A stretch of 64,000 bases of DNA, taken from contig CAZEAB010000003.1 in assembly GCA_964510085.1 (NCBI GenBank), forward strand, positions 18,276-82,275, in the 5' to 3' direction. Positions 1 to 64,000 of this stretch are shown one piece after another. How positions within the stretch are numbered: the stretch's first letter is position 1; each line of letters starts with the position of its first letter. The position numbers and the translations under genes were made by a program. The DNA is from an uncultured Methanosarcinales archaeon (GTDB lineage Archaea; Nanobdellota; Nanobdellia; Woesearchaeales; GW2011-AR9). The notes beneath the pieces are model-generated. The model searched no databases. It saw only the letters and a program-made list of their open reading frames with translations, and had not been told where the DNA came from.

Positions 1-999
1 ATTGACGCAGTTAAAATTACTGAAGACGATTTAGAAGTGATTCAACAAACTCATGGAGTGAAACGTGCAGCAGGATTGATATATTCTACAGGAAGAATTG
101 AATTTAATGATATTGTAAGATACAATTTCGTAACAGGAATGCCCGAAGATCCGGAAGATCGTGCACTTATTGGAGAAGCAAATAGTTACAAAATTCTTAA
201 AGGGCGTTTTATTGAAAAGGGAGACAGATTTAGGGCAGTACTTGGACATGAATATACACAACCTTCATTCTTTGAAAAACAGATTGAACTTGGAGATAGA
301 ATACAAATTCAAGATAGAGAATTTAAAGTGGTTGGGTTTATGCAAAAAATAGGTTCGCCTCCAGACGATCAATCAATAATTATTCCGTTAGACATCTATG
401 CATCAGTATTTGACACTGGAGATGAACTGGGAATTTTGATAGCACAAACAGATTCAGGAGAAGATGTTGAAGCTGTTGCCGCTTCTGTTGAAAAGGATTT
501 ACGAAAATCTCGTGATTTAGATGAAGGAAAAGAAGATTTTTCAGTTCAAACGCCACAGCAGTTAGCAGGATCATTTGCAACTATACTTGACATAGTACAA
601 GTGGTGTTAGTTGGAATTGCTGGAATCTCTCTTCTTGTTGGAGGAATTGGAATAATGAATACAATGTATACGGCAGTATTACAAAGAACAAAAGAGATAG
701 GCGTATTAAAAGCGCTTGGTGCACAGAATAAACATATCTTATCTCTTTTCCTTGTTGAATCTGGTTTATATGGTCTTGGAGGAGGATTACTTGGTGTCTC
801 TATTGGTATAACTCTTGCGTTAATTACCGAAGAATTATTTTTAATTTTTGTAGGTCCAGCATTTTTATCAATAGAAATCAACATATTTTTTATAGGAGGA
901 GTACTTCTATTCTCATTTATTGTTGGAGTTTTATCTGGAATCGCTCCAGCATATGGCGCATCAAAATTAAACCCAGTAGACAGTTTAAGGTATGAGTAA
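1..999 (+). CDS. ABC transporter permease, FtsX/MacB-type (5' end outside window)
   Basis: Frame is open from nt 1. C-terminal FtsX-like TM module with LQRTKEIGVLKALGA motif. 8-nt overlap with the downstream ATPase gene. Confidence 0.85.
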   Translation: MDAVKITEDDLEVIQQTHGVKRAAGLIYSTGRIEFNDIVRYNFVTGMPEDPEDRALIGEANSYKILKGRFIEKGDRFRAVLGHEYTQPSFFEKQIELGDRIQIQDREFKVVGFMQKIGSPPDDQSIIIPLDIYASVFDTGDELGILIAQTDSGEDVEAVAASVEKDLRKSRDLDEGKEDFSVQTPQQLAGSFATILDIVQVVLVGIAGISLLVGGIGIMNTMYTAVLQRTKEIGVLKALGAQNKHILSLFLVESGLYGLGGGLLGVSIGITLALITEELFLIFVGPAFLSIEINIFFIGGVLLFSFIVGVLSGIAPAYGASKLNPVDSLRYE

Positions 1000-1696
1000 A
1001 ATGACAAAAAAAATAATTGAACTCAAGGAAGTATGGAAAACATACACGATGGGAGAGAACGTCCTTCATGTACTTAAAGGAATAAATCTAACCATAAACA
1101 GAGGCGAATTTATTGCGATTCTAGGCCCTTCCGGTTCAGGGAAATCAACATTAATGAACCAAATAGGTGTTCTTGATGTCCCTACACAAGGAACAGTTCT
1201 TCTTGACAGCCACGACATCTCAAATTTAAGTGAATCAGAATTAGCAAAAATACGTGGTCAGAAAATTGGGTTTATTTTCCAACAATTTAATTTGATTCCA
1301 ACACTTTCTGCATTAGAAAACGTAACCCTTCCTACACTATTTCAAGAGGTAGAAGAAGATAAAGTGATTAAAAGAGCCACTATGCTTCTTACTCGTATGG
1401 GGTTAGGAGATAGGCTTAACCACAAACCAAATGAATTATCTGGTGGTCAGCAGCAACGAGTTGCAATAGCAAGGTCTTTAATCAACAACCCAGACATAAT
1501 TCTTGCAGACGAACCAACAGGAAACTTAGATTCTGCTTCTGGGAAGGAAGTTATGAAAATGTTAACAGACCTTCATGGTAAGGAAGGAAAGACAATAATC
1601 TTAGTAACACATGATATCCATCTTGTAAACTACTCAAAAAAGACTATTTATTTAAAAGATGGAGAAATAGAAAAAATTACAAATCATAACAGGTAA
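992..1696 (+). CDS. ABC transporter ATP-binding protein (MacB/LolD-like)
   Basis: Walker A GPSGSGKST, ABC signature LSGGQQQRVAIARSL, Walker B IILADEPTGNLD. Confidence 0.92.
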   Translation: MSKMTKKIIELKEVWKTYTMGENVLHVLKGINLTINRGEFIAILGPSGSGKSTLMNQIGVLDVPTQGTVLLDSHDISNLSESELAKIRGQKIGFIFQQFNLIPTLSALENVTLPTLFQEVEEDKVIKRATMLLTRMGLGDRLNHKPNELSGGQQQRVAIARSLINNPDIILADEPTGNLDSASGKEVMKMLTDLHGKEGKTIILVTHDIHLVNYSKKTIYLKDGEIEKITNHNR

Positions 1697-1777
1697 ATTC
1701 ATCATAACTTTTTAACTATATAAATATTTATAAATTGTTATCTCCTCGAAAATGACACTATTATAGGGGTGAATAAT

Positions 1778-2914
1778 ATGGAACAGAAGCAATTAGATGA
1801 ACTTGACGAATCCTATTTCGGCGAGGAATTTATTGATGATGAAGAGATAAAAATTGAAGATGTCAAGCCAGCTAAAGCTAAAACTGCTAAAAAGAAAGCT
1901 GAGAAGAAAACATCAAAAAAATCAACTAAAAAAGAAGCAACCAACGCTAAACCAATTGAGTTAGATTCTTTAGATAACATTCAACCAGAGATTGACGATT
2001 TACCTCCGGTTGAAGTAACTGAGATTACACATGAGGAACCACTTGTAAAACAAACAAGCGCAGCTCCTCTTGATACGCCTAAATCAGATCCAATCGATCC
2101 ATGGGCAAATGAAGAAGAAGATGAAAATCTTTTCAAAGAAACTTCTACCTGGAAAGCAATTACTGGAATTGCAGTAATCTTGTTAATCCTTTCAGTATTT
2201 ACTGGTGGATTTCACTTTTCGGGACCAACAGGAGCAGCAGTTGCAGATGGAATTTCATTAGATACAGCTGAACAGAAGGCATTAACATATGTAAATGATA
2301 AGTTGTTACAACCTCCTTTCGTTGCAACAGTTGAAAAGTCTGAAGATGTAGGAACAGTATACAAAATAACATTAAATCTTGCAGGGGAACCAATTGAATC
2401 CTATATGACTAAAGATGGTGAGTTTTTCTTTCCACAAGGTTTCGATGTTGATGGAACAACTCCAACAGAAGAAACAGTTGATCTTGAACCGGTAGAACCT
2501 GTTGTTAAAGAAGAACCTACAGAAGAACCAGTAGTAGTAGATGTACCTACAGAAGAACCAGTTGAGGTAACACCTCCAGTTGAGGAAAAACCAGTTGAAG
2601 TACCTGTAGAAGTGCCAGCTGAACCAACAACACAACTTTCAATGAGCTACAAAAAATGGAGTTTCTCTCCTACAAAGTTAACTGTAAAACAAGGAGATAA
2701 AGTGTCTTTAACAGTTTCTGCAGATACTTCCAATCCAAGTTTTGCTCTTCCAGGATTAACACTTGGAATACCTGGATTAGGAGTAGAACAAGCAGTTGAG
2801 GGAACAGGAACTGTAGAATTTACAGCAGACAAAGCGGGTTCATTTGAATTACTATGTGCAAGTTGTAGTGGAACTCAAGCAGCTGTAATGAAAGGAACAT
2901 TAGTTGTGGAATAA
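1778..2914 (+). CDS. Membrane-anchored acidic protein with Pro/Glu/Val-rich linker and C-terminal cupredoxin-like domain
   Basis: ATG at 1778 lies 5 nt after AGGGGTGA (the track starts at GTG 1769). Lys-rich N-terminus, one TM (ITGIAVILLILSVF), EPVxx low-complexity linker. The C-terminus 'VEFTADKAGSFELLCASC..MKGTLVVE' resembles the cupredoxin_1 fold, but the usual His ligands are not evident. Confidence 0.6.
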   Translation: MEQKQLDELDESYFGEEFIDDEEIKIEDVKPAKAKTAKKKAEKKTSKKSTKKEATNAKPIELDSLDNIQPEIDDLPPVEVTEITHEEPLVKQTSAAPLDTPKSDPIDPWANEEEDENLFKETSTWKAITGIAVILLILSVFTGGFHFSGPTGAAVADGISLDTAEQKALTYVNDKLLQPPFVATVEKSEDVGTVYKITLNLAGEPIESYMTKDGEFFFPQGFDVDGTTPTEETVDLEPVEPVVKEEPTEEPVVVDVPTEEPVEVTPPVEEKPVEVPVEVPAEPTTQLSMSYKKWSFSPTKLTVKQGDKVSLTVSADTSNPSFALPGLTLGIPGLGVEQAVEGTGTVEFTADKAGSFELLCASCSGTQAAVMKGTLVVE

Positions 2915-2916
2915 AT

Positions 2917-3004
2917 GCGTGTGTCAAGGGTAGCGCCCTGACTAGTCGAGACGGGTACCCCAAAGGGGTACGATATCCGTCGTGCCCTACCCAAAGACAC
3001 ACAC
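2917..3004. ncRNA. GC-rich structured RNA element, family copy 1 (unclassified)
   Basis: Starts 3 nt after the stop codon. Nested helices: GTGTGTC/GACACAC, GGGTAG/CTACCC, GACGG/CCGTC and a perfect 7-bp GTACCCC-AAA-GGGGTAC hairpin with a 3'-side bulge GATAT. Shares blocks GCCCTGACT, CGAG and GTGC with 8108-8205 and 43660-43778. Transcribed strand not established. Confidence 0.5.
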
Positions 3005-3050
3005 TAAGGAATAGAAACATTTTTATTCTTCTTTTTTTCTTCTTGACATT

Positions 3051-3635
3051 ATGGGTAAATCTTTATTGAAGTCACAAAAACTAAAACAAGCAGTTGTTTT
3101 AACACTTATGTTCTTAATAGCACTTGGATTTATGGTTCCTGGTTTTCTTAATGCTCCCCTATCTAATGAAGATGGTGGAACATACGTAGAACCACGATTA
3201 TGCCAATCAGATAATGATTGCTATTTAACATGTGATAATAAGCCGGTTAAAGTTCTTTGTTCACAGAATTTATGTTTTCAGAATTCTTGTAAAGAATATT
3301 CTCCTTATCAATTTATAGAAAATGCTGTATCCTTTTCACTAGATGTACAAGCAGATAATAGTAATGTCAATCTTATTCCTCAAGCTAATAATCTCTTCGT
3401 AACCGCTGAAAAAGGAAAAATCAATGTGCACACCTATTCTCTTCCATTAGGAGTTGTATTAGATCGTCTTGGAGTAACTTTTACAAACACCTGTGCACAA
3501 ATTAATACAAATTCTTATTGTGTACCTGAATGGAATGTATCTATCATCAAAAATGGAAATCATTCCAGTTTACAGGCTGTTGCATTACAAGATGACGATG
3601 TGAAGATTCTTATTGAGAAGGAAGACTTCAACTGA
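3051..3635 (+). CDS. Cys-rich secreted/membrane-anchored protein, unknown function
   Basis: N-terminal TM/signal (AVVLTLMFLIALGFMVPGF) followed by CQSDNDCYLTCDNKPVKVLCSQNLCFQNSC. Confidence 0.6.
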   Translation: MGKSLLKSQKLKQAVVLTLMFLIALGFMVPGFLNAPLSNEDGGTYVEPRLCQSDNDCYLTCDNKPVKVLCSQNLCFQNSCKEYSPYQFIENAVSFSLDVQADNSNVNLIPQANNLFVTAEKGKINVHTYSLPLGVVLDRLGVTFTNTCAQINTNSYCVPEWNVSIIKNGNHSSLQAVALQDDDVKILIEKEDFN

Positions 3636-3694
3636 AATTGAACTCTTTGTAATGTTTATATACTATCTTTATTCTATAGGTGTTGGTGATTAAC

Positions 3695-4519
3695 ATGATA
3701 CAAAAACAATTACATAAATTAAAAGAAAATTGGTTACTTGTTGCTTTATTTCTAGTAGCAATTATTTTTGTCTCCGGAATAAACCCTGTTTCTTCAGGAT
3801 TTAGTAAAGTAGGTTCCACAATGGAGTATGCAATGGCAGAACCATCTGATTTCTACGATTCTGGATTTGCACCAGAGATACAGGAAAGGAAGATAATACA
3901 AACACTTTCATTGTTAACAGAAGTGAGGAGAGGTTCATACACAGATAATGAACAAAAAATGAAAGCAATAGTAATTTCCTCTGGTTCTTTGATAGTAAAT
4001 GAAAATGTAAATACACACGACGATTCTAAATCCGGTTATTATCAAATTCAAGTTGATTCTTCAAAAGCAGATGCAATAATGGATCAATTAAAAGGAATTG
4101 GAAAAGTAACGTCTTTGTACAATAATAAAAGAGATATTACAAGCAGTTACACAGATACAAAGATAGAATTAGACAGTGAGAAACGAAGATTGACAAAGTA
4201 TAACCAAATGTTCTCTGAATCTAAGAATGTAAATGAGAAGATCCAACTAACTAATCTAATTTTTGATCAAGAACGAAGAGTAAAATACCTTGAAGAAAGA
4301 TTACAAAACCAAGATGAAAAAGTTGATTATACAACCATTTCTTTCTCAATGACAGAAAAGCAATCTGAATGGGCAAACATCGCATTTACAAGTTTAGGCA
4401 ACCTGGTACGAAGTTTAGTAAATAGTGTTAATACTTTACTACATCTTATCTTTGTAATCTTGCCATATGCAGTAATTGGTTTAATTGGATTGTTTGTATA
4501 TAGAAAGATTAAGAAGTAA
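3695..4519 (+). CDS. DUF4349-like membrane protein
   Basis: N-terminal TM, central coiled-coil region (KIELDSEKRRLTKYNQM..ERRVKYLEERLQNQ) and C-terminal TM, as in DUF4349. ATG 3695 preferred over GTG 3680. Confidence 0.55.
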   Translation: MIQKQLHKLKENWLLVALFLVAIIFVSGINPVSSGFSKVGSTMEYAMAEPSDFYDSGFAPEIQERKIIQTLSLLTEVRRGSYTDNEQKMKAIVISSGSLIVNENVNTHDDSKSGYYQIQVDSSKADAIMDQLKGIGKVTSLYNNKRDITSSYTDTKIELDSEKRRLTKYNQMFSESKNVNEKIQLTNLIFDQERRVKYLEERLQNQDEKVDYTTISFSMTEKQSEWANIAFTSLGNLVRSLVNSVNTLLHLIFVILPYAVIGLIGLFVYRKIKK

Positions 4520-4575
4520 ATTTATTTTTTTAATTTATTTTTTAAAATTTTATCTAAAAAATGACTGAAAATACA

Positions 4576-5169
4576 TTAGATTTTCAATTTATTTTTTATT
4601 AATTCTATAAACAAGTATAATACAATAACTGTAACTCCTCCCAAAAGAAACCAAAGAGCAAGGTCTGGTTGTTGGACAACAGGCGCAGATTTCATTGCTT
4701 GTGGGACAGCTTCCATCATAGAATCTGCGGCAATTTCTTGAACAGCAAAAGAAGATTTTTCCATTACAAAAGAACCGCTATCTTGAACAAACTTAATAAT
4801 CGCACTAATTCCCACTATTCCAATAGCAACAGGCAATATGTTCTTCAACTTCTCTCTTAACCCACTTACTTTCTTAGGAGCAATAATAATATATTTGTTT
4901 GCAAGTTTGTAATGTTTGACTTCTCTGCCCTTTGTACTATAGTGGAATTCTTCTACATGTACTAGGCTAGATTCTACTAATTTTTGTAAATGATAATGAA
5001 CTGTAGAGATAGGAATATCTAAAGACTTAGCGATAGAAGATTCGGAATCATGATCTTTCTCAGCAAGATAATTTAAAATCTTACGGGAAGTATCACTTGT
5101 AATGGTCTCAGCTAATTTCTTTGTTTTAGTTTCATTTAAATCTACTAGCAGGAAGTTGTTTTTACTCAT
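4576..5169 (-). CDS. ArsR-type winged-helix regulator with C-terminal transmembrane segments
   Basis: HTH 'SSIAKSLDIPISTVHYHLQKLVESSLV' followed by two hydrophobic helices (ILPVAIGIVGISAII; LALWFLLGGVTVIVLYLFI). Confidence 0.7.
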   Translation of the reverse strand: MSKNNFLLVDLNETKTKKLAETITSDTSRKILNYLAEKDHDSESSIAKSLDIPISTVHYHLQKLVESSLVHVEEFHYSTKGREVKHYKLANKYIIIAPKKVSGLREKLKNILPVAIGIVGISAIIKFVQDSGSFVMEKSSFAVQEIAADSMMEAVPQAMKSAPVVQQPDLALWFLLGGVTVIVLYLFIELIKNKLKI

Positions 5170-5220
5170 ATTTTCTATTTATGTATAGCATTTAAAAACC
5201 TATTGATAACTTTAACTCAA

Positions 5221-6195
5221 TTAAAAGTCAATAGGAAAGTACATTTGTCGAATGATAATATATCCAATAAACAGTGCTATAAGAACAACACTTTCCCACT
5301 TCTTTAATTTCTCATTTGTTAACAAGAAATAATATATCAAACCAGCGGTTGCAATCTTTATAGGAAGGTCATACCAAATAACAACATTTGGAATAACATA
5401 ACTTGAAATTGCTGCTCCCACCCCAATACCAAACAAAGGATTAGTAATATTACTTCCAATTAAAATCCCGGCACTCACATCTTTCTTTCCTTTAAGCACT
5501 GCAATAAGAGATGTAGTTAATTCTGGTAAGGCCGATGCAACTCCTAGCATAATAACACCAAAGAAGGATGCACTTATTGAAAGAGATGAAATAATAACTG
5601 TTGCAGCATCTAACACTAACTCTGCTGTAAATGCCATAAACACAAACGAAATTAAGATTAACGAAGTTCCTAACCAAATATCCTTTTTAGATAAATCGTT
5701 AGTCGCAACAACACCTTTTTCATGAAGTTTTTTCTTCTTTAGATATAATAAATAAAACAAGTATGCTAAAATTAACAACCATCCCTCTACCTGTGAAATA
5801 ACCCCTCCTAGAGAAAATAACCATACTAACAAAGCGGCTCCAATTAAACCACCCATCTCTACAAATAAGTTCTTTCTAATAACAACAACAGTGCCTATAA
5901 TCGCAATAACAGGAAGCACAAGATTCTGCTGAAAAATGTCAGAACCAATATTGTTTCCAATAAGTAATCCAGATAAAGTATTCATTAATGCTGGCTGGCT
6001 AACAATTTTAACACTTCCAATAATATGAGTCATAATTTCAGGGATACTTGTTCCTATGGAAAGGATAGTAAGCCCAATAAACGTACCAGAGATTCCGTAA
6101 TGTTTTGCAATAGAAATCGAATTCTTAATAATCATCTCTGCAAGTACAAGTATAATAATAAATCCAATTACAAGTGAGAGTATTTCATTAAGCAT
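5221..6195 (-). CDS. Na+/Ca2+ exchanger family (CaCA, YrbG-like) membrane protein
   Basis: Two alpha-repeat signatures, GTSIPEIMTH and GSNITNPLFGIG, in a polytopic membrane protein. Confidence 0.8.
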   Translation of the reverse strand: MLNEILSLVIGFIIILVLAEMIIKNSISIAKHYGISGTFIGLTILSIGTSIPEIMTHIIGSVKIVSQPALMNTLSGLLIGNNIGSDIFQQNLVLPVIAIIGTVVVIRKNLFVEMGGLIGAALLVWLFSLGGVISQVEGWLLILAYLFYLLYLKKKKLHEKGVVATNDLSKKDIWLGTSLILISFVFMAFTAELVLDAATVIISSLSISASFFGVIMLGVASALPELTTSLIAVLKGKKDVSAGILIGSNITNPLFGIGVGAAISSYVIPNVVIWYDLPIKIATAGLIYYFLLTNEKLKKWESVVLIALFIGYIIIRQMYFPIDF

Positions 6196-6217
6196 CTAAG
6201 AAGGAAGAACTTTTTAC

Positions 6218-6679
6218 TTATATCTCTTTTGCTAACTCAGAGAAAGGAAATTCAACAAATTCAGGTTCATCAAAACCTAATTCGGCAAATAAGGAATCTT
6301 GCACAACTTCTCCTTTAACAATTAGAAAATCTCCAACATCCTCAATGATATAAATACCTAAATTATACTCTTTCCACTCAAATCGTCTTCGTTTTTTGTC
6401 TAAAATAATATCCCTTCCGTATCTCTCCTTAAGAGCGTTTTTTAATTCTCTAGGTTTTTCTATCTTCTCATGCCGAGTAACTTCAAATTTTCCCCCTTTT
6501 TGTACAAGTTGTATTAAGAATTTCCCATAATCATTCTCAGTTACTTTCAGAACATGTCCCTCTGGTTGTTTGTAATATGTATCGCTTGCTTCCATTTCAT
6601 TTTGGAAGATAGCTCCAGCAGAGAGTAATTTCTTTTCAGCTTCTTCTATGTTTGTAATTCTAATTTTCCGTTCTTCCAT
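6218..6679 (-). CDS. CYTH-domain protein (CyaB/thiamine triphosphatase-like)
   Basis: Size and pattern (..KIRI..SDTYY..; KKRRRFEW..; IEDVGDFLIVKGE) resemble class IV adenylate cyclase/CYTH proteins. Second Met at 6679 preferred. Confidence 0.45.
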   Translation of the reverse strand: MEERKIRITNIEEAEKKLLSAGAIFQNEMEASDTYYKQPEGHVLKVTENDYGKFLIQLVQKGGKFEVTRHEKIEKPRELKNALKERYGRDIILDKKRRRFEWKEYNLGIYIIEDVGDFLIVKGEVVQDSLFAELGFDEPEFVEFPFSELAKEI

Positions 6680-6732
6680 TATAGAAATATTTATTAGTTG
6701 CATTATTAAATCTTCTGGAACAGGTGATTATT

Positions 6733-7239
6733 ATGAAAATAGCATTAATTATAGCACAAAACAACTTCAGAGATGAAGAATATGAAGTGCCTAAGAAAAC
6801 ATTTGAAGACGCTGGTTTTGAAACCGTCACAATATCTAAAACAACTGGCACATGCACCAGCAAATTCAAAAGGACGGTACAAGCAACTGATTCTATTGAT
6901 AATATTGACGTTGCAGACTATGACGCAATCGTTTTTATTGGCGGCGGCGGTTCTGCACAATATCAACACGATGTTCAAGCACATATGACTGTCCAGGAAG
7001 CAATTAATCAAAATAAAGTTCTTGCGGCTATCTGTTTAGCTCCCTCCATTCTTGCATTAGCTGGAGTTCTTGAAGGAAAGAACGCAACAGCACATCCAGG
7101 AGATGGTGTTGAGATCATAAAGAATCAAGGAGCTAATTACGTAGAGGAACCGGTTGTAGTAGATGGAAGGATTGTTACTGCTGACGGCCCTAATTCAGCT
7201 AAAGAATTTGCTGATAAGATTATTAGCTTATTAAGATAG
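6733..7239 (+). CDS. DJ-1/PfpI family protein
   Basis: Nucleophile-elbow-like 'LAAICLAPSILA' and 'ATAHP'. AGGTGA Shine-Dalgarno (SD) sequence 5 nt upstream of ATG 6733. Confidence 0.8.
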   Translation: MKIALIIAQNNFRDEEYEVPKKTFEDAGFETVTISKTTGTCTSKFKRTVQATDSIDNIDVADYDAIVFIGGGGSAQYQHDVQAHMTVQEAINQNKVLAAICLAPSILALAGVLEGKNATAHPGDGVEIIKNQGANYVEEPVVVDGRIVTADGPNSAKEFADKIISLLR

Positions 7240-7270
7240 ATTTATATTCTTCTTTTTTATCCTTTTTATT

Positions 7271-8107
7271 ATGGGTGCACGTAAATTTACACAAGAGGAA
7301 CAAGAACGGATTATAAAACCTATTGTAAGGAATCTCATTGAATCACATACAAAAGGAAAAACAACTATAATTGCTTTACAAGGTGGTCAAGGAACTGGAA
7401 AAACAACAATAGCTAATTTTATTAAAAGAGATTTGACGTATTTTAAATATAAAGTACAATCATTTTCAATAGATGATTTCTATACAACGGCAAAAGAAAG
7501 AAAAGCTCTCCAAAAGAAATACAAAAAGAATCCCTTCTATCAAATACCTAGGGGGATGCCGGGAACACATAGAGTAAAAGAATTACATACTGTTCTCAAA
7601 AATGTTAAAGAGGGAAAACCTTTTTCAATACCTCATTTTGACAAATCTAAACATAAGGGGTTTGGCGACGTTCTCAAAAAAGTAAATAATATCAAAAGAA
7701 GACAAGATTTTATTATCCTAGAAGGGTGGTGTGTTGGTATTCCTTCTGTTACATCAAAACAATTACAGAAAATTTGTACAAAAAACCGTATTAACTTGAA
7801 AAGTATTGATCCAAGAGAATATCATAAGACTGTAATTAAACATATTACCCCATATCTTCCGCTTTGGAAACTGATTGATACAACGATAATGATTGTCCCA
7901 GATTCATCTTCTTGCCATAAATTGTGGCGATTATTACAGGAGAAACGTTTGAAAGAAAAAAAGGGAGAAGGTATGACAAAGACACAAGTTTCACATTTTG
8001 TAGATGTCTTTTTACCATTTACGTATCTTTGCTATGAAAAGATAAAATCAGATATTATTATTAAGGTAGACAAATTACATAATTATTATCAGGTGAAGAA
8101 TGTGTAA
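7271..8107 (+). CDS. P-loop D-glycerate 3-kinase-like kinase (GLYK family)
   Basis: P-loop GGQGTGKTT, then SIDDFYTTA, PRGMPGTHRV, HFDKSKHKGFGD and ILEGWCVG. These match in order the plant/yeast/cyanobacterial GLYK pattern. Confidence 0.55.
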   Translation: MGARKFTQEEQERIIKPIVRNLIESHTKGKTTIIALQGGQGTGKTTIANFIKRDLTYFKYKVQSFSIDDFYTTAKERKALQKKYKKNPFYQIPRGMPGTHRVKELHTVLKNVKEGKPFSIPHFDKSKHKGFGDVLKKVNNIKRRQDFIILEGWCVGIPSVTSKQLQKICTKNRINLKSIDPREYHKTVIKHITPYLPLWKLIDTTIMIVPDSSSCHKLWRLLQEKRLKEKKGEGMTKTQVSHFVDVFLPFTYLCYEKIKSDIIIKVDKLHNYYQVKNV

Positions 8108-8205
8108 GTAACATCATTTTGGGAATGGGGGCCCAGGCTTGCCGAGGCGGTTATAATCGCAGATTATAGAAACCCGCCGTGCCCCATAATCCAAATGTAT
8201 GTTAC
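8108..8205. ncRNA. GC-rich structured RNA element, family copy 2 (unclassified)
   Basis: Begins at the nt after the stop codon. Long imperfect closing stem GTAACAT..ATGGGG / CCCCAT..ATGTTAC. Core GCCCAGGCT-TGC-CGAG-GGCGG-T-TATAATC-GCA-GATTATA-GAAAC-CCGCC-GTGC has the same architecture as copy 1. Confidence 0.5.
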
Positions 8206-8233
8206 ACAAAAATATGTTAATAAAGAGGTTAAA

Positions 8234-9172
8234 ATGTTTAAATACGACGTATTATGTGTTGGAAGTGCAACAGTAGATCATTTCTTAACAACAGATGTAG
8301 CACTAAAAAGCATAAATCCTGGAGACAAAATTCTTGTGAAAGCTAAAGAAGTACATTCTGGTGGTGGAGCAACAAATACTGCAGCAACTTTATCTAAATT
8401 GGGTTTAAATGTAAAAATACTTTCTAAATTAGGCAATGACCACGATGCAGAGTTTATTAACAAGGAGATGAAAGAATATAAAGTTCAGAATATTTGTCTT
8501 CACACTAGTAAGAAACCAACAAATTCTTCTGTAATTGTATCCTCGCCTGTTGAAAAAGATAGGATTATTTACGCGCAAAAGGGGGCATCTCGAGACCTTA
8601 ATGCACGTGATTTCAAAAAACCACGATGTAAGTGGATTTACATGGCAAGTTTAGTTGGAAAATCATTTTCTGTGTTGAAAGAATTAACAAAATATAATAC
8701 TAAAATTGCATTTAATCCTTCACTATATTTAGCAAAGAAAGGAAAGCGACATTTAAAACCAATCTTAAAAAAAACAACGGTGTTAATATTAAATAAAGAA
8801 GAAGCACAAGTTCTTTTAGGGAAGAGAACAAATTCGTGGAAAATATTATTGGAAGGTCTACATTTTCTTGGTCCTAAAACAGTTGTTATTACAAACGGAC
8901 ACAGTACGTTTTACGCATTACATGAAGATACAACGTACAAAATAATCCCCCCAAATGTTCCTAGGATTTCAACAGCTGGTGCAGGTGATTGTTTTGCAGC
9001 CTCTGTAGTTGCAGGCATAATAAAAAAAATGCCCTTTGAAGAAGTATTAGCTATGGCTCAAGCAAATGCATCATCTCTTATACAGCAGATTGGAACAAAA
9101 GAAGGGTTATGTACGATGGCACAAGTACGGAAATTAATGAAGAAATATAAGACGAAAGTCACTTCCAATTAA
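8234..9172 (+). CDS. PfkB-family carbohydrate kinase (ribokinase-like)
   Basis: DVLCVGSATVDH N-terminus and C-terminal TAGAGDCFAASVVAG signature. ATG 8234 follows AGAGGT, whereas the track start 8195 lies inside the RNA element. Confidence 0.85.
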   Translation: MFKYDVLCVGSATVDHFLTTDVALKSINPGDKILVKAKEVHSGGGATNTAATLSKLGLNVKILSKLGNDHDAEFINKEMKEYKVQNICLHTSKKPTNSSVIVSSPVEKDRIIYAQKGASRDLNARDFKKPRCKWIYMASLVGKSFSVLKELTKYNTKIAFNPSLYLAKKGKRHLKPILKKTTVLILNKEEAQVLLGKRTNSWKILLEGLHFLGPKTVVITNGHSTFYALHEDTTYKIIPPNVPRISTAGAGDCFAASVVAGIIKKMPFEEVLAMAQANASSLIQQIGTKEGLCTMAQVRKLMKKYKTKVTSN

Positions 9173-9752
9173 ACTTCCCATCAAAGTTAACTATCTCATG
9201 TAACTTCTTTCGTTGATTTGGTTTCTCTGTTTTTGCAATATTCTCGGGAAGCACAGACTTTGGACCCAACTTACCTATAGCACACATTGCTTCAATCTTA
9301 TACTTTTTTGGAATCTTAAGAACTTTTCTTGCTTTTGTATAATCAAACCCACTCATACCATGTACAACAAAACCTCTACGAGCTCCCTCTAATGCTAGGG
9401 AAACCCAAGCAGCTCCCGTATCAAAAGAATGTGTTGGATTTGGTTTATCTTTATATTCTGATTTTGTTCTTGAAATTATAACAACTAATGCAGTTGCATC
9501 CTTACACCACGCTTTATTGAAATCTACTAAGAAATCCATGAAAACGTCTTTTCTCTTACCTGTTGCAACGATAAACCGCCACGGTTGTACATTAAATGCA
9601 GAAGGTGCCCATCTAGCCGCTTCAAATAATGATTTTAATTCTTTACTTGTTAACTTACCTTTCATAGCCCGTGGAGACCAGCGTGTATAGAATAATGGAG
9701 ATACGTTTTGTGATGGTTTTCTAAATTTCTTTGCGATAGATTGTAGTGACAT
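9159..9752 (-). CDS. Nitroreductase family protein
   Basis: 'APSAFNVQPWRFIV' nitroreductase motif; typical size. Confidence 0.8.
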   Translation of the reverse strand: MSLQSIAKKFRKPSQNVSPLFYTRWSPRAMKGKLTSKELKSLFEAARWAPSAFNVQPWRFIVATGKRKDVFMDFLVDFNKAWCKDATALVVIISRTKSEYKDKPNPTHSFDTGAAWVSLALEGARRGFVVHGMSGFDYTKARKVLKIPKKYKIEAMCAIGKLGPKSVLPENIAKTEKPNQRKKLHEIVNFDGKFNWK

Positions 9753-9819
9753 ACAGGTAGTATATTCAAAACATATAAAAACATATGTTTCTTACTACAA
9801 TATCAAAAAAGAGGTATCA

Positions 9820-10728
9820 ATGTTTGCATCAACCAAGAAAATCCTAGCACGAGCACAAAAAAAGAATTACGCAGTTCCACATTTTAACATAAATAATATG
9901 GAAATAGTGCAAGGTGTTACAAATGCAGCTATGAAAACAAATTCTCCAATAATCCTATCAACCTCAGAAGGTGCTATAAAATATGCAGGGTTATCTTATT
10001 TACGATGTTTAGCAGGTTCTGCTGCTGCATCTGTTAAAGTTCCAATCGCATTACATCTTGATCATGGAAGAGATTTGAAAATAATTAAACAGTGTATTAA
10101 CGCAGGGTATTCTTCAGTTATGTTTGATGGTTCCCATCTCCCTTATGAACAAAATGTAAAAATAACAAAGAAAGTCGTCAAATGGGCACATAAAAGAGGA
10201 GTTTCCGTTGAAGCAGAACTAGGTACAATCGGTGGGAAGGAAGATGCAATAGAAAGCAGAAAGATAATTTATACAAAACCAGAACAAGCACAAGATTTTG
10301 TTGAAAGAACCGGTTGTGATTTCCTTGCCGTAGCTATTGGAACATCACATGGAGCTCATAAATTTAAAGGAAGTGCTCACTTACGTCACGATATACTAAA
10401 AGAAATAAGAAAGATAGTGAAAATCCCTTTAGTATTGCATGGAGCTTCAGGAGTTCCAGAGAAGGTAGTAAAACAAGCAGTAAAATACGGAGCAAAACTT
10501 TCTGGTGTATATGGCGTTCCAAATTCGCAGATAAAGAAAGCAATACAAAACGGAATTTGTAAAATAAATACTGATACAGATTTACGGTTAGCATTTGATG
10601 GAGCCGTTAGAAAATTCCTTAAAACGAAACCAAAAGACTTCGATCCACGACATATCCTCGGCCCAGCAAGAGATGCAATTCAAAAGGTTGCAGAAGAACG
10701 AATAAAAGTATTTGGAAGTGGGAAATGA
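9820..10728 (+). CDS. fba: Class II fructose-bisphosphate aldolase
   Basis: 'PHFNINNME', 'ALHLDHG' and 'TSHGAHKF' metal/active-site motifs. Confidence 0.9.
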   Translation: MFASTKKILARAQKKNYAVPHFNINNMEIVQGVTNAAMKTNSPIILSTSEGAIKYAGLSYLRCLAGSAAASVKVPIALHLDHGRDLKIIKQCINAGYSSVMFDGSHLPYEQNVKITKKVVKWAHKRGVSVEAELGTIGGKEDAIESRKIIYTKPEQAQDFVERTGCDFLAVAIGTSHGAHKFKGSAHLRHDILKEIRKIVKIPLVLHGASGVPEKVVKQAVKYGAKLSGVYGVPNSQIKKAIQNGICKINTDTDLRLAFDGAVRKFLKTKPKDFDPRHILGPARDAIQKVAEERIKVFGSGK

Positions 10729-11102
10729 AACAAACATTACAAATATATCTTGGAAGTTTTGTTGCAACGATTGTACTTTTTAGGTTTATACTTTTTTTCT
10801 CACCAAATATTAATCTGAATGTAGGCCAATATAACATTCATCATTTGTACACAGGAGCTTTTATACTTGTCATACTTACAATATTACTTTTATTTAACAT
10901 AAAACATTGGGTTGTTACAGCATTAGTTGGAATTTCATCTGCTATGATTATAGATGAACTCGTGTACTTAATTGCAACAGATGGAAGCGATGCAGCGTAT
11001 TTATCTGGAACATCAAATAGTGGGGCTATGATACTGGGAGGAATGATAGTACTTATAACGGGAGGCATATACATATGGAATGGAAAAAAGACACCAAGAT
11101 AA
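10725..11102 (+). CDS. Small polytopic membrane protein
   Basis: ATGA overlap with fba; 3-4 hydrophobic helices. Confidence 0.55.
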   Translation: MKQTLQIYLGSFVATIVLFRFILFFSPNINLNVGQYNIHHLYTGAFILVILTILLLFNIKHWVVTALVGISSAMIIDELVYLIATDGSDAAYLSGTSNSGAMILGGMIVLITGGIYIWNGKKTPR

Positions 11103-11407
11103 TTATTACATTAATATTACTACAGGGAATTATTGATTACATTTACGTATTTCTGTATCCCACGGTAAATCCAATCAGAGCAACGCTCATAGGAACAACT
11201 GCCTTTGTATTTCTCTCAATACCACAATTGAAAAAATTCATTGGATGGAATCCTAAATGGGCATTCATACCAATTTTTGCAAACGCATTCATTGGTGCAT
11301 TATCTGTGCAGGCAGGTATAGTTCAATCAAAATCAATGGAATCAGCTGTATTACATGTTGGTATTTTGATAATAACATACTTCATAGTGAGGAAAATCAA
11401 GAAATGA
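11075..11407 (+). CDS. Small polytopic membrane protein
   Basis: Hydrophobic helices throughout; overlaps both neighbours. Confidence 0.5.
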   Translation: MEWKKDTKIIITLILLQGIIDYIYVFLYPTVNPIRATLIGTTAFVFLSIPQLKKFIGWNPKWAFIPIFANAFIGALSVQAGIVQSKSMESAVLHVGILIITYFIVRKIKK

Positions 11408-11844
11408 AAACAATATACATCGCATCAGATCATGGAGGATATGGACTAAAAAAGAAATTAATCCCCTACTTAGAAAAGAAGTACAAAGTAGAAGATCTCG
11501 GCCCATACTCATACAACAAAAACGATGACTATCCAGATTATGCAATCCCTCTTGCAAAAAAAGTAGCAAAAACAAAATCGCAGGGGATTGTTATTTGTCG
11601 TAACGGCCAAGGCATTTGTATTGCGGTAAATAAAATAAAAGGAATTCGCGGTGTCACTGGTTTTTCTGTAAAAGAAGCAAAAACAACTAAGTTAGATGAT
11701 AATGCAAATGTGCTTAGTTTACCTGCAGATTATCTCACTGTGGGAAAAGCAAAAAAAATTACAAAAGTATGGCTTGAAACAAAATTCTCTGGATTAAAGA
11801 GACATAAACGAAGATTAGCAAAGGTTAAGAAGGTAGAGAGATGA
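11404..11844 (+). CDS. rpiB: Ribose-5-phosphate isomerase B
   Basis: 'MKTIYIASDHGGYGLKKKL' and 'GIVICRNGQGICIAVNK' (RpiB/LacAB). ATGA overlap at 11404. The longer track ORF (11257) is an out-of-context extension. Confidence 0.88.
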   Translation: MKTIYIASDHGGYGLKKKLIPYLEKKYKVEDLGPYSYNKNDDYPDYAIPLAKKVAKTKSQGIVICRNGQGICIAVNKIKGIRGVTGFSVKEAKTTKLDDNANVLSLPADYLTVGKAKKITKVWLETKFSGLKRHKRRLAKVKKVER

Positions 11845-13472
11845 AATGGGTATTAATCATATTAACTATTTTTCTTATAGGTTGCAGTTCGGAAATAAGT
11901 GAAAAGGATTTAGTGAACAAAATATTTCTTAAAGGCGATTCAATTGATTGGAATGTTTGCTTTGAACAGGAAGATCGAGTTCTTGGATTAGCTCGACAAG
12001 GAGTAATACTAAAATCATTCCAACTTACTGATGGATGTAAGAATAGATGGATAAATGAAAGTGATGAACTGGTAGTATTCCGTTGTGAGGATAAAGTTCC
12101 TATTGCAAGTACGTTAGATTGTGTAACTGGTTGTACAAATACAACATGCAATCCTTTAGATTGTGAAGATTCAGATAATGGAGTAGATTACTACAAATTA
12201 GGAACAAGTACAGGAGAAGATGTTGATGGAAATGAAGGAGAGTTTACAGATATGTGTCTTTCTCCAACAAAACTCATTGAATTCTCTTGTAATATAAATC
12301 AAGTAGATGCAACAGAACATACTTGTCCATTTGGGTGTAGGAAAGGAGTTTGTCTTCCTTCACAAGAACTTGCTTTGCCAGATACCCCCTTACTTGAAAT
12401 TCCAGAAATTTTTTCTTTAGAAATAATCCCAGAAATTTCCGCAAAGGATGTTCCAGTACGATTTGTTGTTTCCACTTCTGGAATAAACATAGAACAACCT
12501 AGAATTGAAATGGGGAAGAAGGGATACACATTATATGATGACGGGTATCATGGAGATAGTTTTCCTTATGATGGGATTTATGGAGTAGAAGTAAAAAATT
12601 TACCAATAAAAGATTATGAAGCAGTAGTTAGCTACTATCAGAATGGAAAAAGAATCAAACGTTATGATTTAGCTAGAGGTGGCAAAATAATTAATAATGC
12701 AAATAACACGTGTGTTAAAATAACTAATAATAAAGGCCCAATCAATGTAGTAATGGTTGGTGTTGGGTTAACTCAACAAGATATTGAAGATATCACTCCT
12801 GGAATTTTTAGTGCTGAGCCATTTTCTTCTAATAAAGAATTATTTAATGTATGGGTGGTTGAAGGAGAAGCAATAAACATAGATGAGGGATATAAACTCA
12901 TTACATCGTGCAATCTTAAAAACCAATTTAATTTAATACTTTATAATAATCCCCTCACTCCAGACTCACATGAACTAGGATACGGCGCATATAGGTATGG
13001 GAGAGCATATCATAACCCCCCATTATTCAATGGAACTGCTTTAGTCATACACGAGTTAATGCATGTATTTGGAGCACTTGTAGATGAATACGAAACAGAT
13101 TACATTGGGCCTAATCCTTCACTTACGCAATGTTATGAATCCTCATATGTGGATTGTACCTCCAATAATGAATCTTGCTTACCAACAACCATTTCAGATA
13201 ATGATTGTATTCTTAACGCTCCTTGGAATGAACAAATTGGAAATGGATGTGGTAATGAAAGTGTAATTGATTGTGAATTGGGCGATGAGAATTATAACAT
13301 AGAAGTTGGTTGTTTCCTTGGGTGTGGAAGAAGTAAGAATCTTTACAGATCAACATTCAACAGCGGGATGAGAACAATCTCAACACCATTTGTTCTCGGA
13401 CCTATAAACGAGAAGATTATATGCAACAAAATATTTGAATTAACTGGAAAAAGAATAGGTGTTTGTGCATGA
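11841..13472 (+). CDS. Secreted Cys-rich metalloprotease-like protein (M64-like HExxH..DEY)
   Basis: Lipobox-like N-terminus MKWVLIILTIFLIGCSS, many Cys pairs, and 'ALVIHELMHVFGALVDEY', which resembles the peptidase M64 zinc site. Confidence 0.6.
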   Translation: MKWVLIILTIFLIGCSSEISEKDLVNKIFLKGDSIDWNVCFEQEDRVLGLARQGVILKSFQLTDGCKNRWINESDELVVFRCEDKVPIASTLDCVTGCTNTTCNPLDCEDSDNGVDYYKLGTSTGEDVDGNEGEFTDMCLSPTKLIEFSCNINQVDATEHTCPFGCRKGVCLPSQELALPDTPLLEIPEIFSLEIIPEISAKDVPVRFVVSTSGINIEQPRIEMGKKGYTLYDDGYHGDSFPYDGIYGVEVKNLPIKDYEAVVSYYQNGKRIKRYDLARGGKIINNANNTCVKITNNKGPINVVMVGVGLTQQDIEDITPGIFSAEPFSSNKELFNVWVVEGEAINIDEGYKLITSCNLKNQFNLILYNNPLTPDSHELGYGAYRYGRAYHNPPLFNGTALVIHELMHVFGALVDEYETDYIGPNPSLTQCYESSYVDCTSNNESCLPTTISDNDCILNAPWNEQIGNGCGNESVIDCELGDENYNIEVGCFLGCGRSKNLYRSTFNSGMRTISTPFVLGPINEKIICNKIFELTGKRIGVCA

Positions 13473-14089
13473 AAATATATCCGTCAGTAATGGGTAAGTC
13501 GCAGAAAGAGATTAACGCTCTATTTAAGAAACTAGAAGGAGTTTCAAAAGAATTACATCTTGATGTTGCCGATGGTAAATTTGTACATAACACTTCTTTA
13601 TGGTTTGATTTTAAGTTAAGTAAAAAATTCAAATACAATGCACATCTCATGATTGTTCATCCAGAGAGGTGGATTGAAAAGTATGGAAACAAAGTAGATT
13701 TATGCATAGTTCATTTACATGCTATTAAGCACATTCAATTTTTTATTGAATATGTAAGAAGTAAAAACAAAAAAGTTGCAATCGCATTAAATCCTGAAAC
13801 TAAAATTAAAGAGTTAAAAGATTATTTGAATGATATTGATGTAATTCTAGTCATGACAGTACATCCCGGATTTTATGGGGCTAAATTTCTATCATCTCCA
13901 TTACGTAAAATAAAGAAAATTAAGAAGATTAATCCTGATATAAAAGTAATGGTTGATGGTGGCATGAATCCGAAAACTGTTCGTAAGGCTGTCAGGGCAG
14001 GTGCAGATTCAATTATTTCTGGCAGTTTTATTTCTAAATCTAAGAATTCAAAGAAAGCGATGAAAGAATTAAAGGCACTGGTCAAATAA
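13469..14089 (+). CDS. rpe: Ribulose-phosphate 3-epimerase
   Basis: 'HLDVADGKFV', 'VMTVHPGFYGAKF', 'VDGGMN'. ATG 13469 overlaps the upstream TGA. Confidence 0.85.
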   Translation: MKIYPSVMGKSQKEINALFKKLEGVSKELHLDVADGKFVHNTSLWFDFKLSKKFKYNAHLMIVHPERWIEKYGNKVDLCIVHLHAIKHIQFFIEYVRSKNKKVAIALNPETKIKELKDYLNDIDVILVMTVHPGFYGAKFLSSPLRKIKKIKKINPDIKVMVDGGMNPKTVRKAVRAGADSIISGSFISKSKNSKKAMKELKALVK

Positions 14090-14170
14090 TAATAAAGCTA
14101 AATGGGAAGCACTGGTCACACTAGACAGGTACGGATAGAATATATAAATGACTTCTTCAACATACACATT

Positions 14171-14824
14171 ATGAAACACATGCTCAAAGAGAATATGCCC
14201 CGAGAAAGACTAATGCATTCCCCCACATCATTATCTTCAGCAGAACTTCTCGCAATTATCTTAAAATCAGGAACAAAAAAAGAAAACGTTCTTGAAATAT
14301 CTCATAAATTATTACAAAAATATGGGAGTAAATTACAACATTGTTCAGTACAAGAACTATCACAAGAATATGGAATAGGAATAGCTAAAGCATGTCAAAT
14401 AGTTGCTCTCTTTGAATTTCATAAACGAATTCCAAAAGAAAAGAAAGTAGTAATAACTTCTCCAAAAGACGTTGCCAAGATATTTTCACAAAAATTACAA
14501 CATAATCAAAAAGAACACTTCATCGCATTATATTTAGATGTAAAAGGGAATGTAATTAATGAAAAAACTGTTACAATAGGATTGGCTAATGCATCTCTAG
14601 CACACCCTAGAGAAGTATTTCATGGTGCAATAAAAAGTATGGCACATTCCGTTATAGTCATCCACAATCATCCTTCAGGAGATCCAACACCTTCTGAAGA
14701 AGATCTATTAATCACAAAGAAATTAGAAGAATCTGGTGAGATAGTTGGAATTAACCTTATTGATCATGTTATTATAGGAAAAGGTAGCTATTGGAGTTGG
14801 AGTGAAAATAGACAGAAAGTTTAA
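14171..14824 (+). CDS. radC: RadC-like JAB/MPN domain protein
   Basis: 'VIVIHNHPSGDPTPSEEDLLITKKL' JAMM motif. TATA aatatataaa (14139-14148) lies 22 nt before ATG 14171. Confidence 0.85.
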   Translation: MKHMLKENMPRERLMHSPTSLSSAELLAIILKSGTKKENVLEISHKLLQKYGSKLQHCSVQELSQEYGIGIAKACQIVALFEFHKRIPKEKKVVITSPKDVAKIFSQKLQHNQKEHFIALYLDVKGNVINEKTVTIGLANASLAHPREVFHGAIKSMAHSVIVIHNHPSGDPTPSEEDLLITKKLEESGEIVGINLIDHVIIGKGSYWSWSENRQKV

Positions 14825-14849
14825 AAAGCATATTCTGAATTATACCTGT

Positions 14850-15440
14850 ATGGCAAAGAAAACAAAAAAATCTGGAAAAGCAGTAGAATCTGAATCTCTT
14901 TCAGAAAAGAAAAAAGTCCTTGTAAAAGGAATATTAGCGGGTGAACGGGTATTAACTGAATCATCTGATGACGCAAGAGATTTCTATAACCAAAGTAGGT
15001 TTGGAACCATTGCAGAGAACGGAAGGGTTGAACTTTCTTTAATTGAAGGTCTTTATTTAATGGAAAAAGGAAGATTACATGTAAAGACAGAAGCAGGAAG
15101 GGAAGTTAAACCAGAATCATACATTAAGAAAGCAAGAAAGACAGAACCAAACTTCTGGATACGATATGTTGTATTCAAAGACATGCGAAATCGAGGTTAT
15201 ATTGTAAAAACAGCACTTAAATTTGGTGCAGATTTCAGAGTATACGACCGTGGAGTAAAACCAGGAGAAGATCACGCAAAATGGATTGTTTTTCCAGCTC
15301 ATGAAGGGTCTACCTTAACATGGCACGATTTCTCAGCTAAAAACAGAGTTGCCCATAGTACCAAGAAAAGGTTATTAATGGGAATTGTAGATGGCGAGAA
15401 TGATGTAACTTATTATGAGATAAGGTGGATGCGACCTTAA
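14850..15440 (+). CDS. endA: tRNA-splicing endonuclease
   Basis: 'YVVFKDMRNRGYIVKTALKFGADFRVY' and 'HAKWIV..AKNRVAHSTKKRLL' catalytic-domain motifs. Lys-rich N-terminal tail MAKKTKKSGK. Confidence 0.88.
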   Translation: MAKKTKKSGKAVESESLSEKKKVLVKGILAGERVLTESSDDARDFYNQSRFGTIAENGRVELSLIEGLYLMEKGRLHVKTEAGREVKPESYIKKARKTEPNFWIRYVVFKDMRNRGYIVKTALKFGADFRVYDRGVKPGEDHAKWIVFPAHEGSTLTWHDFSAKNRVAHSTKKRLLMGIVDGENDVTYYEIRWMRP

Positions 15441-15504
15441 TTTTTCTTTTCTTTATCACTCCAGTTCCAAAATCCTTATAAACCGCTGATTTAGTAAATC
15501 TTCT

Positions 15505-16602
15505 ATGACTGACCAAGATAAAATTCTCGCATTTATTCAATCAACAGGGCCAACTCTCCCTGCAAAGGTAGCCAAACATATAGGTTCGGATATACTCATT
15601 GCATCAGCACATTTAGCAGACTTAACCTCACAACGTAAAGTAAGGATATCAAACCTTAAAGTAGGTGGTTCTCCATTATATTACTTAGACGGTCAGCAAG
15701 ATAAATTGTATGGCTTTGTTCAAGGAAATACAAATCCAAAAAACATAGTGGTACTTGACAGGTTACGTGACGAAAAAGTACTTCAAGAAAAGAACTTAGA
15801 TTTACTTGCAAAAGTTGCATTACGCGCATTAAAAGATTTTGCAGTTCCATTACAAGTTCGTACACAAAATGGGGTTGAACTATTTTGGAAATGGCATTTA
15901 CTTCCAAAAGAAGAAACAAATACGAGCATAGGGCTTATTCTAAAACCAAAAGAAGAACCAGCAAAAGAAGTAGAACTAAAGCCAGAAGAACAAGTTTCTG
16001 AAGAAATAATTGAAAAAGTAATTGAAGAGAAAATTAAAGAACCAAAGAAAAAAGAAGTTCCACCTCAAGAAGAGCCAGAAGAAATAACTCCAGAAGATGT
16101 TGCAGAAAAGAGTGATCCAAAAGAACCAGAAAAAGCAGAACCTGCAACCAAAGATGAACCAAAACCAGTTAAGAAAAAGCAAGCTAAACCAGTAAGGAAA
16201 AAGAAAAAAGTTCAAACGAAACTGATTAAGAAAGCAGAACCTGAACCAGAGATAATAGAAGAAAAGAAGCCACGAAGAAAGGTTAGTGAAGATTTCCTTC
16301 CAATAATTGAAGATTTCTTAAAAACTCTTAAAATATCTATTGAAGTAAAAGAAACTGTCCGAAAGAATGCAGAAATGGATTTTATATTAACAGTTCCTTC
16401 TGCTGTTGGAAAGATGAAATATTATTGTAAAGCAAAGAATAAGAAACGATGTGATGAGAAAGATATCTCAGCAGCATACATGGAAGCACAGATTAAGAAA
16501 TTACCATTATTATTTTTATATTCAAACGACATTTCAAAGAAAGCGCAGGAAATGCTTGAATCAGATGCGTTTGAAAATGCAATGGTAAAAAGGATAGAGT
16601 AA
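15505..16602 (+). CDS. Winged-helix protein with Lys/Glu/Pro-rich linker and conserved C-terminal domain, unknown function
   Basis: N-terminal wHTH-like 'ILAFIQSTGPTLPAKVAKHIG..RKVRISNLKVGGSPLYYL', a ~130-aa KEP-rich linker, and a C-terminal ~110-aa globular region. Confidence 0.6.
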   Translation: MTDQDKILAFIQSTGPTLPAKVAKHIGSDILIASAHLADLTSQRKVRISNLKVGGSPLYYLDGQQDKLYGFVQGNTNPKNIVVLDRLRDEKVLQEKNLDLLAKVALRALKDFAVPLQVRTQNGVELFWKWHLLPKEETNTSIGLILKPKEEPAKEVELKPEEQVSEEIIEKVIEEKIKEPKKKEVPPQEEPEEITPEDVAEKSDPKEPEKAEPATKDEPKPVKKKQAKPVRKKKKVQTKLIKKAEPEPEIIEEKKPRRKVSEDFLPIIEDFLKTLKISIEVKETVRKNAEMDFILTVPSAVGKMKYYCKAKNKKRCDEKDISAAYMEAQIKKLPLLFLYSNDISKKAQEMLESDAFENAMVKRIE

Positions 16603-16633
16603 GTTTTTTAATATAACACAAATACCAAATAAT

Positions 16634-17665
16634 ATGGGACTTAAATTCAAAGACATTGTTACAAGAAAGGAAACATCTTTACACGAACTTAAAGATAAAG
16701 TTCTTGCAGTAGATACAATGAATTTACTGTATCAATTTCTAACTACAATAAGGGGGCCCGACGGTTCAGCATTTACAGATAAAGAAGGCAGAGTCACTTC
16801 CCATTTAATTGGATTATTTAATCGAACAACTACACTAATGGAACATGGATTAAAATTAGTATTTGTTTTTGATGGAAAAGCTCCAGATATAAAAAAGAAA
16901 ACATGGGAAAAACGTTCAGAAGTAAAAAAACAAGCGTCACTACTTTTAGAGAAAGCAAAAGAAGATGGAGACATCGCTAGTATGAAACGATATTCTTCAA
17001 GAACTGTTGTTCTTACAAAAGACATGATTGAAGATGCAAAGAAAGTATTAACAGCATTAGGATTGCCAATAGTTCAAGCTCCTTCAGAAGGGGAGGCACA
17101 AACTGCATTTATGGTAAAAGAGGGAGATGCATTTGCATCAATATCTCAAGATTATGATAACCTCATTTTTGGATGTCCTACTTTAATACGAAATTTATCA
17201 ATAGTTGGAAAGAGAAAGAAAGCAGGAACCCTTGGCTATACGGTTGTAAAACCAGAAATGATTCTTCTTGAAGACGTTCTCAAAGAACTTACACTAACTA
17301 GAGATGAACTAATAATCCTCGCAATTCTTGTAGGAACAGATTACAATCCAGGCGGAATAAAAGGAATTGGTCCTAAGAAAGGATTAAAACTAGTTCAAGA
17401 GAATAAAGATGTTGAATCAATTTTCACACAAGTTGAATGGAATAAACACTATCCTGATTTAGATTGGAAGATTATATTTGACACTATTAAGCACATCCCT
17501 ACAACTAAGGAATATAACTTAGAATGGAAAAAGATTAATGAAGAAAATTTACTCACCTTACTCAAAGGCTTTGATTTCCATGAAGAACGAGTAAAATCAA
17601 AGTTAGATAAACTAACTAAACAACAAACTAAACTAAATCAAAAAGGATTAAGTAGTTTCTTTTAA
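16634..17665 (+). CDS. fen: Flap endonuclease 1
   Basis: XPG N/I domains (VFVFDGKAP; PSEGEAQ; GTDYNPGGIKGIGPKK) and C-terminal PIP box QKGLSSFF. Confidence 0.95.
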   Translation: MGLKFKDIVTRKETSLHELKDKVLAVDTMNLLYQFLTTIRGPDGSAFTDKEGRVTSHLIGLFNRTTTLMEHGLKLVFVFDGKAPDIKKKTWEKRSEVKKQASLLLEKAKEDGDIASMKRYSSRTVVLTKDMIEDAKKVLTALGLPIVQAPSEGEAQTAFMVKEGDAFASISQDYDNLIFGCPTLIRNLSIVGKRKKAGTLGYTVVKPEMILLEDVLKELTLTRDELIILAILVGTDYNPGGIKGIGPKKGLKLVQENKDVESIFTQVEWNKHYPDLDWKIIFDTIKHIPTTKEYNLEWKKINEENLLTLLKGFDFHEERVKSKLDKLTKQQTKLNQKGLSSFF

Positions 17666-17680
17666 GGAAGATTTAAATAA

Positions 17681-18712
17681 ATGTTTTTTCATCCAAATCT
17701 TATGTTAGCAGCGTTTACAGAATTAAAGAATGCAGAAAAAGTAAAAGATTTTCTTATAAAAAAGAAACTCATGCATCTAGATTACAACCCTGTCCGAGAA
17801 CTAGATTACCTCTATTTTCCTATAATAAAGAAAGTTAAAGTACCTAAAGCTAAAGTTGTAAACACAAAATTCACATTTCCAATGAAGCAAAAGAAACAAA
17901 CCATCACTTCTCTTCTACAAAAGAAACTTACACAAAAGCAAATAAATTTACTTCCAAGATCTCAGGAAATTGTGGGTTCAATTATGATTCTTGAAGTTCC
18001 AAATGAATTAACTGTAAAAGAGAAATTAATTGCAAACGCATATCTTAAACTAAATAAAAATATTACAACAGTTGTAAAAAAATCCAAAATGCATTCAGGT
18101 ATATTCAGAACAAGGAAAGTTAAGATTTTGGCAGGAAAAAGATCCAAAGAAACAATTCATAAGGAAAGTGGTGTTCAATTAAAACTTCATTTAGAAAAAA
18201 CATATTTTTCTGCTAGATCTGGAAATGAAAGATTACGTATAGCAAAACAAGTTAAAAAAGGGGAAAAAGTTCTTGTAATGTTCTCTGGAGCAGCTCCATT
18301 TCCATTAGTTATTGGAAAGCATTCAAACGCAAAAGAAGTGTATGGTGTTGAAATGAATCCCCTTGCACATAGGTTTGCGGTTGATAATGTAATATTAAAC
18401 AAATTGGAAGGAAAAGTTATAATTGTAGAAGGAGATGTGAAAGTAATCCTTCCAAAACTACGGAAAAAGTTTGACAGAATTGCAATGCCTCTTCCAAAGA
18501 CAGGGGAAGAATTTTTACCTCTTGCATTATCAAGGAGTAGAAAAGGAACAATCATTCACTTATACTCATTTTTATCTGATACAGAGATTAGAGCATATAC
18601 AAAAAAGATTAAAGAAATAAGCAAAAACAAAGTAAAGGTGTTACGTAAAGTTAAATGTGGCCAGTTTTCACCAAGTGTACATCGTGTTTGTTTTGATTTG
18701 AAAGTTGTGTAG
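17681..18712 (+). CDS. trm5: tRNA (guanine37-N1)-methyltransferase Trm5 (Met-10+ like)
   Basis: SAM-MTase core 'VLVMFSGAAPFPLVIG..VYGVEMNPLAHRF..'. Confidence 0.8.
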   Translation: MFFHPNLMLAAFTELKNAEKVKDFLIKKKLMHLDYNPVRELDYLYFPIIKKVKVPKAKVVNTKFTFPMKQKKQTITSLLQKKLTQKQINLLPRSQEIVGSIMILEVPNELTVKEKLIANAYLKLNKNITTVVKKSKMHSGIFRTRKVKILAGKRSKETIHKESGVQLKLHLEKTYFSARSGNERLRIAKQVKKGEKVLVMFSGAAPFPLVIGKHSNAKEVYGVEMNPLAHRFAVDNVILNKLEGKVIIVEGDVKVILPKLRKKFDRIAMPLPKTGEEFLPLALSRSRKGTIIHLYSFLSDTEIRAYTKKIKEISKNKVKVLRKVKCGQFSPSVHRVCFDLKVV

Positions 18713-18815
18713 GCCAAATGAAAAGAAAATCTACACAAGTTTTATAATGAATTTAGTTTCTTATATGCATCAGAGAAACAAGAGGTTCTCAAAGATCTAA
18801 TTGATCGGGAATGTA

Positions 18816-18887
18816 ATGTGCGATGATGTACGTGAACACCAACTGAGCTTCGGCAATGATGAGCGGTAGTAACTTGCTAGCACACAT
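18816..18887 (+). ncRNA. Candidate C/D-box sRNA (imperfect terminal D box)
   Basis: ATGTG-C-GATGATGT (C-like), 13-16-nt spacer, CTGA (D'), GC-TTCG-GC mini-hairpin, AAT-GATGA (perfect C'), 14-nt spacer, CTAG (D-like, not CTGA), CACAT closing the 5' ATGTG. Confidence 0.35.
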
Positions 18888-18896
18888 AGATCCACC

Positions 18897-19301
18897 ATGA
18901 AACCAACTATAGCAAAAACAAAAGAAGATATTCTTCAAGTCATTGCACTACGTAGATCTGTGTTAGTAAACGAATTCCAATTTTCTCGATATCAAGATGA
19001 ACCAGACTATTACGACTTTACTTCAACAATATATATCATAAAAAATGATAATAATAAAGTAATTGGAACCGTACGTGTACGATCAGATACAAATAGATTA
19101 CAAAGAGTTGCTATCCACCCAAAGTATAGAAAAACAGGTGTTGGCTCAACATTATTAAAACATGCTATTGAGAAACACAAAGAACTTTATGTGATGGCAC
19201 CTGAAGAAACAATTCCATTTTATGAAAAGCATGGGTTTAATATTACTGGAGAAAAAAAGAGGGGAAAACATCACTTATATTATAGAATGCAGAATTTCTA
19301 A
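18897..19301 (+). CDS. GNAT family N-acetyltransferase
   Basis: 'RVAIHPKYRKTGVGSTLLKHAI' acetyl-CoA binding motif. Confidence 0.85.
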   Translation: MKPTIAKTKEDILQVIALRRSVLVNEFQFSRYQDEPDYYDFTSTIYIIKNDNNKVIGTVRVRSDTNRLQRVAIHPKYRKTGVGSTLLKHAIEKHKELYVMAPEETIPFYEKHGFNITGEKKRGKHHLYYRMQNF

Positions 19302-20509
19302 CCAAACAAACCCTGATGCACTTCTTCCTGTTCTTCTTCAACTTTAACTTTAATGATTGCACTCATAAAATCTTCTTCAGTAACAGAACTTCTATTGTCT
19401 CTAATAGCAAAATAACCCGCTTCAGTACATATTGCTCTTATCTCAGCACCACTGCATCCACTCATTTCTTTTGCAATATTTTTTGAATTCACTTTAGATA
19501 AATTCATATTTCTTGTATGAACTTTTAAGATTTCAATAATTCCCTTATCTGTTGGCAATCCTACCTCAATTAATCGGTCTAATCTTCCTGGCCGGATAAT
19601 CGCTCTATCTAAAATATCTAATCTGTTTGTTGCACCAATAATCTTTACATCATCTAATGCTTTAAATCCATCAAGTTCTGCAAGTAATTGCATAAATGTT
19701 CTATTAACTTCTCTTTCACCAGAAGTTCCAGTATCCATCCTCATTGCTGCAAGTGCGTCAATTTCATCAATAAAAACAATCGCAGGAGATTTAGTTCGTG
19801 CAAGCGCAAAGATTTCTTTCACTAACTTTGCACCTTCACCAATAAATTTTTGTACTAACTCGGAACCCACTACCTCAATAAACGTTGCATTGGTACTATG
19901 TGCAACAGCTTTTGCCAATAACGTTTTTCCAGTTCCAGGTGGACCATATAACAAAACACCCTTTGGAGGTTTGATTCCAACATCTTTAAACAACTTTGGT
20001 TTCTTCAAAGGTAATTCAATAACTTCTTTAACTTCTTGAATAACATTCCGTAAACCACCTACCTCCTTCCAACTTTCTTGTGGTTTCTCGACGATAACAT
20101 ATTTTTCAACTTCTAAACTGTCACCTAATTCCACACGATGAATTACATTTAATGATTTTTGATCAACAAGAACTGCATCACCTGCTTGTAACTTTTCTAC
20201 ATCTTGTGAAACGTAACTATAAAATTTATTTCCATTTGGAAGTTTAATAATTGCTTTGTTTTCTGGAAGCAAATTTACAAGATCTGCAACTAATAAAGAA
20301 GGTTTCCGCAAGTTGTTTAATTCGTTTGTTGTGCTATTAAAAAGTTCACGCAACATTACCGCTTCTTCCTCTATTCTTTGGAAAGATTTTGCCAACGTTT
20401 TATTTTCTAATTCAACTTTTTCTAACGCTTCTGCAAGTGCTTGATTTTCTAACTCCATGTCACGTAAGGGAATAGTTTCAGAGTACACAACTTTTTTGTT
20501 TTCTTCCAT
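19298..20509 (-). CDS. pan: Proteasome-activating nucleotidase (AAA+ ATPase)
   Basis: N-terminal coiled coil, OB region, Walker A GPPGTGKT, Walker B IVFIDEID, second region of homology. Confidence 0.93.
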   Translation of the reverse strand: MEENKKVVYSETIPLRDMELENQALAEALEKVELENKTLAKSFQRIEEEAVMLRELFNSTTNELNNLRKPSLLVADLVNLLPENKAIIKLPNGNKFYSYVSQDVEKLQAGDAVLVDQKSLNVIHRVELGDSLEVEKYVIVEKPQESWKEVGGLRNVIQEVKEVIELPLKKPKLFKDVGIKPPKGVLLYGPPGTGKTLLAKAVAHSTNATFIEVVGSELVQKFIGEGAKLVKEIFALARTKSPAIVFIDEIDALAAMRMDTGTSGEREVNRTFMQLLAELDGFKALDDVKIIGATNRLDILDRAIIRPGRLDRLIEVGLPTDKGIIEILKVHTRNMNLSKVNSKNIAKEMSGCSGAEIRAICTEAGYFAIRDNRSSVTEEDFMSAIIKVKVEEEQEEVHQGLFG

Positions 20510-20643
20510 TTTTTATCTAAAAACCGTTTTACTTTTTAAAACTATGCGCAAGTTTGTAATTTTTTTCTTGTAAACAAAGTTAACAAAAGGAAATGTTTAA
20601 AAAGGAAAATAACTTTTCTAAAAGTGAAAACCCAAAGAGGTGA

Positions 20644-21189
20644 ATGATGATGGCTAAGAAGGCTACAAAAAAGAAAACGACTAAGCGGAAGACAACGAGG
20701 AAAAAGTCAACTGCGCGGAAGAAAACTACAAAAAGAAAGTCCACTGCTAAAAAGACTACAAAGAAAAAAGCAACAACACGTAAAAAAGCAGTGAAAAAGA
20801 AAGCAGCAACCAAACGGAAAGCTGCAGTAAAGAAGCGAGCGACTAAGAAAAAGACGACTAAGAAGAAAACAACTAAGCGGAAGGCTACAAAGAAGAAAGC
20901 ACCTGCAAAGAAAAAATCTACTAAGCGTTCAACCGCAGCAAAGAAAGCAGCGGCAACTCGAAAGAGAAAGTCAAACGCGCGAAGTAGAGCAGCTACCAAA
21001 GCAGCAGCAACTCGGAAGCGAAAAGCAACCAAGAGAAAAGCAGCAGGTAAAAAGGCAGCAGCAACCCGAAAGAGAAAAACAGCAGTTCGAAGAAAAGCTG
21101 GTAAGAAAGCAGCAGCAACTAAGAAGAGAAAAACTGCAGTTCGAAGAAAAGCGGGTAAAAAAGCAGCTCGAACAAGAAAGAGGAAATAA
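20644..21189 (+). CDS. Histone H1/HC1-like Lys/Ala/Thr/Arg-rich basic protein
   Basis: 181 aa made almost entirely of K/R/A/T. AGAGGTGA SD before ATG. The 3' half consists of 54-nt (18-aa) tandem units. Confidence 0.65.
   Translation: MMMAKKATKKKTTKRKTTRKKSTARKKTTKRKSTAKKTTKKKATTRKKAVKKKAATKRKAAVKKRATKKKTTKKKTTKRKATKKKAPAKKKSTKRSTAAKKAAATRKRKSNARSRAATKAAATRKRKATKRKAAGKKAAATRKRKTAVRRKAGKKAAATKKRKTAVRRKAGKKAARTRKRK
20947..21189 (+). repeat. Coding tandem repeat, 54-nt period, about 4.5 units
   Basis: Units at 20947, 21001, 21055, 21109 and 21163 (partial), each starting GCAGC(A/G)GCAAC. They encode AAATRKRK-x6-8-KK. Confidence 0.9.
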
Positions 21190-21223
21190 TTTTTTATTTT
21201 TTTATTTTACTATTTTTTACGTT

Positions 21224-23167
21224 TTAAGAAAACCATCCAATCAACTTATTAAAAAAGAATATCACCGATTCTCCAAATGAAGAACTCTCGCCTTCAACAA
21301 TAACAATCTGTTCTTGAGAAAACTGTTTACCAGTATTGTCCTTCCATTCTACTGAAACAATAAACTCATTTGATGAACTTAATGGAAAGTCTTCTAAATT
21401 CATATTAATTTTATGATTATCGTCTAATGAAGCAATGTCCCATGTTTGTACAAAACTAGGTCCATTAATTGAAACAAGAAGATCTTTAGGTGTTTGAAAA
21501 GATTCTTTTGTTAATAACACTTCGATTCTAAAATGTTCTTTAAGTTTAACACTTTTTGGTGCAACTACTTGCATGTTGATAGTAGGTTTATCTAATACTC
21601 GGTACGATAATGCATCTTTCTTCTCTACTTCCTCACTTTCAATACTCACAACAACACTTTGCCACCCAATTTCTTTTGCAGTAACTTTAATACTCGTAGA
21701 AACACCTTTCCCAATATCAATATCTACATTCTCACAAACTGTGTTTAAACAATAACTCGCATCTCGTATTGGTATGCTACCTTTGTTCAAAGCATCACAT
21801 GTAAATTCTCCTTGTTCTCCTTTGTATAATTCATCAGGAAATTCACAATCAAAGACAATTTTACGTGAATAACTTTTATCTTCATCTGAAACTGTTACTC
21901 TTTCAATATCATTTTTTGAATATATCTCTCCATTTCTCTCAACTTTAAACTCATCTCTGATAGTTTTATTTTGTTCAGAATAAATTAATGTGGGGAAGGT
22001 GTATACATATCTTTTTTGCAAATTTTCTGGAATTTTTAGTACCCAAAATGTTTCCTTAACTTCTTTCGGACCGAGTAAGATATTACGTCTATTTCTTCCA
22101 ATTACTTCAATTTCTGGTGGAACAGCAATGTTTAATGCAGTAGCAGCATAGTAATTCTCATTATTTTTTACAATCCCTTTTACATAATTATAACTTCCAA
22201 AACCAACATTATTAGAGAGAATTTCTTGTTCCAATAAAATCTGTTCTTCATTTTGAGTTCCCTCATTTTCTAACCTGATATCAAAATCAATTTCTTGTGG
22301 TGCAAGTTTAACGTTTTTTCCAGTCCATTGAAATTTTGTTGCAGGATCTTGTGGATCAAATCCATCACGAAGTTTAATGTGGGTTACATCTACATACCCA
22401 TATTGGTTAAAAGTAACATCAAAACCAACCCATCCAATCTCAGGGAAATACACTTCCGCCCATCCGTGCGGTTGCCAATTCTCATTAAACAAATCGGAAG
22501 TAGTGTAACTAATTCCAGAAACGAATCGTGCAGGTACACCAACAGATCTTGCCATTGCTACAAATAAAGACGTCATTTCATCACATACACCTCGTCTTTC
22601 CTTAAGAACCCAGCTCGCTTTTTGAGATGTAGATGCAGTTAGTGTCGTTAAATCATATTCAATATTCTCTTCAGTCCAACTTGCTAATTTAAACACAGCT
22701 TTAAACAAATCATCTTCCCCTTTCACTAATTCTTGCGCTTTCTTCACAATTTCTGGATTAGTTGAATCAATAGAATCAGTCGGCTTAAGATATTCTTCAA
22801 AACCTTTCACACTTGTAAGAGGAAACGCAATCCTATTTTTTACAGGTCTTCTCACATTCTTTGTTTTAATACTTGCAGTGTAACGGAAATCTTTAGATTC
22901 AATCTTCCCATCTTTCCACGTAAAAACTACATTATCTCCTTCAATTGAACCTTTGTGGTTTATATCAAGAACATCTTGCCTAAAATCTTCTTCTGGGAAT
23001 AATAAGAATCTTGCTTCTGTTTCTGTAATACTAGCACTTCCGCTTTCTGCAATTAAATCAAACCCACTTTCAACATCTAACTCGATTTGTAAAGAATCTT
23101 GTTGATAAAGGTTTGCAGATACGGAGAAACTAACTATTATTAACATTAGCAACAAAATTTTTTTCAT
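21224..23167 (-). CDS. Large secreted transglutaminase-like protein
   Basis: Signal peptide, then a Cys-His-Asp core: 'RRGVCDEMTSLFVAMARSVGVPARFVSG' .. 'HGWAEVYFPEIGWVGFDVT'. Confidence 0.8.
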   Translation of the reverse strand: MKKILLLMLIIVSFSVSANLYQQDSLQIELDVESGFDLIAESGSASITETEARFLLFPEEDFRQDVLDINHKGSIEGDNVVFTWKDGKIESKDFRYTASIKTKNVRRPVKNRIAFPLTSVKGFEEYLKPTDSIDSTNPEIVKKAQELVKGEDDLFKAVFKLASWTEENIEYDLTTLTASTSQKASWVLKERRGVCDEMTSLFVAMARSVGVPARFVSGISYTTSDLFNENWQPHGWAEVYFPEIGWVGFDVTFNQYGYVDVTHIKLRDGFDPQDPATKFQWTGKNVKLAPQEIDFDIRLENEGTQNEEQILLEQEILSNNVGFGSYNYVKGIVKNNENYYAATALNIAVPPEIEVIGRNRRNILLGPKEVKETFWVLKIPENLQKRYVYTFPTLIYSEQNKTIRDEFKVERNGEIYSKNDIERVTVSDEDKSYSRKIVFDCEFPDELYKGEQGEFTCDALNKGSIPIRDASYCLNTVCENVDIDIGKGVSTSIKVTAKEIGWQSVVVSIESEEVEKKDALSYRVLDKPTINMQVVAPKSVKLKEHFRIEVLLTKESFQTPKDLLVSINGPSFVQTWDIASLDDNHKINMNLEDFPLSSSNEFIVSVEWKDNTGKQFSQEQIVIVEGESSSFGESVIFFFNKLIGWFS

Positions 23168-23245
23168 ATAGATATTCTATTGCATATGTATATAAACATT
23201 TCTTGAAACCCAAATCCTTATATACAAAAAAATAATACCACTCCT

Positions 23246-23779
23246 ATGGATAACGCTATTGCATTACTTGAAAACGACTTAAAAAGTGCTGTTGCAATTC
23301 AATTAGTTCGTAACAGATTTTCTATTATAGCAGTACATTTTGGAGAACAGAAAGAAGAAATTGTTGATCTTGCACATAGATTGGGTGTTCGTTACATTTA
23401 TTTTATTCCATTTGAAGATTATGAAGACGTTTTACTTAATAAATTAGCAATGATGAAAATGGCAGAATTCGTTGCAGATAAAGAAAACGCAAAAGCCATT
23501 ATTACGGGAGAACATATCCCATTAATTGCAAGTAATCATCTTGAAGCAACAAAAATAATTAATACTCAATTAAACAAAACTGTTGTGCGGCCAGTATTTA
23601 GTTTAACAGAAGAGGAAGTGCTACGAATTGCCAATGAAAATGAACTTCCTCCCATGAAAATTTCTCCTTCATTAGATTTAGTAAATCAGAATACAGATAA
23701 TGCTATCTCAAAAATACGTAAAATAATCCCCCTTCTTCACGAAAACTTAAAAAACTCCCAGGTAATTGAAGTATCATGA
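23246..23779 (+). CDS. ThiI-like adenine-nucleotide alpha-hydrolase domain protein with degenerate PP-loop
   Basis: '[23 protein letters not shown]' aligns with ThiI 'LLSGGIDSPVA..ALHF', but SGGxDS is lost. '[16 protein letters not shown]' and '[13 protein letters not shown]' match the ThiI C-terminal half. No THUMP domain. ATGA overlap with cysS. Confidence 0.55.
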
Positions 23780-24489
23780 AAATATTTAATACATTATCTC
23801 AGAAAAAGGAGACATTTAAACCATTAGGAAAAACAGTAAATTATTACCAATGTGGTCCCACGGTTTATTTGTATGCACATATCGGAAATTTACGTAGTTA
23901 CATCTTTGGTGATATCCTTAAGAGAACACTCTTATTTAATGATTATAAAGTAAAACATGTAATGAACATAACTGATGTAGGCCATTTAACATCTGATGCA
24001 GATTCTGGTGAAGATAAGATGTTGAAAGGAGCGAAACGTGAAAAGAAAACAGTATGGGAAATCGCGGAATTTTATACAAATGCGTTCAAAGAAGATATCT
24101 CCAAATTAAATATTATCTCTCCTTCTATTTGGTGTAAAGCAACAGACCATATTAAAGAACAAATTGATATGATTACTCTATTAGAGAAGAAAGGATTTAC
24201 TTATACTTCGGGAGGTAATGTCTACTTTGATACTACCAAATTAAAAGATTATGGGAAGTTAGCTAGATTAGATTTGAAAGCTTCAATGAAATCTAGAGTA
24301 AAAAAAGATGTTAACAAGAAAAACCCACATGATTTTGTTCTGTGGTTTACAAAATCTAAATTTGACAAGCAGGAGATGAAATGGGATTGTGTTCTTGACA
24401 TGACTTTAACCGATGAAGAATATGAGAGTTTAAAGAAAGAAGCCAAACTTAACAAAAATCTAGACATCTTGGAGGTCGAAGATGTCTAA
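23776..24489 (+). CDS. cysS: Cysteinyl-tRNA synthetase, N-terminal fragment
   Basis: '[19 protein letters not shown]' (zinc Cys + HIGH), NITDVGH, '[14 protein letters not shown]'. It then diverges into a non-CysRS 33-aa tail ([33 protein letters not shown]) and a stop. Confidence 0.9.
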
Positions 24490-25310
24490 AGATTTTTGCA
24501 AAAGCGGTTGTGGCAACAAAGCTACTCATAAAGGATGGTGTAAGATAAAATGGAGGTCTGGTAATAAGTTCGGTGTTGCATGTCCGATTGTTGAGAAGAA
24601 AAGAGGAAGATCTATCTCAAGATTTAGATTAGAAGAAGCGAAATTAGGTAAGAACCCAATGCAAAATCCAGAAATCTGTCGGAAAAATCATTCTCCAGAA
24701 CGAAATAGGAAAGCTGCTGAAAGCTTAAAGAAACTAGGAAGTATGGGTTTGTTACCTCAGCAAACTGAAAGTGAGGAACTCAAGGAAAGAAGAAGAATCA
24801 GGAATCAAAAGGCACTTCAAAAACTGTGGAAGGAAGGGAAACATCCATTACAGTCTAAATCTAAAAAAGAATTTGAACGTATTAAAAGAAAGATATCAAA
24901 AACTTTATCTTTAGGGATAATTGAAGGTAAAATAAAACCATCTTATGGCGGAAAAAGAGTTTCTTATAAAAATTTAATATTGAGATCAACATGGGAGAAG
25001 GAAGTAGCTCAATTTTTAGATAAGAATAATATTAAATGGGAGTATGAGAATATGATTATACCCTATTACGACATAGAAAGAAATGTGGTGGCAAATACAA
25101 TCCCAGACTTTTATTTACCTGAATTTAATGTTGTGATTGAGGTAAAAGGAAGAGGGTATGATTCTCTTCAAACAAAAGATAAAATGGAAGCAATTTCCGC
25201 GCTTGGCTACAATACTTTTTTATTTGGTGAAACTCATATGAAACGTATTAGGCACGACGATCAGAGAATAATCAAAGCTATTAAAAATGAAAAAAATTAA
25301 AGTAAAATTA
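24388..25310 (+). mobile_element. Homing-endonuclease gene insertion splitting cysS (boundaries approximate)
   Basis: CysRS similarity stops after codon D (24387) and resumes at about 25311 (IGYPGWHLECS), in a different frame. The interval is filled by the endonuclease-like ORF and its GGAGGT SD. Confidence 0.7.
24482..25300 (+). CDS. Free-standing homing-endonuclease-like protein (Cys/His N-terminus, 2x NUMOD3-like, C-terminal PD-(D/E)XK nuclease)
   Basis: NUMOD3-like '[29 protein letters not shown]' and '[24 protein letters not shown]'. Nuclease-like '[21 protein letters not shown]...[17 protein letters not shown]'. Overlaps both cysS fragments. Confidence 0.7.
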
Positions 25311-26063
25311 ATCGGATATCCTGGCTGGCACTTAGAATGTTCTGCAATGGCTTCTAAATATCTAGGGAAGCAGTTTGACATTCATTGTGGTGGAATTGAC
25401 CACATATCTGTACACCATACAAACGAAATAGCACAATCAGAAGCAGCCCATGGAAAGAAATGGGTAAAATATTGGATGCATAACGAATTTCTTGTGTTGA
25501 GTAAGGGAGAAAAAATGGCCAAATCTGGAGATAACTTTTTGACGTTATCTGTATTAGAAGATAAAGGCTATTCTCCATTAGATTACCGATACTTCTGTTT
25601 AGGAACACATTACAGAAATCCGTTAATGTTCTCATTTAAAGCACTTGATTCAGCTAGAATTGCACGTAAGAAGTTATTTGATCGAGTTCTATCATTAAAA
25701 GGAAGTAAACATACTAAGGACCATAAAACCGGAAGAAAGTATGCAAAACAATTTACTGCAGAGATTAACGACGATTTAAACACTCCTAAGGCACTTGCAG
25801 TGATGTGGGACGTTTTGAAGAGTGATTTATCTGATCATGTAAAGTATTTATTATTATTAGAATTTGACAAAGTCCTTGGATTTAATTTAGGAAGTTTAAA
25901 GAAAGTAGAAGTTCCAGAATCTGTAACTAAATTAGCAGAGGAACGGTTAGTAGCTCGTAACGCTAAGGACTGGAAGAAGTCTGATAAGTTACGTTCAAAG
26001 ATAGAGAAGTTAGGATATAGTATAGCAGATACGAAGGATGGTTATGAGGTTAAAAAGGATTAA
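25287..26063 (+). CDS. cysS: Cysteinyl-tRNA synthetase, C-terminal fragment
   Basis: 'GYPGWHLECSAM', 'HHTNEIAQSE' (zinc His/Glu), KMSKS variant 'KMAKSGDN', and anticodon-binding-domain motifs. ATG 25287 lies inside the endonuclease ORF. Confidence 0.9.
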   Translation: MKKIKVKLIGYPGWHLECSAMASKYLGKQFDIHCGGIDHISVHHTNEIAQSEAAHGKKWVKYWMHNEFLVLSKGEKMAKSGDNFLTLSVLEDKGYSPLDYRYFCLGTHYRNPLMFSFKALDSARIARKKLFDRVLSLKGSKHTKDHKTGRKYAKQFTAEINDDLNTPKALAVMWDVLKSDLSDHVKYLLLLEFDKVLGFNLGSLKKVEVPESVTKLAEERLVARNAKDWKKSDKLRSKIEKLGYSIADTKDGYEVKKD

Positions 26064-26995
26064 GTATTCTTTAATATGTATTCTTTAATCATTGGAACCA
26101 TTTCTTTTCTCATAATTAAGTAGTTGGTCTTAGCAATATTTTTTTCAAACTTTACATTTAAAGTAGAGGAAATAACTTTTTTAGTTAATTCATCAATTGC
26201 GACAAAAGTGTTAAAACCATGTTCTAGGTCAATACAATTTAGGAGAATATATTTTACTAACTTCTGTTCTTTTATATCTGATAATATTTTTATTGTTTTT
26301 TCTAAATTATTCTTTAAGAAATCATCAACACCAACAATTTCTAATTGTGCGATACCTATCTTATCATCATCTGTCTGAAAATCTTTAAAGTCTCCAAGCA
26401 AAACCTCTTTTAATGGTTGAGTAAATTTTGACTTATGAGCAAACATTTGATGTACATAATCTTTAGGGAGACTTATTTGTTTTTTTAACCACTCTGCCAT
26501 CCTCTTATCTCTGTTAGTAGTTAGTTTCCCCTTAAAATTTAATGTATTTGAAACTATTGCAGAATAAAGTAAAACGGCAGATTCTTCGGAGATTTTCATC
26601 CCTTCTTTTTCAAATTTTTCTGCAATTAGCGTTGCACATGATCCAACCAACTCGATTTGAATTTTTGCATTTGGAAATTTTTTTTGGTCTTCTGATTTTC
26701 TATGATCAATAATTTCAATGACTTGTTCAGGCTTTATCCCTTGCGGAAGTCTTAAAATTTCACTTGCGTCAAGAAAAATAACATCTCTGTACTCCTCTAT
26801 TAACTTTTCAACATCATTAATTTTGATATTAAATTTATCTATAACAAATTGAGCTTCTCTATGAACTGTTCCAAAGAATCCTGCTTGTGCATTAATGTTC
26901 TTATTACGAAGAAACTCAGAATATGCATAAGAACACCCAGTTCCATCTACATCGGGATTTTCATAAGATGTTATTAATACTTTTTTTGAAATCAT
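26060..26995 (-). CDS. DHH/DHHA2 family phosphoesterase (family II pyrophosphatase-like)
   Basis: 'NPDVDGTGCSYAYSEFL', 'IFLDASE' and 'IIDHRK' motifs in DHH order. Confidence 0.65.
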   Translation of the reverse strand: MISKKVLITSYENPDVDGTGCSYAYSEFLRNKNINAQAGFFGTVHREAQFVIDKFNIKINDVEKLIEEYRDVIFLDASEILRLPQGIKPEQVIEIIDHRKSEDQKKFPNAKIQIELVGSCATLIAEKFEKEGMKISEESAVLLYSAIVSNTLNFKGKLTTNRDKRMAEWLKKQISLPKDYVHQMFAHKSKFTQPLKEVLLGDFKDFQTDDDKIGIAQLEIVGVDDFLKNNLEKTIKILSDIKEQKLVKYILLNCIDLEHGFNTFVAIDELTKKVISSTLNVKFEKNIAKTNYLIMRKEMVPMIKEYILKNT

Positions 26996-27077
26996 TTATT
27001 TAAATATAAATTCTCTACTTAAAAACATTCCTCTTCTTTTAGTAACATTAATATATTCTAATATTTTCCAACAACAC

Positions 27078-27635
27078 ATGAAATACATAATACTACTAAT
27101 CACATTGACATTACTAATAACGGCCTGCACAACAACGCAAACAACGGAACAAGCACCAGAAAGCTTTCCAGACCAAAAAACAGCAGACAACCCAGAGAAA
27201 ACAACAACAGTAGACTGGCGTACTATAACAATAACAGACGTTAACACAAACACACCATACACAATTAACGATTTCAAAGGAAAACCAATTCTTATCGAAT
27301 CATTTGCAGTATGGTGTCCTAAATGCACTGCTTTACAACGAGAAGTTAAAAAATTACATGAAACAAATAAAGAAGTAGTCTCAATATCATTAGACACAGA
27401 CCCTAATGAAGATGCTGACTTTGTAAAAAGTCATGCACAAAAGAATGGATTTGATTGGAGATATTCCATCTCTCCAAAAGAAATGACTCTCTCACTAATA
27501 GACGAATTTGGAACAGGTGTTGTAAACGCACCATCAACTCCCGTTATCATTATCTGTCCTGACGGAACAACAAATTATCTAAGTAGGGGATCTAAAAAAG
27601 TAGCTGACTTACAAGAAGCAATAGACGCATGTTAA
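27078..27635 (+). CDS. TlpA/ResA-like thioredoxin-fold lipoprotein
   Basis: Lipobox LLITAC and redox motif 'FAVWCPKC'. Confidence 0.8.
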   Translation: MKYIILLITLTLLITACTTTQTTEQAPESFPDQKTADNPEKTTTVDWRTITITDVNTNTPYTINDFKGKPILIESFAVWCPKCTALQREVKKLHETNKEVVSISLDTDPNEDADFVKSHAQKNGFDWRYSISPKEMTLSLIDEFGTGVVNAPSTPVIIICPDGTTNYLSRGSKKVADLQEAIDAC

Positions 27636-27636
27636 C

Positions 27637-28323
27637 ATGGTATCACTACTAACTAACCTTGGAATTTCATTTACAGCAGGTTTAATCTCTCCATTAGTAG
27701 CGGTATGTGTTCTTCCACTATATCCTGGTTTCTTATCGTACTTAGCAAATAAAGCAAGTGGTGAAGATTCTAAAAGGAAAATCATTAACTTTGGTCTTTT
27801 AGTTGTAGCAGGGGTCATTCTCTCAATGTTTTTGATTGGACTAATCTTTACAGGATTATTACAAACCTCTCTTGGGAAGGTTACACAAATCTTATCACCA
27901 ATTGCCTTCGGATTGTTAGCAATTATTTCCATATTAATGATATTTAACGTAGATCTTACTAGATTCTTACCACAAACACATGCGCCAGTATTGAAAAACC
28001 CATACTTCTCTGCATTATTGTTTGGAATATTCTTTGGTGCTATTGTACTTCCGTGTAATCCAGCAGGGTTAGCAGTACTATTTGCGGTATCTACATCAGT
28101 AACGAGTTTCCTTACGAATTTACTTAACTTCGTTGTCTTCGGAATAGGAATGGGTCTTCCACTATTAGTACTTGCTGTATTATCAGCAACATCTGGAAAA
28201 GTAATAATTGACTGGCTAACATCTCATAAGAAACAGATTAATGTAGGGGCAGGTATCTTTATGTTACTTGTGTCACTATACTATTTATTCTTTGTTTTTA
28301 AGATACACAGTTTATTACTCTGA
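27637..28323 (+). CDS. ccdA: CcdA/DsbD-family transmembrane thiol-disulfide electron transporter
   Basis: Conserved TM cysteines 'AVCVLPLYPGFLSYL' and 'VLPCNPAGL'; 6 TM helices. Confidence 0.85.
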   Translation: MVSLLTNLGISFTAGLISPLVAVCVLPLYPGFLSYLANKASGEDSKRKIINFGLLVVAGVILSMFLIGLIFTGLLQTSLGKVTQILSPIAFGLLAIISILMIFNVDLTRFLPQTHAPVLKNPYFSALLFGIFFGAIVLPCNPAGLAVLFAVSTSVTSFLTNLLNFVVFGIGMGLPLLVLAVLSATSGKVIIDWLTSHKKQINVGAGIFMLLVSLYYLFFVFKIHSLLL

Positions 28324-28365
28324 TTTTTTGGAAACACATAAAAACAAAATTACTTTACTTATAAT

Positions 28366-29367
28366 ATGAAAAAAATATTGTTTATCATAATTCTCTCTTT
28401 GTTCTTAGTAGCATGTAACACAGACATACAAGAAACAAACACCTCACAAAAATCTGGTACGTCTGTCCTTGACAACGAAATAAAAACAACAGCAGATGGA
28501 ACAAAATATATCATCCCACCAAATGAAATTCGTGGCGGCGGTCCGCCAAAAGGAGGAATAGGTGTTGACAGAGGTATTCCTGCATTAGGTAAAGAGAACA
28601 TTAAATTTGTTACAGTACAAGAAGCAGACAAATGGATTGAAGATACTGAATTAGTTCTTGCACTTATCCATAAAGACGTAAAAAGAGTATATCCCTTACA
28701 AGTTTTAGTATTCCATGAAATTGTAAATGATGATGTAGCAGGAGATCCTTTACTTATTACCTATTGTCCATTATGTGGTTCTGGCATTGCATATGAACCT
28801 TTTATTGATATAAATGGAAAGAGAACATACAGCAGATTTGGAACGTCTGGGAAATTATATAATTCGAATCTCGTAATGTACGATGAGGAAACGGACACAT
28901 ATTGGCAACAGATTGATGGAAACGCTATTGTAGGAGAGTTAACAGGCCAAGAACTTAAAGATATTTCTATAGACACCGTTACATGGAAAGAATGGAAAAC
29001 ATCTCACCCAGATTCGGAAGTATTATCTAAAGAAACCGGAATGAGTAGGCCTTATGGAGAAGATCCGTATGGCGGTTATTATGAAAATTCATTCCTCTTT
29101 TTCCCTGTAGACAATGAAGATGAATCAATACATCCAAAAACAGTAATATTCGGTGTAGAAAGTGATGGCAAGTATATTGCATATAAAGAAGAAGATGTTT
29201 TGAAAGGAACGATACAAGATGATGCAAATGAAATTACGGTAACTCGTGGTGAGGATGGAATAGTAAAAGTGATGAAAGGCGATACAGAACTTGTCAAAGA
29301 ACGAGATTTCTTCTTTGCGTGGTACGCATTCCATCCAGATACCGAGATATATGGAGTTATCAATTGA
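28366..29367 (+). CDS. DUF3179 domain lipoprotein
   Basis: Lipobox LFLVAC and hallmark 'LLITYCPLCGSGIAY..GTSGKLYNSNLVMYD..TDTYWQQ'. Confidence 0.75.
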   Translation: MKKILFIIILSLFLVACNTDIQETNTSQKSGTSVLDNEIKTTADGTKYIIPPNEIRGGGPPKGGIGVDRGIPALGKENIKFVTVQEADKWIEDTELVLALIHKDVKRVYPLQVLVFHEIVNDDVAGDPLLITYCPLCGSGIAYEPFIDINGKRTYSRFGTSGKLYNSNLVMYDEETDTYWQQIDGNAIVGELTGQELKDISIDTVTWKEWKTSHPDSEVLSKETGMSRPYGEDPYGGYYENSFLFFPVDNEDESIHPKTVIFGVESDGKYIAYKEEDVLKGTIQDDANEITVTRGEDGIVKVMKGDTELVKERDFFFAWYAFHPDTEIYGVIN

Positions 29368-29442
29368 AAATAAACAAAAAACATTTGTGTTAATACGAAA
29401 AATATCGCTAATTTTATATACTCTTAATTCTTTCTTACACTC

Positions 29443-30246
29443 ATGAAAAAAGAGGTGTACCTAAAAGCTATTCTAATTTTGTCACTAATAGGTCTTGCAA
29501 CTTCTTTCTATTTACTGTATGAACATTATGCAGCAGGATCAAGTGTATGTGATGTAAATGCAACAGTTTCCTGCTCATTAGTAAACTCAAGTGTCTTTTC
29601 AGAGTTACTTGGAGTTCCAGTAGCTTTATTGGGAATTATTTGGTTCCTCGCAGTAATATGGTTAACAACAAGGAAGGATAAACAATACCTTAACATATTA
29701 TTCTGGTGGCATTTACTTGGTTTATTGTCAGTAATTTATTTAGTTACAGCTGAGTTTATATTACAAGCAATTTGTCCATTCTGTACAGTAGTTCATGCCA
29801 TAATTATAATTGGACTAGTAATATCATTCTTTTTACAAAGAGATGTGAAAATAAAGAATAAACAAATCAAAAAAATACTAAAACCGTTCTTAATAGTAAT
29901 TATCATTCTTAACATAATCCCTTTAATATTATTTAATCTTCCAACTAATGAAGAAGATCACAGTAAACTAGCTCTTTGTTTAACAGAGAAGGGTGTTAAC
30001 ATGTATGGTTCTTTCAAATGCGGTGTATGTGCTAAAACAAGAGCGATGTTTGGAGATGCTTTTGAATACATGACAGAAATAGAATGCCATCCTCAAGGAG
30101 AGAATGCACAAACAGAATTTTGTTTAGAAAAAGGGATTGAAGGAACACCAACATGGATTCTGGAACCAAATGGGGAAGAAATAAAACGTGAAGTAGGTTT
30201 TATGTCAATAGAAGAACTTGCAACATGGGCGGGGTGTGAAGAATGA
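29443..30246 (+). CDS. Vitamin K epoxide reductase (VKOR) fused to a thioredoxin-like domain
   Basis: Loop cysteines 'VCDVNATVSC', TM 'CPFC', and a C-terminal Trx-like 'FKCGVCAKT'. Confidence 0.8.
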   Translation: MKKEVYLKAILILSLIGLATSFYLLYEHYAAGSSVCDVNATVSCSLVNSSVFSELLGVPVALLGIIWFLAVIWLTTRKDKQYLNILFWWHLLGLLSVIYLVTAEFILQAICPFCTVVHAIIIIGLVISFFLQRDVKIKNKQIKKILKPFLIVIIILNIIPLILFNLPTNEEDHSKLALCLTEKGVNMYGSFKCGVCAKTRAMFGDAFEYMTEIECHPQGENAQTEFCLEKGIEGTPTWILEPNGEEIKREVGFMSIEELATWAGCEE

Positions 30247-30950
30247 TTGAAGGTCTTACTTTACCCATCATTATTGGAGCAGCATTATTAGATAGTATTA
30301 ATCCCTGCGTCTTTGGAGTATTAATATTTTTAATTGGTTTCATGACCAAATTATTTAGAAGTGCAAGTAGAATGCTTATAGGTGGTTTAATTTATACCAC
30401 CGTTGTATATTTAACATATTTATTAATTGGAATTGGATTTCTTAAGTTTACAGTATCATTTGGATTTTCTGTTGTAGTATATTGGGTAGCGGCTATAATT
30501 GCTATTCTTGCAGGATTATTAGAAATAAAAGATTTCTTTTGGTATGGAAAAGGATTCTCATTACAAATGTTTCCTGGGACTGCAGAAAGAATAAGATATT
30601 ACACTAACAAATTAAAAACTTTACATGAAAAAGGATTAGTCTGGGTATATCTCGCAGCAATTCCGTTAGGTATCTTTGTAACATTGGTAGAACTACCTTG
30701 TACTGGTGCTCCATATCTTGCAGTTCTTGCTATTATTGGGCAAGGAAATTATGCACAAGGGATACCTCTTTTATTATTATATAACTTAATATTCATACTT
30801 CCATTGTTTGTAATCATTGGAATTGCATACTTTGGTAAATCCTCAAAAATAATGGAAGATTGGAGAAAAAAACATAGGGGCTTGATGCGTTTAAGTGTTG
30901 GTATATTCTTAATTGCACTTGGGTCGTATATGGTATATACTGTTTGGTGA
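30243..30950 (+). CDS. Second CcdA/DsbD_2-like membrane protein
   Basis: 'SINPCVFGVLIFLIG' and 'ELPCTGAPYLAVLAI'. ATGA overlap with the VKOR gene. Confidence 0.7.
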   Translation: MIEGLTLPIIIGAALLDSINPCVFGVLIFLIGFMTKLFRSASRMLIGGLIYTTVVYLTYLLIGIGFLKFTVSFGFSVVVYWVAAIIAILAGLLEIKDFFWYGKGFSLQMFPGTAERIRYYTNKLKTLHEKGLVWVYLAAIPLGIFVTLVELPCTGAPYLAVLAIIGQGNYAQGIPLLLLYNLIFILPLFVIIGIAYFGKSSKIMEDWRKKHRGLMRLSVGIFLIALGSYMVYTVW

Positions 30951-30954
30951 TAGA

Positions 30955-31392
30955 ATGGCAAAAAAGAAAAAATTAGAAAAGAAATGTAAATGGTTACCAT
31001 TTAAAGACTATTTCACAACAGCTGAAGGAATTCTTCGTCTTGGAATTTTTGGAAGTTTCCTAGGGCACGGAATGTTTGCACTAGGTGTGAAATCTGGATG
31101 GTTTAAGTATTTTGCAGCAGTTGGTTTATCGGAATCATTTGCTCAAACGTGGCTTCCTTTAATTGGAGTAATGGATATTGTTGTGGCAGTGTTTGCATTG
31201 TTCTGGCCGATTAGGATAGTGTTAGCATGGGCAGCTGCATGGGGATTATGGACTGCTTTGTTACGGTGGCCTGTTGGACCAGATCCAATATGGGACTTTG
31301 TAGAAAAATGGGCAAATTGGGCAGCTCCATTAGCATTACTTGCTCTACACGGATTTCCTAAGAAGTGGAAAGACTGGTGGAAAGTTAAATAA
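30955..31392 (+). CDS. Membrane protein (weakly DoxX-like)
   Basis: Four hydrophobic helices and a Trp-rich C-terminus. ATG 30955 (MAKKKK..) preferred over the track start. Confidence 0.5.
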   Translation: MAKKKKLEKKCKWLPFKDYFTTAEGILRLGIFGSFLGHGMFALGVKSGWFKYFAAVGLSESFAQTWLPLIGVMDIVVAVFALFWPIRIVLAWAAAWGLWTALLRWPVGPDPIWDFVEKWANWAAPLALLALHGFPKKWKDWWKVK

Positions 31393-31468
31393 TTTTTTTA
31401 TTTTATTTTTTATTTAACCAAACATTTATTAATTCTAAAAAAACAATATTGTAAAAGAGGTGGTTGTT

Positions 31469-31576
31469 ATGGCAAAGAAAACAGCTTCTAAAAAAACCAA
31501 AAAGAAACCTACTACAAAAAAATCTACTAAAAAGAAAGTAAAAGTAGCAAAAGGAAAAGTTTGTGAGTTTTGTTAA
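31469..31576 (+). CDS. 35-aa Lys-rich peptide ending CEFC
   Basis: GAGGTGG SD 6 nt upstream of ATG. Sequence MAKKTASKKTKKKPTTKKSTKKKVKVAKGKVCEFC. Its stop overlaps the transketolase start (TAATG). Confidence 0.4.
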   Translation: MAKKTASKKTKKKPTTKKSTKKKVKVAKGKVCEFC

Positions 31577-32460
31577 TGAAATTAAATAAAATAAAAGACT
31601 TGCAGATGATGGCCGACATCATTAGAGAAGACATAATCTCTTCTTTACTAGAAGCTAAGTCAGGCCACTCAGCAGGACCTTTAGGAATGGCAGACATATT
31701 TACTGCATTATATTTTAACGTTCTTAAACATAATCCAAAGAAACCAAAATGGGAAGGACGAGACCGTTTAATTCTTAGTAATGGCCACATTTGTCCTGTT
31801 TTATATGCAACCATGGCAAATGTAGGATACTTTCCAAAAAAAGAACTTCTTACATTACGGAAGTTTGGAACAAGATTACAAGGGCACCCCCATAGAACCG
31901 CTTTACCAGGATTAGAAACAACTTCTGGACCTCTTGGTTCGGGTTTATCTCAAGGAGCTGGAATGGCACTTGGATTTAAGATAGATAAAAACAACAACAA
32001 AATATTTTGCTTATGTAGTGATGGAGAACAAGATGAGGGAAACCATTGGGAGGCTGTCATGTTTGCAGGAAAACACAAATTGTCTAACCTAATAGCAATT
32101 ACAGACAGAAATTATATTCAAATAGATGGGAATACAGAAGACATTATGCCATTAGATCCATTAGATAAAAAATATGAATCATTCAATTGGAATGTAAAAG
32201 TAATTGATGGGAATGATATGAAAGTTGTGTTAAGAACTTTACAACAAGCACGAAACAATCGTGGAAAACCGTTAATGATTATTGCAAACACCGTTCCAGG
32301 AAAGGGTGTAGATTTCATGGAGAATAAACACGAATGGCATGGTAAACCTCCAAAAGCAGATGAGGCATATACTGCTTTGGAAGAAATACACGCACATGAA
32401 GTTGAAGAAAGAGGAGATTGGATTTCAAAACACGAGAAATGGAGGCCGATTCACAAATGA
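31576..32460 (+). CDS. Transketolase, N-terminal subunit
   Basis: 'GHSAGPLGMADI', 'LSNGHICPVLYA' and 'SDGEQDEGNHWEA' TPP-binding motifs. Confidence 0.9.
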   Translation: MKLNKIKDLQMMADIIREDIISSLLEAKSGHSAGPLGMADIFTALYFNVLKHNPKKPKWEGRDRLILSNGHICPVLYATMANVGYFPKKELLTLRKFGTRLQGHPHRTALPGLETTSGPLGSGLSQGAGMALGFKIDKNNNKIFCLCSDGEQDEGNHWEAVMFAGKHKLSNLIAITDRNYIQIDGNTEDIMPLDPLDKKYESFNWNVKVIDGNDMKVVLRTLQQARNNRGKPLMIIANTVPGKGVDFMENKHEWHGKPPKADEAYTALEEIHAHEVEERGDWISKHEKWRPIHK

Positions 32461-33416
32461 GATTAAACAAAAAATTACACTTAAATCTCTTTCGTGAAAA
32501 TATTCCTACGAGAAATGGGTACGGTGATGCACTTGTCAAACTTGGACGGTCAAAAAAGATAATGGTTCTTTGTGCAGATTTAGTAGATTCCACTCGTGTA
32601 ACAAAGTTCAAAAAGAAATATTCCCAACAATTTGTGGAAATGGGTGTAGCAGAACAAAATCTTGTTACTGTTGCTTCTGGTTTAGCAGCTATTGGTAAAA
32701 TTCCATTTGTTTCTTCATACGCAGCGTTCTGCCCAGGAAGATGTTGGGAACAGATTAGAACAACAATCTGTTATAATGATCAAAACGTTAAAATTATTGG
32801 CGCTCATGCAGGAATCTCAGTAGGACCAGACGGAGCTACACATCAAATGTTAGAAGACATTGCGATTATGAGAGCTTTACCTAACATGATAGTTGTAGTT
32901 CCTGCAGATTATGAACAAACGAAGAAAGCAACAATGGCCATAGCAAAGTACAAAGGTCCCGCATATATGAGATTCGCTCGTTCAGCTACAGATCAGATTA
33001 CTACAACAAAAACTCCATTTAAAATTGGGGAAGCTCAAATTTTAAAAGATGGCAAGGATGTAGCAATTATTGGAGCAGGTCCCGTCGTTGCAGAATGTTT
33101 GAAAGCAGCAGAAATATTAGAGAAACAAGGAATAAATGCAATGGTTGTGAATAATCATACTATCAAACCTCTTGACAAGAAAACATTATTGATGGCTGCA
33201 AAAAAGTGTAAGAAAATAGTAACAGTTGAAGAACATCAAGTAACAGGTGGTGTTGGCAGTGCTATTTGTGAATATCTCTCTTCAGTATATCCTGTACCAA
33301 TTAGAAGAGTAGGCATGCCTGATAGATATGGTGAATCTGGTGAGCCAGAGGAATTATTAAGTGTATTTGGTTTTAGTTCTAAACATATTGTGAAGGAAGT
33401 AAAGAAGTTGTTGTGA
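32457..33416 (+). CDS. Transketolase, C-terminal subunit
   Basis: 'GVAEQNLV', 'GISVGPDGATHQMLEDIA'. ATGA overlap with the N-terminal subunit gene. Confidence 0.9.
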   Translation: MRLNKKLHLNLFRENIPTRNGYGDALVKLGRSKKIMVLCADLVDSTRVTKFKKKYSQQFVEMGVAEQNLVTVASGLAAIGKIPFVSSYAAFCPGRCWEQIRTTICYNDQNVKIIGAHAGISVGPDGATHQMLEDIAIMRALPNMIVVVPADYEQTKKATMAIAKYKGPAYMRFARSATDQITTTKTPFKIGEAQILKDGKDVAIIGAGPVVAECLKAAEILEKQGINAMVVNNHTIKPLDKKTLLMAAKKCKKIVTVEEHQVTGGVGSAICEYLSSVYPVPIRRVGMPDRYGESGEPEELLSVFGFSSKHIVKEVKKLL

Positions 33417-33420
33417 GTTA

Positions 33421-33906
33421 TCACTTCAACTTACGATACGCTAACCAAATTAATATCGCTAACGCAATTCCTAATAATACAAACTTTAACACATCATTTG
33501 CATGGGTCCAATATCTCATCGTTCCGTATAATATAAGGAACACAGCGCCTAATAATAGGCCTTGACTTACAACATCCTTTCTCAACTGCAGAGCTGTAAT
33601 AACTGCAATAATTCCTGCTATTAATGATACTATAAACACAATTTTGTCATGACCTTCTTGAGCATCTTGATAGGGTTCTCTACACTTCATTTTATTACTA
33701 CATAACCCTCTTTCGCCCTTTGGAACATGATTAGCATTCCAAATTCCGCCAGCTTCTAAACACGATTTTTCATCCACCACTTCAAACAAATCTGGACAGA
33801 AATCCTCATACTCAGGAGAATCATGAAATACTTCGATACCATAACCTACAAAGAACGCAAAGATTATTGCAATCGCAACCGCAAGTAAGTTATGTTTGAA
33901 GTTCAT
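33421..33906 (-). CDS. Membrane protein with Cys-containing ectodomain
   Basis: N-terminal TM, a 4-Cys loop (FCPDL..KSCLEAG..GLCSNKMKC), then 3 TM helices. Confidence 0.55.
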   Translation of the reverse strand: MNFKHNLLAVAIAIIFAFFVGYGIEVFHDSPEYEDFCPDLFEVVDEKSCLEAGGIWNANHVPKGERGLCSNKMKCREPYQDAQEGHDKIVFIVSLIAGIIAVITALQLRKDVVSQGLLLGAVFLILYGTMRYWTHANDVLKFVLLGIALAILIWLAYRKLK

Positions 33907-33978
33907 ATCTCTATAATTATCTTACAATTTATAACTGTTTTGCAACGGGTTTATATATTACCACCATCTCCTATTTCT

Positions 33979-34779
33979 ATGCTTAAAGAAATATTCCCAT
34001 TCAAAGGAGAAAAATCAGGACCTAAAGTTGTTATTCTTGGAGGGGTTCATGGAAATGAAATATGTGGTGTGGAAGCAATACGAAAGTTAGCACCAAACTT
34101 AAAGATAACTTCGGGAGAATTAAGATTAATCATAGCTAATCCTAAAGCAGTAGAACAGAATGTGCGATATACTGAAGAGAATCTAAATCGTTGTTTCAAA
34201 AAGAACAAAACTCTAACTGGTTCTTACGAAGAAAAACTTGCAAAAGAAATCATGAAACATTTAGATTGGGCAGATATTAGTTTAGATCTTCATGCAAGTA
34301 ACTCAAAAGAAACTAGGCCTTTCATAATTGCTCGAGAAGATAGGTTAGTGTATGCATATATGTTGCCAATTCCAACTATAGTAACTGGCTTTGAAAAATT
34401 TTACTCTGGTGATTCTGACTGGTATATGGAATCTAAAGGGAAAGTAGGTATGGGCGTTGAATGTGGATATCTTAGAGATCCTAAATCTTCAGAAGTAGCA
34501 GAAGAGTGTATTATTAATTACCTAAAAGGACTTCACATGATTGAAGGGCAACCAGTTCAAGTAAAACGAAAAGAGTTTGATTTGTTCTTTCAATACCATA
34601 ACAAAGATGAATTCAAGTTAACAAGACAATTTCCAGATTTTGATTTAGTGTTAAAAGATGAAATAATTGGTTATGATGGTGATAAAGAAGTGTGGTCAGA
34701 TCGAGATTGTTTTATTATCTTTGCACGAAACAGAACACCGGGGTATGGTGAATCTTTTTGTTTGTTAGAAAAGGTCTAA
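33979..34779 (+). CDS. Succinylglutamate desuccinylase/aspartoacylase (M14-like) family protein
   Basis: 'VVILGGVHGNEICGVEA' zinc motif, 'NLNRCF', 'SLDLHAS'. Confidence 0.75.
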   Translation: MLKEIFPFKGEKSGPKVVILGGVHGNEICGVEAIRKLAPNLKITSGELRLIIANPKAVEQNVRYTEENLNRCFKKNKTLTGSYEEKLAKEIMKHLDWADISLDLHASNSKETRPFIIAREDRLVYAYMLPIPTIVTGFEKFYSGDSDWYMESKGKVGMGVECGYLRDPKSSEVAEECIINYLKGLHMIEGQPVQVKRKEFDLFFQYHNKDEFKLTRQFPDFDLVLKDEIIGYDGDKEVWSDRDCFIIFARNRTPGYGESFCLLEKV

Positions 34780-36125
34780 AGTGGAACATTAGCAGCAGCT
34801 CGTTGCACTACTTCATTTAATGCAGGATGAATATGTACTACATTTCTCAAAAGACTTAAACCACCCTTCCCACATTTCATAGCAATAAGAACTTCATGTA
34901 ATAAAACAGACGCATTTGGCCCAATAATGTGACACCCAATAATTTTTCTATCCCTCCCAACAATTAATTTTACAAAACCATCTTCTTCAGCAAGAGCTTC
35001 TCCCATTCCTGTTCTGGCATATTCATATGTTCCTACAACGTGGTTCTTTGCTTCTTGTTCTGTAATACCAACTCCTGCAATTTGTGGGTCAGTAAATACT
35101 GCATGTGGCATTGGGAAATAATCAACTTTCATTCTGTTTTTATGGGTTACATTATGGGTTACATACTCTGCTTCTAAATTTGCTGAATGTCTAAACATAT
35201 ATACTCCTGCTACATCTCCCAAAGCCCAAATATTCTTCTGAGACGTTTCCATATATCTATTTACTTTTACAAAACCTCTCTTATTTACTTTAACACCCGT
35301 CTTCTCAACTTGTAACGCATCTGAATTTGGTTTTACTCCTGTTGCTACCATCAAAGAATCAGCAGTAAACTTTTTCATACGACTACCTACTTTGGCCCAT
35401 ACAACAGTTTTACCATTCTTCCTTTCGACTTTAGTTGCAGACGCATTCAATACCACATTATATTTTTTCTTCCACACTCGTGTAAACGTTTCTGCAACAT
35501 CTTTATCTTCTCGAGGTAATAACAATGGTCCTCGTTGTAACACAGTAATTTTACATCCTAAAGAACCATAGAAATTACCTAATTCGCATCCAATATACCC
35601 CCCACCAATTATAATCATTGATTTTGGCAACGTTGTTCGTCTCAACGCTTCCGTTGAAGTCATATATGGAACTTTATTTAATCCTTCAATGGGTGGAATA
35701 AATGGTCTTGCACCAACAGCAATAACAAACTTCTTCGCTTTGTATTGTTTCTTTTTTACTTCAATGATATATGGTGCAACAAACTTAGCCATACCTTGAA
35801 TTAACTTTGGATTATTACCCCTTTTAAGAGATCTTTGAATATTTGCAGAATCTCCATCAACAGTAATGTTTGCTCTATCTGTAACTTTTTTAAAATTCAC
35901 AGAATTAAATGTAGATGTAATGCCAAACGTTTTAGAATTCTTAATGGTGTTTGCAACATCTGCAGAATGAATAACAATTTTAGAGGGGATACAACCTCTG
36001 TTAAGACACGTACCACCTAAAGGTCCTGATTCAACAACTGCTGTCTTTAAACCAGCTTGTGCTGCTTCCACAGCTACATTTAAGCCAGCTCCTGAACCAA
36101 TAACAATAAGGTCGTACGTTTTCAT
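34776..36125 (-). CDS. FAD-dependent pyridine nucleotide-disulfide oxidoreductase (dihydrolipoamide dehydrogenase/glutathione reductase class)
   Basis: 'DLIVIGSGAGL', redox-active 'GGTCLNRGCIPSK', NAD-binding 'IIGGGYIGCE', C-terminal 'HIHPALNE'. Confidence 0.88.
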   Translation of the reverse strand: MKTYDLIVIGSGAGLNVAVEAAQAGLKTAVVESGPLGGTCLNRGCIPSKIVIHSADVANTIKNSKTFGITSTFNSVNFKKVTDRANITVDGDSANIQRSLKRGNNPKLIQGMAKFVAPYIIEVKKKQYKAKKFVIAVGARPFIPPIEGLNKVPYMTSTEALRRTTLPKSMIIIGGGYIGCELGNFYGSLGCKITVLQRGPLLLPREDKDVAETFTRVWKKKYNVVLNASATKVERKNGKTVVWAKVGSRMKKFTADSLMVATGVKPNSDALQVEKTGVKVNKRGFVKVNRYMETSQKNIWALGDVAGVYMFRHSANLEAEYVTHNVTHKNRMKVDYFPMPHAVFTDPQIAGVGITEQEAKNHVVGTYEYARTGMGEALAEEDGFVKLIVGRDRKIIGCHIIGPNASVLLHEVLIAMKCGKGGLSLLRNVVHIHPALNEVVQRAAANVPL

Positions 36126-36172
36126 CCTCTTTTTAGAATAGAACTATTTTTATGTTAATAAGTGTTTTGTGT

Positions 36173-36865
36173 TCAATCACACTTTTTCAACGCTATATTT
36201 AACTGATGTTTACCTTTTATACCACCAGCTAACAGATGGGCAGAGAGATCTTCACACACTAACAATAATGGAGCAAGATCATATCTAACAGCTTTTGAGC
36301 TAAACTTCTTAATAATACTAACTCTTAATTCTTTAGATGATAAAACAAATGGCCAATCATATTGATGCAAATCAATTAATTTAATTACATCCTTTTTCTT
36401 AGAAATTGGATCCACATTTAATGAAATATGTTTAAACGAATTATTATTTTCTTCTATAAACTCTTGTAATTTTACCTTTTGTTCACCACAAGGATAACAT
36501 TGTTCTGAATAAAGTTCAACAATAACTTTTTGACCTTTTAAACTTTCAATGGTAAATGTCTCATTTGAAATAACATTCTCCATCTCCATTCTCATCCACT
36601 TTGTATCATTATAAAACTGTGTTTGAATTGGTTCCTCGGGAAGCGACTCTACTACTTCTTTTGGTTCTTCTACTACCTCTTGCTTTTCTGTAATAACGGG
36701 TTCTGGAGCAATTTCATTAGTTTCCACATCTTCAACAATTTTTTCATCTACTAAAACTTCGGTAGGCAATTCCTCTTTTTCAACAGGTTCTATTTCTTCT
36801 TGTACAACTTCAGAACATCCAACTACCAAAAATAATACAATAAGCAACAATAACCAAGTTTTCAT
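36173..36865 (-). CDS. Thioredoxin-like lipoprotein with acidic linker
   Basis: Lipobox FLVVGCS, Glu/Val/Pro-rich linker, and a Trx-like domain with 'EQCYPCGEQK'. Confidence 0.65.
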   Translation of the reverse strand: MKTWLLLLIVLFLVVGCSEVVQEEIEPVEKEELPTEVLVDEKIVEDVETNEIAPEPVITEKQEVVEEPKEVVESLPEEPIQTQFYNDTKWMRMEMENVISNETFTIESLKGQKVIVELYSEQCYPCGEQKVKLQEFIEENNNSFKHISLNVDPISKKKDVIKLIDLHQYDWPFVLSSKELRVSIIKKFSSKAVRYDLAPLLLVCEDLSAHLLAGGIKGKHQLNIALKKCD

Positions 36866-36945
36866 AATAATAAAAATACATTGAGTTATTTAAAACTATG
36901 CTTTGCACACCAACATTTATAAATTCAAAATAACTTCTAATTAAC

Positions 36946-37929
36946 ATGCCAAAAGCAAAAGTATTCATCACAAGAAAAATTCCTGGAACAGCAATTCAAC
37001 AATTAAAAAAACATTTCCAAGTAAAAGTTTACCCAAAAGATCAGAAAATTTCACGAAAAGAACTTATCAAAGGAGTAAAGTGGTGTGACGCTCTTCTTTG
37101 TATTCTCACAGAAAAAATAGACAAAGAAGTAATCGACGCAAATCCAAATCTTAAAGTTATTTCAAATTATGCAGTGGGATATAATAACATAGACGTTGCC
37201 TATGCAACAAAAAAGGGAATACCTGTATGTAACACGCCCTCTATGGAAGTTGTAGATGCTGTAGCAGAACATGCTGTTACATTACTTCTAGCTGTCGCAA
37301 AGAGAGTTCATGAAGATGAAGCATATGTACGAGAACATAAATGGAAATCCTGGGCACCAAGACTTCTACTTGGAACACAAATTAAAGGAAAAACTCTTGG
37401 TATAATTGGATTAGGAAGAATTGGAAAAGGTGTAGCAGAACGTGCTAGTCATGGATTAGGAATGAATGTTATATATTATGATATTAGAAAAGATACTAAA
37501 TTTGAAAAAAGATACAAAGCAAAGAAAGTGTCTTTTACAACACTAATTAAAAAATCAGATTTTATAACCCTTCATGTAAACCTTACAAAGAAAACACATC
37601 ATTTAATTGGAAAAAAACAGATTTCGTTAATGAAAAAAACAGCATATATCATAAACACGTCTAGGGGACCAGTAATAGATGAAAAAGCTCTTACAACCGC
37701 ATTAAAAAATAAGAGGATTGCAGGTGCAGGGTTAGATGTTCATGAAACAGAACCAAGCACAAATCACCCATTACATAAACTAAATAATTGTATATTAACA
37801 CCACACATTGCGTCCGCAACAGTTGAAGTAAGACAAAAGATGGGAGAAGATGCAGCAAACAATATTATTTCAATTCTCAAAAAGAAAGGAAAACCAAAGA
37901 TAGTTAATCCAGAAGTTTTAAAGAAGTAA
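36946..37929 (+). CDS. D-isomer-specific 2-hydroxyacid dehydrogenase (glyoxylate/hydroxypyruvate reductase-like)
   Basis: 'GIIGLGRIGKGVAERA', 'INTSRGPVIDE', 'AGLDVHETEP', 'LTPHIASAT'. Confidence 0.88.
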   Translation: MPKAKVFITRKIPGTAIQQLKKHFQVKVYPKDQKISRKELIKGVKWCDALLCILTEKIDKEVIDANPNLKVISNYAVGYNNIDVAYATKKGIPVCNTPSMEVVDAVAEHAVTLLLAVAKRVHEDEAYVREHKWKSWAPRLLLGTQIKGKTLGIIGLGRIGKGVAERASHGLGMNVIYYDIRKDTKFEKRYKAKKVSFTTLIKKSDFITLHVNLTKKTHHLIGKKQISLMKKTAYIINTSRGPVIDEKALTTALKNKRIAGAGLDVHETEPSTNHPLHKLNNCILTPHIASATVEVRQKMGEDAANNIISILKKKGKPKIVNPEVLKK

Positions 37930-37943
37930 ACTCATACTTTTTT

Positions 37944-38630
37944 TCATTGTGTCCACTTAATTATAATTAATGCACCATAAATCAAAAAACCCAAAATGAA
38001 ATAGGTTACATTTCCAACTCTTCCGTGTGGGATATGGTGTCGTGTTACTGAAAATAATAAAACCCCCGTGATTAATCCAATCATGGCATATAATACCCAT
38101 TCTGTGATGTATGGCCAGATAAATGCAGCGAGAGTTGCACCAACAATTGTAGAACTTGAAAGTATAACCATTCTTCTTTTAGATTTATGTGGGTCTGAGG
38201 GTAAATTACTTACTAATGTGTATGCAAAAATAGATATAGCGAAAAATGTACCTTCAATATAATTAATCATAGTTAATGTCACAAGAATAATTCCAAAGAT
38301 AAAATGGTAAATGTAATAAAAAATATGTTCCTCATACGTTAACATTTTTACTAATTCGTGCTTTCTATTATGTTTGTATATTTCTTTTTCAATTATGTGG
38401 TGGCTAATGAACCCCACTAATAAGAATAAAAACAAAAATCTATCAATTTGAATAGCTTTCTCCGAGAATATAGGAAACAGCTCTAACAAGATATATGACG
38501 TTGAAACTCCTGCAGTAAAAGAAACAATACGGTAATAGTAAGACTTATGACGTAAGTCTAAACTTTTACTTACATACTCCATAACCGCTATTGCAACAGC
38601 AAATAATAGCGGAACAAACACCCCTTTCAT
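37944..38630 (-). CDS. Polytopic membrane protein, unknown function
   Basis: About 7 hydrophobic helices and His-rich loops. Confidence 0.55.
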   Translation of the reverse strand: MKGVFVPLLFAVAIAVMEYVSKSLDLRHKSYYYRIVSFTAGVSTSYILLELFPIFSEKAIQIDRFLFLFLLVGFISHHIIEKEIYKHNRKHELVKMLTYEEHIFYYIYHFIFGIILVTLTMINYIEGTFFAISIFAYTLVSNLPSDPHKSKRRMVILSSSTIVGATLAAFIWPYITEWVLYAMIGLITGVLLFSVTRHHIPHGRVGNVTYFILGFLIYGALIIIKWTQ

Positions 38631-38696
38631 ATACTAAAGAAATATAATTGTGTTTAATAAGTTTTCGTCAAATAAAAAAGAGAAAAAAAGAAAGAA

Positions 38697-38855
38697 TTAC
38701 TTTTTCTTTCCAAGAATTCTAAACATTGTTGTTGAACAAGTTGGACATGATCCTTTCATAGCTCGTCTTTCAACACCGCCTTTTCCTTTCATTGGAACTT
38801 CTTTTCCATTTGAAATTTCTCTCTTTGCTTTACACTTTACACAATATCCTTCCAT
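38697..38855 (-). CDS. DUF5679-like zinc-ribbon protein
   Basis: 'MEGYCVKCKAKREI....MKGSCPTCSTTMFRILGKKK'. GAGGTG SD upstream of ATG 38855. Confidence 0.65.
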   Translation of the reverse strand: MEGYCVKCKAKREISNGKEVPMKGKGGVERRAMKGSCPTCSTTMFRILGKKK

Positions 38856-39010
38856 TTTATTTGCACCTCGATAGTTAATAGAACGTACTAATTTCACGCC
38901 CCTCTACATATAAAATGGAGGGTGTCCTTAAAAATGTTTCGTAAGTTTAAGCCTATTTTAGCTTATTTTGTACATAAATATTTATTAATAAAAGGTACAC
39001 AAAATGATCT

Positions 39011-39970
39011 ATGAAACATATAATTTCACTAAAAAATCAATCAAAAGAAGAAATTCTTAAAATGATTTCTATTGCAGTTAGGTTGAAAGAGCAACGAAGA
39101 TTACATCAACCAACTCATCTCTTAAAAGACAAAACTCTTATTATGTTATTTCAAAAATCATCTACGAGAACACGATTATCCTTTGAAACTGCAATGACTG
39201 AACTTGGAGGCCATTCAATATTTCTTGATGCAAGAACTACTCAATTTTCATTAACTGATTTTAAAGATGAAATTCAAGCAGTAATGCGTTTTGGTCACTT
39301 ACTGATGTTCAGAGCAAGAAAAGCAAAAGATGTTCTTACAGCCTCTTCATTTAACCAAATTCCTGTAATTGATGCATGTAGTGAAAAATATCATCCTGCT
39401 CAAGCATTGAGTGATATTCTTACCATGCATGAATATAGTAATGGAATTAATAATGTAAAAAAGGTGGTGTGGTTTGGAATCGAGAATAATGTCTCAAATA
39501 CACTTATGCTTGCTTGTGTTAAATTAGGAATAAAATTTGTTATTGTTGCTCCAGAAGTTGATAAGGATAGTATTGACGAAGAATTGAAATTACAAGCAGA
39601 AGCAACGGAGCTTGTAACAAGAACATTAGATATACAAGAGGCGTTACAAGATGCAGATTATGTTCATACAGATACATGGATGAATATGGAATTCTTTGAA
39701 GAAGGGAAAGTAAAAGAAATTTTTAAAGAGGAATATGAACGACGTAAAAAATTATTTCTCCCATTTCAACTGAATGCAGAACTTATCAACTCACACTGTC
39801 CAAACACAAGAATAATGCATTGTATGCCTCTTCATATTGGGTATGAAATCTCTCGTGACGCTGTAGATCACCCAAATTCTATTATACTTAACCAAGCAGA
39901 AAACAGATTACATATGCAGAAAGCTATTCTTGTATGGTTGGCTCAACAGAAGACAGAATCCCAACGTTAA
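39011..39970 (+). CDS. Ornithine/aspartate carbamoyltransferase family protein (OTCase-like)
   Basis: 'STRTRLSFETAMTELGG', 'HPAQALSD', 'MHCMPLH'. Confidence 0.8.
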   Translation: MKHIISLKNQSKEEILKMISIAVRLKEQRRLHQPTHLLKDKTLIMLFQKSSTRTRLSFETAMTELGGHSIFLDARTTQFSLTDFKDEIQAVMRFGHLLMFRARKAKDVLTASSFNQIPVIDACSEKYHPAQALSDILTMHEYSNGINNVKKVVWFGIENNVSNTLMLACVKLGIKFVIVAPEVDKDSIDEELKLQAEATELVTRTLDIQEALQDADYVHTDTWMNMEFFEEGKVKEIFKEEYERRKKLFLPFQLNAELINSHCPNTRIMHCMPLHIGYEISRDAVDHPNSIILNQAENRLHMQKAILVWLAQQKTESQR

Positions 39971-42365
39971 CACCAAACTTCTCTGTTTCTAAAGTAGTTT
40001 CACCTTCAAATATAATCTCTTGAACACTAAGAACAGATTTTAAATCAGATTCTACACTTGTAACAAGCTTAACAAAATCCGGTTCATCTGATCGTAAAAC
40101 TAACTGTTTCAATTCTGCTTTCAAAGATAATTGGTTCTCAGATTTATACTTACGAACAGTATTAATGATGTCCACACCAATATCCCCTGCAACTTCAACC
40201 GTATGGTTTTCTAACGAAGAATCAATTTCTGGCCACGAACTAATATGTATACTTTTATTTTTCTCTTTATTTGCAAAGAATAATTGATAAATCTCTTCAG
40301 AGATATGTGGCATTATTGGAGCAATTAACTTAAGTATGCTTAACAATGTAATATACAAACTCTTCTGTGCACTCTTTCGTTCTTCAACACCTCTAGCATC
40401 AGGATTATATAACCTATCTTTTACAATTTCAAGATATTGGTCACAGAACGTATGCCAAAAGAATTTTTCAACTTCTGCCTTTGTTCGTGAATATTCATAT
40501 TTATCAAACGTTTCAGTACATTCTCTAATTAATTTCTGTAATTTACTTATAAGCCACTTATCAAATGTTTCTGTTATTTCTCCAGAAGAATAATCCTCTA
40601 AATGCATGATACAAAACTTAGAAGCATTCCACATCTTTGTCACAAATTTCTGACCAGTTAACAAGTCTTTCTCTTGGAAGGGTAAATCATCTCCTAACTT
40701 AGAACCAGCTGCCCAAAATCGTAAAGCGTCTGCAGAATACTTATCCAACATAATACTTGGCTCAACAATATTCCCAAGAGATTTAGACATCTTCCTTCCA
40801 GATGGGTCTTGTGCATGTCCTGAGATAACAACATCTTTCCAAGGAACTCGTCCATGGTGGTACCAGCTTTTTACTAATGTATAAAATAACCATGTACGGA
40901 TAATATCGTGTGCTTGTGGCCGTAATGAGAAAGGTTCATTAACATAATCAATTTTATATTCTCCTTTATGAACCCAATTACGGGCAATTTCAGGAGTAAC
41001 TGATGACGTTGCCCATGTATCTAATACATCTGTTTCTGGAATAAGGTCTTCTTTTGCATATCCCTGTGGTGCATCTTTTGTTGGGTCTACAGGTAATTCT
41101 TCAACAGAAGGAAGAATAACCTCCCCAGTCTCTTTATGAGTCCATACGGGCACGGGAATTCCGAAATGTCTTTGTCTTGAAATACACCAATCCCAGTTTA
41201 AATTCTGAACCCAATGATCGTAACGAACTTTCATATGTTCAGGATACCATGTAATCTGGTTAGCTGCTTCCAATAATTCCTGTTTTTTATCTAATACTTT
41301 GATGTACCATTGTTTTGATTTTAAAAATTCAATAGGCGTTTTACATCGCTCGTGTACATTTGTAGCATGAACAATATCCTTTTGGCTTACTAATGCTCCT
41401 ATCTCTTTTAATTTTTCAATAATACCTTTCCTTGCCTCTTCAATTTTCATTCCTTTAAATTCTGTTGCAAGCTCGTTAAGAACACCATATTTCTCAAACA
41501 CAACTCGTAGTGGAAGATCAAACTTATGCCATTTCTCAACATCTTCTTTATCACCAAATGTACACACCATCATTAATCCAGTTCCTTTATCCATAGCAAC
41601 AGATTCATCTGCAAGAATTGGAACTTCATAATTGAATAATGGAACCATGGCAAATTTACCCTCTAATTCTTTATACCGTTTATCTTCAGGATTATAAAAA
41701 AGAGCAACACACGCAGGTAATAACTCAGGTCTTGTAGTTGAGATAACTAACTCTTTACCATGAGAAGTGAATTTTATATCATTAAATTGTGCATTTTTTT
41801 CAACAGATTCAAATTCCGCTTGGGCTATAGCGGTTTGACATTTTACACACCAACTTATTGGAGATTCCTGCCTATATATCCTTCCTTTCTTATACAAATC
41901 AATGAAAGATGCTTGTGAAGTTATTTGACAGTGTTCATTAATAGTAGAATACGATTTTGTGAAATCAGCAGACATTCCAATTTCTTGCCATGCTTTGATA
42001 AATTTTGGTTTTTGTTCTTCAATAAACTCATTACATATGTGAATAAACTCTTCCCTCTTCATTTTACGAGCAAGAATTTTCTTATTCTTCTCAACTAACT
42101 TCTCTGTTGGTAACCCATTATCATCAGTTCCAAACGGAAAAAACACATTCTTCCCAATCATTCTTTGATACCTCACAACAATATCTTGTTGCGTGTATGA
42201 AAACGCATGGCCCATATGCATCTTTCCAGAAACTGTTGGAGGAGGAGTATCTACACTATATGTAGGTCTACCATCTACATTATACACATACACTTCCTCA
42301 TCTTGCCAGAACTTCTGCCACTTAGCTTCAGATTCTTTTGGATCATATCGTTTAGGGAGTTCCAT
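39924..42365 (-). CDS. valS: Valyl-tRNA synthetase
   Basis: 'PPPTVSGKMHMGHAF' (HIGH), 'KMSKSLGN', editing-domain region; archaeal length (813 aa). Confidence 0.9.
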   Translation of the reverse strand: MELPKRYDPKESEAKWQKFWQDEEVYVYNVDGRPTYSVDTPPPTVSGKMHMGHAFSYTQQDIVVRYQRMIGKNVFFPFGTDDNGLPTEKLVEKNKKILARKMKREEFIHICNEFIEEQKPKFIKAWQEIGMSADFTKSYSTINEHCQITSQASFIDLYKKGRIYRQESPISWCVKCQTAIAQAEFESVEKNAQFNDIKFTSHGKELVISTTRPELLPACVALFYNPEDKRYKELEGKFAMVPLFNYEVPILADESVAMDKGTGLMMVCTFGDKEDVEKWHKFDLPLRVVFEKYGVLNELATEFKGMKIEEARKGIIEKLKEIGALVSQKDIVHATNVHERCKTPIEFLKSKQWYIKVLDKKQELLEAANQITWYPEHMKVRYDHWVQNLNWDWCISRQRHFGIPVPVWTHKETGEVILPSVEELPVDPTKDAPQGYAKEDLIPETDVLDTWATSSVTPEIARNWVHKGEYKIDYVNEPFSLRPQAHDIIRTWLFYTLVKSWYHHGRVPWKDVVISGHAQDPSGRKMSKSLGNIVEPSIMLDKYSADALRFWAAGSKLGDDLPFQEKDLLTGQKFVTKMWNASKFCIMHLEDYSSGEITETFDKWLISKLQKLIRECTETFDKYEYSRTKAEVEKFFWHTFCDQYLEIVKDRLYNPDARGVEERKSAQKSLYITLLSILKLIAPIMPHISEEIYQLFFANKEKNKSIHISSWPEIDSSLENHTVEVAGDIGVDIINTVRKYKSENQLSLKAELKQLVLRSDEPDFVKLVTSVESDLKSVLSVQEIIFEGETTLETEKFGVNVGILSSVEPTIQE

Positions 42366-42471
42366 TTTACTTCAGAAGTGAGGGGTTATATAAAAATGTA
42401 AGGGATAAATATACATAAAATAAACAATTCTCTCCCATAAACTTAATATACTCTTCCAACCAAAAGAAACC

Positions 42472-43650
42472 ATGACTCTTTACACTTTAAAATATGCACC
42501 TAAGAACTCTAACCAGGTATTTGGACAAGATGAAGGAAAAGTAAAACTTAAAGACTTTATAACAAACTACACTCAACAAAAATTCAAAGCAGCGCTAGTT
42601 CATGGCCCCCTTGGAGTTGGTAAAACGTCTTCAGTATATGCAATAGCAAATGAACTCAAATATGACGTTCTTGAAATAAACTCTTCAGATCTACGAAACG
42701 CAGCAAACATTAAATCATTCCTTGATTCAGCATTAGGACAGCAATCCTTATTCTTCACACCAAAATTAATCTTAATAGATGAAGTAGATAACATCTCCGG
42801 TGTAAAAGATAGAGGGTGTGTTCCAGCTGTATTGAAAGCTATCGAAAAATCAAAATTCCCTATAATACTCACAGCAAATGACATCTATGACAAGAAACTT
42901 AAACCATTAAAGAAAGCAGCTTTACCTATAGAATATCCAAAATTAGATTATAAAATAATTGCTCACGGATTAGAATGGGTGGCGCAACAAGAGAACATTA
43001 CGTACGAAATTAAAGCAGTTAATTCCTTAGCAAGACAAGTTGATGGAGATATGCGTGCAGCTCTTCTCGATTTACATACGTGTGGCAACAACTTTACATT
43101 TGACAAAGTAACAACCTTATCAGATAGAAAGAGAACAGAAGCTATAACGTCCGCATTACGAATAATCTTCAAATCATCAACAGCAGAAAATGCCTTACGA
43201 GCGTTAGATGATGTTGATATAGACATGGACCAAATATTCATGTGGATGGATTACAATTTACCAAAGGAATATACAGATGCAAAATCCTTAGCAAAAGCAT
43301 ATGAAGTTCTTTCAAGAGCAGATGTTTTCCGAGGAAGGATTAGGCGAAGACAACATTGGCGATTTCTTGCATACATGTATAATCTCTTAACAGCAGGAAT
43401 TTCTACATCAAAAGAACAACGTAACACAGAATTTGTTCAGTATAAACCAACTATGAGGCTTCTTCGAATTTGGCAAGCTAATATGAAGAATGCCAAAAAG
43501 AAAGAAATCGCAAAAAAACTAGCAGCAAGAACTCACGTTTCTACACGAGTTGCAATGAAGCAGATACCCTATTTGCAGAAATATTGTGATAATTCTATTG
43601 CTGAAGAATTAGAATTAAGTGATGATGAGTTTAATTGGTTAAAGAAGTAG
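42472..43650 (+). CDS. rfcL: Replication factor C large subunit
   Basis: 'KYAPKN', Walker A 'GPLGVGKTS', 'LILIDEVDN', 'DMRAAL' sensor. Confidence 0.88.
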   Translation: MTLYTLKYAPKNSNQVFGQDEGKVKLKDFITNYTQQKFKAALVHGPLGVGKTSSVYAIANELKYDVLEINSSDLRNAANIKSFLDSALGQQSLFFTPKLILIDEVDNISGVKDRGCVPAVLKAIEKSKFPIILTANDIYDKKLKPLKKAALPIEYPKLDYKIIAHGLEWVAQQENITYEIKAVNSLARQVDGDMRAALLDLHTCGNNFTFDKVTTLSDRKRTEAITSALRIIFKSSTAENALRALDDVDIDMDQIFMWMDYNLPKEYTDAKSLAKAYEVLSRADVFRGRIRRRQHWRFLAYMYNLLTAGISTSKEQRNTEFVQYKPTMRLLRIWQANMKNAKKKEIAKKLAARTHVSTRVAMKQIPYLQKYCDNSIAEELELSDDEFNWLKK

Positions 43651-43659
43651 GTTTGTTTC

Positions 43660-43778
43660 TGTAAGCGCTGCCCTGACTCCTCTGAGCAAAGCTCAGGGCG
43701 CAAACGGGAAAGCTATCCCGTTAAGCGAGTCGAGGTGGGTACATGGAACATGTACAAGTCCACCGTGCAGCGCTTACA
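43660..43778. ncRNA. GC-rich structured RNA element, family copy 3 (expanded, unclassified)
   Basis: 12-bp closing stem TGTAAGCGCTGC/GCAGCGCTTACA. Contains GCCCTGACT, two extra hairpins (CTGAGC-AAA-GCTCAG; AACGGGA-N6-TCCCGTT), then CGAG-GGTGG-GTACATG-GAA-CATGTAC-AAGT-CCACC-GTGC. Confidence 0.5.
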
Positions 43779-43830
43779 ATGTATAAACCATACAAAAACC
43801 TTAATAAACAACTTTCCACTCCAACAACAA

Positions 43831-45291
43831 ATGACTATTACAATAGAAGATATGGCTACATTCTGTAAAAAGAAAGGTTTCGTATTCCAAAGTGCTGAAA
43901 TCTATGGAGGTCTTTCGGGATTCTTTGATTACGGACCGTTAGGAGTAGAATTAAAAAATCGAATTAAACAAAGTTGGTATAAATTTATAGTTCAAGATAG
44001 ACAAAATGTTGTAGGGCAAGACGGTTCAATTATTTCAAACCCAAAAGTGTGGAAAGCTTCTGGCCATTTAGACTCATTTGAAGATTTAATCTTAGTAACA
44101 AAAAAATCTAAAACAAAATTACGTGCAGACCATTTCATTGAAGAAAAATTAAACATTTCTGCAGAGGGGATGTCGGCAAAAGATATTAACACACTTATCG
44201 CAGAAAACAACTTAACATACAAAGGTGAAGAATTTGAAGAAGTTAAAGGATTTCACTTAATGTTCTCAACAGAAGTTGGAGCGGAAGGAGGTAACACTTC
44301 TTACTTAAGGCCGGAAACATGCCAAAGTATTTTTCCAAACTTCAGATTAATAATGGAATCTTCTCGACAGAAACTTCCTTTTGGAATTTCGCAGACCGGA
44401 AAGGCGTTCAGAAACGAAATCTCTCCTCGTGATTTCTTATTTAGACTTCGAGAATTTGAACAAATGGAACTTGAATTTTTTATTCATCCAAATAAAGAAT
44501 GTAATGCATTAACAAAGGAACACAAAAAAACCACGTTTCAGTTTTTATCCTCGGAAGAACAAGATAAAAGTAATAAAATCACATCAATTTCAATAGCAGA
44601 TTTACTGAAAGCAAAAAAGCTAACGGAATGGCATGCATATTGGCTTGCAGAGATGTATATTTGGTATACAAAGATTCTTAAATTTAGCAAAGAAAATATT
44701 CGAGTACGAGAACATACCAACAAAGAATTATCTCACTATTCCTCTGCAACATTTGACATTGATTACAAATTTCCATTTGGCTTTAAGGAAATACTTGGAA
44801 TTGCAAATCGTGGAACGTATGACTTAACACAACACCAAGAACACAGTAAATCCAAATTAGAAGTTTTTGACGAAGCATCTCAAGAGAAAGTAATGCCAAC
44901 AGTTATAGAACCATCCCAGGGAGTTGATCGTTTATTTCTTGCAATGTTATTTGAAGCATATAAAGACGATAAAGAAAGGGGGAATATTGTATTACACCTT
45001 CCAAACGAATTTGCACCAACGTATTGTAGCGTATTCCCATTAGTAAAAAATAAGGAAGAAGTACTTTCAAAAGCAAAAAAAGTCTATGAGATGTTACGAA
45101 CAGAATTTACAACCTCCTTTGACGTATCTGGAAGTATAGGAAGACGATATGCTCGTGCAGATGAATTAGGAACACCTTATTGTATAACAATAGACTTTGA
45201 AGAAGATGATTCTGTAACTGTTCGTCACAGAGATTCAACAAAACAAGAACGTGTAAAGGTTAAGGAGCTGGTGTCATATCTCAGAAAATAA
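43831..45291 (+). CDS. glyS: Glycyl-tRNA synthetase (archaeal/eukaryotic alpha2 type)
   Basis: 'GFVFQSAEIYGG', 'FRNEISPR', 'GVDRL', 'RRYARADELGTPYCITID'. ATG 43831 lies 22 nt after TATA ttaataaa; the track start 43735 lies inside the RNA element. Confidence 0.92.
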   Translation: MTITIEDMATFCKKKGFVFQSAEIYGGLSGFFDYGPLGVELKNRIKQSWYKFIVQDRQNVVGQDGSIISNPKVWKASGHLDSFEDLILVTKKSKTKLRADHFIEEKLNISAEGMSAKDINTLIAENNLTYKGEEFEEVKGFHLMFSTEVGAEGGNTSYLRPETCQSIFPNFRLIMESSRQKLPFGISQTGKAFRNEISPRDFLFRLREFEQMELEFFIHPNKECNALTKEHKKTTFQFLSSEEQDKSNKITSISIADLLKAKKLTEWHAYWLAEMYIWYTKILKFSKENIRVREHTNKELSHYSSATFDIDYKFPFGFKEILGIANRGTYDLTQHQEHSKSKLEVFDEASQEKVMPTVIEPSQGVDRLFLAMLFEAYKDDKERGNIVLHLPNEFAPTYCSVFPLVKNKEEVLSKAKKVYEMLRTEFTTSFDVSGSIGRRYARADELGTPYCITIDFEEDDSVTVRHRDSTKQERVKVKELVSYLRK

Positions 45292-45319
45292 ATTACCTAA
45301 AAAGGGAGTAGTATATGGA

Positions 45320-45811
45320 ATGACGTTACTTATTATAATTGTACTACTAGTTCTACTATTTTTATTTTACCTAACACAACATGATACTGTAAAAACATTT
45401 AGTTTAGTACTCTTTATAGTAGTCTTTGCAGTTGGTTCTGCGTACATTTATGTACGAATAACTTCCAAAAAAGTTAAATTAGCACGTAAAGTAGAAGCAA
45501 TGGAAAAACATCTCGTTCATGCTGATTTAGCTTTCCTCAAAAAAGAGTATAAGAAGATTCATAACCATTATTTGAAATTGCCTGAGAAACATAAAGAACA
45601 TTTCTTTCAGTCAATTGAAAATATTCATAGAAAGATCGAACATTTTATGGTTGCTGAACATAAGTTACAAGAACTGGTTTCAGTTAAACATAAAGATAAG
45701 AAGAAACAACATAAAATATTGTTAGAAATGCACGAACTTTTTAATAAATTACCTAAAAAGGCACAAGAAAAATATCATCATTTGTTAGTATATGCAAAAA
45801 AACAATTGTAA
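45320..45811 (+). CDS. Membrane-anchored His/Lys-rich coiled-coil protein
   Basis: Two N-terminal TM helices, then a helical H/K/E-rich region. Confidence 0.5.
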   Translation: MTLLIIIVLLVLLFLFYLTQHDTVKTFSLVLFIVVFAVGSAYIYVRITSKKVKLARKVEAMEKHLVHADLAFLKKEYKKIHNHYLKLPEKHKEHFFQSIENIHRKIEHFMVAEHKLQELVSVKHKDKKKQHKILLEMHELFNKLPKKAQEKYHHLLVYAKKQL

Positions 45812-45813
45812 AT

Positions 45814-46200
45814 CTATCTACAAGCTCTAGATTTTGATACATCTTTTGCTTGAATTGTTATCTGAGCACGTTTACTTTTCCGAGAAAGTTCTTTTCCAAG
45901 ACATACAGAATAAGTATGTTGTGCAATTTTTGGATTTCCTCCATCAAGATAATCAATACATTTACTCTCTACTTGTTGTACACACTTTTTATTCTTTGAT
46001 CTTATAACTTCACATCCTCTAACAACATAAGGGTGAACTTCTTCCCATATAGCTTCCATGCAAGATCCAGGTTTGTAACGCTGGTGTGTTTTACTATTTC
46101 TTTTTAAAACCGGTTTCTTTGCATAAGTAGGAAAACTAACTGCTAATCCTACTGCTACTGTAGCTGCTGCAATTCCTTTCACTATATTTTCTAATTTCAT
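45814..46200 (-). CDS. Secreted 6-Cys domain protein (paralog B)
   Basis: Signal peptide plus 'CMEAIWEE..RGCEVI..KKCVQQVESKCIDYLDGGNPK..YSVCLGKELS', paralogous to 46197-46814. ATGA overlap. Confidence 0.6.
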   Translation of the reverse strand: MKLENIVKGIAAATVAVGLAVSFPTYAKKPVLKRNSKTHQRYKPGSCMEAIWEEVHPYVVRGCEVIRSKNKKCVQQVESKCIDYLDGGNPKIAQHTYSVCLGKELSRKSKRAQITIQAKDVSKSRACR

Positions 46201-46814
46201 TTTAATCTACAATACCTCTCCATGTTATGAAAACTTGAACCAGGAGTCATTTTAATATTTGCATTTTTCCCCGTAGTAAGACTTTGTTTAGATAATTCTG
46301 CACCAATACACGCAGCATATTTTTTTGCTACTTCTTTTGGTTTTCCACCATCAAGATATTCAATACATTTGTCCTGTACTTGTTCTACGCACTTTGCTAT
46401 CTCTGCCTTGTATGTTTTTGATTTTTTTTGTTGAATTGCACTACATCCTCTTTTAACAATTGGTTCAAATTCATCAAATACTTCATCCATACAAAAAGGC
46501 CTATATCTCATATTTCCCGGTACTATCGGTAAGAATATTCTTAGTTTTTTCTTTGGAGGTCTTAATCGGGTAATGCCAATCTTACCCATTGATCCAAATC
46601 CTCGGATTCTTCCATAAGGTGTTTTTCTTTTTTCTCTTTTGGGTGATTGTGATTCTTGTTGTGAGTATTCTCCTGGTAATCTACTTCCAAGTAATGCACC
46701 TACATCTTCATTCATAACTCGTTGTAAAGCGCTTGGCTTTTTAGCTTCTGCTGCTAAAGGCGAGACAATAATCCCTGCTGCTAATAGTGATACAATTTTT
46801 TGTGTTAAATTCAT
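46197..46814 (-). CDS. Secreted 6-Cys domain protein (paralog A)
   Basis: Start at MNLTQKIVSLLAAGIIVSPLAAEA (GAGGT SD upstream), then 'CMDEVFDE..RGCSAI..AKCVEQVQDKCIEYLDGGKPK..YAACIGAELS'. Confidence 0.6.
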   Translation of the reverse strand: MNLTQKIVSLLAAGIIVSPLAAEAKKPSALQRVMNEDVGALLGSRLPGEYSQQESQSPKREKRKTPYGRIRGFGSMGKIGITRLRPPKKKLRIFLPIVPGNMRYRPFCMDEVFDEFEPIVKRGCSAIQQKKSKTYKAEIAKCVEQVQDKCIEYLDGGKPKEVAKKYAACIGAELSKQSLTTGKNANIKMTPGSSFHNMERYCRLK

Positions 46815-46818
46815 CTTT

Positions 46819-46998
46819 TTACCTCGTAGTTGTTGGTGTAAAATATGTTCTCGATTTTTTTCTGAATAATCCGTGTGTAACAATAGTAACATACGTTCCT
46901 TCTGGAGCTTTACTAAGCATACTAACGACTCTTCCTTTATTATCTAGTTTAGCTTCATTATACGAATCTTCTCTCCTATGATACATGTTCTTTGTCAT
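46819..46998 (-). CDS. 59-aa leaderless small ORF heading the 6-Cys paralog operon
   Basis: TTTATATA box 22 nt upstream of ATG 46998. The stop TAA sits inside the SD of the next gene. Below the ORF-track size cutoff. Confidence 0.4.
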   Translation of the reverse strand: MTKNMYHRREDSYNEAKLDNKGRVVSMLSKAPEGTYVTIVTHGLFRKKSRTYFTPTTTR

Positions 46999-47115
46999 AT
47001 TTTAGTAATGAATTTACTAGTATATAAACCTTTCTATTTGTAACTACTTAAAAGTGATAAAGAAAACTATTTAAACCATCTCCTTCCTAAAATGGCATAA
47101 TTGGGGGTTTTAACC

Positions 47116-47517
47116 ATGGAAATCAAAGACGTACAAGCAAATCAAGGAAATGTAGATATTGTAGCAGAAGTAAGTGTAAAAGAAGACGAAAGAACATTTG
47201 AGAAGTTTGGAAAATCTGGACGTGTCTGTAGTGCAAAAATTAAAGATGCTACAGGAGAGATTAAACTTACATTATGGAATGATGACATAGATTCTGTGAA
47301 AGTAGGAGATAAAATACATATTCAAAATGGCTGGTGTTCTGAATATCAAGGAGAAAAACAGCTTTCTTCAGGCAAATTTGGAAAGATTGAAGTTGTCGAA
47401 GCAGGACAAGCAGAAGTCTTAACAAACGATCCAAATATGGTGCCTTCAGCTCTTCCAGAAGAATTACAAGAACAACCTGTAGCTGAAGAAGAAATGTTAG
47501 AAGAAGACGTAGAATAG
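47116..47517 (+). CDS. ssb: Single OB-fold ssDNA-binding protein with acidic tail
   Basis: 'SAKIKDATGEIKLTLWNDD...VGDKIHIQNGW' OB-fold pattern and an acidic C-terminus EEEMLEEDVE. Confidence 0.75.
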   Translation: MEIKDVQANQGNVDIVAEVSVKEDERTFEKFGKSGRVCSAKIKDATGEIKLTLWNDDIDSVKVGDKIHIQNGWCSEYQGEKQLSSGKFGKIEVVEAGQAEVLTNDPNMVPSALPEELQEQPVAEEEMLEEDVE

Positions 47518-47554
47518 AGAGGGTTTTTATACTTCTTATTATTTCTTATTTATT

Positions 47555-47869
47555 ATGAAACTTTTACCATCATTAAAACAAAAGAAACGGTACATTGTAT
47601 TTGAAGTATCTGAAAAAGTATCTGAATCAGACCTCAAAGAAGAAGTTAGTCAAGCATTATTTGAATTTGTAGGCACTCTTGGAGTATCTAAAATGTCCCC
47701 CTTATTCGTAAAGTATAAAAACAACAAGTTTATTATGAAAATTAACCATAAATACGTTGATGAAGCAAAATCAGCTTTATTATTAATCAAAACAATTAAA
47801 AACAAGCCAGTTACTATAAAATCTATAATAACATCTGGTACAATTAAAAAGGCCAGTTTGAGCTTATGA
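47555..47869 (+). CDS. RNase P protein component 2 (Pop5)
   Basis: 'LPSLKQKKRYIVFEV' and C-terminal 'SGTIKKA'. Located before psmA, as in the archaeal superoperon. Confidence 0.75.
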   Translation: MKLLPSLKQKKRYIVFEVSEKVSESDLKEEVSQALFEFVGTLGVSKMSPLFVKYKNNKFIMKINHKYVDEAKSALLLIKTIKNKPVTIKSIITSGTIKKASLSL

Positions 47870-47880
47870 GGTGTATATAA

Positions 47881-48606
47881 ATGAATCCAAGTAAACAAAT
47901 GATGGATAAAATGGGCTATGATCGGTCCATAACAATGTTTTCTCCTGAAGGAAGATTATTACAGGTAGAATATGCTAAAAAGACAGTAAAACAAGGTTCT
48001 ACCGCTATAGGGATCCAATGTAAAGATGGAATTGTTCTTATCTCCGATAAGAGAATCGCATCTAAATTAGTTGTCGCAGAAGCTATTGAAAAAATGTTTA
48101 AAATAGATGATCACATTGCAGCAACAGCATCCGGAATCATTTCAGATGCTCGAGTATTAGTAGATAGATCTCAACTAAAAGCACAGCAACATTCTGTAAC
48201 ATATGATTCAAAAATTGACATATTAACAATAACTAAAGACATTTGTGATTTAAAACAAATCTGTACACAATCAGCGGGATTACGGCCTTTTGGGGTATCT
48301 ATGTTAATTGGTGGTGTAGAAGATGATGGCACAATTAAGTTGTTTGTAACAGAACCGTACGGTCTTTATTTCCAGTACAGAGCAGCAGTAATTGGAGAAG
48401 GAGAACCACATATCGAACCACTTCTTCAACGGAAATATAAACCAGGAATGACCATAAAAGATGGAGTAGCTCTTGGTTTAGAAGCACTTAAAGACTTCTT
48501 AGGTGGCGAGTTTAACTTTGAACGAGTAGATGTTGTGTATGTTGATAACACCTCTAAGCGATGGAAGAAGTTAACCGATGGAGAGCTGAAGAGTTACGTT
48601 AAGTAA
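47881..48606 (+). CDS. psmA: Proteasome subunit alpha
   Basis: 'YDRSITMFSPEGRLLQVEYA' signature. Confidence 0.95.
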   Translation: MNPSKQMMDKMGYDRSITMFSPEGRLLQVEYAKKTVKQGSTAIGIQCKDGIVLISDKRIASKLVVAEAIEKMFKIDDHIAATASGIISDARVLVDRSQLKAQQHSVTYDSKIDILTITKDICDLKQICTQSAGLRPFGVSMLIGGVEDDGTIKLFVTEPYGLYFQYRAAVIGEGEPHIEPLLQRKYKPGMTIKDGVALGLEALKDFLGGEFNFERVDVVYVDNTSKRWKKLTDGELKSYVK

Positions 48607-48698
48607 GTTATTTCTATTTTTTAATTTTGTTACAAATATTTATAAAAACAGAATCTATTGAGTATGTTAAGGTGATTTTTGATTAGGAGGATAATAAA

Positions 48699-49100
48699 AT
48701 GTATTTTGTAAAAAAACCAGCAGAAAAAGAAAACGGAGAAATGGTAGTTAGTATAGATGGAATACGTGCTAGAGCTGCCTTTGGAAAACTTGAAGTAGTT
48801 TATAGAGGAACAGATGAAGAAGAAGCAAAAAATGTAGCTGAGAGTTTAGATGTAGCAGTTTTATCAGAATTTGCCCACGATAGAGGTGATGGTCACGTTA
48901 GTAGTGTTTCACATGCTAAATATCGTGCAGGAAAATGTTGGTCTGCTCAGTCTCAAGGACTAGATCGTGTAGATCCTGCAACAGGAATACTAAGAAGCCA
49001 TAGGTCAAGAAACCACGGCAGTGTAGAATTTTCCAAAGTCTATGAGCTATTTACTTCTCAAGAAATGGATTATTTAGCTGCTCATAAGAAAGTTGCTTAA
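48699..49100 (+). CDS. Hypothetical protein (133 aa)
   Basis: AGGAGG SD upstream; no recognisable motif. Located between psmA and the SBDS gene. Confidence 0.5.
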   Translation: MYFVKKPAEKENGEMVVSIDGIRARAAFGKLEVVYRGTDEEEAKNVAESLDVAVLSEFAHDRGDGHVSSVSHAKYRAGKCWSAQSQGLDRVDPATGILRSHRSRNHGSVEFSKVYELFTSQEMDYLAAHKKVA

Positions 49101-49170
49101 TTTTTTATTTTTTATTCATTCTATACAATCTCAACTATAATTTTATATATCACCTTCTACTCTTAACAAT

Positions 49171-49854
49171 ATGTCATCAAATCCAACCCTTGCCAGAATT
49201 AAGAAACACGGCATGAACTTTGAAATTTCTGTAGACCCAGATAAAGCATTAGAATACAAGAAAGGAAATGCATCATTACGAGAAGTTCTTCTTGCAGATA
49301 ACGTCTTCTCTGATGCTAAAAAAGGAGAAATAGCAAAAGAATCAGATCTGCAGACAGCGTTTGAAACAACTGACACAGATAAGATTGCAGACATAATTCT
49401 TAACAAAGGAGAAATACAACTTACTTCAGAACATCGAGCAGAGGAAAGAGATAAAAAGAAAAAACAATTAATTCATACAATTCATATTAATGCAGTAGAT
49501 CCAAAAACCGGATTACCACACCCACCAACAAGAATAGAACTTGCATTAGAACAAGGAAAAATCACATTAGACTATAACAAAACCGTTGAAGAACAACTAG
49601 ATGATGTTATAAGTAAACTTAGACCAATAATTCCAATAAGTATCCAAAAGAAAAAATTACAAGTTGTTATTCCTGCTTCATTCGCTGGAAAAGCATATCA
49701 ACCAGTGAAAGACGCTGCAACTATTCTTAAAGATGAATGGGGAAATGATGGATCTTGGACAGTTACTGTAGAAATTCCAGCAGGCTTATATCCAGACTTT
49801 ATCCAGAAGATGAATGGGCTGACAAGTGGCGAAGTTGTTATAAGTGAAGTGTAA
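49171..49854 (+). CDS. SBDS-family ribosome maturation protein
   Basis: 'ARIKKHGMNFEISVDPDKALEYKKG' and the overall SBDS pattern. Confidence 0.88.
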   Translation: MSSNPTLARIKKHGMNFEISVDPDKALEYKKGNASLREVLLADNVFSDAKKGEIAKESDLQTAFETTDTDKIADIILNKGEIQLTSEHRAEERDKKKKQLIHTIHINAVDPKTGLPHPPTRIELALEQGKITLDYNKTVEEQLDDVISKLRPIIPISIQKKKLQVVIPASFAGKAYQPVKDAATILKDEWGNDGSWTVTVEIPAGLYPDFIQKMNGLTSGEVVISEV

Positions 49855-49894
49855 ACAGAAGATTTATTAAGTATTCTTACTTATTCTACGTAAA

Positions 49895-50131
49895 ATGACG
49901 AATATGACGTTAGCGGTTCCTACTGAATTGCATAAAATAATGCGTAAGCATACTGATGTTAAATGGAGTGAAGTGGCTCGGAAAGCTTTATGGGCTAAGG
50001 CAAAAAAATTAGAACTGATGGATACGCTTCTTGCAAATTCTGATCTTACTGAAGAAGATGCATTAAAATTTGGGAAAAATATTAACATTGCAGTATTTGA
50101 AAAGCATAAGAAAAAATATGGTTCAGAATGA
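49895..50131 (+). CDS. vapB: VapB-like ribbon-helix-helix antitoxin
   Basis: 'MTLAVPTELHKIMRKH..WSEVARKAL' RHH pattern. ATGA overlap with a PIN remnant. Confidence 0.55.
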   Translation: MTNMTLAVPTELHKIMRKHTDVKWSEVARKALWAKAKKLELMDTLLANSDLTEEDALKFGKNINIAVFEKHKKKYGSE

Positions 50132-50253
50132 AGGTTGTTGTAGATTGTTGCATTTACAGCAACGCAGAGGGGATTTGGACGCATGATCACGATTTCATGA
50201 ATCAAAACAAAATTAAAATTTTTACAAATGTTGATTTACTAAACATGATATAA
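50128..50253 (+). pseudogene. vapC: Internally deleted PIN-domain (VapC) remnant, 41 codons
   Basis: 'MKVVVD' (PIN beta-1 with first Asp) joined directly to 'CCIYSNAEGIWTHDHDF..IKIF' (PIN C-terminal T-x-D-x-D-F region). About 85 aa of a normal PIN domain are missing. Confidence 0.5.
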
Positions 50254-50343
50254 TCAACTGCCAGTCACTATTCTTGAGGTGTAACCGCAACCTTTATAAA
50301 CCACCTCTCAAAATAGGTTGCAGAGAGAAAAAAAACAATTAAA

Positions 50344-51027
50344 ATGACTAGTTTAAAAGTAGAAAACAGACATGTAGTCATTCCCGGCGAACTTTTAGCC
50401 GAGGGAATGGATACGCTTCCTGGGGATAACACCTATAGGGAAGATGATAAGATTTATTCAAAAGTTCTTGGACTTGTGTCTTTATCAGGCAGAGTTGTAA
50501 GAATTACACCACTTTCTGGTTCTTATGTACCAAAAGTAGATGATAAAATCATATGTAGAGTTATTGACATTGCAATGTCCGGATGGAGATTTAACACCGG
50601 AACTGCATGGACAGCAATGCTCAACGTTAAAGATGCAACAAATCGTTTCATTAAAAGAGAAGCAGACCTAAGTCAAATTCTTGCAATAGATGATTACGTA
50701 GTTGCAAAGATTTCTAAGGTTACATCACAGATGTTAATCGATCTTTCATTACGAGAACCAGGACTTCAGAAAATTGAAGGCGGAAGAATTATTCAAATTA
50801 ATTCCCAGAAAGTTCCACGAGTAATTGGAAAGAAAGGAAGTATGATTTCAATGATTAAAGATAAAACCGGTTGTAACATTACTGTAGGACAGAATGGTGC
50901 AATTTGGATTAACGGAAAAAACGAAAATCTTGCAGAGAAAGCGATCAAAACCATCGAAGCAAGATCCCACGAAGAGGGATTAACAGAAAAGATGGAAAAG
51001 TTTTTGCAAACAGAGGTGAGTAGCTAA
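50344..51027 (+). CDS. rrp4: Exosome RNA-binding subunit Rrp4 (S1 + KH)
   Basis: 'VIPGELLAEG', S1 domain, KH 'RVIGKKGSMISMIK'. Confidence 0.92.
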   Translation: MTSLKVENRHVVIPGELLAEGMDTLPGDNTYREDDKIYSKVLGLVSLSGRVVRITPLSGSYVPKVDDKIICRVIDIAMSGWRFNTGTAWTAMLNVKDATNRFIKREADLSQILAIDDYVVAKISKVTSQMLIDLSLREPGLQKIEGGRIIQINSQKVPRVIGKKGSMISMIKDKTGCNITVGQNGAIWINGKNENLAEKAIKTIEARSHEEGLTEKMEKFLQTEVSS

Positions 51028-51028
51028 A

Positions 51029-51736
51029 ATGGCATATACACGAACTGATGGAAGACAAGTAACTGATTTGCGACCAATGGAAGCAAAAGCAGGCGTAATT
51101 CCTAATGCAAGCGGATCTGCAGTATTTATCGCAGGAAAAACCAAAGCAATCGTTGCAGTGCACGGACCTCGAGAAGTGTACCCACGATTTTTGTCAAATC
51201 CTAAGAGAGGAATCTTACGATGTTTCTATACAATGATGCCTTTTTCCGGTTCAGGAGAAAGAATCAGACCAGGAACAAGCAGACGAGCACAGGAAATTTC
51301 AATGGTAATGCAGAAAGCATTAGAACCAGTTGTTGATTTATCAGCATTTCCAAACTCAACTGTAGACGTATTCATTGAATTACCTCAAACAGATGCAGGA
51401 ACACGATGTGCAGCTATCTCAGCAGCATGTATTGCACTTGCAGACGCAGGAATTCCAATGAAAGACATGATCTCATCCGTTGCGATGGGAGAAGTTGACG
51501 GCACAGTAATGGCTGACTTAACATACAACGAAGAAGCATTCGATGGAGTAGTATCAGACATCCCAATTGCAATGAAGCAAAATACAAAAGAAATTACTTT
51601 GCTACAAATGGATGGAGAAATTACAAAAGAAGCTCTAATGGAAGCTCTTGAAATGGCAAAATCTGCAACTGATAAAGTGTACGAAGTACAAAAGAAAGCA
51701 CTGAAAGATAGATTTCAGAAGGAGAGTGCACAATGA
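51029..51736 (+). CDS. rrp41: Exosome subunit Rrp41 (RNase PH)
   Basis: 'RTDGRQVTDLRP..ASGSAVF..GPRE', 'GTRCAAISAACIALADAGIPM'. Confidence 0.93.
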   Translation: MAYTRTDGRQVTDLRPMEAKAGVIPNASGSAVFIAGKTKAIVAVHGPREVYPRFLSNPKRGILRCFYTMMPFSGSGERIRPGTSRRAQEISMVMQKALEPVVDLSAFPNSTVDVFIELPQTDAGTRCAAISAACIALADAGIPMKDMISSVAMGEVDGTVMADLTYNEEAFDGVVSDIPIAMKQNTKEITLLQMDGEITKEALMEALEMAKSATDKVYEVQKKALKDRFQKESAQ

Positions 51737-52524
51737 TAGTTAACAAAAAACGAATTCACGAACTCGCAGCTCAAGACAAAAGACTTGACGGACGAGCACT
51801 AGATGAATATCGGCAACCAATTGAAGTAGAAACAGCTATTTCATGGACTGCTGAAGGTTCAGCTCAAGTAAAAATCGGCGAAACAGTTGTAATGGCAGGA
51901 GTAAAATTATCTCTTGAAAAACCATACAACGATACACCTGACCAAGGCGGTATCATGATAAACGCAGAGCTTACACCTTTATCCTCACCAGAATACGAAC
52001 GAGGACCGCCTGGAATAAAGGCAATCGAACTTGCTCGTGTAACTGATAGAGGAATTAGAGAAGCAAAAGCAATTGACATGAAGAAACTATGTGTAACTCC
52101 AGGAGAGAAAGCATGGTTTGTAATTGTAGACATTGTTACAATCAACGACGCAGGAAGTTTATATGATGCAGCGAGTCTTGCAACATTAGCAGCACTTAAA
52201 GCAGCTCGATTTCCAGTAGTTGACGAAGAAACAGGTGCAATTAACTACAAAGAAAAAACCGACGTACCTTTACCATTGCTTAAAGAACCATTAGCAGTAA
52301 CCGTCTACAAAATCAACGGTAAACTCTTTGTTGATCCAAGTTCACAGGAAGAACATTCCTATGATGCACGTTTAACCGTTGCAGCAGATGAAAAAGGAAC
52401 AATCTCAGCAATGCAAAAAGGCGGAGATGCTCCTCTCACAATTGACGAAGTAGGTCAAATGGTAGACATTGCAATGGATAAAACAAAATTCCTACGGGAA
52501 CAGCTAGACAAATTCGTGAAATAA
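51733..52524 (+). CDS. rrp42: Exosome subunit Rrp42
   Basis: '[11 protein letters not shown]', RNase PH-like fold. ATGA overlap with rrp41. Confidence 0.92.
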
Positions 52525-52525
52525 A

Positions 52526-52711
52526 ATGGAATACACAAAATACGAAAAAACCAGGATGATTGGCTCTCGAGCACTACAATTATCTATGGGGGCTCCATTT
52601 TTAGTAAAGCTCTCTGAAGAGGATCTTGCCAACGTAAAGTACAATCCAATTCAAATAGCTTTGTTAGAATTTGAAGAAAACGTTTTACCTATTACTGTAA
52701 AACGGCCTTAA
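52526..52711 (+). CDS. rpoK: DNA-directed RNA polymerase subunit K (Rpb6)
   Basis: '[21 protein letters not shown]'. Confidence 0.9.
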
Positions 52712-52770
52712 TTTTTTTATTTTAATTTTTCCACATAATTCTTATAAATAAACGTTCTAATTTGATTATT

Positions 52771-53061
52771 ATGAAAAGAATAACTGATGCAATACGAAAC
52801 GCTCCTGATTTAAGTGATGAATTCAAATCAGATGCTGTGGAAAGATTAGAACAAGATTCTGATCTAGCTTTTATGGCTCGTAGAATAAACTTTAAAGCTC
52901 CTGAGGAGAACTATGCAGGAGAGGTTGCACTTCAAGCAACTACAGTTTTAACTCCTTTATACTTTAAACATGAAGTTTCTGAGCCAGTCGCAAGGGATCT
53001 TTTTCGTGACATGTATACTGCTTGTGGTGGTCTTATTAAAGGCGAATACGAAACAAGATGA
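52771..53061 (+). CDS. Hypothetical protein (96 aa), coupled to the DUF357 gene
   Basis: ATGA overlap with the next gene; no recognisable motif. Confidence 0.5.
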   Translation: MKRITDAIRNAPDLSDEFKSDAVERLEQDSDLAFMARRINFKAPEENYAGEVALQATTVLTPLYFKHEVSEPVARDLFRDMYTACGGLIKGEYETR

Positions 53062-53348
53062 ATTCAACAATAACAAAAGAAAAATTGGACAAATACTTCT
53101 CTATCACAAAAGAAGCACTAGATATGGCACAACCTGCTTTCGACGAATCTCGACAAGAAACAGCAGCAGACTTCTTTGATATGGCGTCAAGATATTACAA
53201 AGACGCCAAATTCTTCTTAGAAACAAAAGAAGACGGGGTACTTGCATTCGCTGCTCTTAACTACGCACACGGCTGGTTAGACGCAGGTGCTAGAATTGGC
53301 TTGTTCCAAGTAAAAGATTCTAGATTGTTTACTGTTGATGGAGAATAG
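53058..53348 (+). CDS. DUF357 domain protein
   Basis: 'ASRYYKDAKFF..GVLAFAALNYAHGWLDAGARIG'. Confidence 0.75.
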   Translation: MNSTITKEKLDKYFSITKEALDMAQPAFDESRQETAADFFDMASRYYKDAKFFLETKEDGVLAFAALNYAHGWLDAGARIGLFQVKDSRLFTVDGE

Positions 53349-53364
53349 AACATAGTTCTAGTAA

Positions 53365-53384
53365 TTGTAACTAAAAAGTTACAA
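53365..53384. promoter_or_regulatory. Inverted repeat TTGTAAC-N6-GTTACAA upstream of the trmB-family gene promoter
   Basis: Perfect 7-bp arms, 14 nt upstream of TATA ctttataaag (53398-53407). Confidence 0.3.
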
Positions 53385-53468
53385 AAACACACAAAAGCTT
53401 TATAAAGTATTCACAATACAAGCTTATTACTAAGAGAGGCCCGATGTGTATACGGAGGCAAAAATACA

Positions 53469-54254
53469 ATGATCGTTCAAAAAGATTTCCTAAACAAACT
53501 AAAAGACTTTGGTCTTAACTCATATGAAAGCAAATTATGGATTGCTCTATTAAGTAGGGGAGTTTCTACAGCTGGTGAATTATCAGATATTTCAAACGTA
53601 CCAAGAAGCCGTGCTTATGATGTATTAGAATCATTAGAAAAGAAAGGATTTATCATTGTTAAAGTTGGGAAACCTATCAAATATCTTGCAGTTCCTCCAG
53701 GGGAAGTTGTAGAACGAGTTCAAAAGAAAATTCTAGTTGACGCAGAACAAAAAAACAAAGTTCTTGCAGACTTAAAAACATCAGACATCTTATCTCAATT
53801 AAACACACTTCACACAGAAGGTGTAAAATTAGTTGACCCAACAGACAAATCTGGCGCTTTTAGAGGACGAGATAAAGTTCACGAACATCTTACATCTATG
53901 ATTAAAAGTGCACAGAAATCAATTACTATTATGACTTCAAAAGAAGGATTAGAGCGAAAATATGACGCTCTAGGAAATCACTTACGAAGAGCTGCAAAAG
54001 CAGGTGTTGAAATTCGATTTGCAACAGCTACAAACGCAAACAAAGAAGTTGTAAGTGCATTATCCAAATTTGGAAAAGTTCAAGCACACAAAAACAACAC
54101 TGCACGATTCTTACTTGTAGACAACAAAGAAATGCTCTTATTCTTAACAGACGACGCAAAAGTACACAAAAGTTACGATTGCGCTGTATGGGTAGAAGCA
54201 CCACACTTTGTGAACTACTTTGGAACATTGTTCGAACAGCAGTGGAAAAAGTAG
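53469..54254 (+). CDS. TrmB-family transcriptional regulator
   Basis: 'LGLNSYESKLWIALLSRGVSTAGELSDISNVPRSRAYDVLESLEKKGFI'. Confidence 0.88.
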   Translation: MIVQKDFLNKLKDFGLNSYESKLWIALLSRGVSTAGELSDISNVPRSRAYDVLESLEKKGFIIVKVGKPIKYLAVPPGEVVERVQKKILVDAEQKNKVLADLKTSDILSQLNTLHTEGVKLVDPTDKSGAFRGRDKVHEHLTSMIKSAQKSITIMTSKEGLERKYDALGNHLRRAAKAGVEIRFATATNANKEVVSALSKFGKVQAHKNNTARFLLVDNKEMLLFLTDDAKVHKSYDCAVWVEAPHFVNYFGTLFEQQWKK

Positions 54255-54303
54255 ATTTTCTACAATAGATTAATTTTTATATTAATTCTTTATTAATTAT
54301 TAC

Positions 54304-54603
54304 ATGACACAAACAAAATATGCAATACCAATTTTAAATAACGGACAGATTTACACCATACAAGACGCTTTAAAAGAACAGCTTCCAGATACAGTATGGG
54401 ACGGTTCCAGAGTTAGAGGAACTAAAAAAGGTTGGAATTCTCAATTAGGCAAAGATGTAGTCCCATTTAGAGATTATGTTCATACTCACACATCGGATTC
54501 TGACGAAATGAAATTGACTCTTTTTGATGGTAATATTCAAGATGATTATAGTCCTGGAAAACTTGCTGAAGTAAGAGCAACAATTGATAGGTTTGTTAAT
54601 TAA
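54304..54603 (+). CDS. Hypothetical protein (99 aa)
   Basis: Intact ORF in coding-dense context; no motif recognised. Confidence 0.45.
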   Translation: MTQTKYAIPILNNGQIYTIQDALKEQLPDTVWDGSRVRGTKKGWNSQLGKDVVPFRDYVHTHTSDSDEMKLTLFDGNIQDDYSPGKLAEVRATIDRFVN

Positions 54604-54642
54604 TGAATACATTTTTATATTCTCTTAATTTATTGTTCAATC

Positions 54643-54981
54643 ATGAAACAAGTAATACTCATACGACAAGATCTTAAGCTTCCTAAAGGAAAAGCGTGTG
54701 CGCAAGTAGCACATGCATCCGTAGAAGCAGTACTCAAAGCAGATTCTCAAGTAGTCAAAACTTGGAGATCTGAAGGAATGGCAAAAATTGTTCTTAAGGT
54801 AAAAGATGAGAAAGAACTCATACAATATTTCCAAAACGCAAAAGATGAAGGTTTAGCAGTTTCATTAATAACAGATGCAGGAAGAACTGTAGTAGCACCT
54901 GGAACGAAGACTTGTGCTGGTATTGGCCCAGCAGAAGACGACCAGATTGATTCTATAACAGATGAATTAAAATTACTTTAA
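54643..54981 (+). CDS. pth2: Peptidyl-tRNA hydrolase, archaeal type (Pth2)
   Basis: 'KQVILIRQDLKLPKGKACAQVAHAS' and 'DAGRTVVAPGTKTCAGIGP'. Confidence 0.92.
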   Translation: MKQVILIRQDLKLPKGKACAQVAHASVEAVLKADSQVVKTWRSEGMAKIVLKVKDEKELIQYFQNAKDEGLAVSLITDAGRTVVAPGTKTCAGIGPAEDDQIDSITDELKLL

Positions 54982-55024
54982 ACCAACCATAACCTTTATA
55001 AACAAGCCTCTTTCCCAAGTTAAC

Positions 55025-55333
55025 ATGAAAATTCCTAAAGCAATGAAGCGGCTTTGTACAAAGTGTAAGAAACACACTGAACAGAAAGTAGCTCAAAACA
55101 AAAAGAGAAAAGCAAGTTCTCTTAGCCAAGGTTCTAAATATAGGGCTCGAAAAAGAGGAGTTGCTCGAGGAGTAGGAAGTTTAGGAAGATATTCAAAACC
55201 AGCAGTTACTAAATTTAAACGTACTGGTGCAAAAAATACCAAAAAAACTGACTTACGATACACATGTTCTGTATGTAAGAAATCCTCTGCTCAAAAAGTA
55301 GGAATAAGATCTAAGCGGGTTGAATTTGTATGA
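55025..55333 (+). CDS. rpl44e: 50S ribosomal protein L44e
   Basis: Zinc ribbon 'CTKCKKHT...CSVCKK' and a basic core. Confidence 0.92.
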   Translation: MKIPKAMKRLCTKCKKHTEQKVAQNKKRKASSLSQGSKYRARKRGVARGVGSLGRYSKPAVTKFKRTGAKNTKKTDLRYTCSVCKKSSAQKVGIRSKRVEFV

Positions 55334-55494
55334 AGACTAATTTTGTTAAAGTTCGATGTAAATGTAAAAATGAACAAATTGTTTTTGATAAAAGTAGCAC
55401 TGTTGTAAAGTGCCTTGTTTGTAATGAAGATTTATTAAAACCAACAGGCGGAAAGGCAGAAATTGTTGGTAGAGTTCTTGAAGTTTTAAATTAA
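55330..55494 (+). CDS. rps27e: 30S ribosomal protein S27e
   Basis: Hand-translated 54 aa: 'FVKVRCKCKNEQIVFDKSSTVVKCLVCNEDLLKPTGGKAEI'. ATGA overlap with rpl44e. Below the track cutoff. Confidence 0.88.
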   Translation: MKTNFVKVRCKCKNEQIVFDKSSTVVKCLVCNEDLLKPTGGKAEIVGRVLEVLN

Positions 55495-55543
55495 CTTTAA
55501 CCAAGAGAACATTTATAAATAACTCATTCTCCTGAATACTAAA

Positions 55544-56314
55544 ATGCTCTATAAGAAAAAAGGAATGCCAGAAGTGGATGATTTAGTTCTTTGTAAAGTT
55601 ACAAAGATTTATCCCAACTCTGTATTCGTAAGTTTATTAGAATATAATGATTCTGGTATTATTCACATTTCAGAAGTTTCTCCAGGCCGTATTAGAAATT
55701 TACGTGATTACGTAAGTGTTGGAAGACAAATCATTTGTAAAATTCTTAGAATTGATAAAGAAAGAGGACACATTGATCTTTCATTACGTCGTGTAAATTC
55801 AAATCAAAGACGAGAGAAATTAGATGAAATTAAGCAAGAGTTAAAATCAGAAAGCATAGTAAAAAATCTTGCAAAGAGAGTGAATATGCCCTATAAAAAA
55901 CTCTATGAAGATTTAACAAAAGCAATATTCAAAGAATATTCGCATTTACATCTATGTTTCAAAGACGTAGCAGACGGAGAAACAGATTTAATTTCATTAA
56001 AAGTATTAAAGAAAGTAGCGGATCCATTAACAGAAATAATCTTAGATAAGTTTAAACCAAAAAAGATTACCATTGAGGGAGAAATTAGATTACAAACATA
56101 CGAAGAAGCAGGTGTCACAAAGATTAAAGAGATTCTTACTAAAATCGAGAAAATTTCTGATACAATTACGCTTTTCTACCTTGGAGCTGGAAGATTTAAA
56201 TTGGTAATAGAAGATTTTGAATATAAACCTGCAGAAGATAACTTTTCAAAAGTAGAAAAAATTCTTGAAGGTTTTACAGACAAACTTTCTACAGCATCAC
56301 TAGCGAGGGTCTGA
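55544..56314 (+). CDS. eif2a: Translation initiation factor 2 subunit alpha
   Basis: S1 domain 'GIIHISEVSPGRIRNLRDYVSVGRQIICKILRIDKERGHIDLSLRRV'. Confidence 0.92.
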   Translation: MLYKKKGMPEVDDLVLCKVTKIYPNSVFVSLLEYNDSGIIHISEVSPGRIRNLRDYVSVGRQIICKILRIDKERGHIDLSLRRVNSNQRREKLDEIKQELKSESIVKNLAKRVNMPYKKLYEDLTKAIFKEYSHLHLCFKDVADGETDLISLKVLKKVADPLTEIILDKFKPKKITIEGEIRLQTYEEAGVTKIKEILTKIEKISDTITLFYLGAGRFKLVIEDFEYKPAEDNFSKVEKILEGFTDKLSTASLARV

Positions 56315-56466
56315 TGGCTAAACACATCTTAAAAAAGGATGGGGAATATTCTTTAACAGCAGGAGAACGACCAATACCTCCTCCATTTACAATAGATGAT
56401 AAATATACTTCTTACAAAAGAGAAGCTAAAAAAGAAGAATATAAAAAAAGAAAATTAATCAATTAA
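56314..56466 (+). CDS. nop10: H/ACA RNP protein Nop10 (no zinc-ribbon cysteines)
   Basis: Hand-translated 50 aa: 'HILKKDGEYSLTAGERPIPPPFTIDDKYTSYKRE'. Conserved position after aIF2-alpha; TGATG overlap. Confidence 0.75.
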   Translation: MAKHILKKDGEYSLTAGERPIPPPFTIDDKYTSYKREAKKEEYKKRKLIN

Positions 56467-57256
56467 CGTTAACGTTTAATTCTGTTCCACTAACTGAAAT
56501 ACCTCGAATTGTTCCTTGAAGTACTGTTGTCTCATTAGAACCAACATCAAAAGAACCGACATAGTAGAACAACTTAACCTCGTCTTCATCAAGTGCATAT
56601 TGGAACTTATTTCCTACACTTAAATGTCCATTGGTATGTGGAATGTCTAATCTATCCAGTTTTAATCTATCAATTGAAAACGAATCATACTTTAAACCTT
56701 CAAATGACATTTTGATATCTCCCTTTGAAGATAAAGCAACATCGTTTACTTCAATACGTCTTGCTAATCCATCTAATGAAAATTCTTGCTCATTAAAATC
56801 AACAGTTCCCTTATAATCAACGATTCGTAACTCAACCTCTTTCAAATCATTTAACTCCAAGTGGTCTCCATTAACTGTAATAACCGTATTCAAATCAGAG
56901 AAACTTAATACAAGATCTTCAATTTTAACATCGTCATAGACATTTGGAACAGCTTCTGCATTTAATGCAAATACAAGTTCATTATTAGAATAATCAGCTT
57001 GTTCACTAAATGCTTCTTCTACCTTAATCTTCTTCTCAAGTGGTGAACCTTCCAAAGGAACTTCCTCTTCAGGTACAGAATCATTTGATGTTGACATTAG
57101 TTCTTCACCACTGTCTCCAATAAGAGCTCCAGTGAAACTAAGATCATTGTTGTTGTTCATCATCAAGAGAAAAAAAATTCCTCCAACGACTAACGTAATC
57201 ATTATTATATAAAATCTAACATGATGACTTGCATGATGTTGTGGTGGCCCATACAT
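56459..57256 (-). CDS. Membrane-anchored extracellular protein, unknown function
   Basis: His-rich N-terminus, one TM, and a beta-rich Asp/Asn/Val ectodomain. Confidence 0.55.
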   Translation of the reverse strand: MYGPPQHHASHHVRFYIIMITLVVGGIFFLLMMNNNNDLSFTGALIGDSGEELMSTSNDSVPEEEVPLEGSPLEKKIKVEEAFSEQADYSNNELVFALNAEAVPNVYDDVKIEDLVLSFSDLNTVITVNGDHLELNDLKEVELRIVDYKGTVDFNEQEFSLDGLARRIEVNDVALSSKGDIKMSFEGLKYDSFSIDRLKLDRLDIPHTNGHLSVGNKFQYALDEDEVKLFYYVGSFDVGSNETTVLQGTIRGISVSGTELNVNVN

Positions 57257-57364
57257 ATTATTTACACCTCAAGTATGCTTTACCATTTACGTTAATAAAG
57301 TTTTTGGTAATACAGATAAAAATCTTCCCGTAACATTTATAAACCAATCACAATAATACACTAC

Positions 57365-57424
57365 ATCGAGGGGTATGATCGTACACACGAGCGTATACCG
57401 GAGAAATGATATTTCTCAATCGAT
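57365..57424 (+). promoter_or_regulatory. Structured 5' leader of rps15 (predicted three-way junction)
   Basis: TATA tttataaa at 57336-57343. Closing stem ATCGA/TCGAT. Arm 1: GGTAT-GA-TCGT-ACAC-ACGA-GCGT-ATACC. Arm 2: GAGAAAT-GAT-ATTTCTC. The AGGTGA SD follows. Confidence 0.4.
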
Positions 57425-57447
57425 TATAAACATATAGGTGAAAACAT

Positions 57448-57900
57448 ATGGCACGAATGCATAGTAGAGATAAAGGAAAAAGTGGAAGTACTAAACCAGT
57501 AAAAGAAACACCGGCTTGGGCTCCATACAAAGGTAAAGACGTTGAGAAGCTTATTGTAAAGTACGCAAAAGCTGGTAAGAAAGCAAGTGAAATAGGATTA
57601 ATCTTACGAGATAGTTTTGGAATCCATAACGTGAAAGCGTTAACAGATAAAAAAATCACCCAGATTCTTGCAGATAATGACTTGAAGAAAGAAATTCCAG
57701 AAGATTTACAGAACTTAATCCGTAAATTAGTTGCAGCAAAAACACACTTTGAAAAGAATAGACAAGATATGACTGCAAAACATGGAATAGAGCTTACAAG
57801 TTCAAAGATCTTACGTTTAGTTCGATATTACCAGAAGTCACACAAACTCCCAGTAGGATGGAAGTTAGACATGAACAGACTAAAGATGTACTTAGAATAA
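57448..57900 (+). CDS. rps15: 30S ribosomal protein S15
   Basis: 'MARMHSRDKGKSGSTKP' and a C-terminal S15 helical domain. Confidence 0.93.
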   Translation: MARMHSRDKGKSGSTKPVKETPAWAPYKGKDVEKLIVKYAKAGKKASEIGLILRDSFGIHNVKALTDKKITQILADNDLKKEIPEDLQNLIRKLVAAKTHFEKNRQDMTAKHGIELTSSKILRLVRYYQKSHKLPVGWKLDMNRLKMYLE

Positions 57901-57945
57901 ATTTTTATTTTTTATTTACTTTTTTTAAAATATAAAGAAAAAAAA

Positions 57946-58236
57946 TTAAAGCATACTACGTATACTTTCTATGTTAGATGCGATGTCATGGCCTTTCTTC
58001 GTTAATTCTAACAACTTTAAACGACCATCTTTTCTGAATTTAATTAATTCAGCTTTCTGCATCTCTTGCAAAATTTTCACTACATGACTGTATGTACAAT
58101 CAATTTGTTTTGCCAAAACAGACGCATAAATGTTTGCATTGGCATTCTTTAGTTCGACCAACATCATTGCTGGTTTTTCCCTGAAAAATACGTCAAAAAT
58201 TACTTTCTTTGTGATCAAATTCACACCCCCAAACAC
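57946..58236 (-). CDS. Small winged-helix transcriptional regulator
   Basis: 'YASVLAKQIDCTYSHVVKILQEMQKAELIKFRKDGRLKLLELTKKG'. Start codon uncertain (GTG 58236 or an internal Met). Confidence 0.7.
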   Translation of the reverse strand: MFGGVNLITKKVIFDVFFREKPAMMLVELKNANANIYASVLAKQIDCTYSHVVKILQEMQKAELIKFRKDGRLKLLELTKKGHDIASNIESIRSML

Positions 58237-58350
58237 CTATTCCACGCCTCGATTATTGCTGCCGGATAGTCATATTTAAACATTTATTTACTCTAATAGT
58301 TATTTCCAAGTAGGCATTTTTATTTAAATCTTTTGATTTCCATTTCTTCT

Positions 58351-60180
58351 ATGTTTTTTCCCCATGATACAAAAAGACCAGGCCAAGATACGCTTATGGA
58401 AGACATTTCTGAAGCTCTTACCGACGGTAAAACAATTCTTACTCATGCACCAACAGGATTAGGGAAAACAGCAGCAGCTCTCTCAGAAGCCCTTGCTGTA
58501 GCTATGGAAGAAGATAAAGTAATATTCTTCTTAACAAATAGACATACCCAACATCAGATTGCAATAGATACATTAAAGAAAATAAAGAAGAAAACAGGTT
58601 CAGATTTCCATACGGTAGATTTGATTGGAAAAAGATGGATGTGTAATCAATCTATTGCACAAATGATGGGCTCTGATTTTAATGAATATTGTAAATCTCT
58701 TGTTGAGAAAGGAGAATGTGAATTTTACAATAATGTCAAAAAGAAAAGTGCATTACAAGTACAAGCACAAGTACATATCAAAGACTTACAACGACAAGGT
58801 CCACTTCATACGGGAGAATTAATAGAACAATGTCAAGATAAAAAAATGTGTTCATACGAAATTGCAGTTGCAATGTCAAAAAATGCCCGAATAATCATCG
58901 GAGACTATTATTACATGTTTAATCCACACGTACAAGCATCTATCTTAAACAAGATTGAAAGAGAATTACAAGACATAATAGTTGTTGTAGACGAAGGACA
59001 TAACCTTCCTAACAGAGTTACTGAAATGATGAGTAATAATCTCACTACAAACATGATTAAGAATGGGTTAGTAGAAGCAAAGAAATACAGGTACGATGGC
59101 ATTATAGTCTGGCTTCAAGACATGATGGAAATTCTAAACAACCTTGTTGGCGACGAAGAAAAAACAGTTACACGAGAGCAATTTACGAACGCGCTCAAAA
59201 TCAAAATAGATTATGAAGAATTAATGAACCAACTTGATTTAGCTGCAGAAGAAATAAGAAAAAAACAACGACGAAGTTATCTTGGGGGTATTTCTGCTTT
59301 CTTAGAGGCATGGGAAGGTCCCGATGAGGGATTCGTACGAATTATTGCAGAACACCGAAGTAAATACGGACCCATAATCTCATTACAATATTCTTGTTTG
59401 GATCCAGCATTAATAACACGAGATATCTTCAAAAATATTCACTCTGCGATTATCATGTCTGGTACGTTACAACCCACTTTTATGTATAAAGATATTTTAG
59501 GAATTGATAACGGTGTAATGAAGGACTATACCTCTCCATTTCCTCCAGAGAATAAAGTAAGTTTAATTGTTCCGGATACTTCAACAAAATATACCGTACG
59601 TGGAGATGTGATGTATAAGAGAATAGCAAATCATTGTAGTGAGATAATCAAACTAACTCCAGGGAATGTTGCAATATTTTTTCCTTCTTATTATTTGAGA
59701 GATTCTATAGCTCCATTTCTCTCCACTAAAAGAAAATGTTTCTACGAAAAAAACACCATGACCAAAGAAGAAAAACAAGGTTTATTACAAGAATTTGAAG
59801 CAGAGAAAGATGTTGGCGGTGTACTTCTTGGGGTTAGTGGAGCTAATTTCGCCGAAGGAATAGATTTTCCCGGTGATATATTGAAAACAGTTGTAGTTGT
59901 CGGATTACCTCTTGCAAAACCAGATCTTAAAACAAAATCACTCATTACGTATTATGATACAAAATATGGCAAGGGATGGGATTATGGATATACATTCCCT
60001 GCTTTTAGTAAGTGCATTCAATCTGCTGGACGTTGTATTAGATCAGAAACGGATGAAGGCGTTGTAGTTTATTTAGACGAACGGTTTGCATGGCAGAGAT
60101 ATTACAACTGTTTCCCGGAGAAAGTAGGGTTGATTGTTTCTAAAGAATATAGTAAGATTATGGCTGAGTTTTTTAGTTAA
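58351..60180 (+). CDS. xpd: XPD/Rad3-family 4Fe-4S DNA helicase
   Basis: 'THAPTGLGKT', four Cys (WMCNQ..EYCKS..GECEF..KMCSYE), 'VVVDEGHNL', C-terminal 'QSAGRCIR'. ATG 58351 lies about 25 nt after a TATA box. Confidence 0.9.
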   Translation: MFFPHDTKRPGQDTLMEDISEALTDGKTILTHAPTGLGKTAAALSEALAVAMEEDKVIFFLTNRHTQHQIAIDTLKKIKKKTGSDFHTVDLIGKRWMCNQSIAQMMGSDFNEYCKSLVEKGECEFYNNVKKKSALQVQAQVHIKDLQRQGPLHTGELIEQCQDKKMCSYEIAVAMSKNARIIIGDYYYMFNPHVQASILNKIERELQDIIVVVDEGHNLPNRVTEMMSNNLTTNMIKNGLVEAKKYRYDGIIVWLQDMMEILNNLVGDEEKTVTREQFTNALKIKIDYEELMNQLDLAAEEIRKKQRRSYLGGISAFLEAWEGPDEGFVRIIAEHRSKYGPIISLQYSCLDPALITRDIFKNIHSAIIMSGTLQPTFMYKDILGIDNGVMKDYTSPFPPENKVSLIVPDTSTKYTVRGDVMYKRIANHCSEIIKLTPGNVAIFFPSYYLRDSIAPFLSTKRKCFYEKNTMTKEEKQGLLQEFEAEKDVGGVLLGVSGANFAEGIDFPGDILKTVVVVGLPLAKPDLKTKSLITYYDTKYGKGWDYGYTFPAFSKCIQSAGRCIRSETDEGVVVYLDERFAWQRYYNCFPEKVGLIVSKEYSKIMAEFFS

Positions 60181-60779
60181 CGATAAACTCGCATGTCAAC
60201 AACTCCATCATTATCAAAATCAATATCTTGACGAACTACTTTACCATTCTTATCTTTATGGTGTTTAGTAGTAGAAGTTCTTTTCTTTTTATGATCAGTT
60301 ATTGTTGAGGTGTCTACTTTAGGACTATATCTAAGAGTCATTGTTCTTACAAGAATTCCTCCCTCATAGGCTTTATTTAAAATTATTCTCCCACGTGCAT
60401 CATGGTCTTTTTCTTCTTCATAATCCCAAGAACCATCTCCATTGGAATCTAAAGCTTGGTAGATTACCTTTCTATCATGGAATCTGACAACAGTTTCTCG
60501 ATAAAGAGTGTTATTAGCACCAAAGGTTCTACGTCTTATATCAAATACTTCTCCTGTTTTGGTATTAACTGTAGCATCAGTAAGGTTATATATCCCTCCA
60601 GCTAGATTATTACGTGTATGGATTTTTCTAATAGGAGATGCTGGTCTTTTTTGTGATAGTTTTACTTCACTAATGGGCCTTGATGGTGTATAATTATTCA
60701 TAAAAGAAGCTTCAACAGCCGGACTTAGAAGTAATCCTGCAACGAGCGTACATATGGTTGTAGCAATATTTTTAGCCAT
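60177..60779 (-). CDS. Secreted protein with Dx[DN]xDG calcium-binding-like motifs
   Basis: Signal peptide; 'DSNGDGSWD' and 'DFDNDGVVD'. Confidence 0.55.
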   Translation of the reverse strand: MAKNIATTICTLVAGLLLSPAVEASFMNNYTPSRPISEVKLSQKRPASPIRKIHTRNNLAGGIYNLTDATVNTKTGEVFDIRRRTFGANNTLYRETVVRFHDRKVIYQALDSNGDGSWDYEEEKDHDARGRIILNKAYEGGILVRTMTLRYSPKVDTSTITDHKKKRTSTTKHHKDKNGKVVRQDIDFDNDGVVDMRVYR

Positions 60780-60880
60780 ATTTTTTTTAAATTTAGTTCA
60801 TTTATATATTTTTCTGAAAACTCCACTCTTGAGTGGTGACTTCCAAAAAGTTTATATAGTAGTTCTCCTATTAACCTTAT

Positions 60881-61048
60881 ATGATAGACTACATTGTAAA
60901 TGAATTGATCTTAAAACCAGCTTTTAAAATACCTCAAACTGGATTAGCTAAAGCCCTTAATTCTCTAGCAGATTATAAAATTATGACTCCAACAGATATG
61001 ATTGCTGCTAAAGCAATAGGCGCACCTATTAAGCTCTTTTACAAATAA
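60881..61048 (+). CDS. 55-aa leaderless small ORF
   Basis: TTTATATA at 60851-60858, 22 nt before the ATG. Hand-translated as MIDYIVNELILKPAFKIPQTGLAKALNSLADYKIMTPTDMIAAKAIGAPIKLFYK. Confidence 0.35.
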   Translation: MIDYIVNELILKPAFKIPQTGLAKALNSLADYKIMTPTDMIAAKAIGAPIKLFYK

Positions 61049-61116
61049 TTACTTTTTATAACCTATATACTACACTAAATACTATTTTTAATGAACCAGT
61101 ATACAAAATAGTAACA

Positions 61117-61124
61117 TTTATATA
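61117..61124 (+). promoter_or_regulatory. TATA box for the 61150-61262 RNA gene
   Basis: TTTATATA about 25 nt upstream of the GGGG at which the GC-rich body starts. Confidence 0.5.
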
Positions 61125-61149
61125 CTTGTTACACTTTACTGCTATCATT

Positions 61150-61262
61150 GGGGAAAAAGAGGTATTGACTCCATGGGGGCTTAGGCCTCCACTCACACTC
61201 ATGCGGACTCCGTCAAGATTCTACCACCCTCACCCCCTCTTCGGAGATCCGCTTCTTTTTTT
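61150..61262 (+). ncRNA. Stand-alone GC-rich small RNA gene, unclassified (possibly pseudoknotted)
   Basis: TATA box, a GC-rich roughly 100-nt body in an AT-rich genome, and a terminal CTTCTTTTTTT. Helices: GGGG/CCCC, GAGG/CCTC, TTGAC/GTCAA, GGGGGC-TTAG-GCCTCC, and GCGGACTCC/GGAGATCCGC, which crosses the first ones. Confidence 0.6.
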
Positions 61263-61271
61263 AATAAGAAA

Positions 61272-61577
61272 TTAGAGAGTATATCTACTTTCAATATTTA
61301 CTTTTATTTTAGAAAGAACTGGGTTAGGAATATTATCTTTAATTAATTCTATTGTAGCATCAGGAGATATAGTATGTATATATTCTTTTATTTCAGAAGG
61401 ATTTTCTCCAGCAGGTATTGCAAAACGAACAGATTTCTCAACATCTTGAGTATTCTCAACAAGAACATTTCTGTTTTTCTCTAAACAAAATTTTCTAATT
61501 CTACCACGAAACATAACCCCGGTAATTGAAGTTAATTTTGTTCTTATTTCGTAAATATCCCATGTAATAATATCCAT
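61272..61577 (-). CDS. Hypothetical protein (weak acylphosphatase-like pattern)
   Basis: 'ITGVMFRGRIRKFCLEKNRNVLVEN' faintly resembles the V-G-x-VQGV-x-FR acylphosphatase motif. Confidence 0.4.
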   Translation of the reverse strand: MDIITWDIYEIRTKLTSITGVMFRGRIRKFCLEKNRNVLVENTQDVEKSVRFAIPAGENPSEIKEYIHTISPDATIELIKDNIPNPVLSKIKVNIESRYTL

Positions 61578-61611
61578 AATTATTGATTAAAATTATTATT
61601 AATAAGTTTTA

Positions 61612-62070
61612 CTAAAGATTACTATAATACTCAATAAACTCTTCCTGACTCACATTCAAACCAGCTTCTAAGAAATACTTTGCCAACAAAGTAGCATCTT
61701 TATTTACATCATTACTCTTTTTAAAATTAATAAGTCTCTTAACAGTAAACGACGACAAATGACCTTCTCCAACCTTAACAACGGCATCTTTCTTTCCCTT
61801 TACTACCTTATTTGTCTTCGGATTAAACACAACTTTACCATTAACATAAGAACCCTTATTATATTCAAAACCATACTTTCCTAATTCAGATACAATCAAA
61901 TTATGGACAATATTATCTGCTTTAAAACAATTCCCTCCTACTTCATCAAACGAATGTACTCTTCCAAGATACTTCTTCACTTTCTGACGAGGGCCTTGAG
62001 GAGTACTAACACTCTCAACTAAATACGCATACGGTTTCCCATTAATCTTCTTAGTTCTAATAAATGCCAT
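61612..62070 (-). CDS. Hypothetical protein with integrase Arm/AP2-like N-terminal beta-hairpin motif
   Basis: 'MAFIRTKKINGKPYAYLVESV..PRQKVKKYLGRV'. No recombinase catalytic domain. Abuts the upstream gene with no gap. Confidence 0.5.
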   Translation of the reverse strand: MAFIRTKKINGKPYAYLVESVSTPQGPRQKVKKYLGRVHSFDEVGGNCFKADNIVHNLIVSELGKYGFEYNKGSYVNGKVVFNPKTNKVVKGKKDAVVKVGEGHLSSFTVKRLINFKKSNDVNKDATLLAKYFLEAGLNVSQEEFIEYYSNL

Positions 62071-63618
62071 TTAACAAGAATTCTCAAATATATTTTCAAC
62101 AGATAATTTAAATTGTACGTCTTTAATAACTTCGTGTGTTAGAGCTTTACTCTCTTGAAATTTCTTTAAAGTAATAATTTTCCTAGATAATACTTTACCC
62201 TTATCAACAGTTTCAATTTCTACAGGAATAACGGCCTGTCCAGGACAATATGTTGGACTTTCTAATAACGTCCATGCCAAAGCACCAGCATATGTGTAAC
62301 TTCCACGTAAAGGTTTCTTATGTAATTCCTCTCCATCACTTGTTTTGAATGCTACAAAATTATAACTGCAAGAACACGCAGGATTATCCGTGGTTAAATC
62401 TTTTAATTCACCACATTTACTATTAATACATTTCTTACCAGCAGTACATTGGTCATGATTAGTACATACATTGGGATCTTCTACATTACCTTTTTGTGCA
62501 GCTAAATCTGCTTCAGCAGTATCACAAACGCCATTTGCGTTTTCATCTAAACAACAACCTTCATCGGATTCAATATGTGGTGGAGTACAAGTAACTTCAT
62601 ACACTAACTCATTTGTATCTTCTTTAACAGATTGACCAAGATTAATTGCTTGACCTTCTGTTGAACCACCAAAGACAACAAAACCAATAATAACCGCAAC
62701 AAGAACAACTGCTCCAACTGCCCCCATCATCCGTTTTTGTGCTTTATTTATGTGATGTTGCACATGTTTTGGATGCATCATTTGACCTTGAGCAGCAGCT
62801 TCTTCAGGTGTTGGAGGAGCCACATTCCCTTTTTTACTTGCTTTATACTTCTTATAATTTGCTTTCATGGTTTTCTTATACGCCCATTCAGCATCTGTAG
62901 CACTCCAACCACTTTGCATTAATCCAGCTTTAACACTTGGAAATTTCGCACCTCTTTGAGTCATAGCAGTAATGTAACCAGCAGTATCTGGATCTAATTT
63001 TCTTCTTCCACCAGAAGAACTTCCTCCTTTTCTAAGAAGCCAGAACCCAATACCTCCGCCGGCAAGAACTACTAAAACTAAAAGCCACACTAATCCCTTT
63101 GTTGTTCCCACTGAACCTTCCAAATCTTCAACAGTTTCTTCCGTCTCACCTAACGTTTTTTGCAAACCGGCTAAACCGGTACTTACACTTTTAAGTTTGG
63201 TATCCGTATCTTGACCATCAGAATTTAATTGCTGTTGTAAGCTAATAACTTGTTTCTCAACACTCCGTAAATTATTTTTTATTAAACCAAGTTCAGTCTT
63301 AAGAGATGCAGTAGAAGTTTCTACTGCTGCTAATTTTGATTTCACAGAAGTTACATCCTTTCCTAGAGTGTCAACAGGATCAACTTTCTTAGTTGTAACA
63401 TTTTTAGGAACATTTACAACTTTTGGAATAACTAACTCACATAGTCCTTTAGTTGTATTACACGTAAAATTTTTACCTGTTTCTACTCCCAACGCATCAC
63501 AAGCTTTTTGGGAAGTACACTTTAAACCAGTGGGTTGAGCTACAGAAAATACTGCTAATGCTAGTAAAATTACTATTAAACCTATAATGAACTTCTTATT
63601 CATCCTCTTTTTGTACAC
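62071..63618 (-). CDS. Two-TM Cys-rich surface protein with coiled coil
   Basis: Signal/TM, Cys cluster, heptad-like region, TM, cytoplasmic loop with 'AGYITAMTQRGAKFPSVKAGLMQSGW', TM, and a C-terminal Cys-rich ectodomain. Confidence 0.6.
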   Translation of the reverse strand: MYKKRMNKKFIIGLIVILLALAVFSVAQPTGLKCTSQKACDALGVETGKNFTCNTTKGLCELVIPKVVNVPKNVTTKKVDPVDTLGKDVTSVKSKLAAVETSTASLKTELGLIKNNLRSVEKQVISLQQQLNSDGQDTDTKLKSVSTGLAGLQKTLGETEETVEDLEGSVGTTKGLVWLLVLVVLAGGGIGFWLLRKGGSSSGGRRKLDPDTAGYITAMTQRGAKFPSVKAGLMQSGWSATDAEWAYKKTMKANYKKYKASKKGNVAPPTPEEAAAQGQMMHPKHVQHHINKAQKRMMGAVGAVVLVAVIIGFVVFGGSTEGQAINLGQSVKEDTNELVYEVTCTPPHIESDEGCCLDENANGVCDTAEADLAAQKGNVEDPNVCTNHDQCTAGKKCINSKCGELKDLTTDNPACSCSYNFVAFKTSDGEELHKKPLRGSYTYAGALAWTLLESPTYCPGQAVIPVEIETVDKGKVLSRKIITLKKFQESKALTHEVIKDVQFKLSVENIFENSC

Positions 63619-63671
63619 CTTTTACTAGAGAACTATTCTTTTTCTCTTTATATAGTTTTTTATTTGGGCAC

Positions 63672-64000
63672 TTAAGAAAAACCACTTGAACCAACTGTTT
63701 GTAAAATATTCTTTATTTCATTGATTACTTTTTGTTGACTATTTTTATCCGACATTCTAACAAATTTTAATAATAACTGGGTGAGTTCTTTTTCATCTAA
63801 ACATTTTAGAACAAAACCATTAGTTATAAAGTAAAATCTAAAATTTTCATATTTTAACTCTTTTATGACAATTCCTTTAACAGAACCTAATGTTTTTCCT
63901 TTGTGAGGATTATCTTTAAGACCATACATTGCTCGGAAAATATCTTTAGATTTTTGTTTGAATTTTTTAAGAATCTCGTTTTTTAAATCTTCAAGAATGA
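63672..64000 (-). CDS. RelE/ParE-superfamily (HigB/Gp49-like) toxin-like protein, 5' end outside window
   Basis: Frame stays open to nt 64000. '..NPHKGKTLGSVKGIVIKELKYENFRFYFI' and 'DKNSQQKVINEIKN' fit the Gp49/HigB pattern. Confidence 0.45.
   Translation of the reverse strand, partial: ILEDLKNEILKKFKQKSKDIFRAMYGLKDNPHKGKTLGSVKGIVIKELKYENFRFYFITNGFVLKCLDEKELTQLLLKFVRMSDKNSQQKVINEIKNILQTVGSSGFS

Follow-up and report, generated by a model that had tools for sequence, protein, structure and literature searches.

Three GC-rich islands directly after stop codons

The window, by which we mean the whole 64-kb stretch of DNA analysed here, carries genes for the RFC large subunit, ValRS, exosome and proteasome subunits and the RNase P protein. 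The closest homologues of its RFC are labelled Woesearchaeota or Nanoarchaeota by their sources, which makes the host a DPANN archaeon. Its GC content is 33.8%, and three GC-rich islands stand out from it. A descriptor scan and a covariance-model search run with filters off both return exactly three copies in the 64 kb, all on the + strand, and each copy begins 0-9 nt after a stop codon. This agrees with the preliminary description, which had reported all three starting right after the stop codon of a + strand gene. The 88-nt island at 2917-3004 from which that description set out has the sequence reported there and a GC content of 59%, and its predicted fold of -38.8 kcal/mol is more stable than that of shuffled controls (z = -4.1). 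The corresponding values for the two other loci, 8108-8205 and 43660-43778, are z = -3.3 and z = -7.0. The features of the three copies are as follows.

2908-2914, + strand: left target-site duplication of copy 1, GGAATAA, which includes the stop codon of the cupredoxin-like gene at 1769-2914
2915-3007, + strand: whole unit of copy 1, 93 bp, with arms at 2919-2933 and 2987-3002 around the core
2935-2985 (2928-2992 at its widest), + strand: GC-rich three-way-junction core of copy 1, a predicted fold
3008-3014, + strand: right target-site duplication of copy 1, GGAATAG, 6/7 identical to the left repeat
8108-8205, + strand: whole hairpin unit of copy 2, 98 bp, directly after the stop codon at 8105-8107
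8108-8130 and 8183-8205, + strand: arms of copy 2, around a core at 8131-8182 (8124-8188 at its widest)
43650-43789, + strand: whole unit of copy 3, 140 bp, with GG-tipped arms GGTTTGT.../...ATAAACC
43670-43768 (43663-43775 at its widest), + strand: core of copy 3
43680-43726, + strand: expansion of helix P2 in copy 3, with two additional hairpins within GACUC...GAGUC

Two aminoacyl-tRNA synthetase genes of the window are worth recording in their own right. The CysRS gene (23776-26063, + strand) is split into ORFs at 23776-24489 and 25287-26063, and between the halves, in another frame, lies a 272-aa ORF (24482-25300) with a weak match to Phage_endo_I (T7 endonuclease I-like). In relatives CysRS is one protein of 464 aa, and the split may represent the insertion of a mobile endonuclease into an essential gene. 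The glycyl-tRNA synthetase (43831-45291, + strand) is of the bacterial type. When compared with 185,579 species genomes it is, bar one close relative, most similar to proteins of bacteria (39-44% identity), the majority of them Firmicutes, which points to horizontal transfer into this archaeal lineage long ago.

A three-way junction at the tip of a long hairpin

We find that the islands form the tips of longer, imperfect hairpins (93-140 bp), in which AT-rich inverted-repeat arms carry a GC-rich three-way-junction cap. The blocks first described as common to the three loci, GCCC(T/A)G(A/G)CT, CGAG and GTGC, are present in all of them, together with the 5-bp helix, the 7-bp helix with its 3-nt loop and the 3' bulge. 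The stretch that had been taken for an unstructured spacer is in fact a covarying mini-hairpin, GA-CUAG-UC or GG-CUUG-CC, which we call P2, and the core is therefore a three-way junction. The units also extend further than first drawn, namely over 2915-3007, 8108-8205 and 43650-43789.

The core follows the order P1 (closed by G-C/C-G), J1/2 (CCU or CCA), P2, J2/3 (GA), P3, J3/1 (GU) and P1'. In copy 1, which has a covariance-model score of 81-84 bits, this reads GC, CCU, P2 (2940-2947), GA, M (2950-2954), T (2955-2971), the bulge (2972-2976), M' (2977-2981), GU and GC. P3 is made up of helix M (3-5 bp), a distal hairpin and a bulge of 4-7 nt that is invariably on the 3' side. P2 takes the form of a G-R...Y-C stem around a CUAG or CUUG tetraloop in the window copies (GACU/AGUC in copies 1 and 3 versus GGCU/UGCC in copy 2) and of an ordinary hairpin of 3 bp with a 3-nt loop in relatives (GAC-GCA-GUC, GGC-GUA-GCC); that of copy 3 encloses a 51-nt expansion. 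Beneath the core, a C.C or pyrimidine mismatch is found in five of the nine members that we describe below, followed by the inner arm, an internal loop and the outer arm. A full unit of ~120-130 bp would comprise GG..CTGT..CAAA/GAAA tips, AT-rich arms interrupted by an internal loop, an inner arm of conserved sequence (UGU...UAG-N-GC) and the GC-rich three-way junction. Unit size across the members ranges from 87 to 140 bp, and no unit contains an ORF.

The helices had been said to differ completely between the copies while pairing was preserved. Pairing is indeed kept, but helix M (GACGG, GGCGG and GGTGG) varies at only one or two pairs, and copies 1 and 3 have GUAC of helix T in common, so that the helices are not wholly different.

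Nine members and a covarying fold

A search beyond the window with a covariance model, which the preliminary description had proposed, shows that members exist in other Woesearchaeota contigs. Six additional ones (L158, L101, L124, L209a, L209b and L205) bring the family sample to nine members in total. A scan of JGI metagenomes with a pattern derived from the window copies returned 115 stretches, among which only L158, L101 and L124 are AT-rich DNA with the helices, the others being chance matches in GC-rich DNA. The more diverged L209a, L209b and L205 were recovered with a covariance model of six sequences from contigs of relatives reached via RFC homologues. A second covariance model gave no further members in ~330 kb of Woesearchaeota DNA, two pattern scans of viral contigs gave nothing real, and a GlyRS-based scan of genome contigs led to 79 bacterial loci and one relative, GlyRS being of the bacterial type. 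The family is sparse, with three copies in 64 kb here and about one per 80 kb in the relatives that were not selected by pattern.

Two other sequences came to light in the contigs scanned. At 8385-8486 (+ strand) of L158, a second GC-rich palindromic stretch opens with the inner-arm word TTGTATACT, reads TTGTATACTGCGTGCCGGCGCATAAAA...TTTTATGCGCGTGG and closes with a T-run; it has no covariance-model match and could be distantly related to the family or a small element of other origin. Furthermore, the sequence GCCCAGGCTACTKGCGAG..GGGCGCA.AC..GGGTAGC...ACCGGCGTGC recurs in the GC-rich contigs L089, L110, L111, L113, L130, L136, L165 and others. It gave no Rfam match at gathering score and is probably a conserved coding segment unrelated to the hairpin element.

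The fold proposed from the three window copies is real and conserved. Across the alignment of all nine members, pairing holds in 92.9% of pair cells and both sides change in 19 of the 23 pairs; pairing drops to 34-54% when partners are slid, and the observed score is reached by 0 of 500 shuffles. G.U pairs are nearly missing from the core (2 of 197 cells). The nucleotides of the core junction are invariant across members, and the tips of the units can be made out in no more than two to four of the nine. The asymmetric 3' bulge lies on the same side in 9/9 members, which argues against simple homogenisation of a palindrome, since this would erase the bulge. We infer that the folded single strand of the core is probably under selection, either as cotranscribed RNA or as single-stranded DNA.

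The arms pair in all nine members as well, with 207 matched positions, 55 mismatches and 20 gaps when the 5' arm is aligned with the reverse complement of the 3' arm. A count made on minimum-energy folds had hinted at a G.U strand bias in the arms, but this is gone in the arm-to-arm alignment, where the mismatches are strand-symmetric (12 of G.U type versus 11 of A.C type). Such symmetry fits inverted repeats of DNA better than an RNA helix.

Comparison with known RNA families

As first reported, the fold matches no known family among those compared. A comparison with Rfam, also proposed at the outset, gave nothing at gathering score in the window (Rfam 15), and at E <= 10 the three loci returned only unrelated families with best E-values of 0.3-1. 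ARAGORN found no tRNA. An H/ACA or C/D guide sRNA was rejected because the bulge (GAUAU, GAAAC or AAGU) and the junction strands are without the GA/GA (K-turn/K-loop) arrangement, the would-be pocket is conserved rather than variable, ACA falls inside a paired arm and RUGAUGA is absent. Folds were also compared by hand, on the basis of junction strand lengths, a bulge of 4-7 nt instead of 3, a helix of 5 bp instead of 4 and the missing GA/GA pairs. This excluded hammerhead, HDV-like, twister and hatchet ribozymes, the K-turn/k-junction, the bulge-helix-bulge splicing motif, the SRP S domain, 5S rRNA, armless tRNA and group II domain 5.

Empty sites, target duplications and IS6-like tips

Gene order around all three window copies is conserved in relatives, and the spacers there are without the element. 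The RFC-GlyRS spacer that holds copy 3 measures 180 nt here versus 25-62 nt in L205, L206, L212, L222 and L001. Copy 3 occurs in every contig of the same species and is missing from a relative with a 93%-identical RFC, in which the RFC and GlyRS gene calls overlap. Likewise, the PRK-like/PfkB spacer of copy 2 measures 126 nt here versus 34 nt in L236 and 14 nt in L238, and the spacer between the cupredoxin and 194-aa genes, which holds copy 1, 136 nt versus 57 nt (L236) and 36 nt (L238).

At the site of copy 1, the empty sequence in L238 is GTGGAATAG/GAAGCTTTTTATT (continuing GAAGC), and the filled sequence in the window is GTGGAATAA, the 93 bp of the unit, and GGAATAG/AAACATTTTTATT (continuing AAAC). 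L238 and L236 have a single GGAATAG/GAATAG followed directly by a conserved TTTTTATT promoter-like box. The empty sites of these two relatives thereby support a 7-bp duplication around copy 1, GGAATAA/GGAATAG (6/7), whose left repeat now supplies the stop codon of the upstream gene. Direct repeats of 7-10 bp abut the hairpin ends in five of the nine members. Besides copy 1 these are L209b (GTATTACC, 8/8), L101 (AGTAAAAA, 8/8), L209a (CTCCACACCA, 10 bp) and L158 (ATGAAAC, 7 bp), all four exact and symmetric. At random positions of the same loci, such repeats arise by chance at rates of 9% (at least 7 bp), 3% (at least 8 bp) and 0.3% (at least 10 bp). Copies 2 and 3, L205 and L124 have no convincing symmetric duplication.

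The best-preserved members, L209b and L101, end in GGCTCTGT..CAAA/GAAA tips, each with its 8-bp duplication. Read inward, the right tip of L209b, GGCTCTGTCCCAAA, is identical at 12 of 14 positions to the inverted repeat of IS6100, GGCTCTGTTGCAAA (sequence taken from PMC10470526), and that of L101, GGCTCTGTAGAAAC, at 11 of 14; random 14-mers from the element loci reach 11/14 at a frequency of 5.5e-5. The IS6-like tip is partial in copy 3 (GGTTTGTT) and L209a (GGCT) and absent from copies 1 and 2. Members of the IS6 family produce 8-bp repeats and have inverted repeats with a GG tip and cTGTt and caaa motifs (PMC7986276). Judged by their sequences, the 8-bp duplications and tips of L209b and L101 are the signature of this family. 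No transposase was found in the gene tables of the ~330 kb of related Woesearchaeota contigs or in the scanned ORFs of the window.

Two of the spacers in relatives contain short sequences of their own. In L236, the stretch at 15798-15856, orthologous to window 2915-3050 and an empty site of copy 1, reads GAATAG-TTATAAACTGGCTTCA-GAATAG, a 6-bp direct repeat around 16 nt exactly at the target used by copy 1, which may mark an old footprint or a repeated hit on a hot spot. In the RFC-GlyRS spacer of L222 (11168-11230, orthologous to window 43651-43830), ...ATTTTCAGACAAAGCC is similar to the IS6-like right tip (...ACAGAGCC) of L101 and L209b and may be a solo end at the spacer that holds copy 3 in the window.

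Relation to neighbouring genes

Spacers in the window genome and its relatives are mostly 30-100 nt long, and boxes of the TTAATAAAC and TTTTTATT types lie ~30 nt before downstream start codons, in filled and empty sites alike. Because these promoter-like boxes lie downstream of the element and the spacers are short, only a few bases after the stop codon would tolerate an insertion. The duplicated target holds the stop codon in copy 1, a TAA that is apparently the stop in L101 and the start codon of the next gene in L158. Where a neighbour is known, the element has the orientation of the downstream gene in seven of eight members, which gives a weak hint of a role at the transcript level.

It could be proposed that the islands are cis-acting mRNA elements (riboswitches, terminators or 3' UTR stabilisers against the exosome) selected separately for each gene. 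The window copies sit immediately after stop codons, their structure is very stable and exosome genes are present in the window. We nonetheless regard this explanation as very improbable. The flanking genes are nothing alike (cupredoxin-like, kinases, RFC/GlyRS, IMPDH, glutaredoxin), the promoter-like boxes between element and start codon leave it outside the downstream 5' UTR, three of the members in relatives lie between divergent genes, and the orthologous genes of relatives manage without the element. The first two of these points also led us to reject a riboswitch or other 5' UTR element.

It is also unlikely, in our assessment, that the islands are an independent family of small non-coding RNA genes, in which the conserved junction would serve as a scaffold for protein binding, with variable helices, the copies would have spread by duplication like archaeal C/D sRNA genes and the flanking repeats would be coincidental. 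Strong covariation, invariant junction nucleotides and a 3' bulge on one side in 9/9 members are consistent with such genes, as are the GC-rich composition within an AT-rich genome, the co-orientation of 7/8 members with the downstream gene and the TATA-like boxes seen by eye ~25 nt upstream of copies 2 and 3. However, copy 1 has no clear TATA box, and copies 2 and 3 have no oligo-T terminator; the one T-run seen by eye follows copy 1 and overlaps the promoter region of the next gene. In this respect the copies contrast with the separate island at 61149-61259, where a TATA-like box and a T-run are both present. Mismatches in the arms are free of G.U strand bias, L124 runs antisense to the genes on either side of it, no copy is kept at an orthologous site, and the duplications and IS6-like tips are statistically unlikely to have arisen by chance.

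The island at 61149-61259 (+ strand) is itself GC-rich and ~105 nt long and lies in the largest inter-ORF gap of the window (492 nt). Its TATA-like box, TTTATATA, is at 61118-61125, and a run of seven Ts follows the island. It has no Rfam match and its fold is no better than that of shuffles (z = -0.8), and it looks like an unannotated archaeal small-RNA gene.

A conserved core on varied arms

The window copies have three unrelated arm sequences, which always pair. The arms of L101 and L209a are ~90% identical, although the two stand at unrelated loci of different metagenomes, and an inner arm is common to L158 and L209b. Arm changes can be concerted, with GGCTAATAT in both arms of L209a versus GGCTYTSTA in L101. 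Modules also reassort: L101 and L209a combine the same arms with unrelated P3 hairpins, L158, L101 and L124 bear a near-identical P3 on differing arms, and L209a and L209b, from one genome, have the P3 base GGCAUAU in common. A search for core-less hairpins, which would be a sign that the core had inserted into a pre-existing palindrome, found none.

These features raise the question of whether the folded GC-rich junction, as single-stranded DNA or RNA, could itself be the target of the mobilising enzyme, with the arms free to change as long as they pair. The core is better conserved than the tips, the arms of the window copies differ wholly yet pair, both arms change in concert between L209a and L101, and the same arms occur with different P3 hairpins and the same P3 on different arms. 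On the other hand, the known systems of this kind (IS200/IS605, REP/RAYT and integron attC) make no target duplication, the R-box consensus of attC is absent, and the IS6-like tips of L101 and L209b point to ordinary tip recognition. Moreover, template switching within palindromes can change both arms together and could also account for the concerted changes. Recognition by structure therefore seems quite unlikely to us. As to integron attC sites in particular, these were rejected as an identity for the islands, which are without R''/R' boxes (RYYYAAC...GTTRRRY) and have an AAC/GTT pair only at the base of copy 2. No cassette arrays are present, housekeeping genes of both strands lie between the copies, and duplications are found.

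Discussion

The evidence assembled here indicates a MITE-like mobile element rather than an ordinary RNA gene or riboswitch. We consider it probable, on the basis of its sequence features, that the islands are copies of a non-autonomous hairpin MITE, probably mobilised by an IS6-type system, with an unusually constrained GC-rich three-way-junction core. We arrive at this reading because of the hairpin arms, the target duplications, the empty orthologous sites and the IS6-like tips. The preliminary description had favoured a selected RNA structure over MITE copies, and this part of it is contradicted by the inverted-repeat arms with their strand-symmetric mismatches, by the target-site duplications and empty orthologous sites, by the IS6-like tips on two members and the near-identical arms at unrelated loci, and by the lack of a consistent promoter or oligo-T terminator. 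The element inserts into intergenic spacers with duplication of a 7-10 bp target (8 bp in the best-preserved copies), its presence varies between close relatives, and it encodes nothing.

As for the mechanism, an IS6/IS26-type DDE transposase supplied in trans would bind the tips and make an 8-bp staggered cut, and the tips of the window copies would be partly decayed or atypical. If insertion is tolerated only in the short interval from a stop codon to the following promoter, copies would come to lie right after stops. Our guess is that the junction core might nucleate clean intramolecular folding of the long hairpin, or bind a factor.

Some observations go against an ordinary MITE. Copy 3, at least, was gained recently, yet the arms of the three window copies are unrelated, which a sequence-specific transposase should not accept. 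In addition, the core rather than the tips is the most conserved part, the reverse of what is usual. The MITE reading is further weakened by the failure to find a transposase in the ~330 kb of related contigs, by the four members with no convincing duplication and by tips that are clearly IS6-like in only two members, and the sample comprises nine members, three of them recovered with a pattern taken from the window copies. There is a small but appreciable chance that the core is a functional module of RNA or single-stranded DNA, for instance a motif that binds protein or acts catalytically, or the site that is actually recognised for mobilisation. If so, a functional core would ride on, or define, a mobile hairpin, and selection would keep this core while the arms and distal hairpin are swapped as modules. 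This would amount to an archaeal 'mobile structured RNA' and to a rare case in which transposition in archaea has spread a structured nucleic-acid motif.

Taken as a probable MITE, the family illustrates that mobile DNA can lie behind GC-rich islands of AT-rich DPANN genomes that covary and look 'RNA-like', and that screens for structured RNAs in such genomes need checks of filled and empty sites and of target duplications. A Woesearchaea genome ranks among the most MITE-dense archaeal genomes in a survey of prokaryotic MITEs (PMC11602168). The richness of Woesearchaeota in MITEs is so far known only from automated counts, and our results provide a concrete, searchable model of a MITE family for this group, linked to IS6-type ends.

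Comparison with known mobile hairpins and IS6-family MITEs

Among bacterial repeats, the Correia elements (CREE) of Neisseria, the enterobacterial ERIC sequences and the pneumococcal RUP and BOX elements are ~100-150 bp long, form long hairpins when transcribed, and lie in intergenic DNA near gene ends, where their presence varies between strains. The Woesearchaeota element resembles them in size, hairpin structure, intergenic location and variable presence, and its mosaicism is BOX-like. These repeats differ from it in being sequence-homogeneous within a genome, in their bacterial hosts and in having no conserved branched GC-rich cap with covarying helices. The GC clusters of yeast mitochondria are mobile GC-rich hairpin islands between the genes of a genome very rich in AT, and the likeness lies in this scattering of GC-rich, hairpin-forming mobile islands through AT-rich intergenic DNA. 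They are nevertheless without IS6-like tips or 8-bp duplications and belong to another host and to other sequence families.

Integron attC sites offer a further parallel, as imperfect hairpins just past stop codons whose structure is better conserved than their sequence and whose bulged bases are one-sided. Unlike them, the Woesearchaeota element has no R''/R' consensus, cassette array or nearby integrase, and it is flanked by duplications, whereas attC recombination yields none.

The IS6 family is abundant in archaea and includes two catalogued MITEs (PMC7986276). Several features set the Woesearchaeota units apart from IS6/IS26-family MITEs: a length of 93-140 bp versus 227 and 336 bp, long pairing arms beyond the 14-20 bp inverted repeat, an internal GC-rich junction better conserved than the tips, which are degenerate in most members, and no cognate transposase found in the ~330 kb of related contigs. 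At the same time, the units share with these MITEs the absence of an ORF, the 8-bp duplications of their best-preserved members and tips that match GG..CTGT..CAAA, with 11-12 of 14 positions identical to the IS6100 inverted repeat in two members.

Follow-up and report, generated by a model that had tools for sequence, protein, structure and literature searches.

A candidate mobile endonuclease cassette with putative reassembly peptides splits cysteinyl-tRNA synthetase genes in Archaea and Bacteria

Can a cysteinyl-tRNA synthetase (CysRS) whose gene is broken in the catalytic core by an endonuclease-like ORF work as a two-piece enzyme, or is such a gene a case of very recent inactivation? The question is raised by the cysS locus in a stretch of 64,000 nucleotides from an uncultured archaeon (hereafter the window, meaning the whole stretch of DNA that was analysed). 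The original prediction had described this locus as three overlapping ORFs, with about 920 nt of endonuclease-filled sequence separating the two cysS fragments and a GGAGGT Shine-Dalgarno sequence in the tail of the upstream one. These particulars were all reproduced: the ORFs at 23776-24489, 24482-25300 and 25287-26063 encode 237, 272 and 258 aa respectively, each in a different frame, with overlaps of 8 nt at the junction of the N half and the nuclease and of 14 nt at that of the nuclease and the C half, such that the start codon of the head of the C half falls 14 nt inside the nuclease ORF. The inserted block measures 923 nt (Table 1). The GGAGGT ends 5 nt upstream of the ATG at 24482 and is embedded in the tail codons for L-E-V; many other split loci repeat this TTGGAGGTnGAnGATG design for the Shine-Dalgarno sequence of the nuclease.

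Table 1. Coordinates of the parts of the split cysS locus, as positions of the window
Feature	Positions	Strand	Basis
cysS-N body, aa 1-204	23776..24387	+	Pfam PF01406, PDB 3sp1, L029 alignment
Left cassette arm: 33-codon acidic tail and stop codon	24388..24489	+	Not in intact alleles
GGAGGT Shine-Dalgarno sequence of the nuclease ORF	24471..24476	+	Sequence
Nuclease ORF, 272 aa	24482..25300	+	Pfam PF05367, PHROG, profile, AlphaFold, Foldseek
Right cassette arm: 8-codon basic head MKKIKVKL	25287..25310	+	Not in intact alleles
cysS-C body	25311..26063	+	Pfam, PDB 3sp1, L029 alignment
Whole inserted cassette, 923 nt	24388..25310	+	blastn and codon alignment with L029 (syntenic, intact)

The exact insertion point, which the original prediction had left to an alignment with intact alleles, could be set against a syntenic intact relative, L029. 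Homology to it, with 79% nucleotide identity over the cysS-N body, stops exactly at 24387 and resumes at about 25309-25311. In the DNA alignment with this relative the block replaces 12 nt, TCT CCT TTT GGA, that code for S-P-(W/F)-G (the empty-site codons of L029 read ..ATGAAATGGGATTCTCCTTTTGGAATCGGATACCCTGGCTGGCAC..), and both the tail and the head are missing from intact alleles. No compositional island was apparent, as the GC content runs without a break at 0.30-0.37 from the flanks through the cassette.

The outer ORFs are the two parts of one CysRS. As proposed earlier, fragment 1 is a complete N-terminal half: it matches positions 8-182 of the 301 of the Pfam tRNA-synt_1e model (PF01406), carries the zinc-ligand cysteine in CGPTVY, the HIGH-type motif as HIGN and the CP domain, and its body ends in ..QEMKWD. 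Fragment 2 supplies the remainder, matching positions 188-299 of the same model along with DALR_2 and CysS_C, and its body includes GYPGWHLEC, HHTNEIAQSE, the KMSKS-type motif as KMAKS, and the DALR and anticodon-binding domains. The NCBIfam cysS models match each half with scores under the full-length cut-off, as expected of halves. When aligned to the Borrelia CysRS (PDB 3sp1), residues 2-205 of fragment 1 correspond to residues 25-229 and residues 9-257 of fragment 2 to residues 233-500; therefore, the SPWG loop alone is missing. This agrees with the earlier remark that these residues are absent in every frame: neither PWG nor SPW occurs in the six-frame translation of 24300-25400, and in place of a single polypeptide with an SPWG loop before GxPGWH there are two ORFs that lack SPWG. 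The zinc ligands of the E. coli CysRS are C28, C209, H234 and E238. Equivalents of these are present in CGPTVY of fragment 1 and in GWHLEC and HHTNEIAQ of fragment 2, and the ligands are thus divided between two polypeptides, as had been predicted. An AlphaFold model of the concatenated N and C halves displays the CysRS fold (pLDDT 91, pTM 0.90; TM 0.79-0.84 against the E. coli CysRS) and, being built on an artificially fused chain, indicates compatibility with assembly as distinct from non-covalent assembly itself.

The tail and the head at the break have opposite charges. At the window locus the tail has a pI of 4.1 and a computed net charge of -6, and the head MKKIKVKL a charge of +4, which bears out the acidic and basic character first ascribed to them. 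Homologous tails, with a mean charge of -3.3, are found in 58 distinct N halves from loci whose CysRS sequences are 33-76% identical, and 26 distinct heads share the conserved motif M[KP]K[IV]K.K.. and have a mean charge of +4.1. For the tail, pN is 0.13-0.24 versus a pS of 0.40-0.74; pN lies far under pS for the tail, the head and the nuclease alike, pointing to their selection as proteins. In the AlphaFold model the tail forms a strand (203-210), a helix (213-225) and a second strand (229-235), and the head a strand (240-249) that adjoins those of the tail, with block-mean pLDDT values of 86-91 over the tail and head region. The two peptides are accordingly modelled as a predicted β-α-β/β mini-domain at the break. 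There are also rare unsplit alleles, P0075 and P0296, in which the tail and head are fused in frame without a nuclease; with the intact L029, these are the endonuclease-free alleles that the original prediction suggested seeking in relatives. Separately, the contig L028 encodes the same N half as the fused allele P0075, followed after the tail by a different ORF, and ends about 100 nt later.

The middle ORF, earlier described as endonuclease-like, has a core (aa ~160-250) of the PD-(D/E)xK type related to T7 endonuclease I, preceded by a predicted four-Cys zinc ribbon (aa 6-34) and a predicted NUMOD3-like helical region (aa ~35-147). The ORF matches Pfam PF05367 with E=1e-5, its family profile retrieves T7 endonuclease I from the PDB with E=2e-6, and its PHROG matches are endonuclease, resolvase and homing-endonuclease families. 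Foldseek searches with the AlphaFold model (pLDDT 86.5) recovered phage free-standing endonucleases, some named NUMOD3 or 'homing endonuclease', from a viral predicted-structure library, the more informative of the two sources; PD-(D/E)xK enzymes of the PDB were matched only weakly, at best with E about 4e-3. The candidate catalytic residues E172 (24995-24997), D209 (25106-25108), E220 (25139-25141) and K222 (25145-25147), together with the four cysteines, are invariant or nearly so across 33 family members. Thus, an intact catalytic motif is combined with a predicted DNA-binding module, as in free-standing homing endonucleases. Clustered at 50% identity, the full-length family forms about 14 groups, all of them in cysS; there is no second copy of the nuclease within the 64-kb window, and in a scan of IMG/VR for a viral vector the cassette was absent and the nuclease domain had a single distant relative.

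We consider it probable that the block between the two CysRS bodies is a mobile cassette centred on an endonuclease gene of the free-standing homing type and carrying its own reassembly peptides. Such a cassette would have taken the place of the four SPWG codons of cysS, giving the upstream half an acidic 33-aa tail with a stop codon and the downstream half a start codon with a basic 8-aa head, and having its own Shine-Dalgarno sequence and ATG written within the tail codons. The three ORFs would be read from one mRNA by translational coupling, and the two CysRS pieces may then reassemble non-covalently, with the tail (β-α-β) and the head (β) zipping into a small mixed mini-domain at the break that would restore the Rossmann fold and the zinc site with ligands from both pieces. 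The nuclease, for its part, would cut SPWG-bearing cysS alleles, and repair would then copy the entire cassette, tail and head included, into new alleles. Such cleavage and copying would explain the occurrence of the cassette at the same codons in unrelated CysRS lineages (DPANN, Omnitrophota and probably CPR). Two features of the alignments speak against the model: the replacement of 12 nt differs from the simple insertion expected of classical homing, and the SPWG loop that is lost is a conserved one.

The arrangement of N half, nuclease and C half is found in 21 of the 21 independent loci examined, and this order holds in all 18 nuclease-holding GTDB loci as well as in L001, L004, L024 and L026. 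Overlaps of 4-20 nt join the ORFs at the N half/nuclease junction in 19/21 loci and at the nuclease/C half junction in 20/21. The hosts are Woese-, Pace-, Nano- and Aenigmarchaeota and Omnitrophota bacteria, and a CPR bacterium is probably also among the carriers. The insertion site is identical in the Borrelia-type CysRS of the window and in the classical bacterial-type CysRS of L016, a genuine bacterium in which the neighbouring genes are ispF, tmk, holB and a gene for a PSP1-domain protein. Split and intact alleles are interleaved in the CysRS-body tree, with at least 20 state changes in what is a noisy neighbour-joining tree of 145 columns, and the sister of the window sequence (P0112) is intact; with its empty site, the syntenic L029 further points to a presence/absence polymorphism at the SPWG/GxPGWH codons. 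The nucleases are 48-51% identical where the CysRS bodies share 34-42%, and both pS and nucleotide divergence are lower over the tail and nuclease than over the flanks. By this measure the cassette is younger than its flanks at synonymous sites. An element present in Archaea and Bacteria and in at least two CysRS subfamilies thus shows lower divergence than the sequences around it, as expected of horizontal spread. On these comparisons the cassette is recurrent in both domains and not the one-off of one reduced genome, and the tail and head evidently travel with the nuclease gene. For loci with a degraded nuclease, a metagenome scan with a tail-only profile, an unspecific back-translated pattern, gave two loci among the matches listed, one a duplicate and the other (L032) without a CysRS match in tblastn. 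We favour a mobile homing-endonuclease cassette because the alleles are interleaved, the same site is used across subfamilies and the cassette is younger than its flanks.

A rather unlikely history, to which we nonetheless accord some weight, is that of an ancient, vertically inherited split in which the nuclease has been domesticated and kept for a host need or for the coupling of the C half. In 21/21 loci the nuclease ORF is undamaged and in its usual position, with all three ORFs overlapping, and its full-length family is small and confined to cysS, both of which fit such a history. Indeed, an intact nuclease ORF in every locus seen is unusual for a purely selfish homing gene and could reflect domestication or a constraint imposed by translational coupling of the C half. 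However, the split alleles are polyphyletic among intact ones, occupy the same site in different CysRS subfamilies and two domains of life, and coexist with nuclease-free alleles, and synonymous divergence is lower in the cassette than in its flanks. Moreover, the catalytic residues are invariant, which is beyond what translational coupling alone requires.

The original prediction had also allowed for RNA or protein splicing as an alternative route to activity, and this part found no support. We regard it as very improbable that a single polypeptide is produced, be it through a group I, group II or BHB intron, an intein or split intein, or ribosomal bypassing. The layout does resemble that of the 'fractured genes' (PMC2677866), in which the halves of a split intein flank a free-standing endonuclease, and the cysS of relatives has a separate BHB-like mini-insert elsewhere, but the ORFs here lie in three frames with stops, the tail and head add up to 41 aa, which is below the size of a HINT fold, and their amino acids are conserved while synonymous change is free. 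Removing the block would not bring back SPWG either. Rfam gave nothing at gathering score in the whole window, and a permissive search of 24200-25450 (E up to 10) brought up no relevant family; with no ribozyme match and with arms selected as protein, group I and group II introns were rejected. An intein or split intein was likewise discarded, as the block A and G features, the C-terminal HN and the +1 Cys/Ser/Thr are all absent and the frames differ. The tail begins with different residues in different loci (C, S, A, F, T, G, P, D or V), and the head is followed by G[YFR]PGWH.

Equally little is to be said for a pseudogene, which we hold to be slightly more improbable still: a cysS recently inactivated, while another gene or a host takes over cysteinylation. 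The break in the catalytic core, the loss of its SPWG loop and the frequent symbiotic habit of DPANN archaea would fit; against this, the halves, tail and head are under purifying selection across at least 58 lineages, frameshifts or stops have not accumulated, no decaying halves were seen in relatives, and tblastn of an intact CysRS against the 64-kb window matched only the two halves, so that the window holds no second cysS. The motifs CGPTVY, HIGN/HIGH, GWHxEC, HH(T/E)NEIAQ and KM(A/S)KS are kept in most split loci. Of the two outcomes posed at the outset, a functional two-piece CysRS, active through non-covalent reassembly, is therefore the one that the conservation of the split, tail and head under purifying selection supports, with activity itself a likely corollary; the same evidence speaks strongly against very recent inactivation.

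An assembly or binning artefact, conceivable for a metagenomic source, has next to no probability, because four contigs, each from a separate assembly (JGI, ENA or Logan) and from different samples, carry the locus with 100% identity, which excludes the chimera that the original prediction wished to see checked (two further contigs differ by 1-3 positions), and the split architecture is present in complete chromosomes too, the carriers of the cassette including CP070780.1 (Omnitrophota) and CP179891.1. JGI 3300007504 and SRR9166051 are among the source samples.

The closest parallel to the proposed cassette is the nrdA-a/mobE/nrdA-b locus of phage Aeh1 (Friedrich et al., 2007; Crona et al., 2011), in which a homing endonuclease gene likewise splits an essential enzyme, with active-site residues on two polypeptides, and the endonuclease ORF overlaps the downstream half. 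The new termini carry oppositely charged tails that are absent from unsplit homologues and probably arrived with the insertion; for the split NrdA, the tails acquired with mobE are essential (PMC3045599). Crona et al. (PMC3045599) proposed this as a third route for homing endonuclease genes, in which the gene is left in two pieces with reassembly peptides, and predicted further cases beyond the one phage example. The cysS locus, too, is split by a free-standing endonuclease and bears unique tails absent from unsplit homologues. However, whereas the Aeh1 tails are needed for activity, support for a comparable role of the cysS tail and head is indirect and comes from purifying selection and a predicted mini-domain. 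MobE is an HNH enzyme, in contrast to the PD-(D/E)xK core of the cysS nuclease, and Aeh1 is a single phage, while the cysS cassette is spread over dozens of archaeal and bacterial cellular lineages. Unlike the Aeh1 tails, those of cysS constitute a conserved homologous module, predicted to be a single mini-domain, that enters different CysRS subfamilies. Further, the charges of tail and head are the other way round from those in Aeh1, and the gene that is split encodes an aminoacyl-tRNA synthetase.

The 'fractured genes' of environmental microbes (Dassa et al., 2009; PMC2677866) share with the cysS cassette the order of N part with appendage, endonuclease, and appendage with C part, as well as a nuclease of the restriction-endonuclease-like fold. 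Nevertheless, the cysS appendages amount to about 41 aa versus roughly 130 or more for a HINT domain, and the nuclease is T7 endonuclease I-like, as opposed to the Vsr/EDxHD family of the fractured genes (PDB 3r3p matches only at E=0.16). As the cysS split lacks intein blocks and nucleophiles, its product must stay in two pieces. I-Ssp6803I and T7 endonuclease I have the same core type, E...PD...(D/E)xK, as the cysS nuclease. However, the former is encoded in a tRNA intron, whereas the cysS nuclease is free-standing inside a protein-coding gene, and the latter is a Holliday-junction resolvase without a DNA-targeting module, in contrast to the added zinc ribbon and NUMOD3-like helices of the cysS enzyme.

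Naturally split aminoacyl-tRNA synthetases include the alpha/beta LeuRS of Aquifex aeolicus. The AlaRS of Nanoarchaeum equitans is naturally split as well, without an endonuclease (PMC6349945). Like the CysRS described here, these class I or II enzymes consist of two polypeptides split in or near the catalytic or CP region; however, in neither is there an endonuclease between the halves, and they are lineage-specific and not known to be mobile or to bear a shared reassembly module. The earlier statement that no endonuclease-split aminoacyl-tRNA synthetase had been described agrees with our literature search.

Introns and inteins are the textbook means by which homing endonuclease genes spare the essential genes that they invade. 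On balance, we lean towards seeing in the cysS locus a self-contained 'gene-splitting' homing cassette that would combine a nuclease, a portable two-piece clasp and coupling signals, and whose clasp and built-in signals would therefore let it enter an essential aminoacyl-tRNA synthetase at the catalytic core, at little cost and in both Archaea and Bacteria. If true, this would turn a single phage example into a family, recurrent across domains and with a conserved reassembly module moving with the nuclease, and would constitute a third general route, beside self-splicing introns and inteins, to phenotypically neutral homing elements. The cassette is also a candidate for a new family of sequence-specific nucleases, and its tail and head would be a natural, transferable split-protein reassembly tag, of possible use as a small heterodimerising tag in protein engineering. 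As for annotation, the current labels of the halves are 'class I tRNA ligase family protein' or 'partial', and a split cysS would count as absent or frameshifted. For the enzyme itself, a class I aminoacyl-tRNA synthetase apparently tolerates a break between its CP domain and the second half of its Rossmann fold, with the zinc ligands on different chains. Mobile elements, and not genome reduction or antiquity, would account for at least some of the 'split genes' of DPANN archaea.

The cysS gene in the window is divided between two ORFs with a nuclease ORF lodged between them, and these three consecutive ORFs use three different frames with overlaps of 8 and 14 nucleotides. Measured against the CysRS catalytic-domain model PF01406, the N-terminal half (fragment 1) covers positions 8-182 of 301 and the C-terminal half (fragment 2) positions 188-299, the latter also bearing the DALR and CysS_C anticodon-binding domains. 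On the closest solved structure, the CysRS of Borrelia burgdorferi (3sp1), residues 2-205 of fragment 1 align with 25-229 and residues 9-257 of fragment 2 with 233-500, so that just three or four residues, those of the conserved S-P-W-G loop, find no counterpart; no frame of 24300-25400 holds codons for this loop. Beyond the aligned regions, fragment 1 carries a 33-residue acidic tail (pI 4.1, charge -6) and fragment 2 an 8-residue basic head, MKKIKVKL (charge +4). The overlapping fragments around an endonuclease-like ORF, the absence of SPWG from every frame, the GGAGGT Shine-Dalgarno sequence in the end of fragment 1 and the acidic and basic extensions had all been claimed in the original prediction, whose factual statements are upheld throughout. 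Upstream, a thiI-like ORF covering only part of PF02568 ends in an ATGA that overlaps the start of the N-terminal half; therefore, at least four ORFs are chained by overlaps.

Features of the split cysS locus, in window positions
Feature	Position	Strand	Length or remark
thiI-like ORF	23246-23779		177 aa
cysS-N ORF (fragment 1)	23776-24489	+	237 aa
Inserted block (cassette)	24388-25310		923 nt
GGAGGT	24471-24476	+	precedes the ATG of the middle ORF
Middle ORF (nuclease)	24482-25300	+	272 aa
cysS-C ORF (fragment 2)	25287-26063	+	258 aa

Among CysRS whose SPWG site is intact, the closest (P0112) is encoded at L029, a locus syntenic with the window, where cysS likewise lies downstream of a transglutaminase-core gene and a thiI-like gene, the cysS DNA being 79% identical on the left and 71% on the right. 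Homology ends after ..ATG AAA TGG GAT (window 24387) and restarts at ATC GGA TAT CCT GGC TGG CAC (window 25311), the inserted block standing in place of the 12 nucleotides TCT CCT TTT GGA. This block, the cassette, takes in the tail codons with a stop, the entire middle ORF, and fragment 2 from its start codon through the head. L029 supplies both the exact insertion point and the endonuclease-free allele that the original prediction had proposed to seek among relatives. Its further concern, a chimeric assembly, is answered by independent data: the middle protein is present on 10 contigs; assemblies of different samples by JGI, ENA and Logan contain four loci that match the window with 100% identity from end to end, and two more loci differ from it at 1-3 positions, one of them by a 1-nt indel in an A run, ruling out an assembly artefact. 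In L037 the 1-nt indel lies in an A7 run (~600, equivalent to window ~24300, the A run in gtaaaaaaagatg) and frameshifts fragment 1 ahead of the tail (a 200-aa call); it reflects either an error of sequencing or a knockout allele that occurs naturally.

The middle protein combines four conserved N-terminal cysteines (C6, C10, C20 and C34), an extended helical stretch in which the motifs NPMQN..KNHS..RN and LLPQQ.ES recur, and a C-terminal α/β domain with invariant E172, P208-D209, E220 and K222. A profile of its family aligns with T7 endonuclease I over the catalytic core (E 2e-6 to 4e-5), and the same region is hit by PF05367 and by several PHROG families, which include endonucleases, resolvases and homing endonucleases. 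A PDB search with its AlphaFold model (pLDDT 86.5) recovered weak PD-(D/E)xK matches, namely AbaSI, RecE, Vsr and T7 endonuclease I, and nothing stronger; in a viral predicted-structure library it matched phage proteins of similar length and layout (E 1e-10 to 1e-5), with names including endonuclease I, NUMOD3-domain protein, C2H2 zinc-finger protein and homing endonuclease. An exhaustive profile search delimited a full-length family of about 14 clusters at 50% identity, separated by a clear gap from more than 1,100 proteins with the nuclease domain alone behind other N-terminal modules; distant relatives occur in phage genomes as free-standing endonuclease genes. This modular anatomy is typical of free-standing homing endonucleases, and any cleavage specificity of the protein is putative.

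The arrangement recurs widely. Searches with fragment 1 recovered many proteins of about 240 aa with 100% query coverage, including the tail, and 53-76% identity, from Woesearchaeota, Pacearchaeota, Nanoarchaeota and one genome labelled Nealsonbacteria. The middle-ORF family forms 89 clusters at 90% identity (36-71% identical to one another), nearly all full length and two of them short fragments. In GTDB, scanned with one genome per species, it occurs in 18 species, in all 18 with the N half of a CysRS upstream and the C half downstream; four more loci with this arrangement were retrieved via their N halves. Among 21 independent loci, the N-half stop overlaps the middle-ORF start by 4-17 nt in 19, and the middle-ORF stop overlaps the C-half start by 4-20 nt in 20. 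At many archaeal loci the tail-end codons for L-E-V-E/K-D-V, TTGGAGGTnGAnGATG, also provide the middle ORF with its Shine-Dalgarno sequence and ATG. Omnitrophota account for three loci, one of which is CP070780.1, a genuine bacterium because the split cysS sits on a complete chromosome among ispF, a hexapeptide-repeat acetyltransferase gene (probably cysE), tmk, holB and a PSP1-domain gene.

Some loci depart from this pattern or have curious surroundings. In the complete 695-kb genome labelled Nealsonbacteria (CP179891.1; L004 2964-3866), the cassette adjoins bacterial DnaB and DnaX genes and also a 300-aa protein with Pfam matches to Zn_Ribbon_TF and TFIIB, which gives a genome of apparently bacterial character a transcription factor of archaeal type. 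L005 and L018 carry a Methanosarcinales label but resemble DPANN contigs, and mis-binning is probable. A variant cassette is found in L013 (3157-3998), L014 (3723-3998) and L018 (132-1358), where the nuclease frame is 396-434 aa long with an extra N-terminal region and is set apart from the N half by 274-840 nt, lacking the usual overlap.

Several observations point to movement of the cassette. In a neighbor-joining tree of the CysRS body, short and noisy at 145 columns for 118 sequences, split genes mix thoroughly with SPWG-intact ones at all depths, requiring at least 20 state changes, and the nearest neighbour of the window CysRS is intact. The window enzyme is of the Borrelia type (E 3e-61 to 3sp1 against 6e-31 to Coxiella), whereas the Omnitrophota enzyme is of the classical bacterial type (5e-61 to Coxiella 3tqo against 8e-24 to 3sp1), its N half ending at 3tqo residue 199 and its C half beginning at 203. 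Since the insertion site is the same in both subfamilies, whose intact members carry SPWG, the homologous tail and head must have arrived with the nuclease gene. Where CysRS bodies are only 34-42% identical to that of the window, identity rises to 48-51% for the nuclease and 56-67% for the head. Several pairs show less synonymous divergence within the cassette than in the cysS sequence around it, as in L016/L017 (pS 0.41 for the nuclease and 0.45 for the tail against 0.82-0.90 in the flanks), and sliding-window DNA identity is highest, at 81-91%, over tail and nuclease, compared with 57-74% on either side. Two continuous CysRS among about 200 sequences (P0075 and P0296) have tail and head fused in frame through a 5-10-residue linker without the nuclease gene; these rare alleles are best read as secondary losses of that gene. 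One of them, P0075, belongs to a pair of contigs (L028 ~830-953 and L023 2110-2150) whose N halves are 100% identical up to ..KKSNKK; the other contig has GGAGGTG and an ORF (MGEEIKEMYKEQYEICKK..) unrelated to the nuclease family before ending soon after, and another element may use the same site.

The neighbourhood of cysS harbors other interruptions. In four relatives (L005 ~3335-3365, L013 ~2487-2514, L014 ~3052-3082, L029 ~4862-4891), a 28-31-nt insert lies within the zinc-Cys motif codons (..TGY GGG CCA A / ACAA..hairpin..TTGGGCAT(T/G) / CC GTN TAY), causing a +1 frameshift in three and an in-frame TGA in the fourth; its removal restores C-G-P-T-V-Y in all four, and proteins P0211, P0231, P0250 and P0034 begin oddly at this point. 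RNAfold gives the same bulge-helix-bulge-like layout each time, with a different, compensating inner hairpin, making it a candidate BHB mini-intron in DPANN archaeal mRNA. The window lacks it, CGPTVY being intact at about 23848-23866. L029 additionally has a 378-aa ORF with a faint LAGLIDADG_3 match and a Peptidase_M23 gene between thiI and cysS (3640-4776), neither of which is found between the thiI-like ORF and cysS of the window. Because of these extra genes and inserts, the neighbourhood looks like a hot spot for mobile elements.

The pieces remain under selection. Most split genes retain CGPTVY, HIG(N/H), GWHxEC, HH(T/E)NEIAQ and KM(A/S)KS, and comparisons within eight pairs of moderate closeness show far fewer nonsynonymous than synonymous differences both in the tail (pN 0.13-0.24, pS 0.40-0.74) and in the middle ORF (0.09-0.26, 0.41-0.82). 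The 58 distinct tails, of short (..ILEVEDV) and long (..EFLKLNKINK..) forms, share the pattern W-[DE]-x4-h-x-h-[ST]-[DN]-x-E-Y-x2-h-h-K-x-A-x2-N-x-[DN]-h-x-[IF]-L; their mean net charge is -3.3, that of 26 distinct heads (M[KP]K[IV]K.K..) +4.1. The kept motifs, the low pN and the conserved tails and heads exclude a recent inactivation, which the original prediction had entertained as its alternative. The C halves of L019, L020 and L021 have RPGWHIED in place of GWHxEC, with Asp at the position of the E. coli zinc ligand C209 and the remaining motifs kept; this may be a variant metal site or mark a paralogue with altered function.

With the window fragments joined end to end and aligned with 94 relatives, whether split, fused or intact, AlphaFold2 gave a model of mean pLDDT 91.1 and pTM 0.90 that superimposes on the E. 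coli CysRS-tRNA complex (1u0b; TM 0.79/0.84). The break separates the CP domain from the second Rossmann half, with one zinc ligand on the N piece (the Cys of CGPTVY) and three on the C piece. The tail forms a strand (203-210), a helix (213-225) and a strand (229-235), and the head a strand (240-249) running directly into GYPGWH, with block-mean pLDDT of 86-91 at their junction. This predicted fold is as expected if tail and head make one small β-sheet mini-domain bridging the break; it is compatible with assembly from two chains but no proof of it, the modelled chain being artificially continuous.

The gene order matches that of 'fractured genes', which rely on split inteins (PMC2677866); a search for intein hallmarks in the split cysS found none. 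Split genes in DPANN, including tRNA synthetases, are known and have been put down to genome reduction (PMC6349945). Most likely, the cassette is a homing-type element tolerated by leaving CysRS in two pieces rather than by RNA or protein splicing. For CysRS to be rebuilt, it would provide the N piece with a stop codon and an acidic β-α-β tail, and the C piece with a start codon and a basic β head; tight translational coupling would ensure that the pieces are made together as an active heterodimer. The nuclease would cut SPWG alleles site-specifically, the cassette then being copied in by repair. The nuclease ORF is invariably intact, which is unusual for a selfish gene and may reflect ongoing homing, domestication, or a dependence of C-half translation on ribosomes terminating at its stop codon.

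The closest precedent is nrdA of phage Aeh1, split by the HNH endonuclease gene mobE; there, ribonucleotide reductase activity requires unique tails of opposite charge that originated with the insertion, and the authors suggested that such tails might be a general remedy when mobile elements fragment a gene (PMC3045599). Neither a split CysRS nor an aminoacyl-tRNA synthetase split by an endonuclease gene turned up in full-text literature searches, in agreement with the original prediction. The principle is the same as in Aeh1; however, the cysS cassette has a nuclease of a different family, targets an aminoacyl-tRNA synthetase, resides in cellular hosts from two domains of life, and carries the conserved reassembly module as part of the mobile unit.

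Follow-up and report, generated by a model that had tools for sequence, protein, structure and literature searches.

Insertion sequences of the IS5 family, IS903 group, generate a 9-bp target duplication and have ends reading GGCTTTGTTGAATAAATC, and the interiors of MITEs normally drift freely. Under the operational definition of a published review (PMC10969869), MITEs are non-coding elements smaller than ~500 bp that carry terminal inverted repeats, are flanked by target duplications, and occur as dispersed, multicopy sequences with presence/absence variation; they are typically AT-rich, and woesearchaeal genomes have been reported among the MITE-richest of the archaea (PMC11602168). The Correia elements (CREE) of Neisseria and the ERIC elements of enterobacteria are long stem-loops at gene ends and promoters, which can be co-transcribed and alter the expression or processing of neighboring messages (PMC10969869). 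The copies of both are similar within a genome, and Correia elements have a TA duplication, promoters, and an IHF site. REP, BIME, and REPIN sequences, together with the Rickettsia palindromic elements (RPEs), are GC-rich or fold-conserved intergenic palindromes of compact genomes whose shape is more evidently conserved than their sequence; REPs lack target duplications, have a conserved tetranucleotide of the GTAG type, and require a RAYT transposase gene, and RPEs insert in frame into genes. The RNAs in Rfam 15 include GC-rich small RNAs of AT-rich archaea, which combine a GC-rich island with a strong fold and covariation.

Here we describe a hairpin element found in three copies in a 64,000-nucleotide stretch of DNA from an uncultured archaeon (hereafter, the window), with a focus on copy 3, located between rfcL and glyS. 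The organism is a marine archaeon of the Woesearchaeota type, the name under which RfcL homologues are recorded by their sources. The three copies and the rfcL and glyS signals are given in window coordinates of the plus strand. Copy 3 is probably an insertion of a small, non-coding, hairpin-shaped, MITE-like element, one of a family whose members are scattered through marine Woesearchaeota (DPANN archaea). The family resembles IS903-group MITEs in being small, non-coding, multicopy, and intergenic, with inverted termini, direct repeats of 8–9 bp, and presence/absence variation; one member also carries IS903-like ends. Unlike such MITEs, it is GC-rich, its ends are not conserved (copy 3 shares only GG-TTTGT), its center is a covarying three-way junction, and ~370 kb of archaeal sequence revealed neither a transposase gene nor an autonomous partner. 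The similarity to Correia and ERIC elements does not extend to the relatedness of copies, since core identity here is only 56–61%, with compensatory changes. REP/REPIN membership was rejected, since 8–9 bp duplications are present and the base of the hairpin shows no common tetranucleotide; unlike the in-frame RPEs, the elements adjoin promoters on their upstream side. As in the small archaeal RNAs, a GC-rich island, a strong fold, and covariation are all found, but 0 of 4227 Rfam 15 models match beyond noise, the element is not syntenic in relatives, and neither a conserved position nor an association with a gene class was observed.

The perfect closing stem and the named sequence blocks of copy 3, which an earlier sequence-only reading had listed, were all recovered in place. 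The 12-bp stem, P1, pairs TGTAAGCGCTGC (43660–43671) with GCAGCGCTTACA (P1', 43767–43778), and the final two bases of its 5' arm, GC, form the closing pairs conserved in the family. Folding adds an outer helix, GGTTTGT/ATAAACC, which widens the hairpin to 43650–43790; the fold and the vacant orthologous sites described below together delimit an inserted element of ~140 nt. Inside the closing stem, the block GCCCTGACT (43670–43678) takes in the junction strand J1 (CCU, 43672–43674; conserved in the family as CCU or CCA in alignments A2 and A3) and the 5' arm of helix P1a (GACU, 43675–43678), whose partner AGUC lies at 43728–43731. This 3' arm and the conserved junction dinucleotide GA that follows it occupy 43728–43733, with the CGAG block at 43730–43733. 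Next comes the P2/P3 arm (43734–43764), composed of P2 (GGUGG/CCACC), P3 (GUACAUG-GAA-CAUGUAC), and a 3' bulge AAGU. The family-invariant junction strand GU (43765–43766), part of the GTGC block (43765–43768), leads back into P1'. The P1a pairing GAC/GUC changes to GGC/GCC in other members. A 49-nt extra module (43679–43727) fills the P1a loop and forms the two additional hairpins noted earlier: CCUCUGAGC-AAA-GCUCAGGG (43679–43698), which includes CTGAGC-AAA-GCTCAG at 43682–43696, and AACGGGA-N6-UCCCGUU (43703–43722), closed by a GCGC/GCG clamp. CCCTGA (43671–43676) and TCAGGG (43693–43698) are also present, and the alternative pairing proposed for them is a possibility.

As RNA, copy 3 folds with a minimum free energy of −69.6 kcal/mol, compared with −39.3 ± 3.6 kcal/mol for dinucleotide shuffles (z = −8.4), and none of 200 shuffles equaled it. 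The complementary strand gave z = −8.0, and folding with DNA parameters gave z = −7.9 with an unchanged architecture. The plus strand contains 16 G-U pairs and the minus strand 8; neither these counts nor the folding energies distinguish between the two strands as the folded one, or between an RNA and a DNA fold. The element is one of the few islands above 56% G+C in a window of 33.8% G+C, and its sequence is identical in contigs of the same strain assembled from other samples; the contig studied here is JGI Ga0104999_1000295. Searches with the 4227 Rfam 15 models, run on the whole window at the gathering score and on 43600–43830 at E ≤ 10, returned only noise; identification as a known RNA class, which the sequence-only reading had named as a refutation, was thus not obtained. 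ARAGORN found no tRNA or tmRNA. Three further structures were compared with copy 3 by eye, and none fits: the hammerhead requires CUGANGA and GAAA; the K-turn or k-junction requires GA on both strands, where the element has GA and GU; and the archaeal bulge-helix-bulge has a 4-bp helix with 3-nt bulges, where the element has 5 bp and 4–5 nt.

A comparison of orthologous loci indicates that copy 3 was inserted. The element (~140–151 nt) is missing from the rfcL–glyS junction in five of five relatives, whose spacers there measure 25–62 nt. In the relative whose RfcL is 93% identical (L088), the junction is 30 nt long and reads ...TTGAAGAAAACTTAATAAACAGC..., also given as ...TGGTTGAAGAAAACTTAATAAACAGCTTTCCACTCCAACAACAAATG; the gene table of its 167-kb contig leaves no room for the element between the two genes, and Logan contigs of this relative (runs X9 and X13) align to 43300–43644 and resume at 43796, skipping 151 nt. 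The spacer is 42 nt in L007 (GlyRS 80% identical), the one useful relative to emerge from a GlyRS-based scan of species genomes, the others being bacterial with ~43% identity. Among relatives with ~70% RfcL identity, it is 25 nt in L218 and 62 nt in L221/L222. These alignments identify the element as additional DNA of this lineage, and they conflict with the proposal of a resident functional RNA gene or rfcL 3'-UTR element; the sequence-only reading had itself named a lack of conservation in relatives as a refutation, and at this locus that is what was observed. In another relative, L226, the rfcL–glyS junction (11195–11635) is occupied by a distinct insertion of 441 nt that contains an ORF of 66 aa, and this junction has therefore been struck independently. 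The glyS product itself (43831–45291) is a glycyl-tRNA synthetase of the bacterial-like type, with genome matches to one DPANN relative at 80% and then to Firmicutes and Verrucomicrobia at 40–44%.

Copy 3 landed in the gap that separates the rfcL terminus from the upstream border of the glyS BRE/TATA promoter, and its first base completes the rfcL stop codon: the G of TAG (43648–43650) is also the first base of the hairpin. The end of rfcL differs in relatives, that of the 93% relative reading ...KKT-TAA. The glyS TATA box, TTAATAAA (43801–43808), lies 23–30 nt before the ATG at 43831. A TATA box TTAATAAAC is found in L088, L007, L218, and L226, and because this box and its spacing to the glyS ATG are kept in relatives, the promoter is older than the insertion. 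Copy 3 lies upstream of this conserved box and thus outside the glyS mRNA, as the sequence-only reading had argued.

The other tested copies were likewise vacant in relatives. At the locus of copy 1 (2914–3007), which has no counterpart in the relative, contigs join 2913 to 3050 through 35 unrelated-looking but alignable letters, and the vacant site shows a single GGAATA, whereas the window has two as direct repeats (2908–2913 and 3008–3013). Copy 2 (8099–8232), with flanks AATGTGTAA and AATGTTTAA, is also without a counterpart; there, the alignment jumps 134 nt, and a run of eight letters is compatible with either side of the joint (AATGTGTA / AATGTTTA). L223 and L087 lack the L218 copy in the same spacer between leuS and glutaredoxin (grx). 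In total, four of four tested copies are missing at orthologous sites. The window and the 93% relative differ at 58 of 345 nt and synonymous sites are near saturation, so the absence there is not enough to give an age for the insertion. Judged by their near-perfect duplications and pristine stems, the insertions should be young, which implies that already-diverged lineages of the element were active and that the fold was selected during propagation.

A covariance-model search, which the sequence-only reading had suggested as a check, extended the family to other Woesearchaeota. Model R1, built from the three window cores, and a second model, R2, were run against ~370 kb of relatives' loci and recovered four further members (E from 2e-7 to 2e-4) in relatives with ~70% RfcL identity: L218 8828–8899, L219a (L219 3757–3621, also in L227), L219b (L219 9840–9955, also in L220 and L227), and L227c (L227 7033–6849). 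With the three copies in 73 kb here, the family numbers seven members of 92–185 nt, all non-coding and intergenic. A looser descriptor scan of 80 bacterial control loci yielded nothing member-like. In a pattern scan of IMG/VR, none of the 119 matches was true; three passed the P2 pairing test, the rest of the structure was missing in all, and they represent chance matches in GC-rich phage DNA.

The shared core was parsed as a three-way junction, GC / CCU-P1a-GA-GGN.. / GU / GC, that is, in the order P1, CCU (or CCA), P1a, GA, P2 on P3, GU, and P1'. P1 is a long, variable stem whose closing pairs are always G-C and C-G; P1a is a mini-hairpin (GAC-UA-GUC in copy 1, GGC-UU-GCC in copy 2); and P2, of 5 bp, stacks on P3 (7–8 bp) with a 4–5 nt bulge on the 3' side. 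Across the three window copies, 93% of cells were paired and 15 of 24 pairs were compensatory, a level reached by none of 500 shuffles, with slid controls giving at most 3. With five members, 93.6% of cells were paired and 18 of 24 core pairs were compensatory (0/500 shuffles; slid controls at most 6), although the covariance model itself served to align the two added rows, and this favors the model. The stems thus vary by compensatory substitution and the junction letters stay fixed. The conserved scaffold of the sequence-only reading was borne out in this respect; in relatives, it recurs only as a dispersed repeat at other sites, and not at the rfcL–glyS locus.

Copy 3 is the expanded form of this scaffold. 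Without 43679–43727, it reads GCCCTGACTAGTCGAG and is identical to copy 1 at 16 of 16 positions around P1a, which places the 49 nt exactly in the P1a loop and confirms both its family membership and the modular two-hairpin insertion recognized earlier. With the module present, P1a is a real stem of 4–6 bp that closes the two hairpins, and cmsearch treats the module as a 50-nt insertion in the P1a loop. P1a is missing in two members (L219b and L227c), a 3-bp mini-hairpin in four, and expanded in copy 3; it is therefore a variable arm that may be absent, minimal, or expanded. BLAST found no second copy of the module in 367 kb of archaeal DNA, and an 18-nt match in L090 was dismissed as chance, as it lies in a coding region. 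In the interval 43679–43733, the module starts with CCUCUGAGC (compare CCCUGAC of the core) and ends with GCGAG beside UCGAG, and its layout of CCU, hairpin, and arm with a 3' bulge resembles the core. The module may represent a second core nested in the first, or else a partial duplication from inside the element.

Other GC-rich hairpins occur in these genomes. In the window, an island of ~100 nt with 62% G+C at 61150–61262 (plus strand) is preceded at ~25 nt by a TTTATATA box and terminates in a T7 run; it has no Rfam match at E ≤ 1 and folds with z = −1.65 only, and it could be a candidate small RNA gene. A different GC-rich hairpin repeat (..CTGCTGGTKGGATTGCACTGCGGGCACCCCGTAAGGGGCTTCCCCCACC..) occurs at L221 7776–7847 and 14897–14974 (= L222 3180–3251 and 10300–10378), a density of two copies per 20 kb; the RfcL of this relative is ~70% identical, and model R2 does not match the repeat.

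The family members, here and in relatives, are likewise insertions, most with 8–9 bp duplications and all with inverted termini, and because of these two features they behave as mobile DNA, in conflict with the functional-RNA reading of the scaffold. L219a is flanked by a direct repeat TCCACACCA (9/9) that adjoins its 18-nt inverted ends, GGCTAATATGAAACCCTC; L219b has a direct repeat GTATTACC (8/8) and ends ...GGGACAGAGCC; and L227c has TATTGATTA / CATTGATTG (7/9) with ends GGCTTTGTAGAATTGCT and GGCTCTGTAGAAATGCT. The duplication scores in the family are 9/9, 8/8, 8/9, 7/9, and 7/9. For copy 3, the best flanking 9-mers, AAAGAAGTA and ATACAAAAA, match at 5/9 in A-rich sequence, so that no target duplication is recognizable, and the comparison with L088 or L007 does not yield a clean one. 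The ends of each copy pair with each other (GGTTTGT..TGTAAGCGCTGC with GCAGCGCTTACA..ATAAACC in copy 3, over 18 nt in L219a, and over 17 nt in L227c), but terminal sequences differ among copies (GGTTTGTTTC, GCGTGTGTC, TGTGTAAG, GGTGTGAG, GGCTAATATG, GGCTTTGTAG), even within one genome (GGCTAATATGAA in L219a, CTGTCCCAAAAGG in L219b). A GGCT terminus is common to three copies of one genome, and copies 1, 2, and L218 have GTGTG-type ends.

We compared these termini with the IS903 end, GGCTTTGTTGAATAAATCG; this 32-mer occurs in at least 5000 plasmids and directly adjoins an annotated IS5-family transposase gene. L227c comes closest to the IS903 group, in which a 9-bp duplication accompanies ends starting GGCTTTGT: its ends agree at 12 positions with the initial 13 bases of the IS903 end, and its duplication scores 7/9. 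The agreement of L219a and L219b is partial (GGCT ends, with 9-bp and 8-bp duplications), and copy 3 shows GG-TTTGT only, without a duplication. No IS-like inverted-repeat pairs were found in the window beyond the element itself, and no further IS903-like ends in 367 kb of archaeal loci. Relative to the general features of MITEs, copy 3 is non-coding and, at ~140 nt, well within the size limit; terminal inverted repeats are present, with sequences that vary between copies; the family is dispersed and multicopy with presence/absence variation; and target duplications are seen in the family, with the 5/9 A-rich match at copy 3.

The elements adjoin the upstream edge of the BRE/TATA of leaderless or near-leaderless genes. 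With the flanking direct repeat taken as the 3' boundary, the start codon that follows the element lies 45 nt away in three members (L219a, L219b, and L227c), whereas the spacing is 43 nt for copy 1, 41 nt for copy 3, and 30 nt for L218; six of the seven members end 41–45 nt before the next start codon when the extra 3' segment of copy 2 is left out. This position at the promoter edge may simply be the only tolerated site in compact genomes. The neighbors of the seven members are functionally unrelated genes, and three members lie between divergent promoters. Orientation is informative only between tandem genes, as co-orientation with the downstream gene is automatic in divergent spacers; all four copies in tandem contexts (copies 1, 2, 3, and L227c) are co-oriented with the genes (p = 0.06).

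Copy 2 was inserted in a former stop/start overlap, ATGTTTAA, of the ORF at 7271–8107 and a PfkB kinase gene (ATG 8235), both of which were preserved through the target duplication. In the interval 8091–8245, the old Shine-Dalgarno sequence and ATG now head a mini-ORF of three codons (ATG TGT AAG TAA), and a new GAGGT, within the inserted segment, lies upstream of the kinase start at 8235. The element accounts for three mis-called starts: the kinase ATG at 8195, the glyS GTG at 43735, and the IMPDH start at 3665 of the relative L219 all lie inside elements, and the true in-frame starts are at 8235, 43831, and 3575, respectively. The GTG-initiated extension of glyS is the only ORF that touches copy 3, and it is spurious, as the sequence-only reading had stated, because it begins inside DNA that relatives lack.

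The idea that the element is a functional structured RNA family, either small RNA genes or cis-acting 3'-UTR/intergenic elements, with copy 3 as an expanded member acting on rfcL/glyS expression, accommodates the strong covariation, the invariant junction nucleotides, the co-orientation of the four copies in tandem-gene contexts, and the lack of a match to known RNA classes. We nevertheless consider it improbable: none of five relatives conserves the element at the orthologous locus, copies carry target-site duplications, three members lie between divergent promoters where read-through is not expected, the copies have neither a common upstream TATA box nor an oligo-T terminator after them, the flanking genes are functionally unrelated, and the orientation bias reaches only p = 0.06. 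That the element was ancestral at the rfcL–glyS junction and was precisely deleted in the relatives is very improbable indeed. The direct repeats around copies 1 and 2 could allow deletion by slippage, but five relatives at three divergence depths all lack copy 3 and retain a short, alignable spacer with the same promoter, and independent precise losses would be needed at all four loci tested.

A closer competitor, although still rather unlikely, is a mobile element defined by its fold, for which a structure-specific enzyme would recognize the hairpin and three-way junction, in single-stranded DNA or as a cruciform, rather than the sequence of terminal repeats; the resemblance of some ends to IS903 would be incidental or stem from a carrier. 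Two observations that count against the MITE-like reading speak for it. The ends are not conserved between copies, as would not be expected if a single transposase read them, and they differ wholly between L219a and L219b, two copies of one genome with good duplications; and the interior junction, with invariant letters and helices that all covary, is the conserved part, the reverse of what is predicted for a MITE read by its transposase. The equally good DNA-parameter fold and the absence of a clear distinction between strands (16 versus 8 G-U pairs, plus versus minus) also suit it. However, duplications of 8–9 bp are a hallmark of ordinary DDE transposition, the GGCT terminus recurs in three copies from a single genome, no enzyme that might recognize the structure was found, and the sample is small, at seven members.

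Under the preferred reading of a MITE-like insertion, the copies would have been moved in trans by a DDE transposase making staggered cuts of 8–9 bp, and an enzyme of the IS5 family, IS903 group, is the most likely mover because some members end in GGCT(T/C)TGTAGAA. The ends and the 9-bp duplications point to this group, and an assignment to IS6 is not supported. Selection would act on one strand in its folded form, as single-stranded DNA during transposition or as RNA, and would thereby preserve the three-way junction; P1a would be a tolerant arm, which in copy 3 carries the 49-nt two-hairpin module. Any transcription of copy 3 at this locus would be as a 3' tail of the rfcL message; the organism itself was found only in DNA runs, and four metatranscriptomes of the same studies contained nothing from it. 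One further interpretation is tentative and, on balance, doubtful: the conserved junction could be a functional nucleic-acid module that is needed for propagation and read as a one-strand fold, so that the family would represent a fold-defined class of small DPANN mobile elements, with helices and even termini free to vary by compensation, that target the stretch bordering archaeal core promoters on the upstream side, and the arm of copy 3 would show a capacity for structured cargo.

Overall, what is new here is a MITE-like element with a covarying three-way-junction core, of which copy 3 is an expanded form. Its history documents transposition into the few spare bases of a compact archaeal genome, between a stop codon and the next promoter, and cautions that GC-rich, covarying hairpins of AT-rich DPANN genomes should not be filed as RNA genes. 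The maintenance of the internal three-way junction by compensation while the ends vary raises a testable question; if mobility does require the fold, this would be a kind of recognition that has not been described for MITEs of the DDE type.
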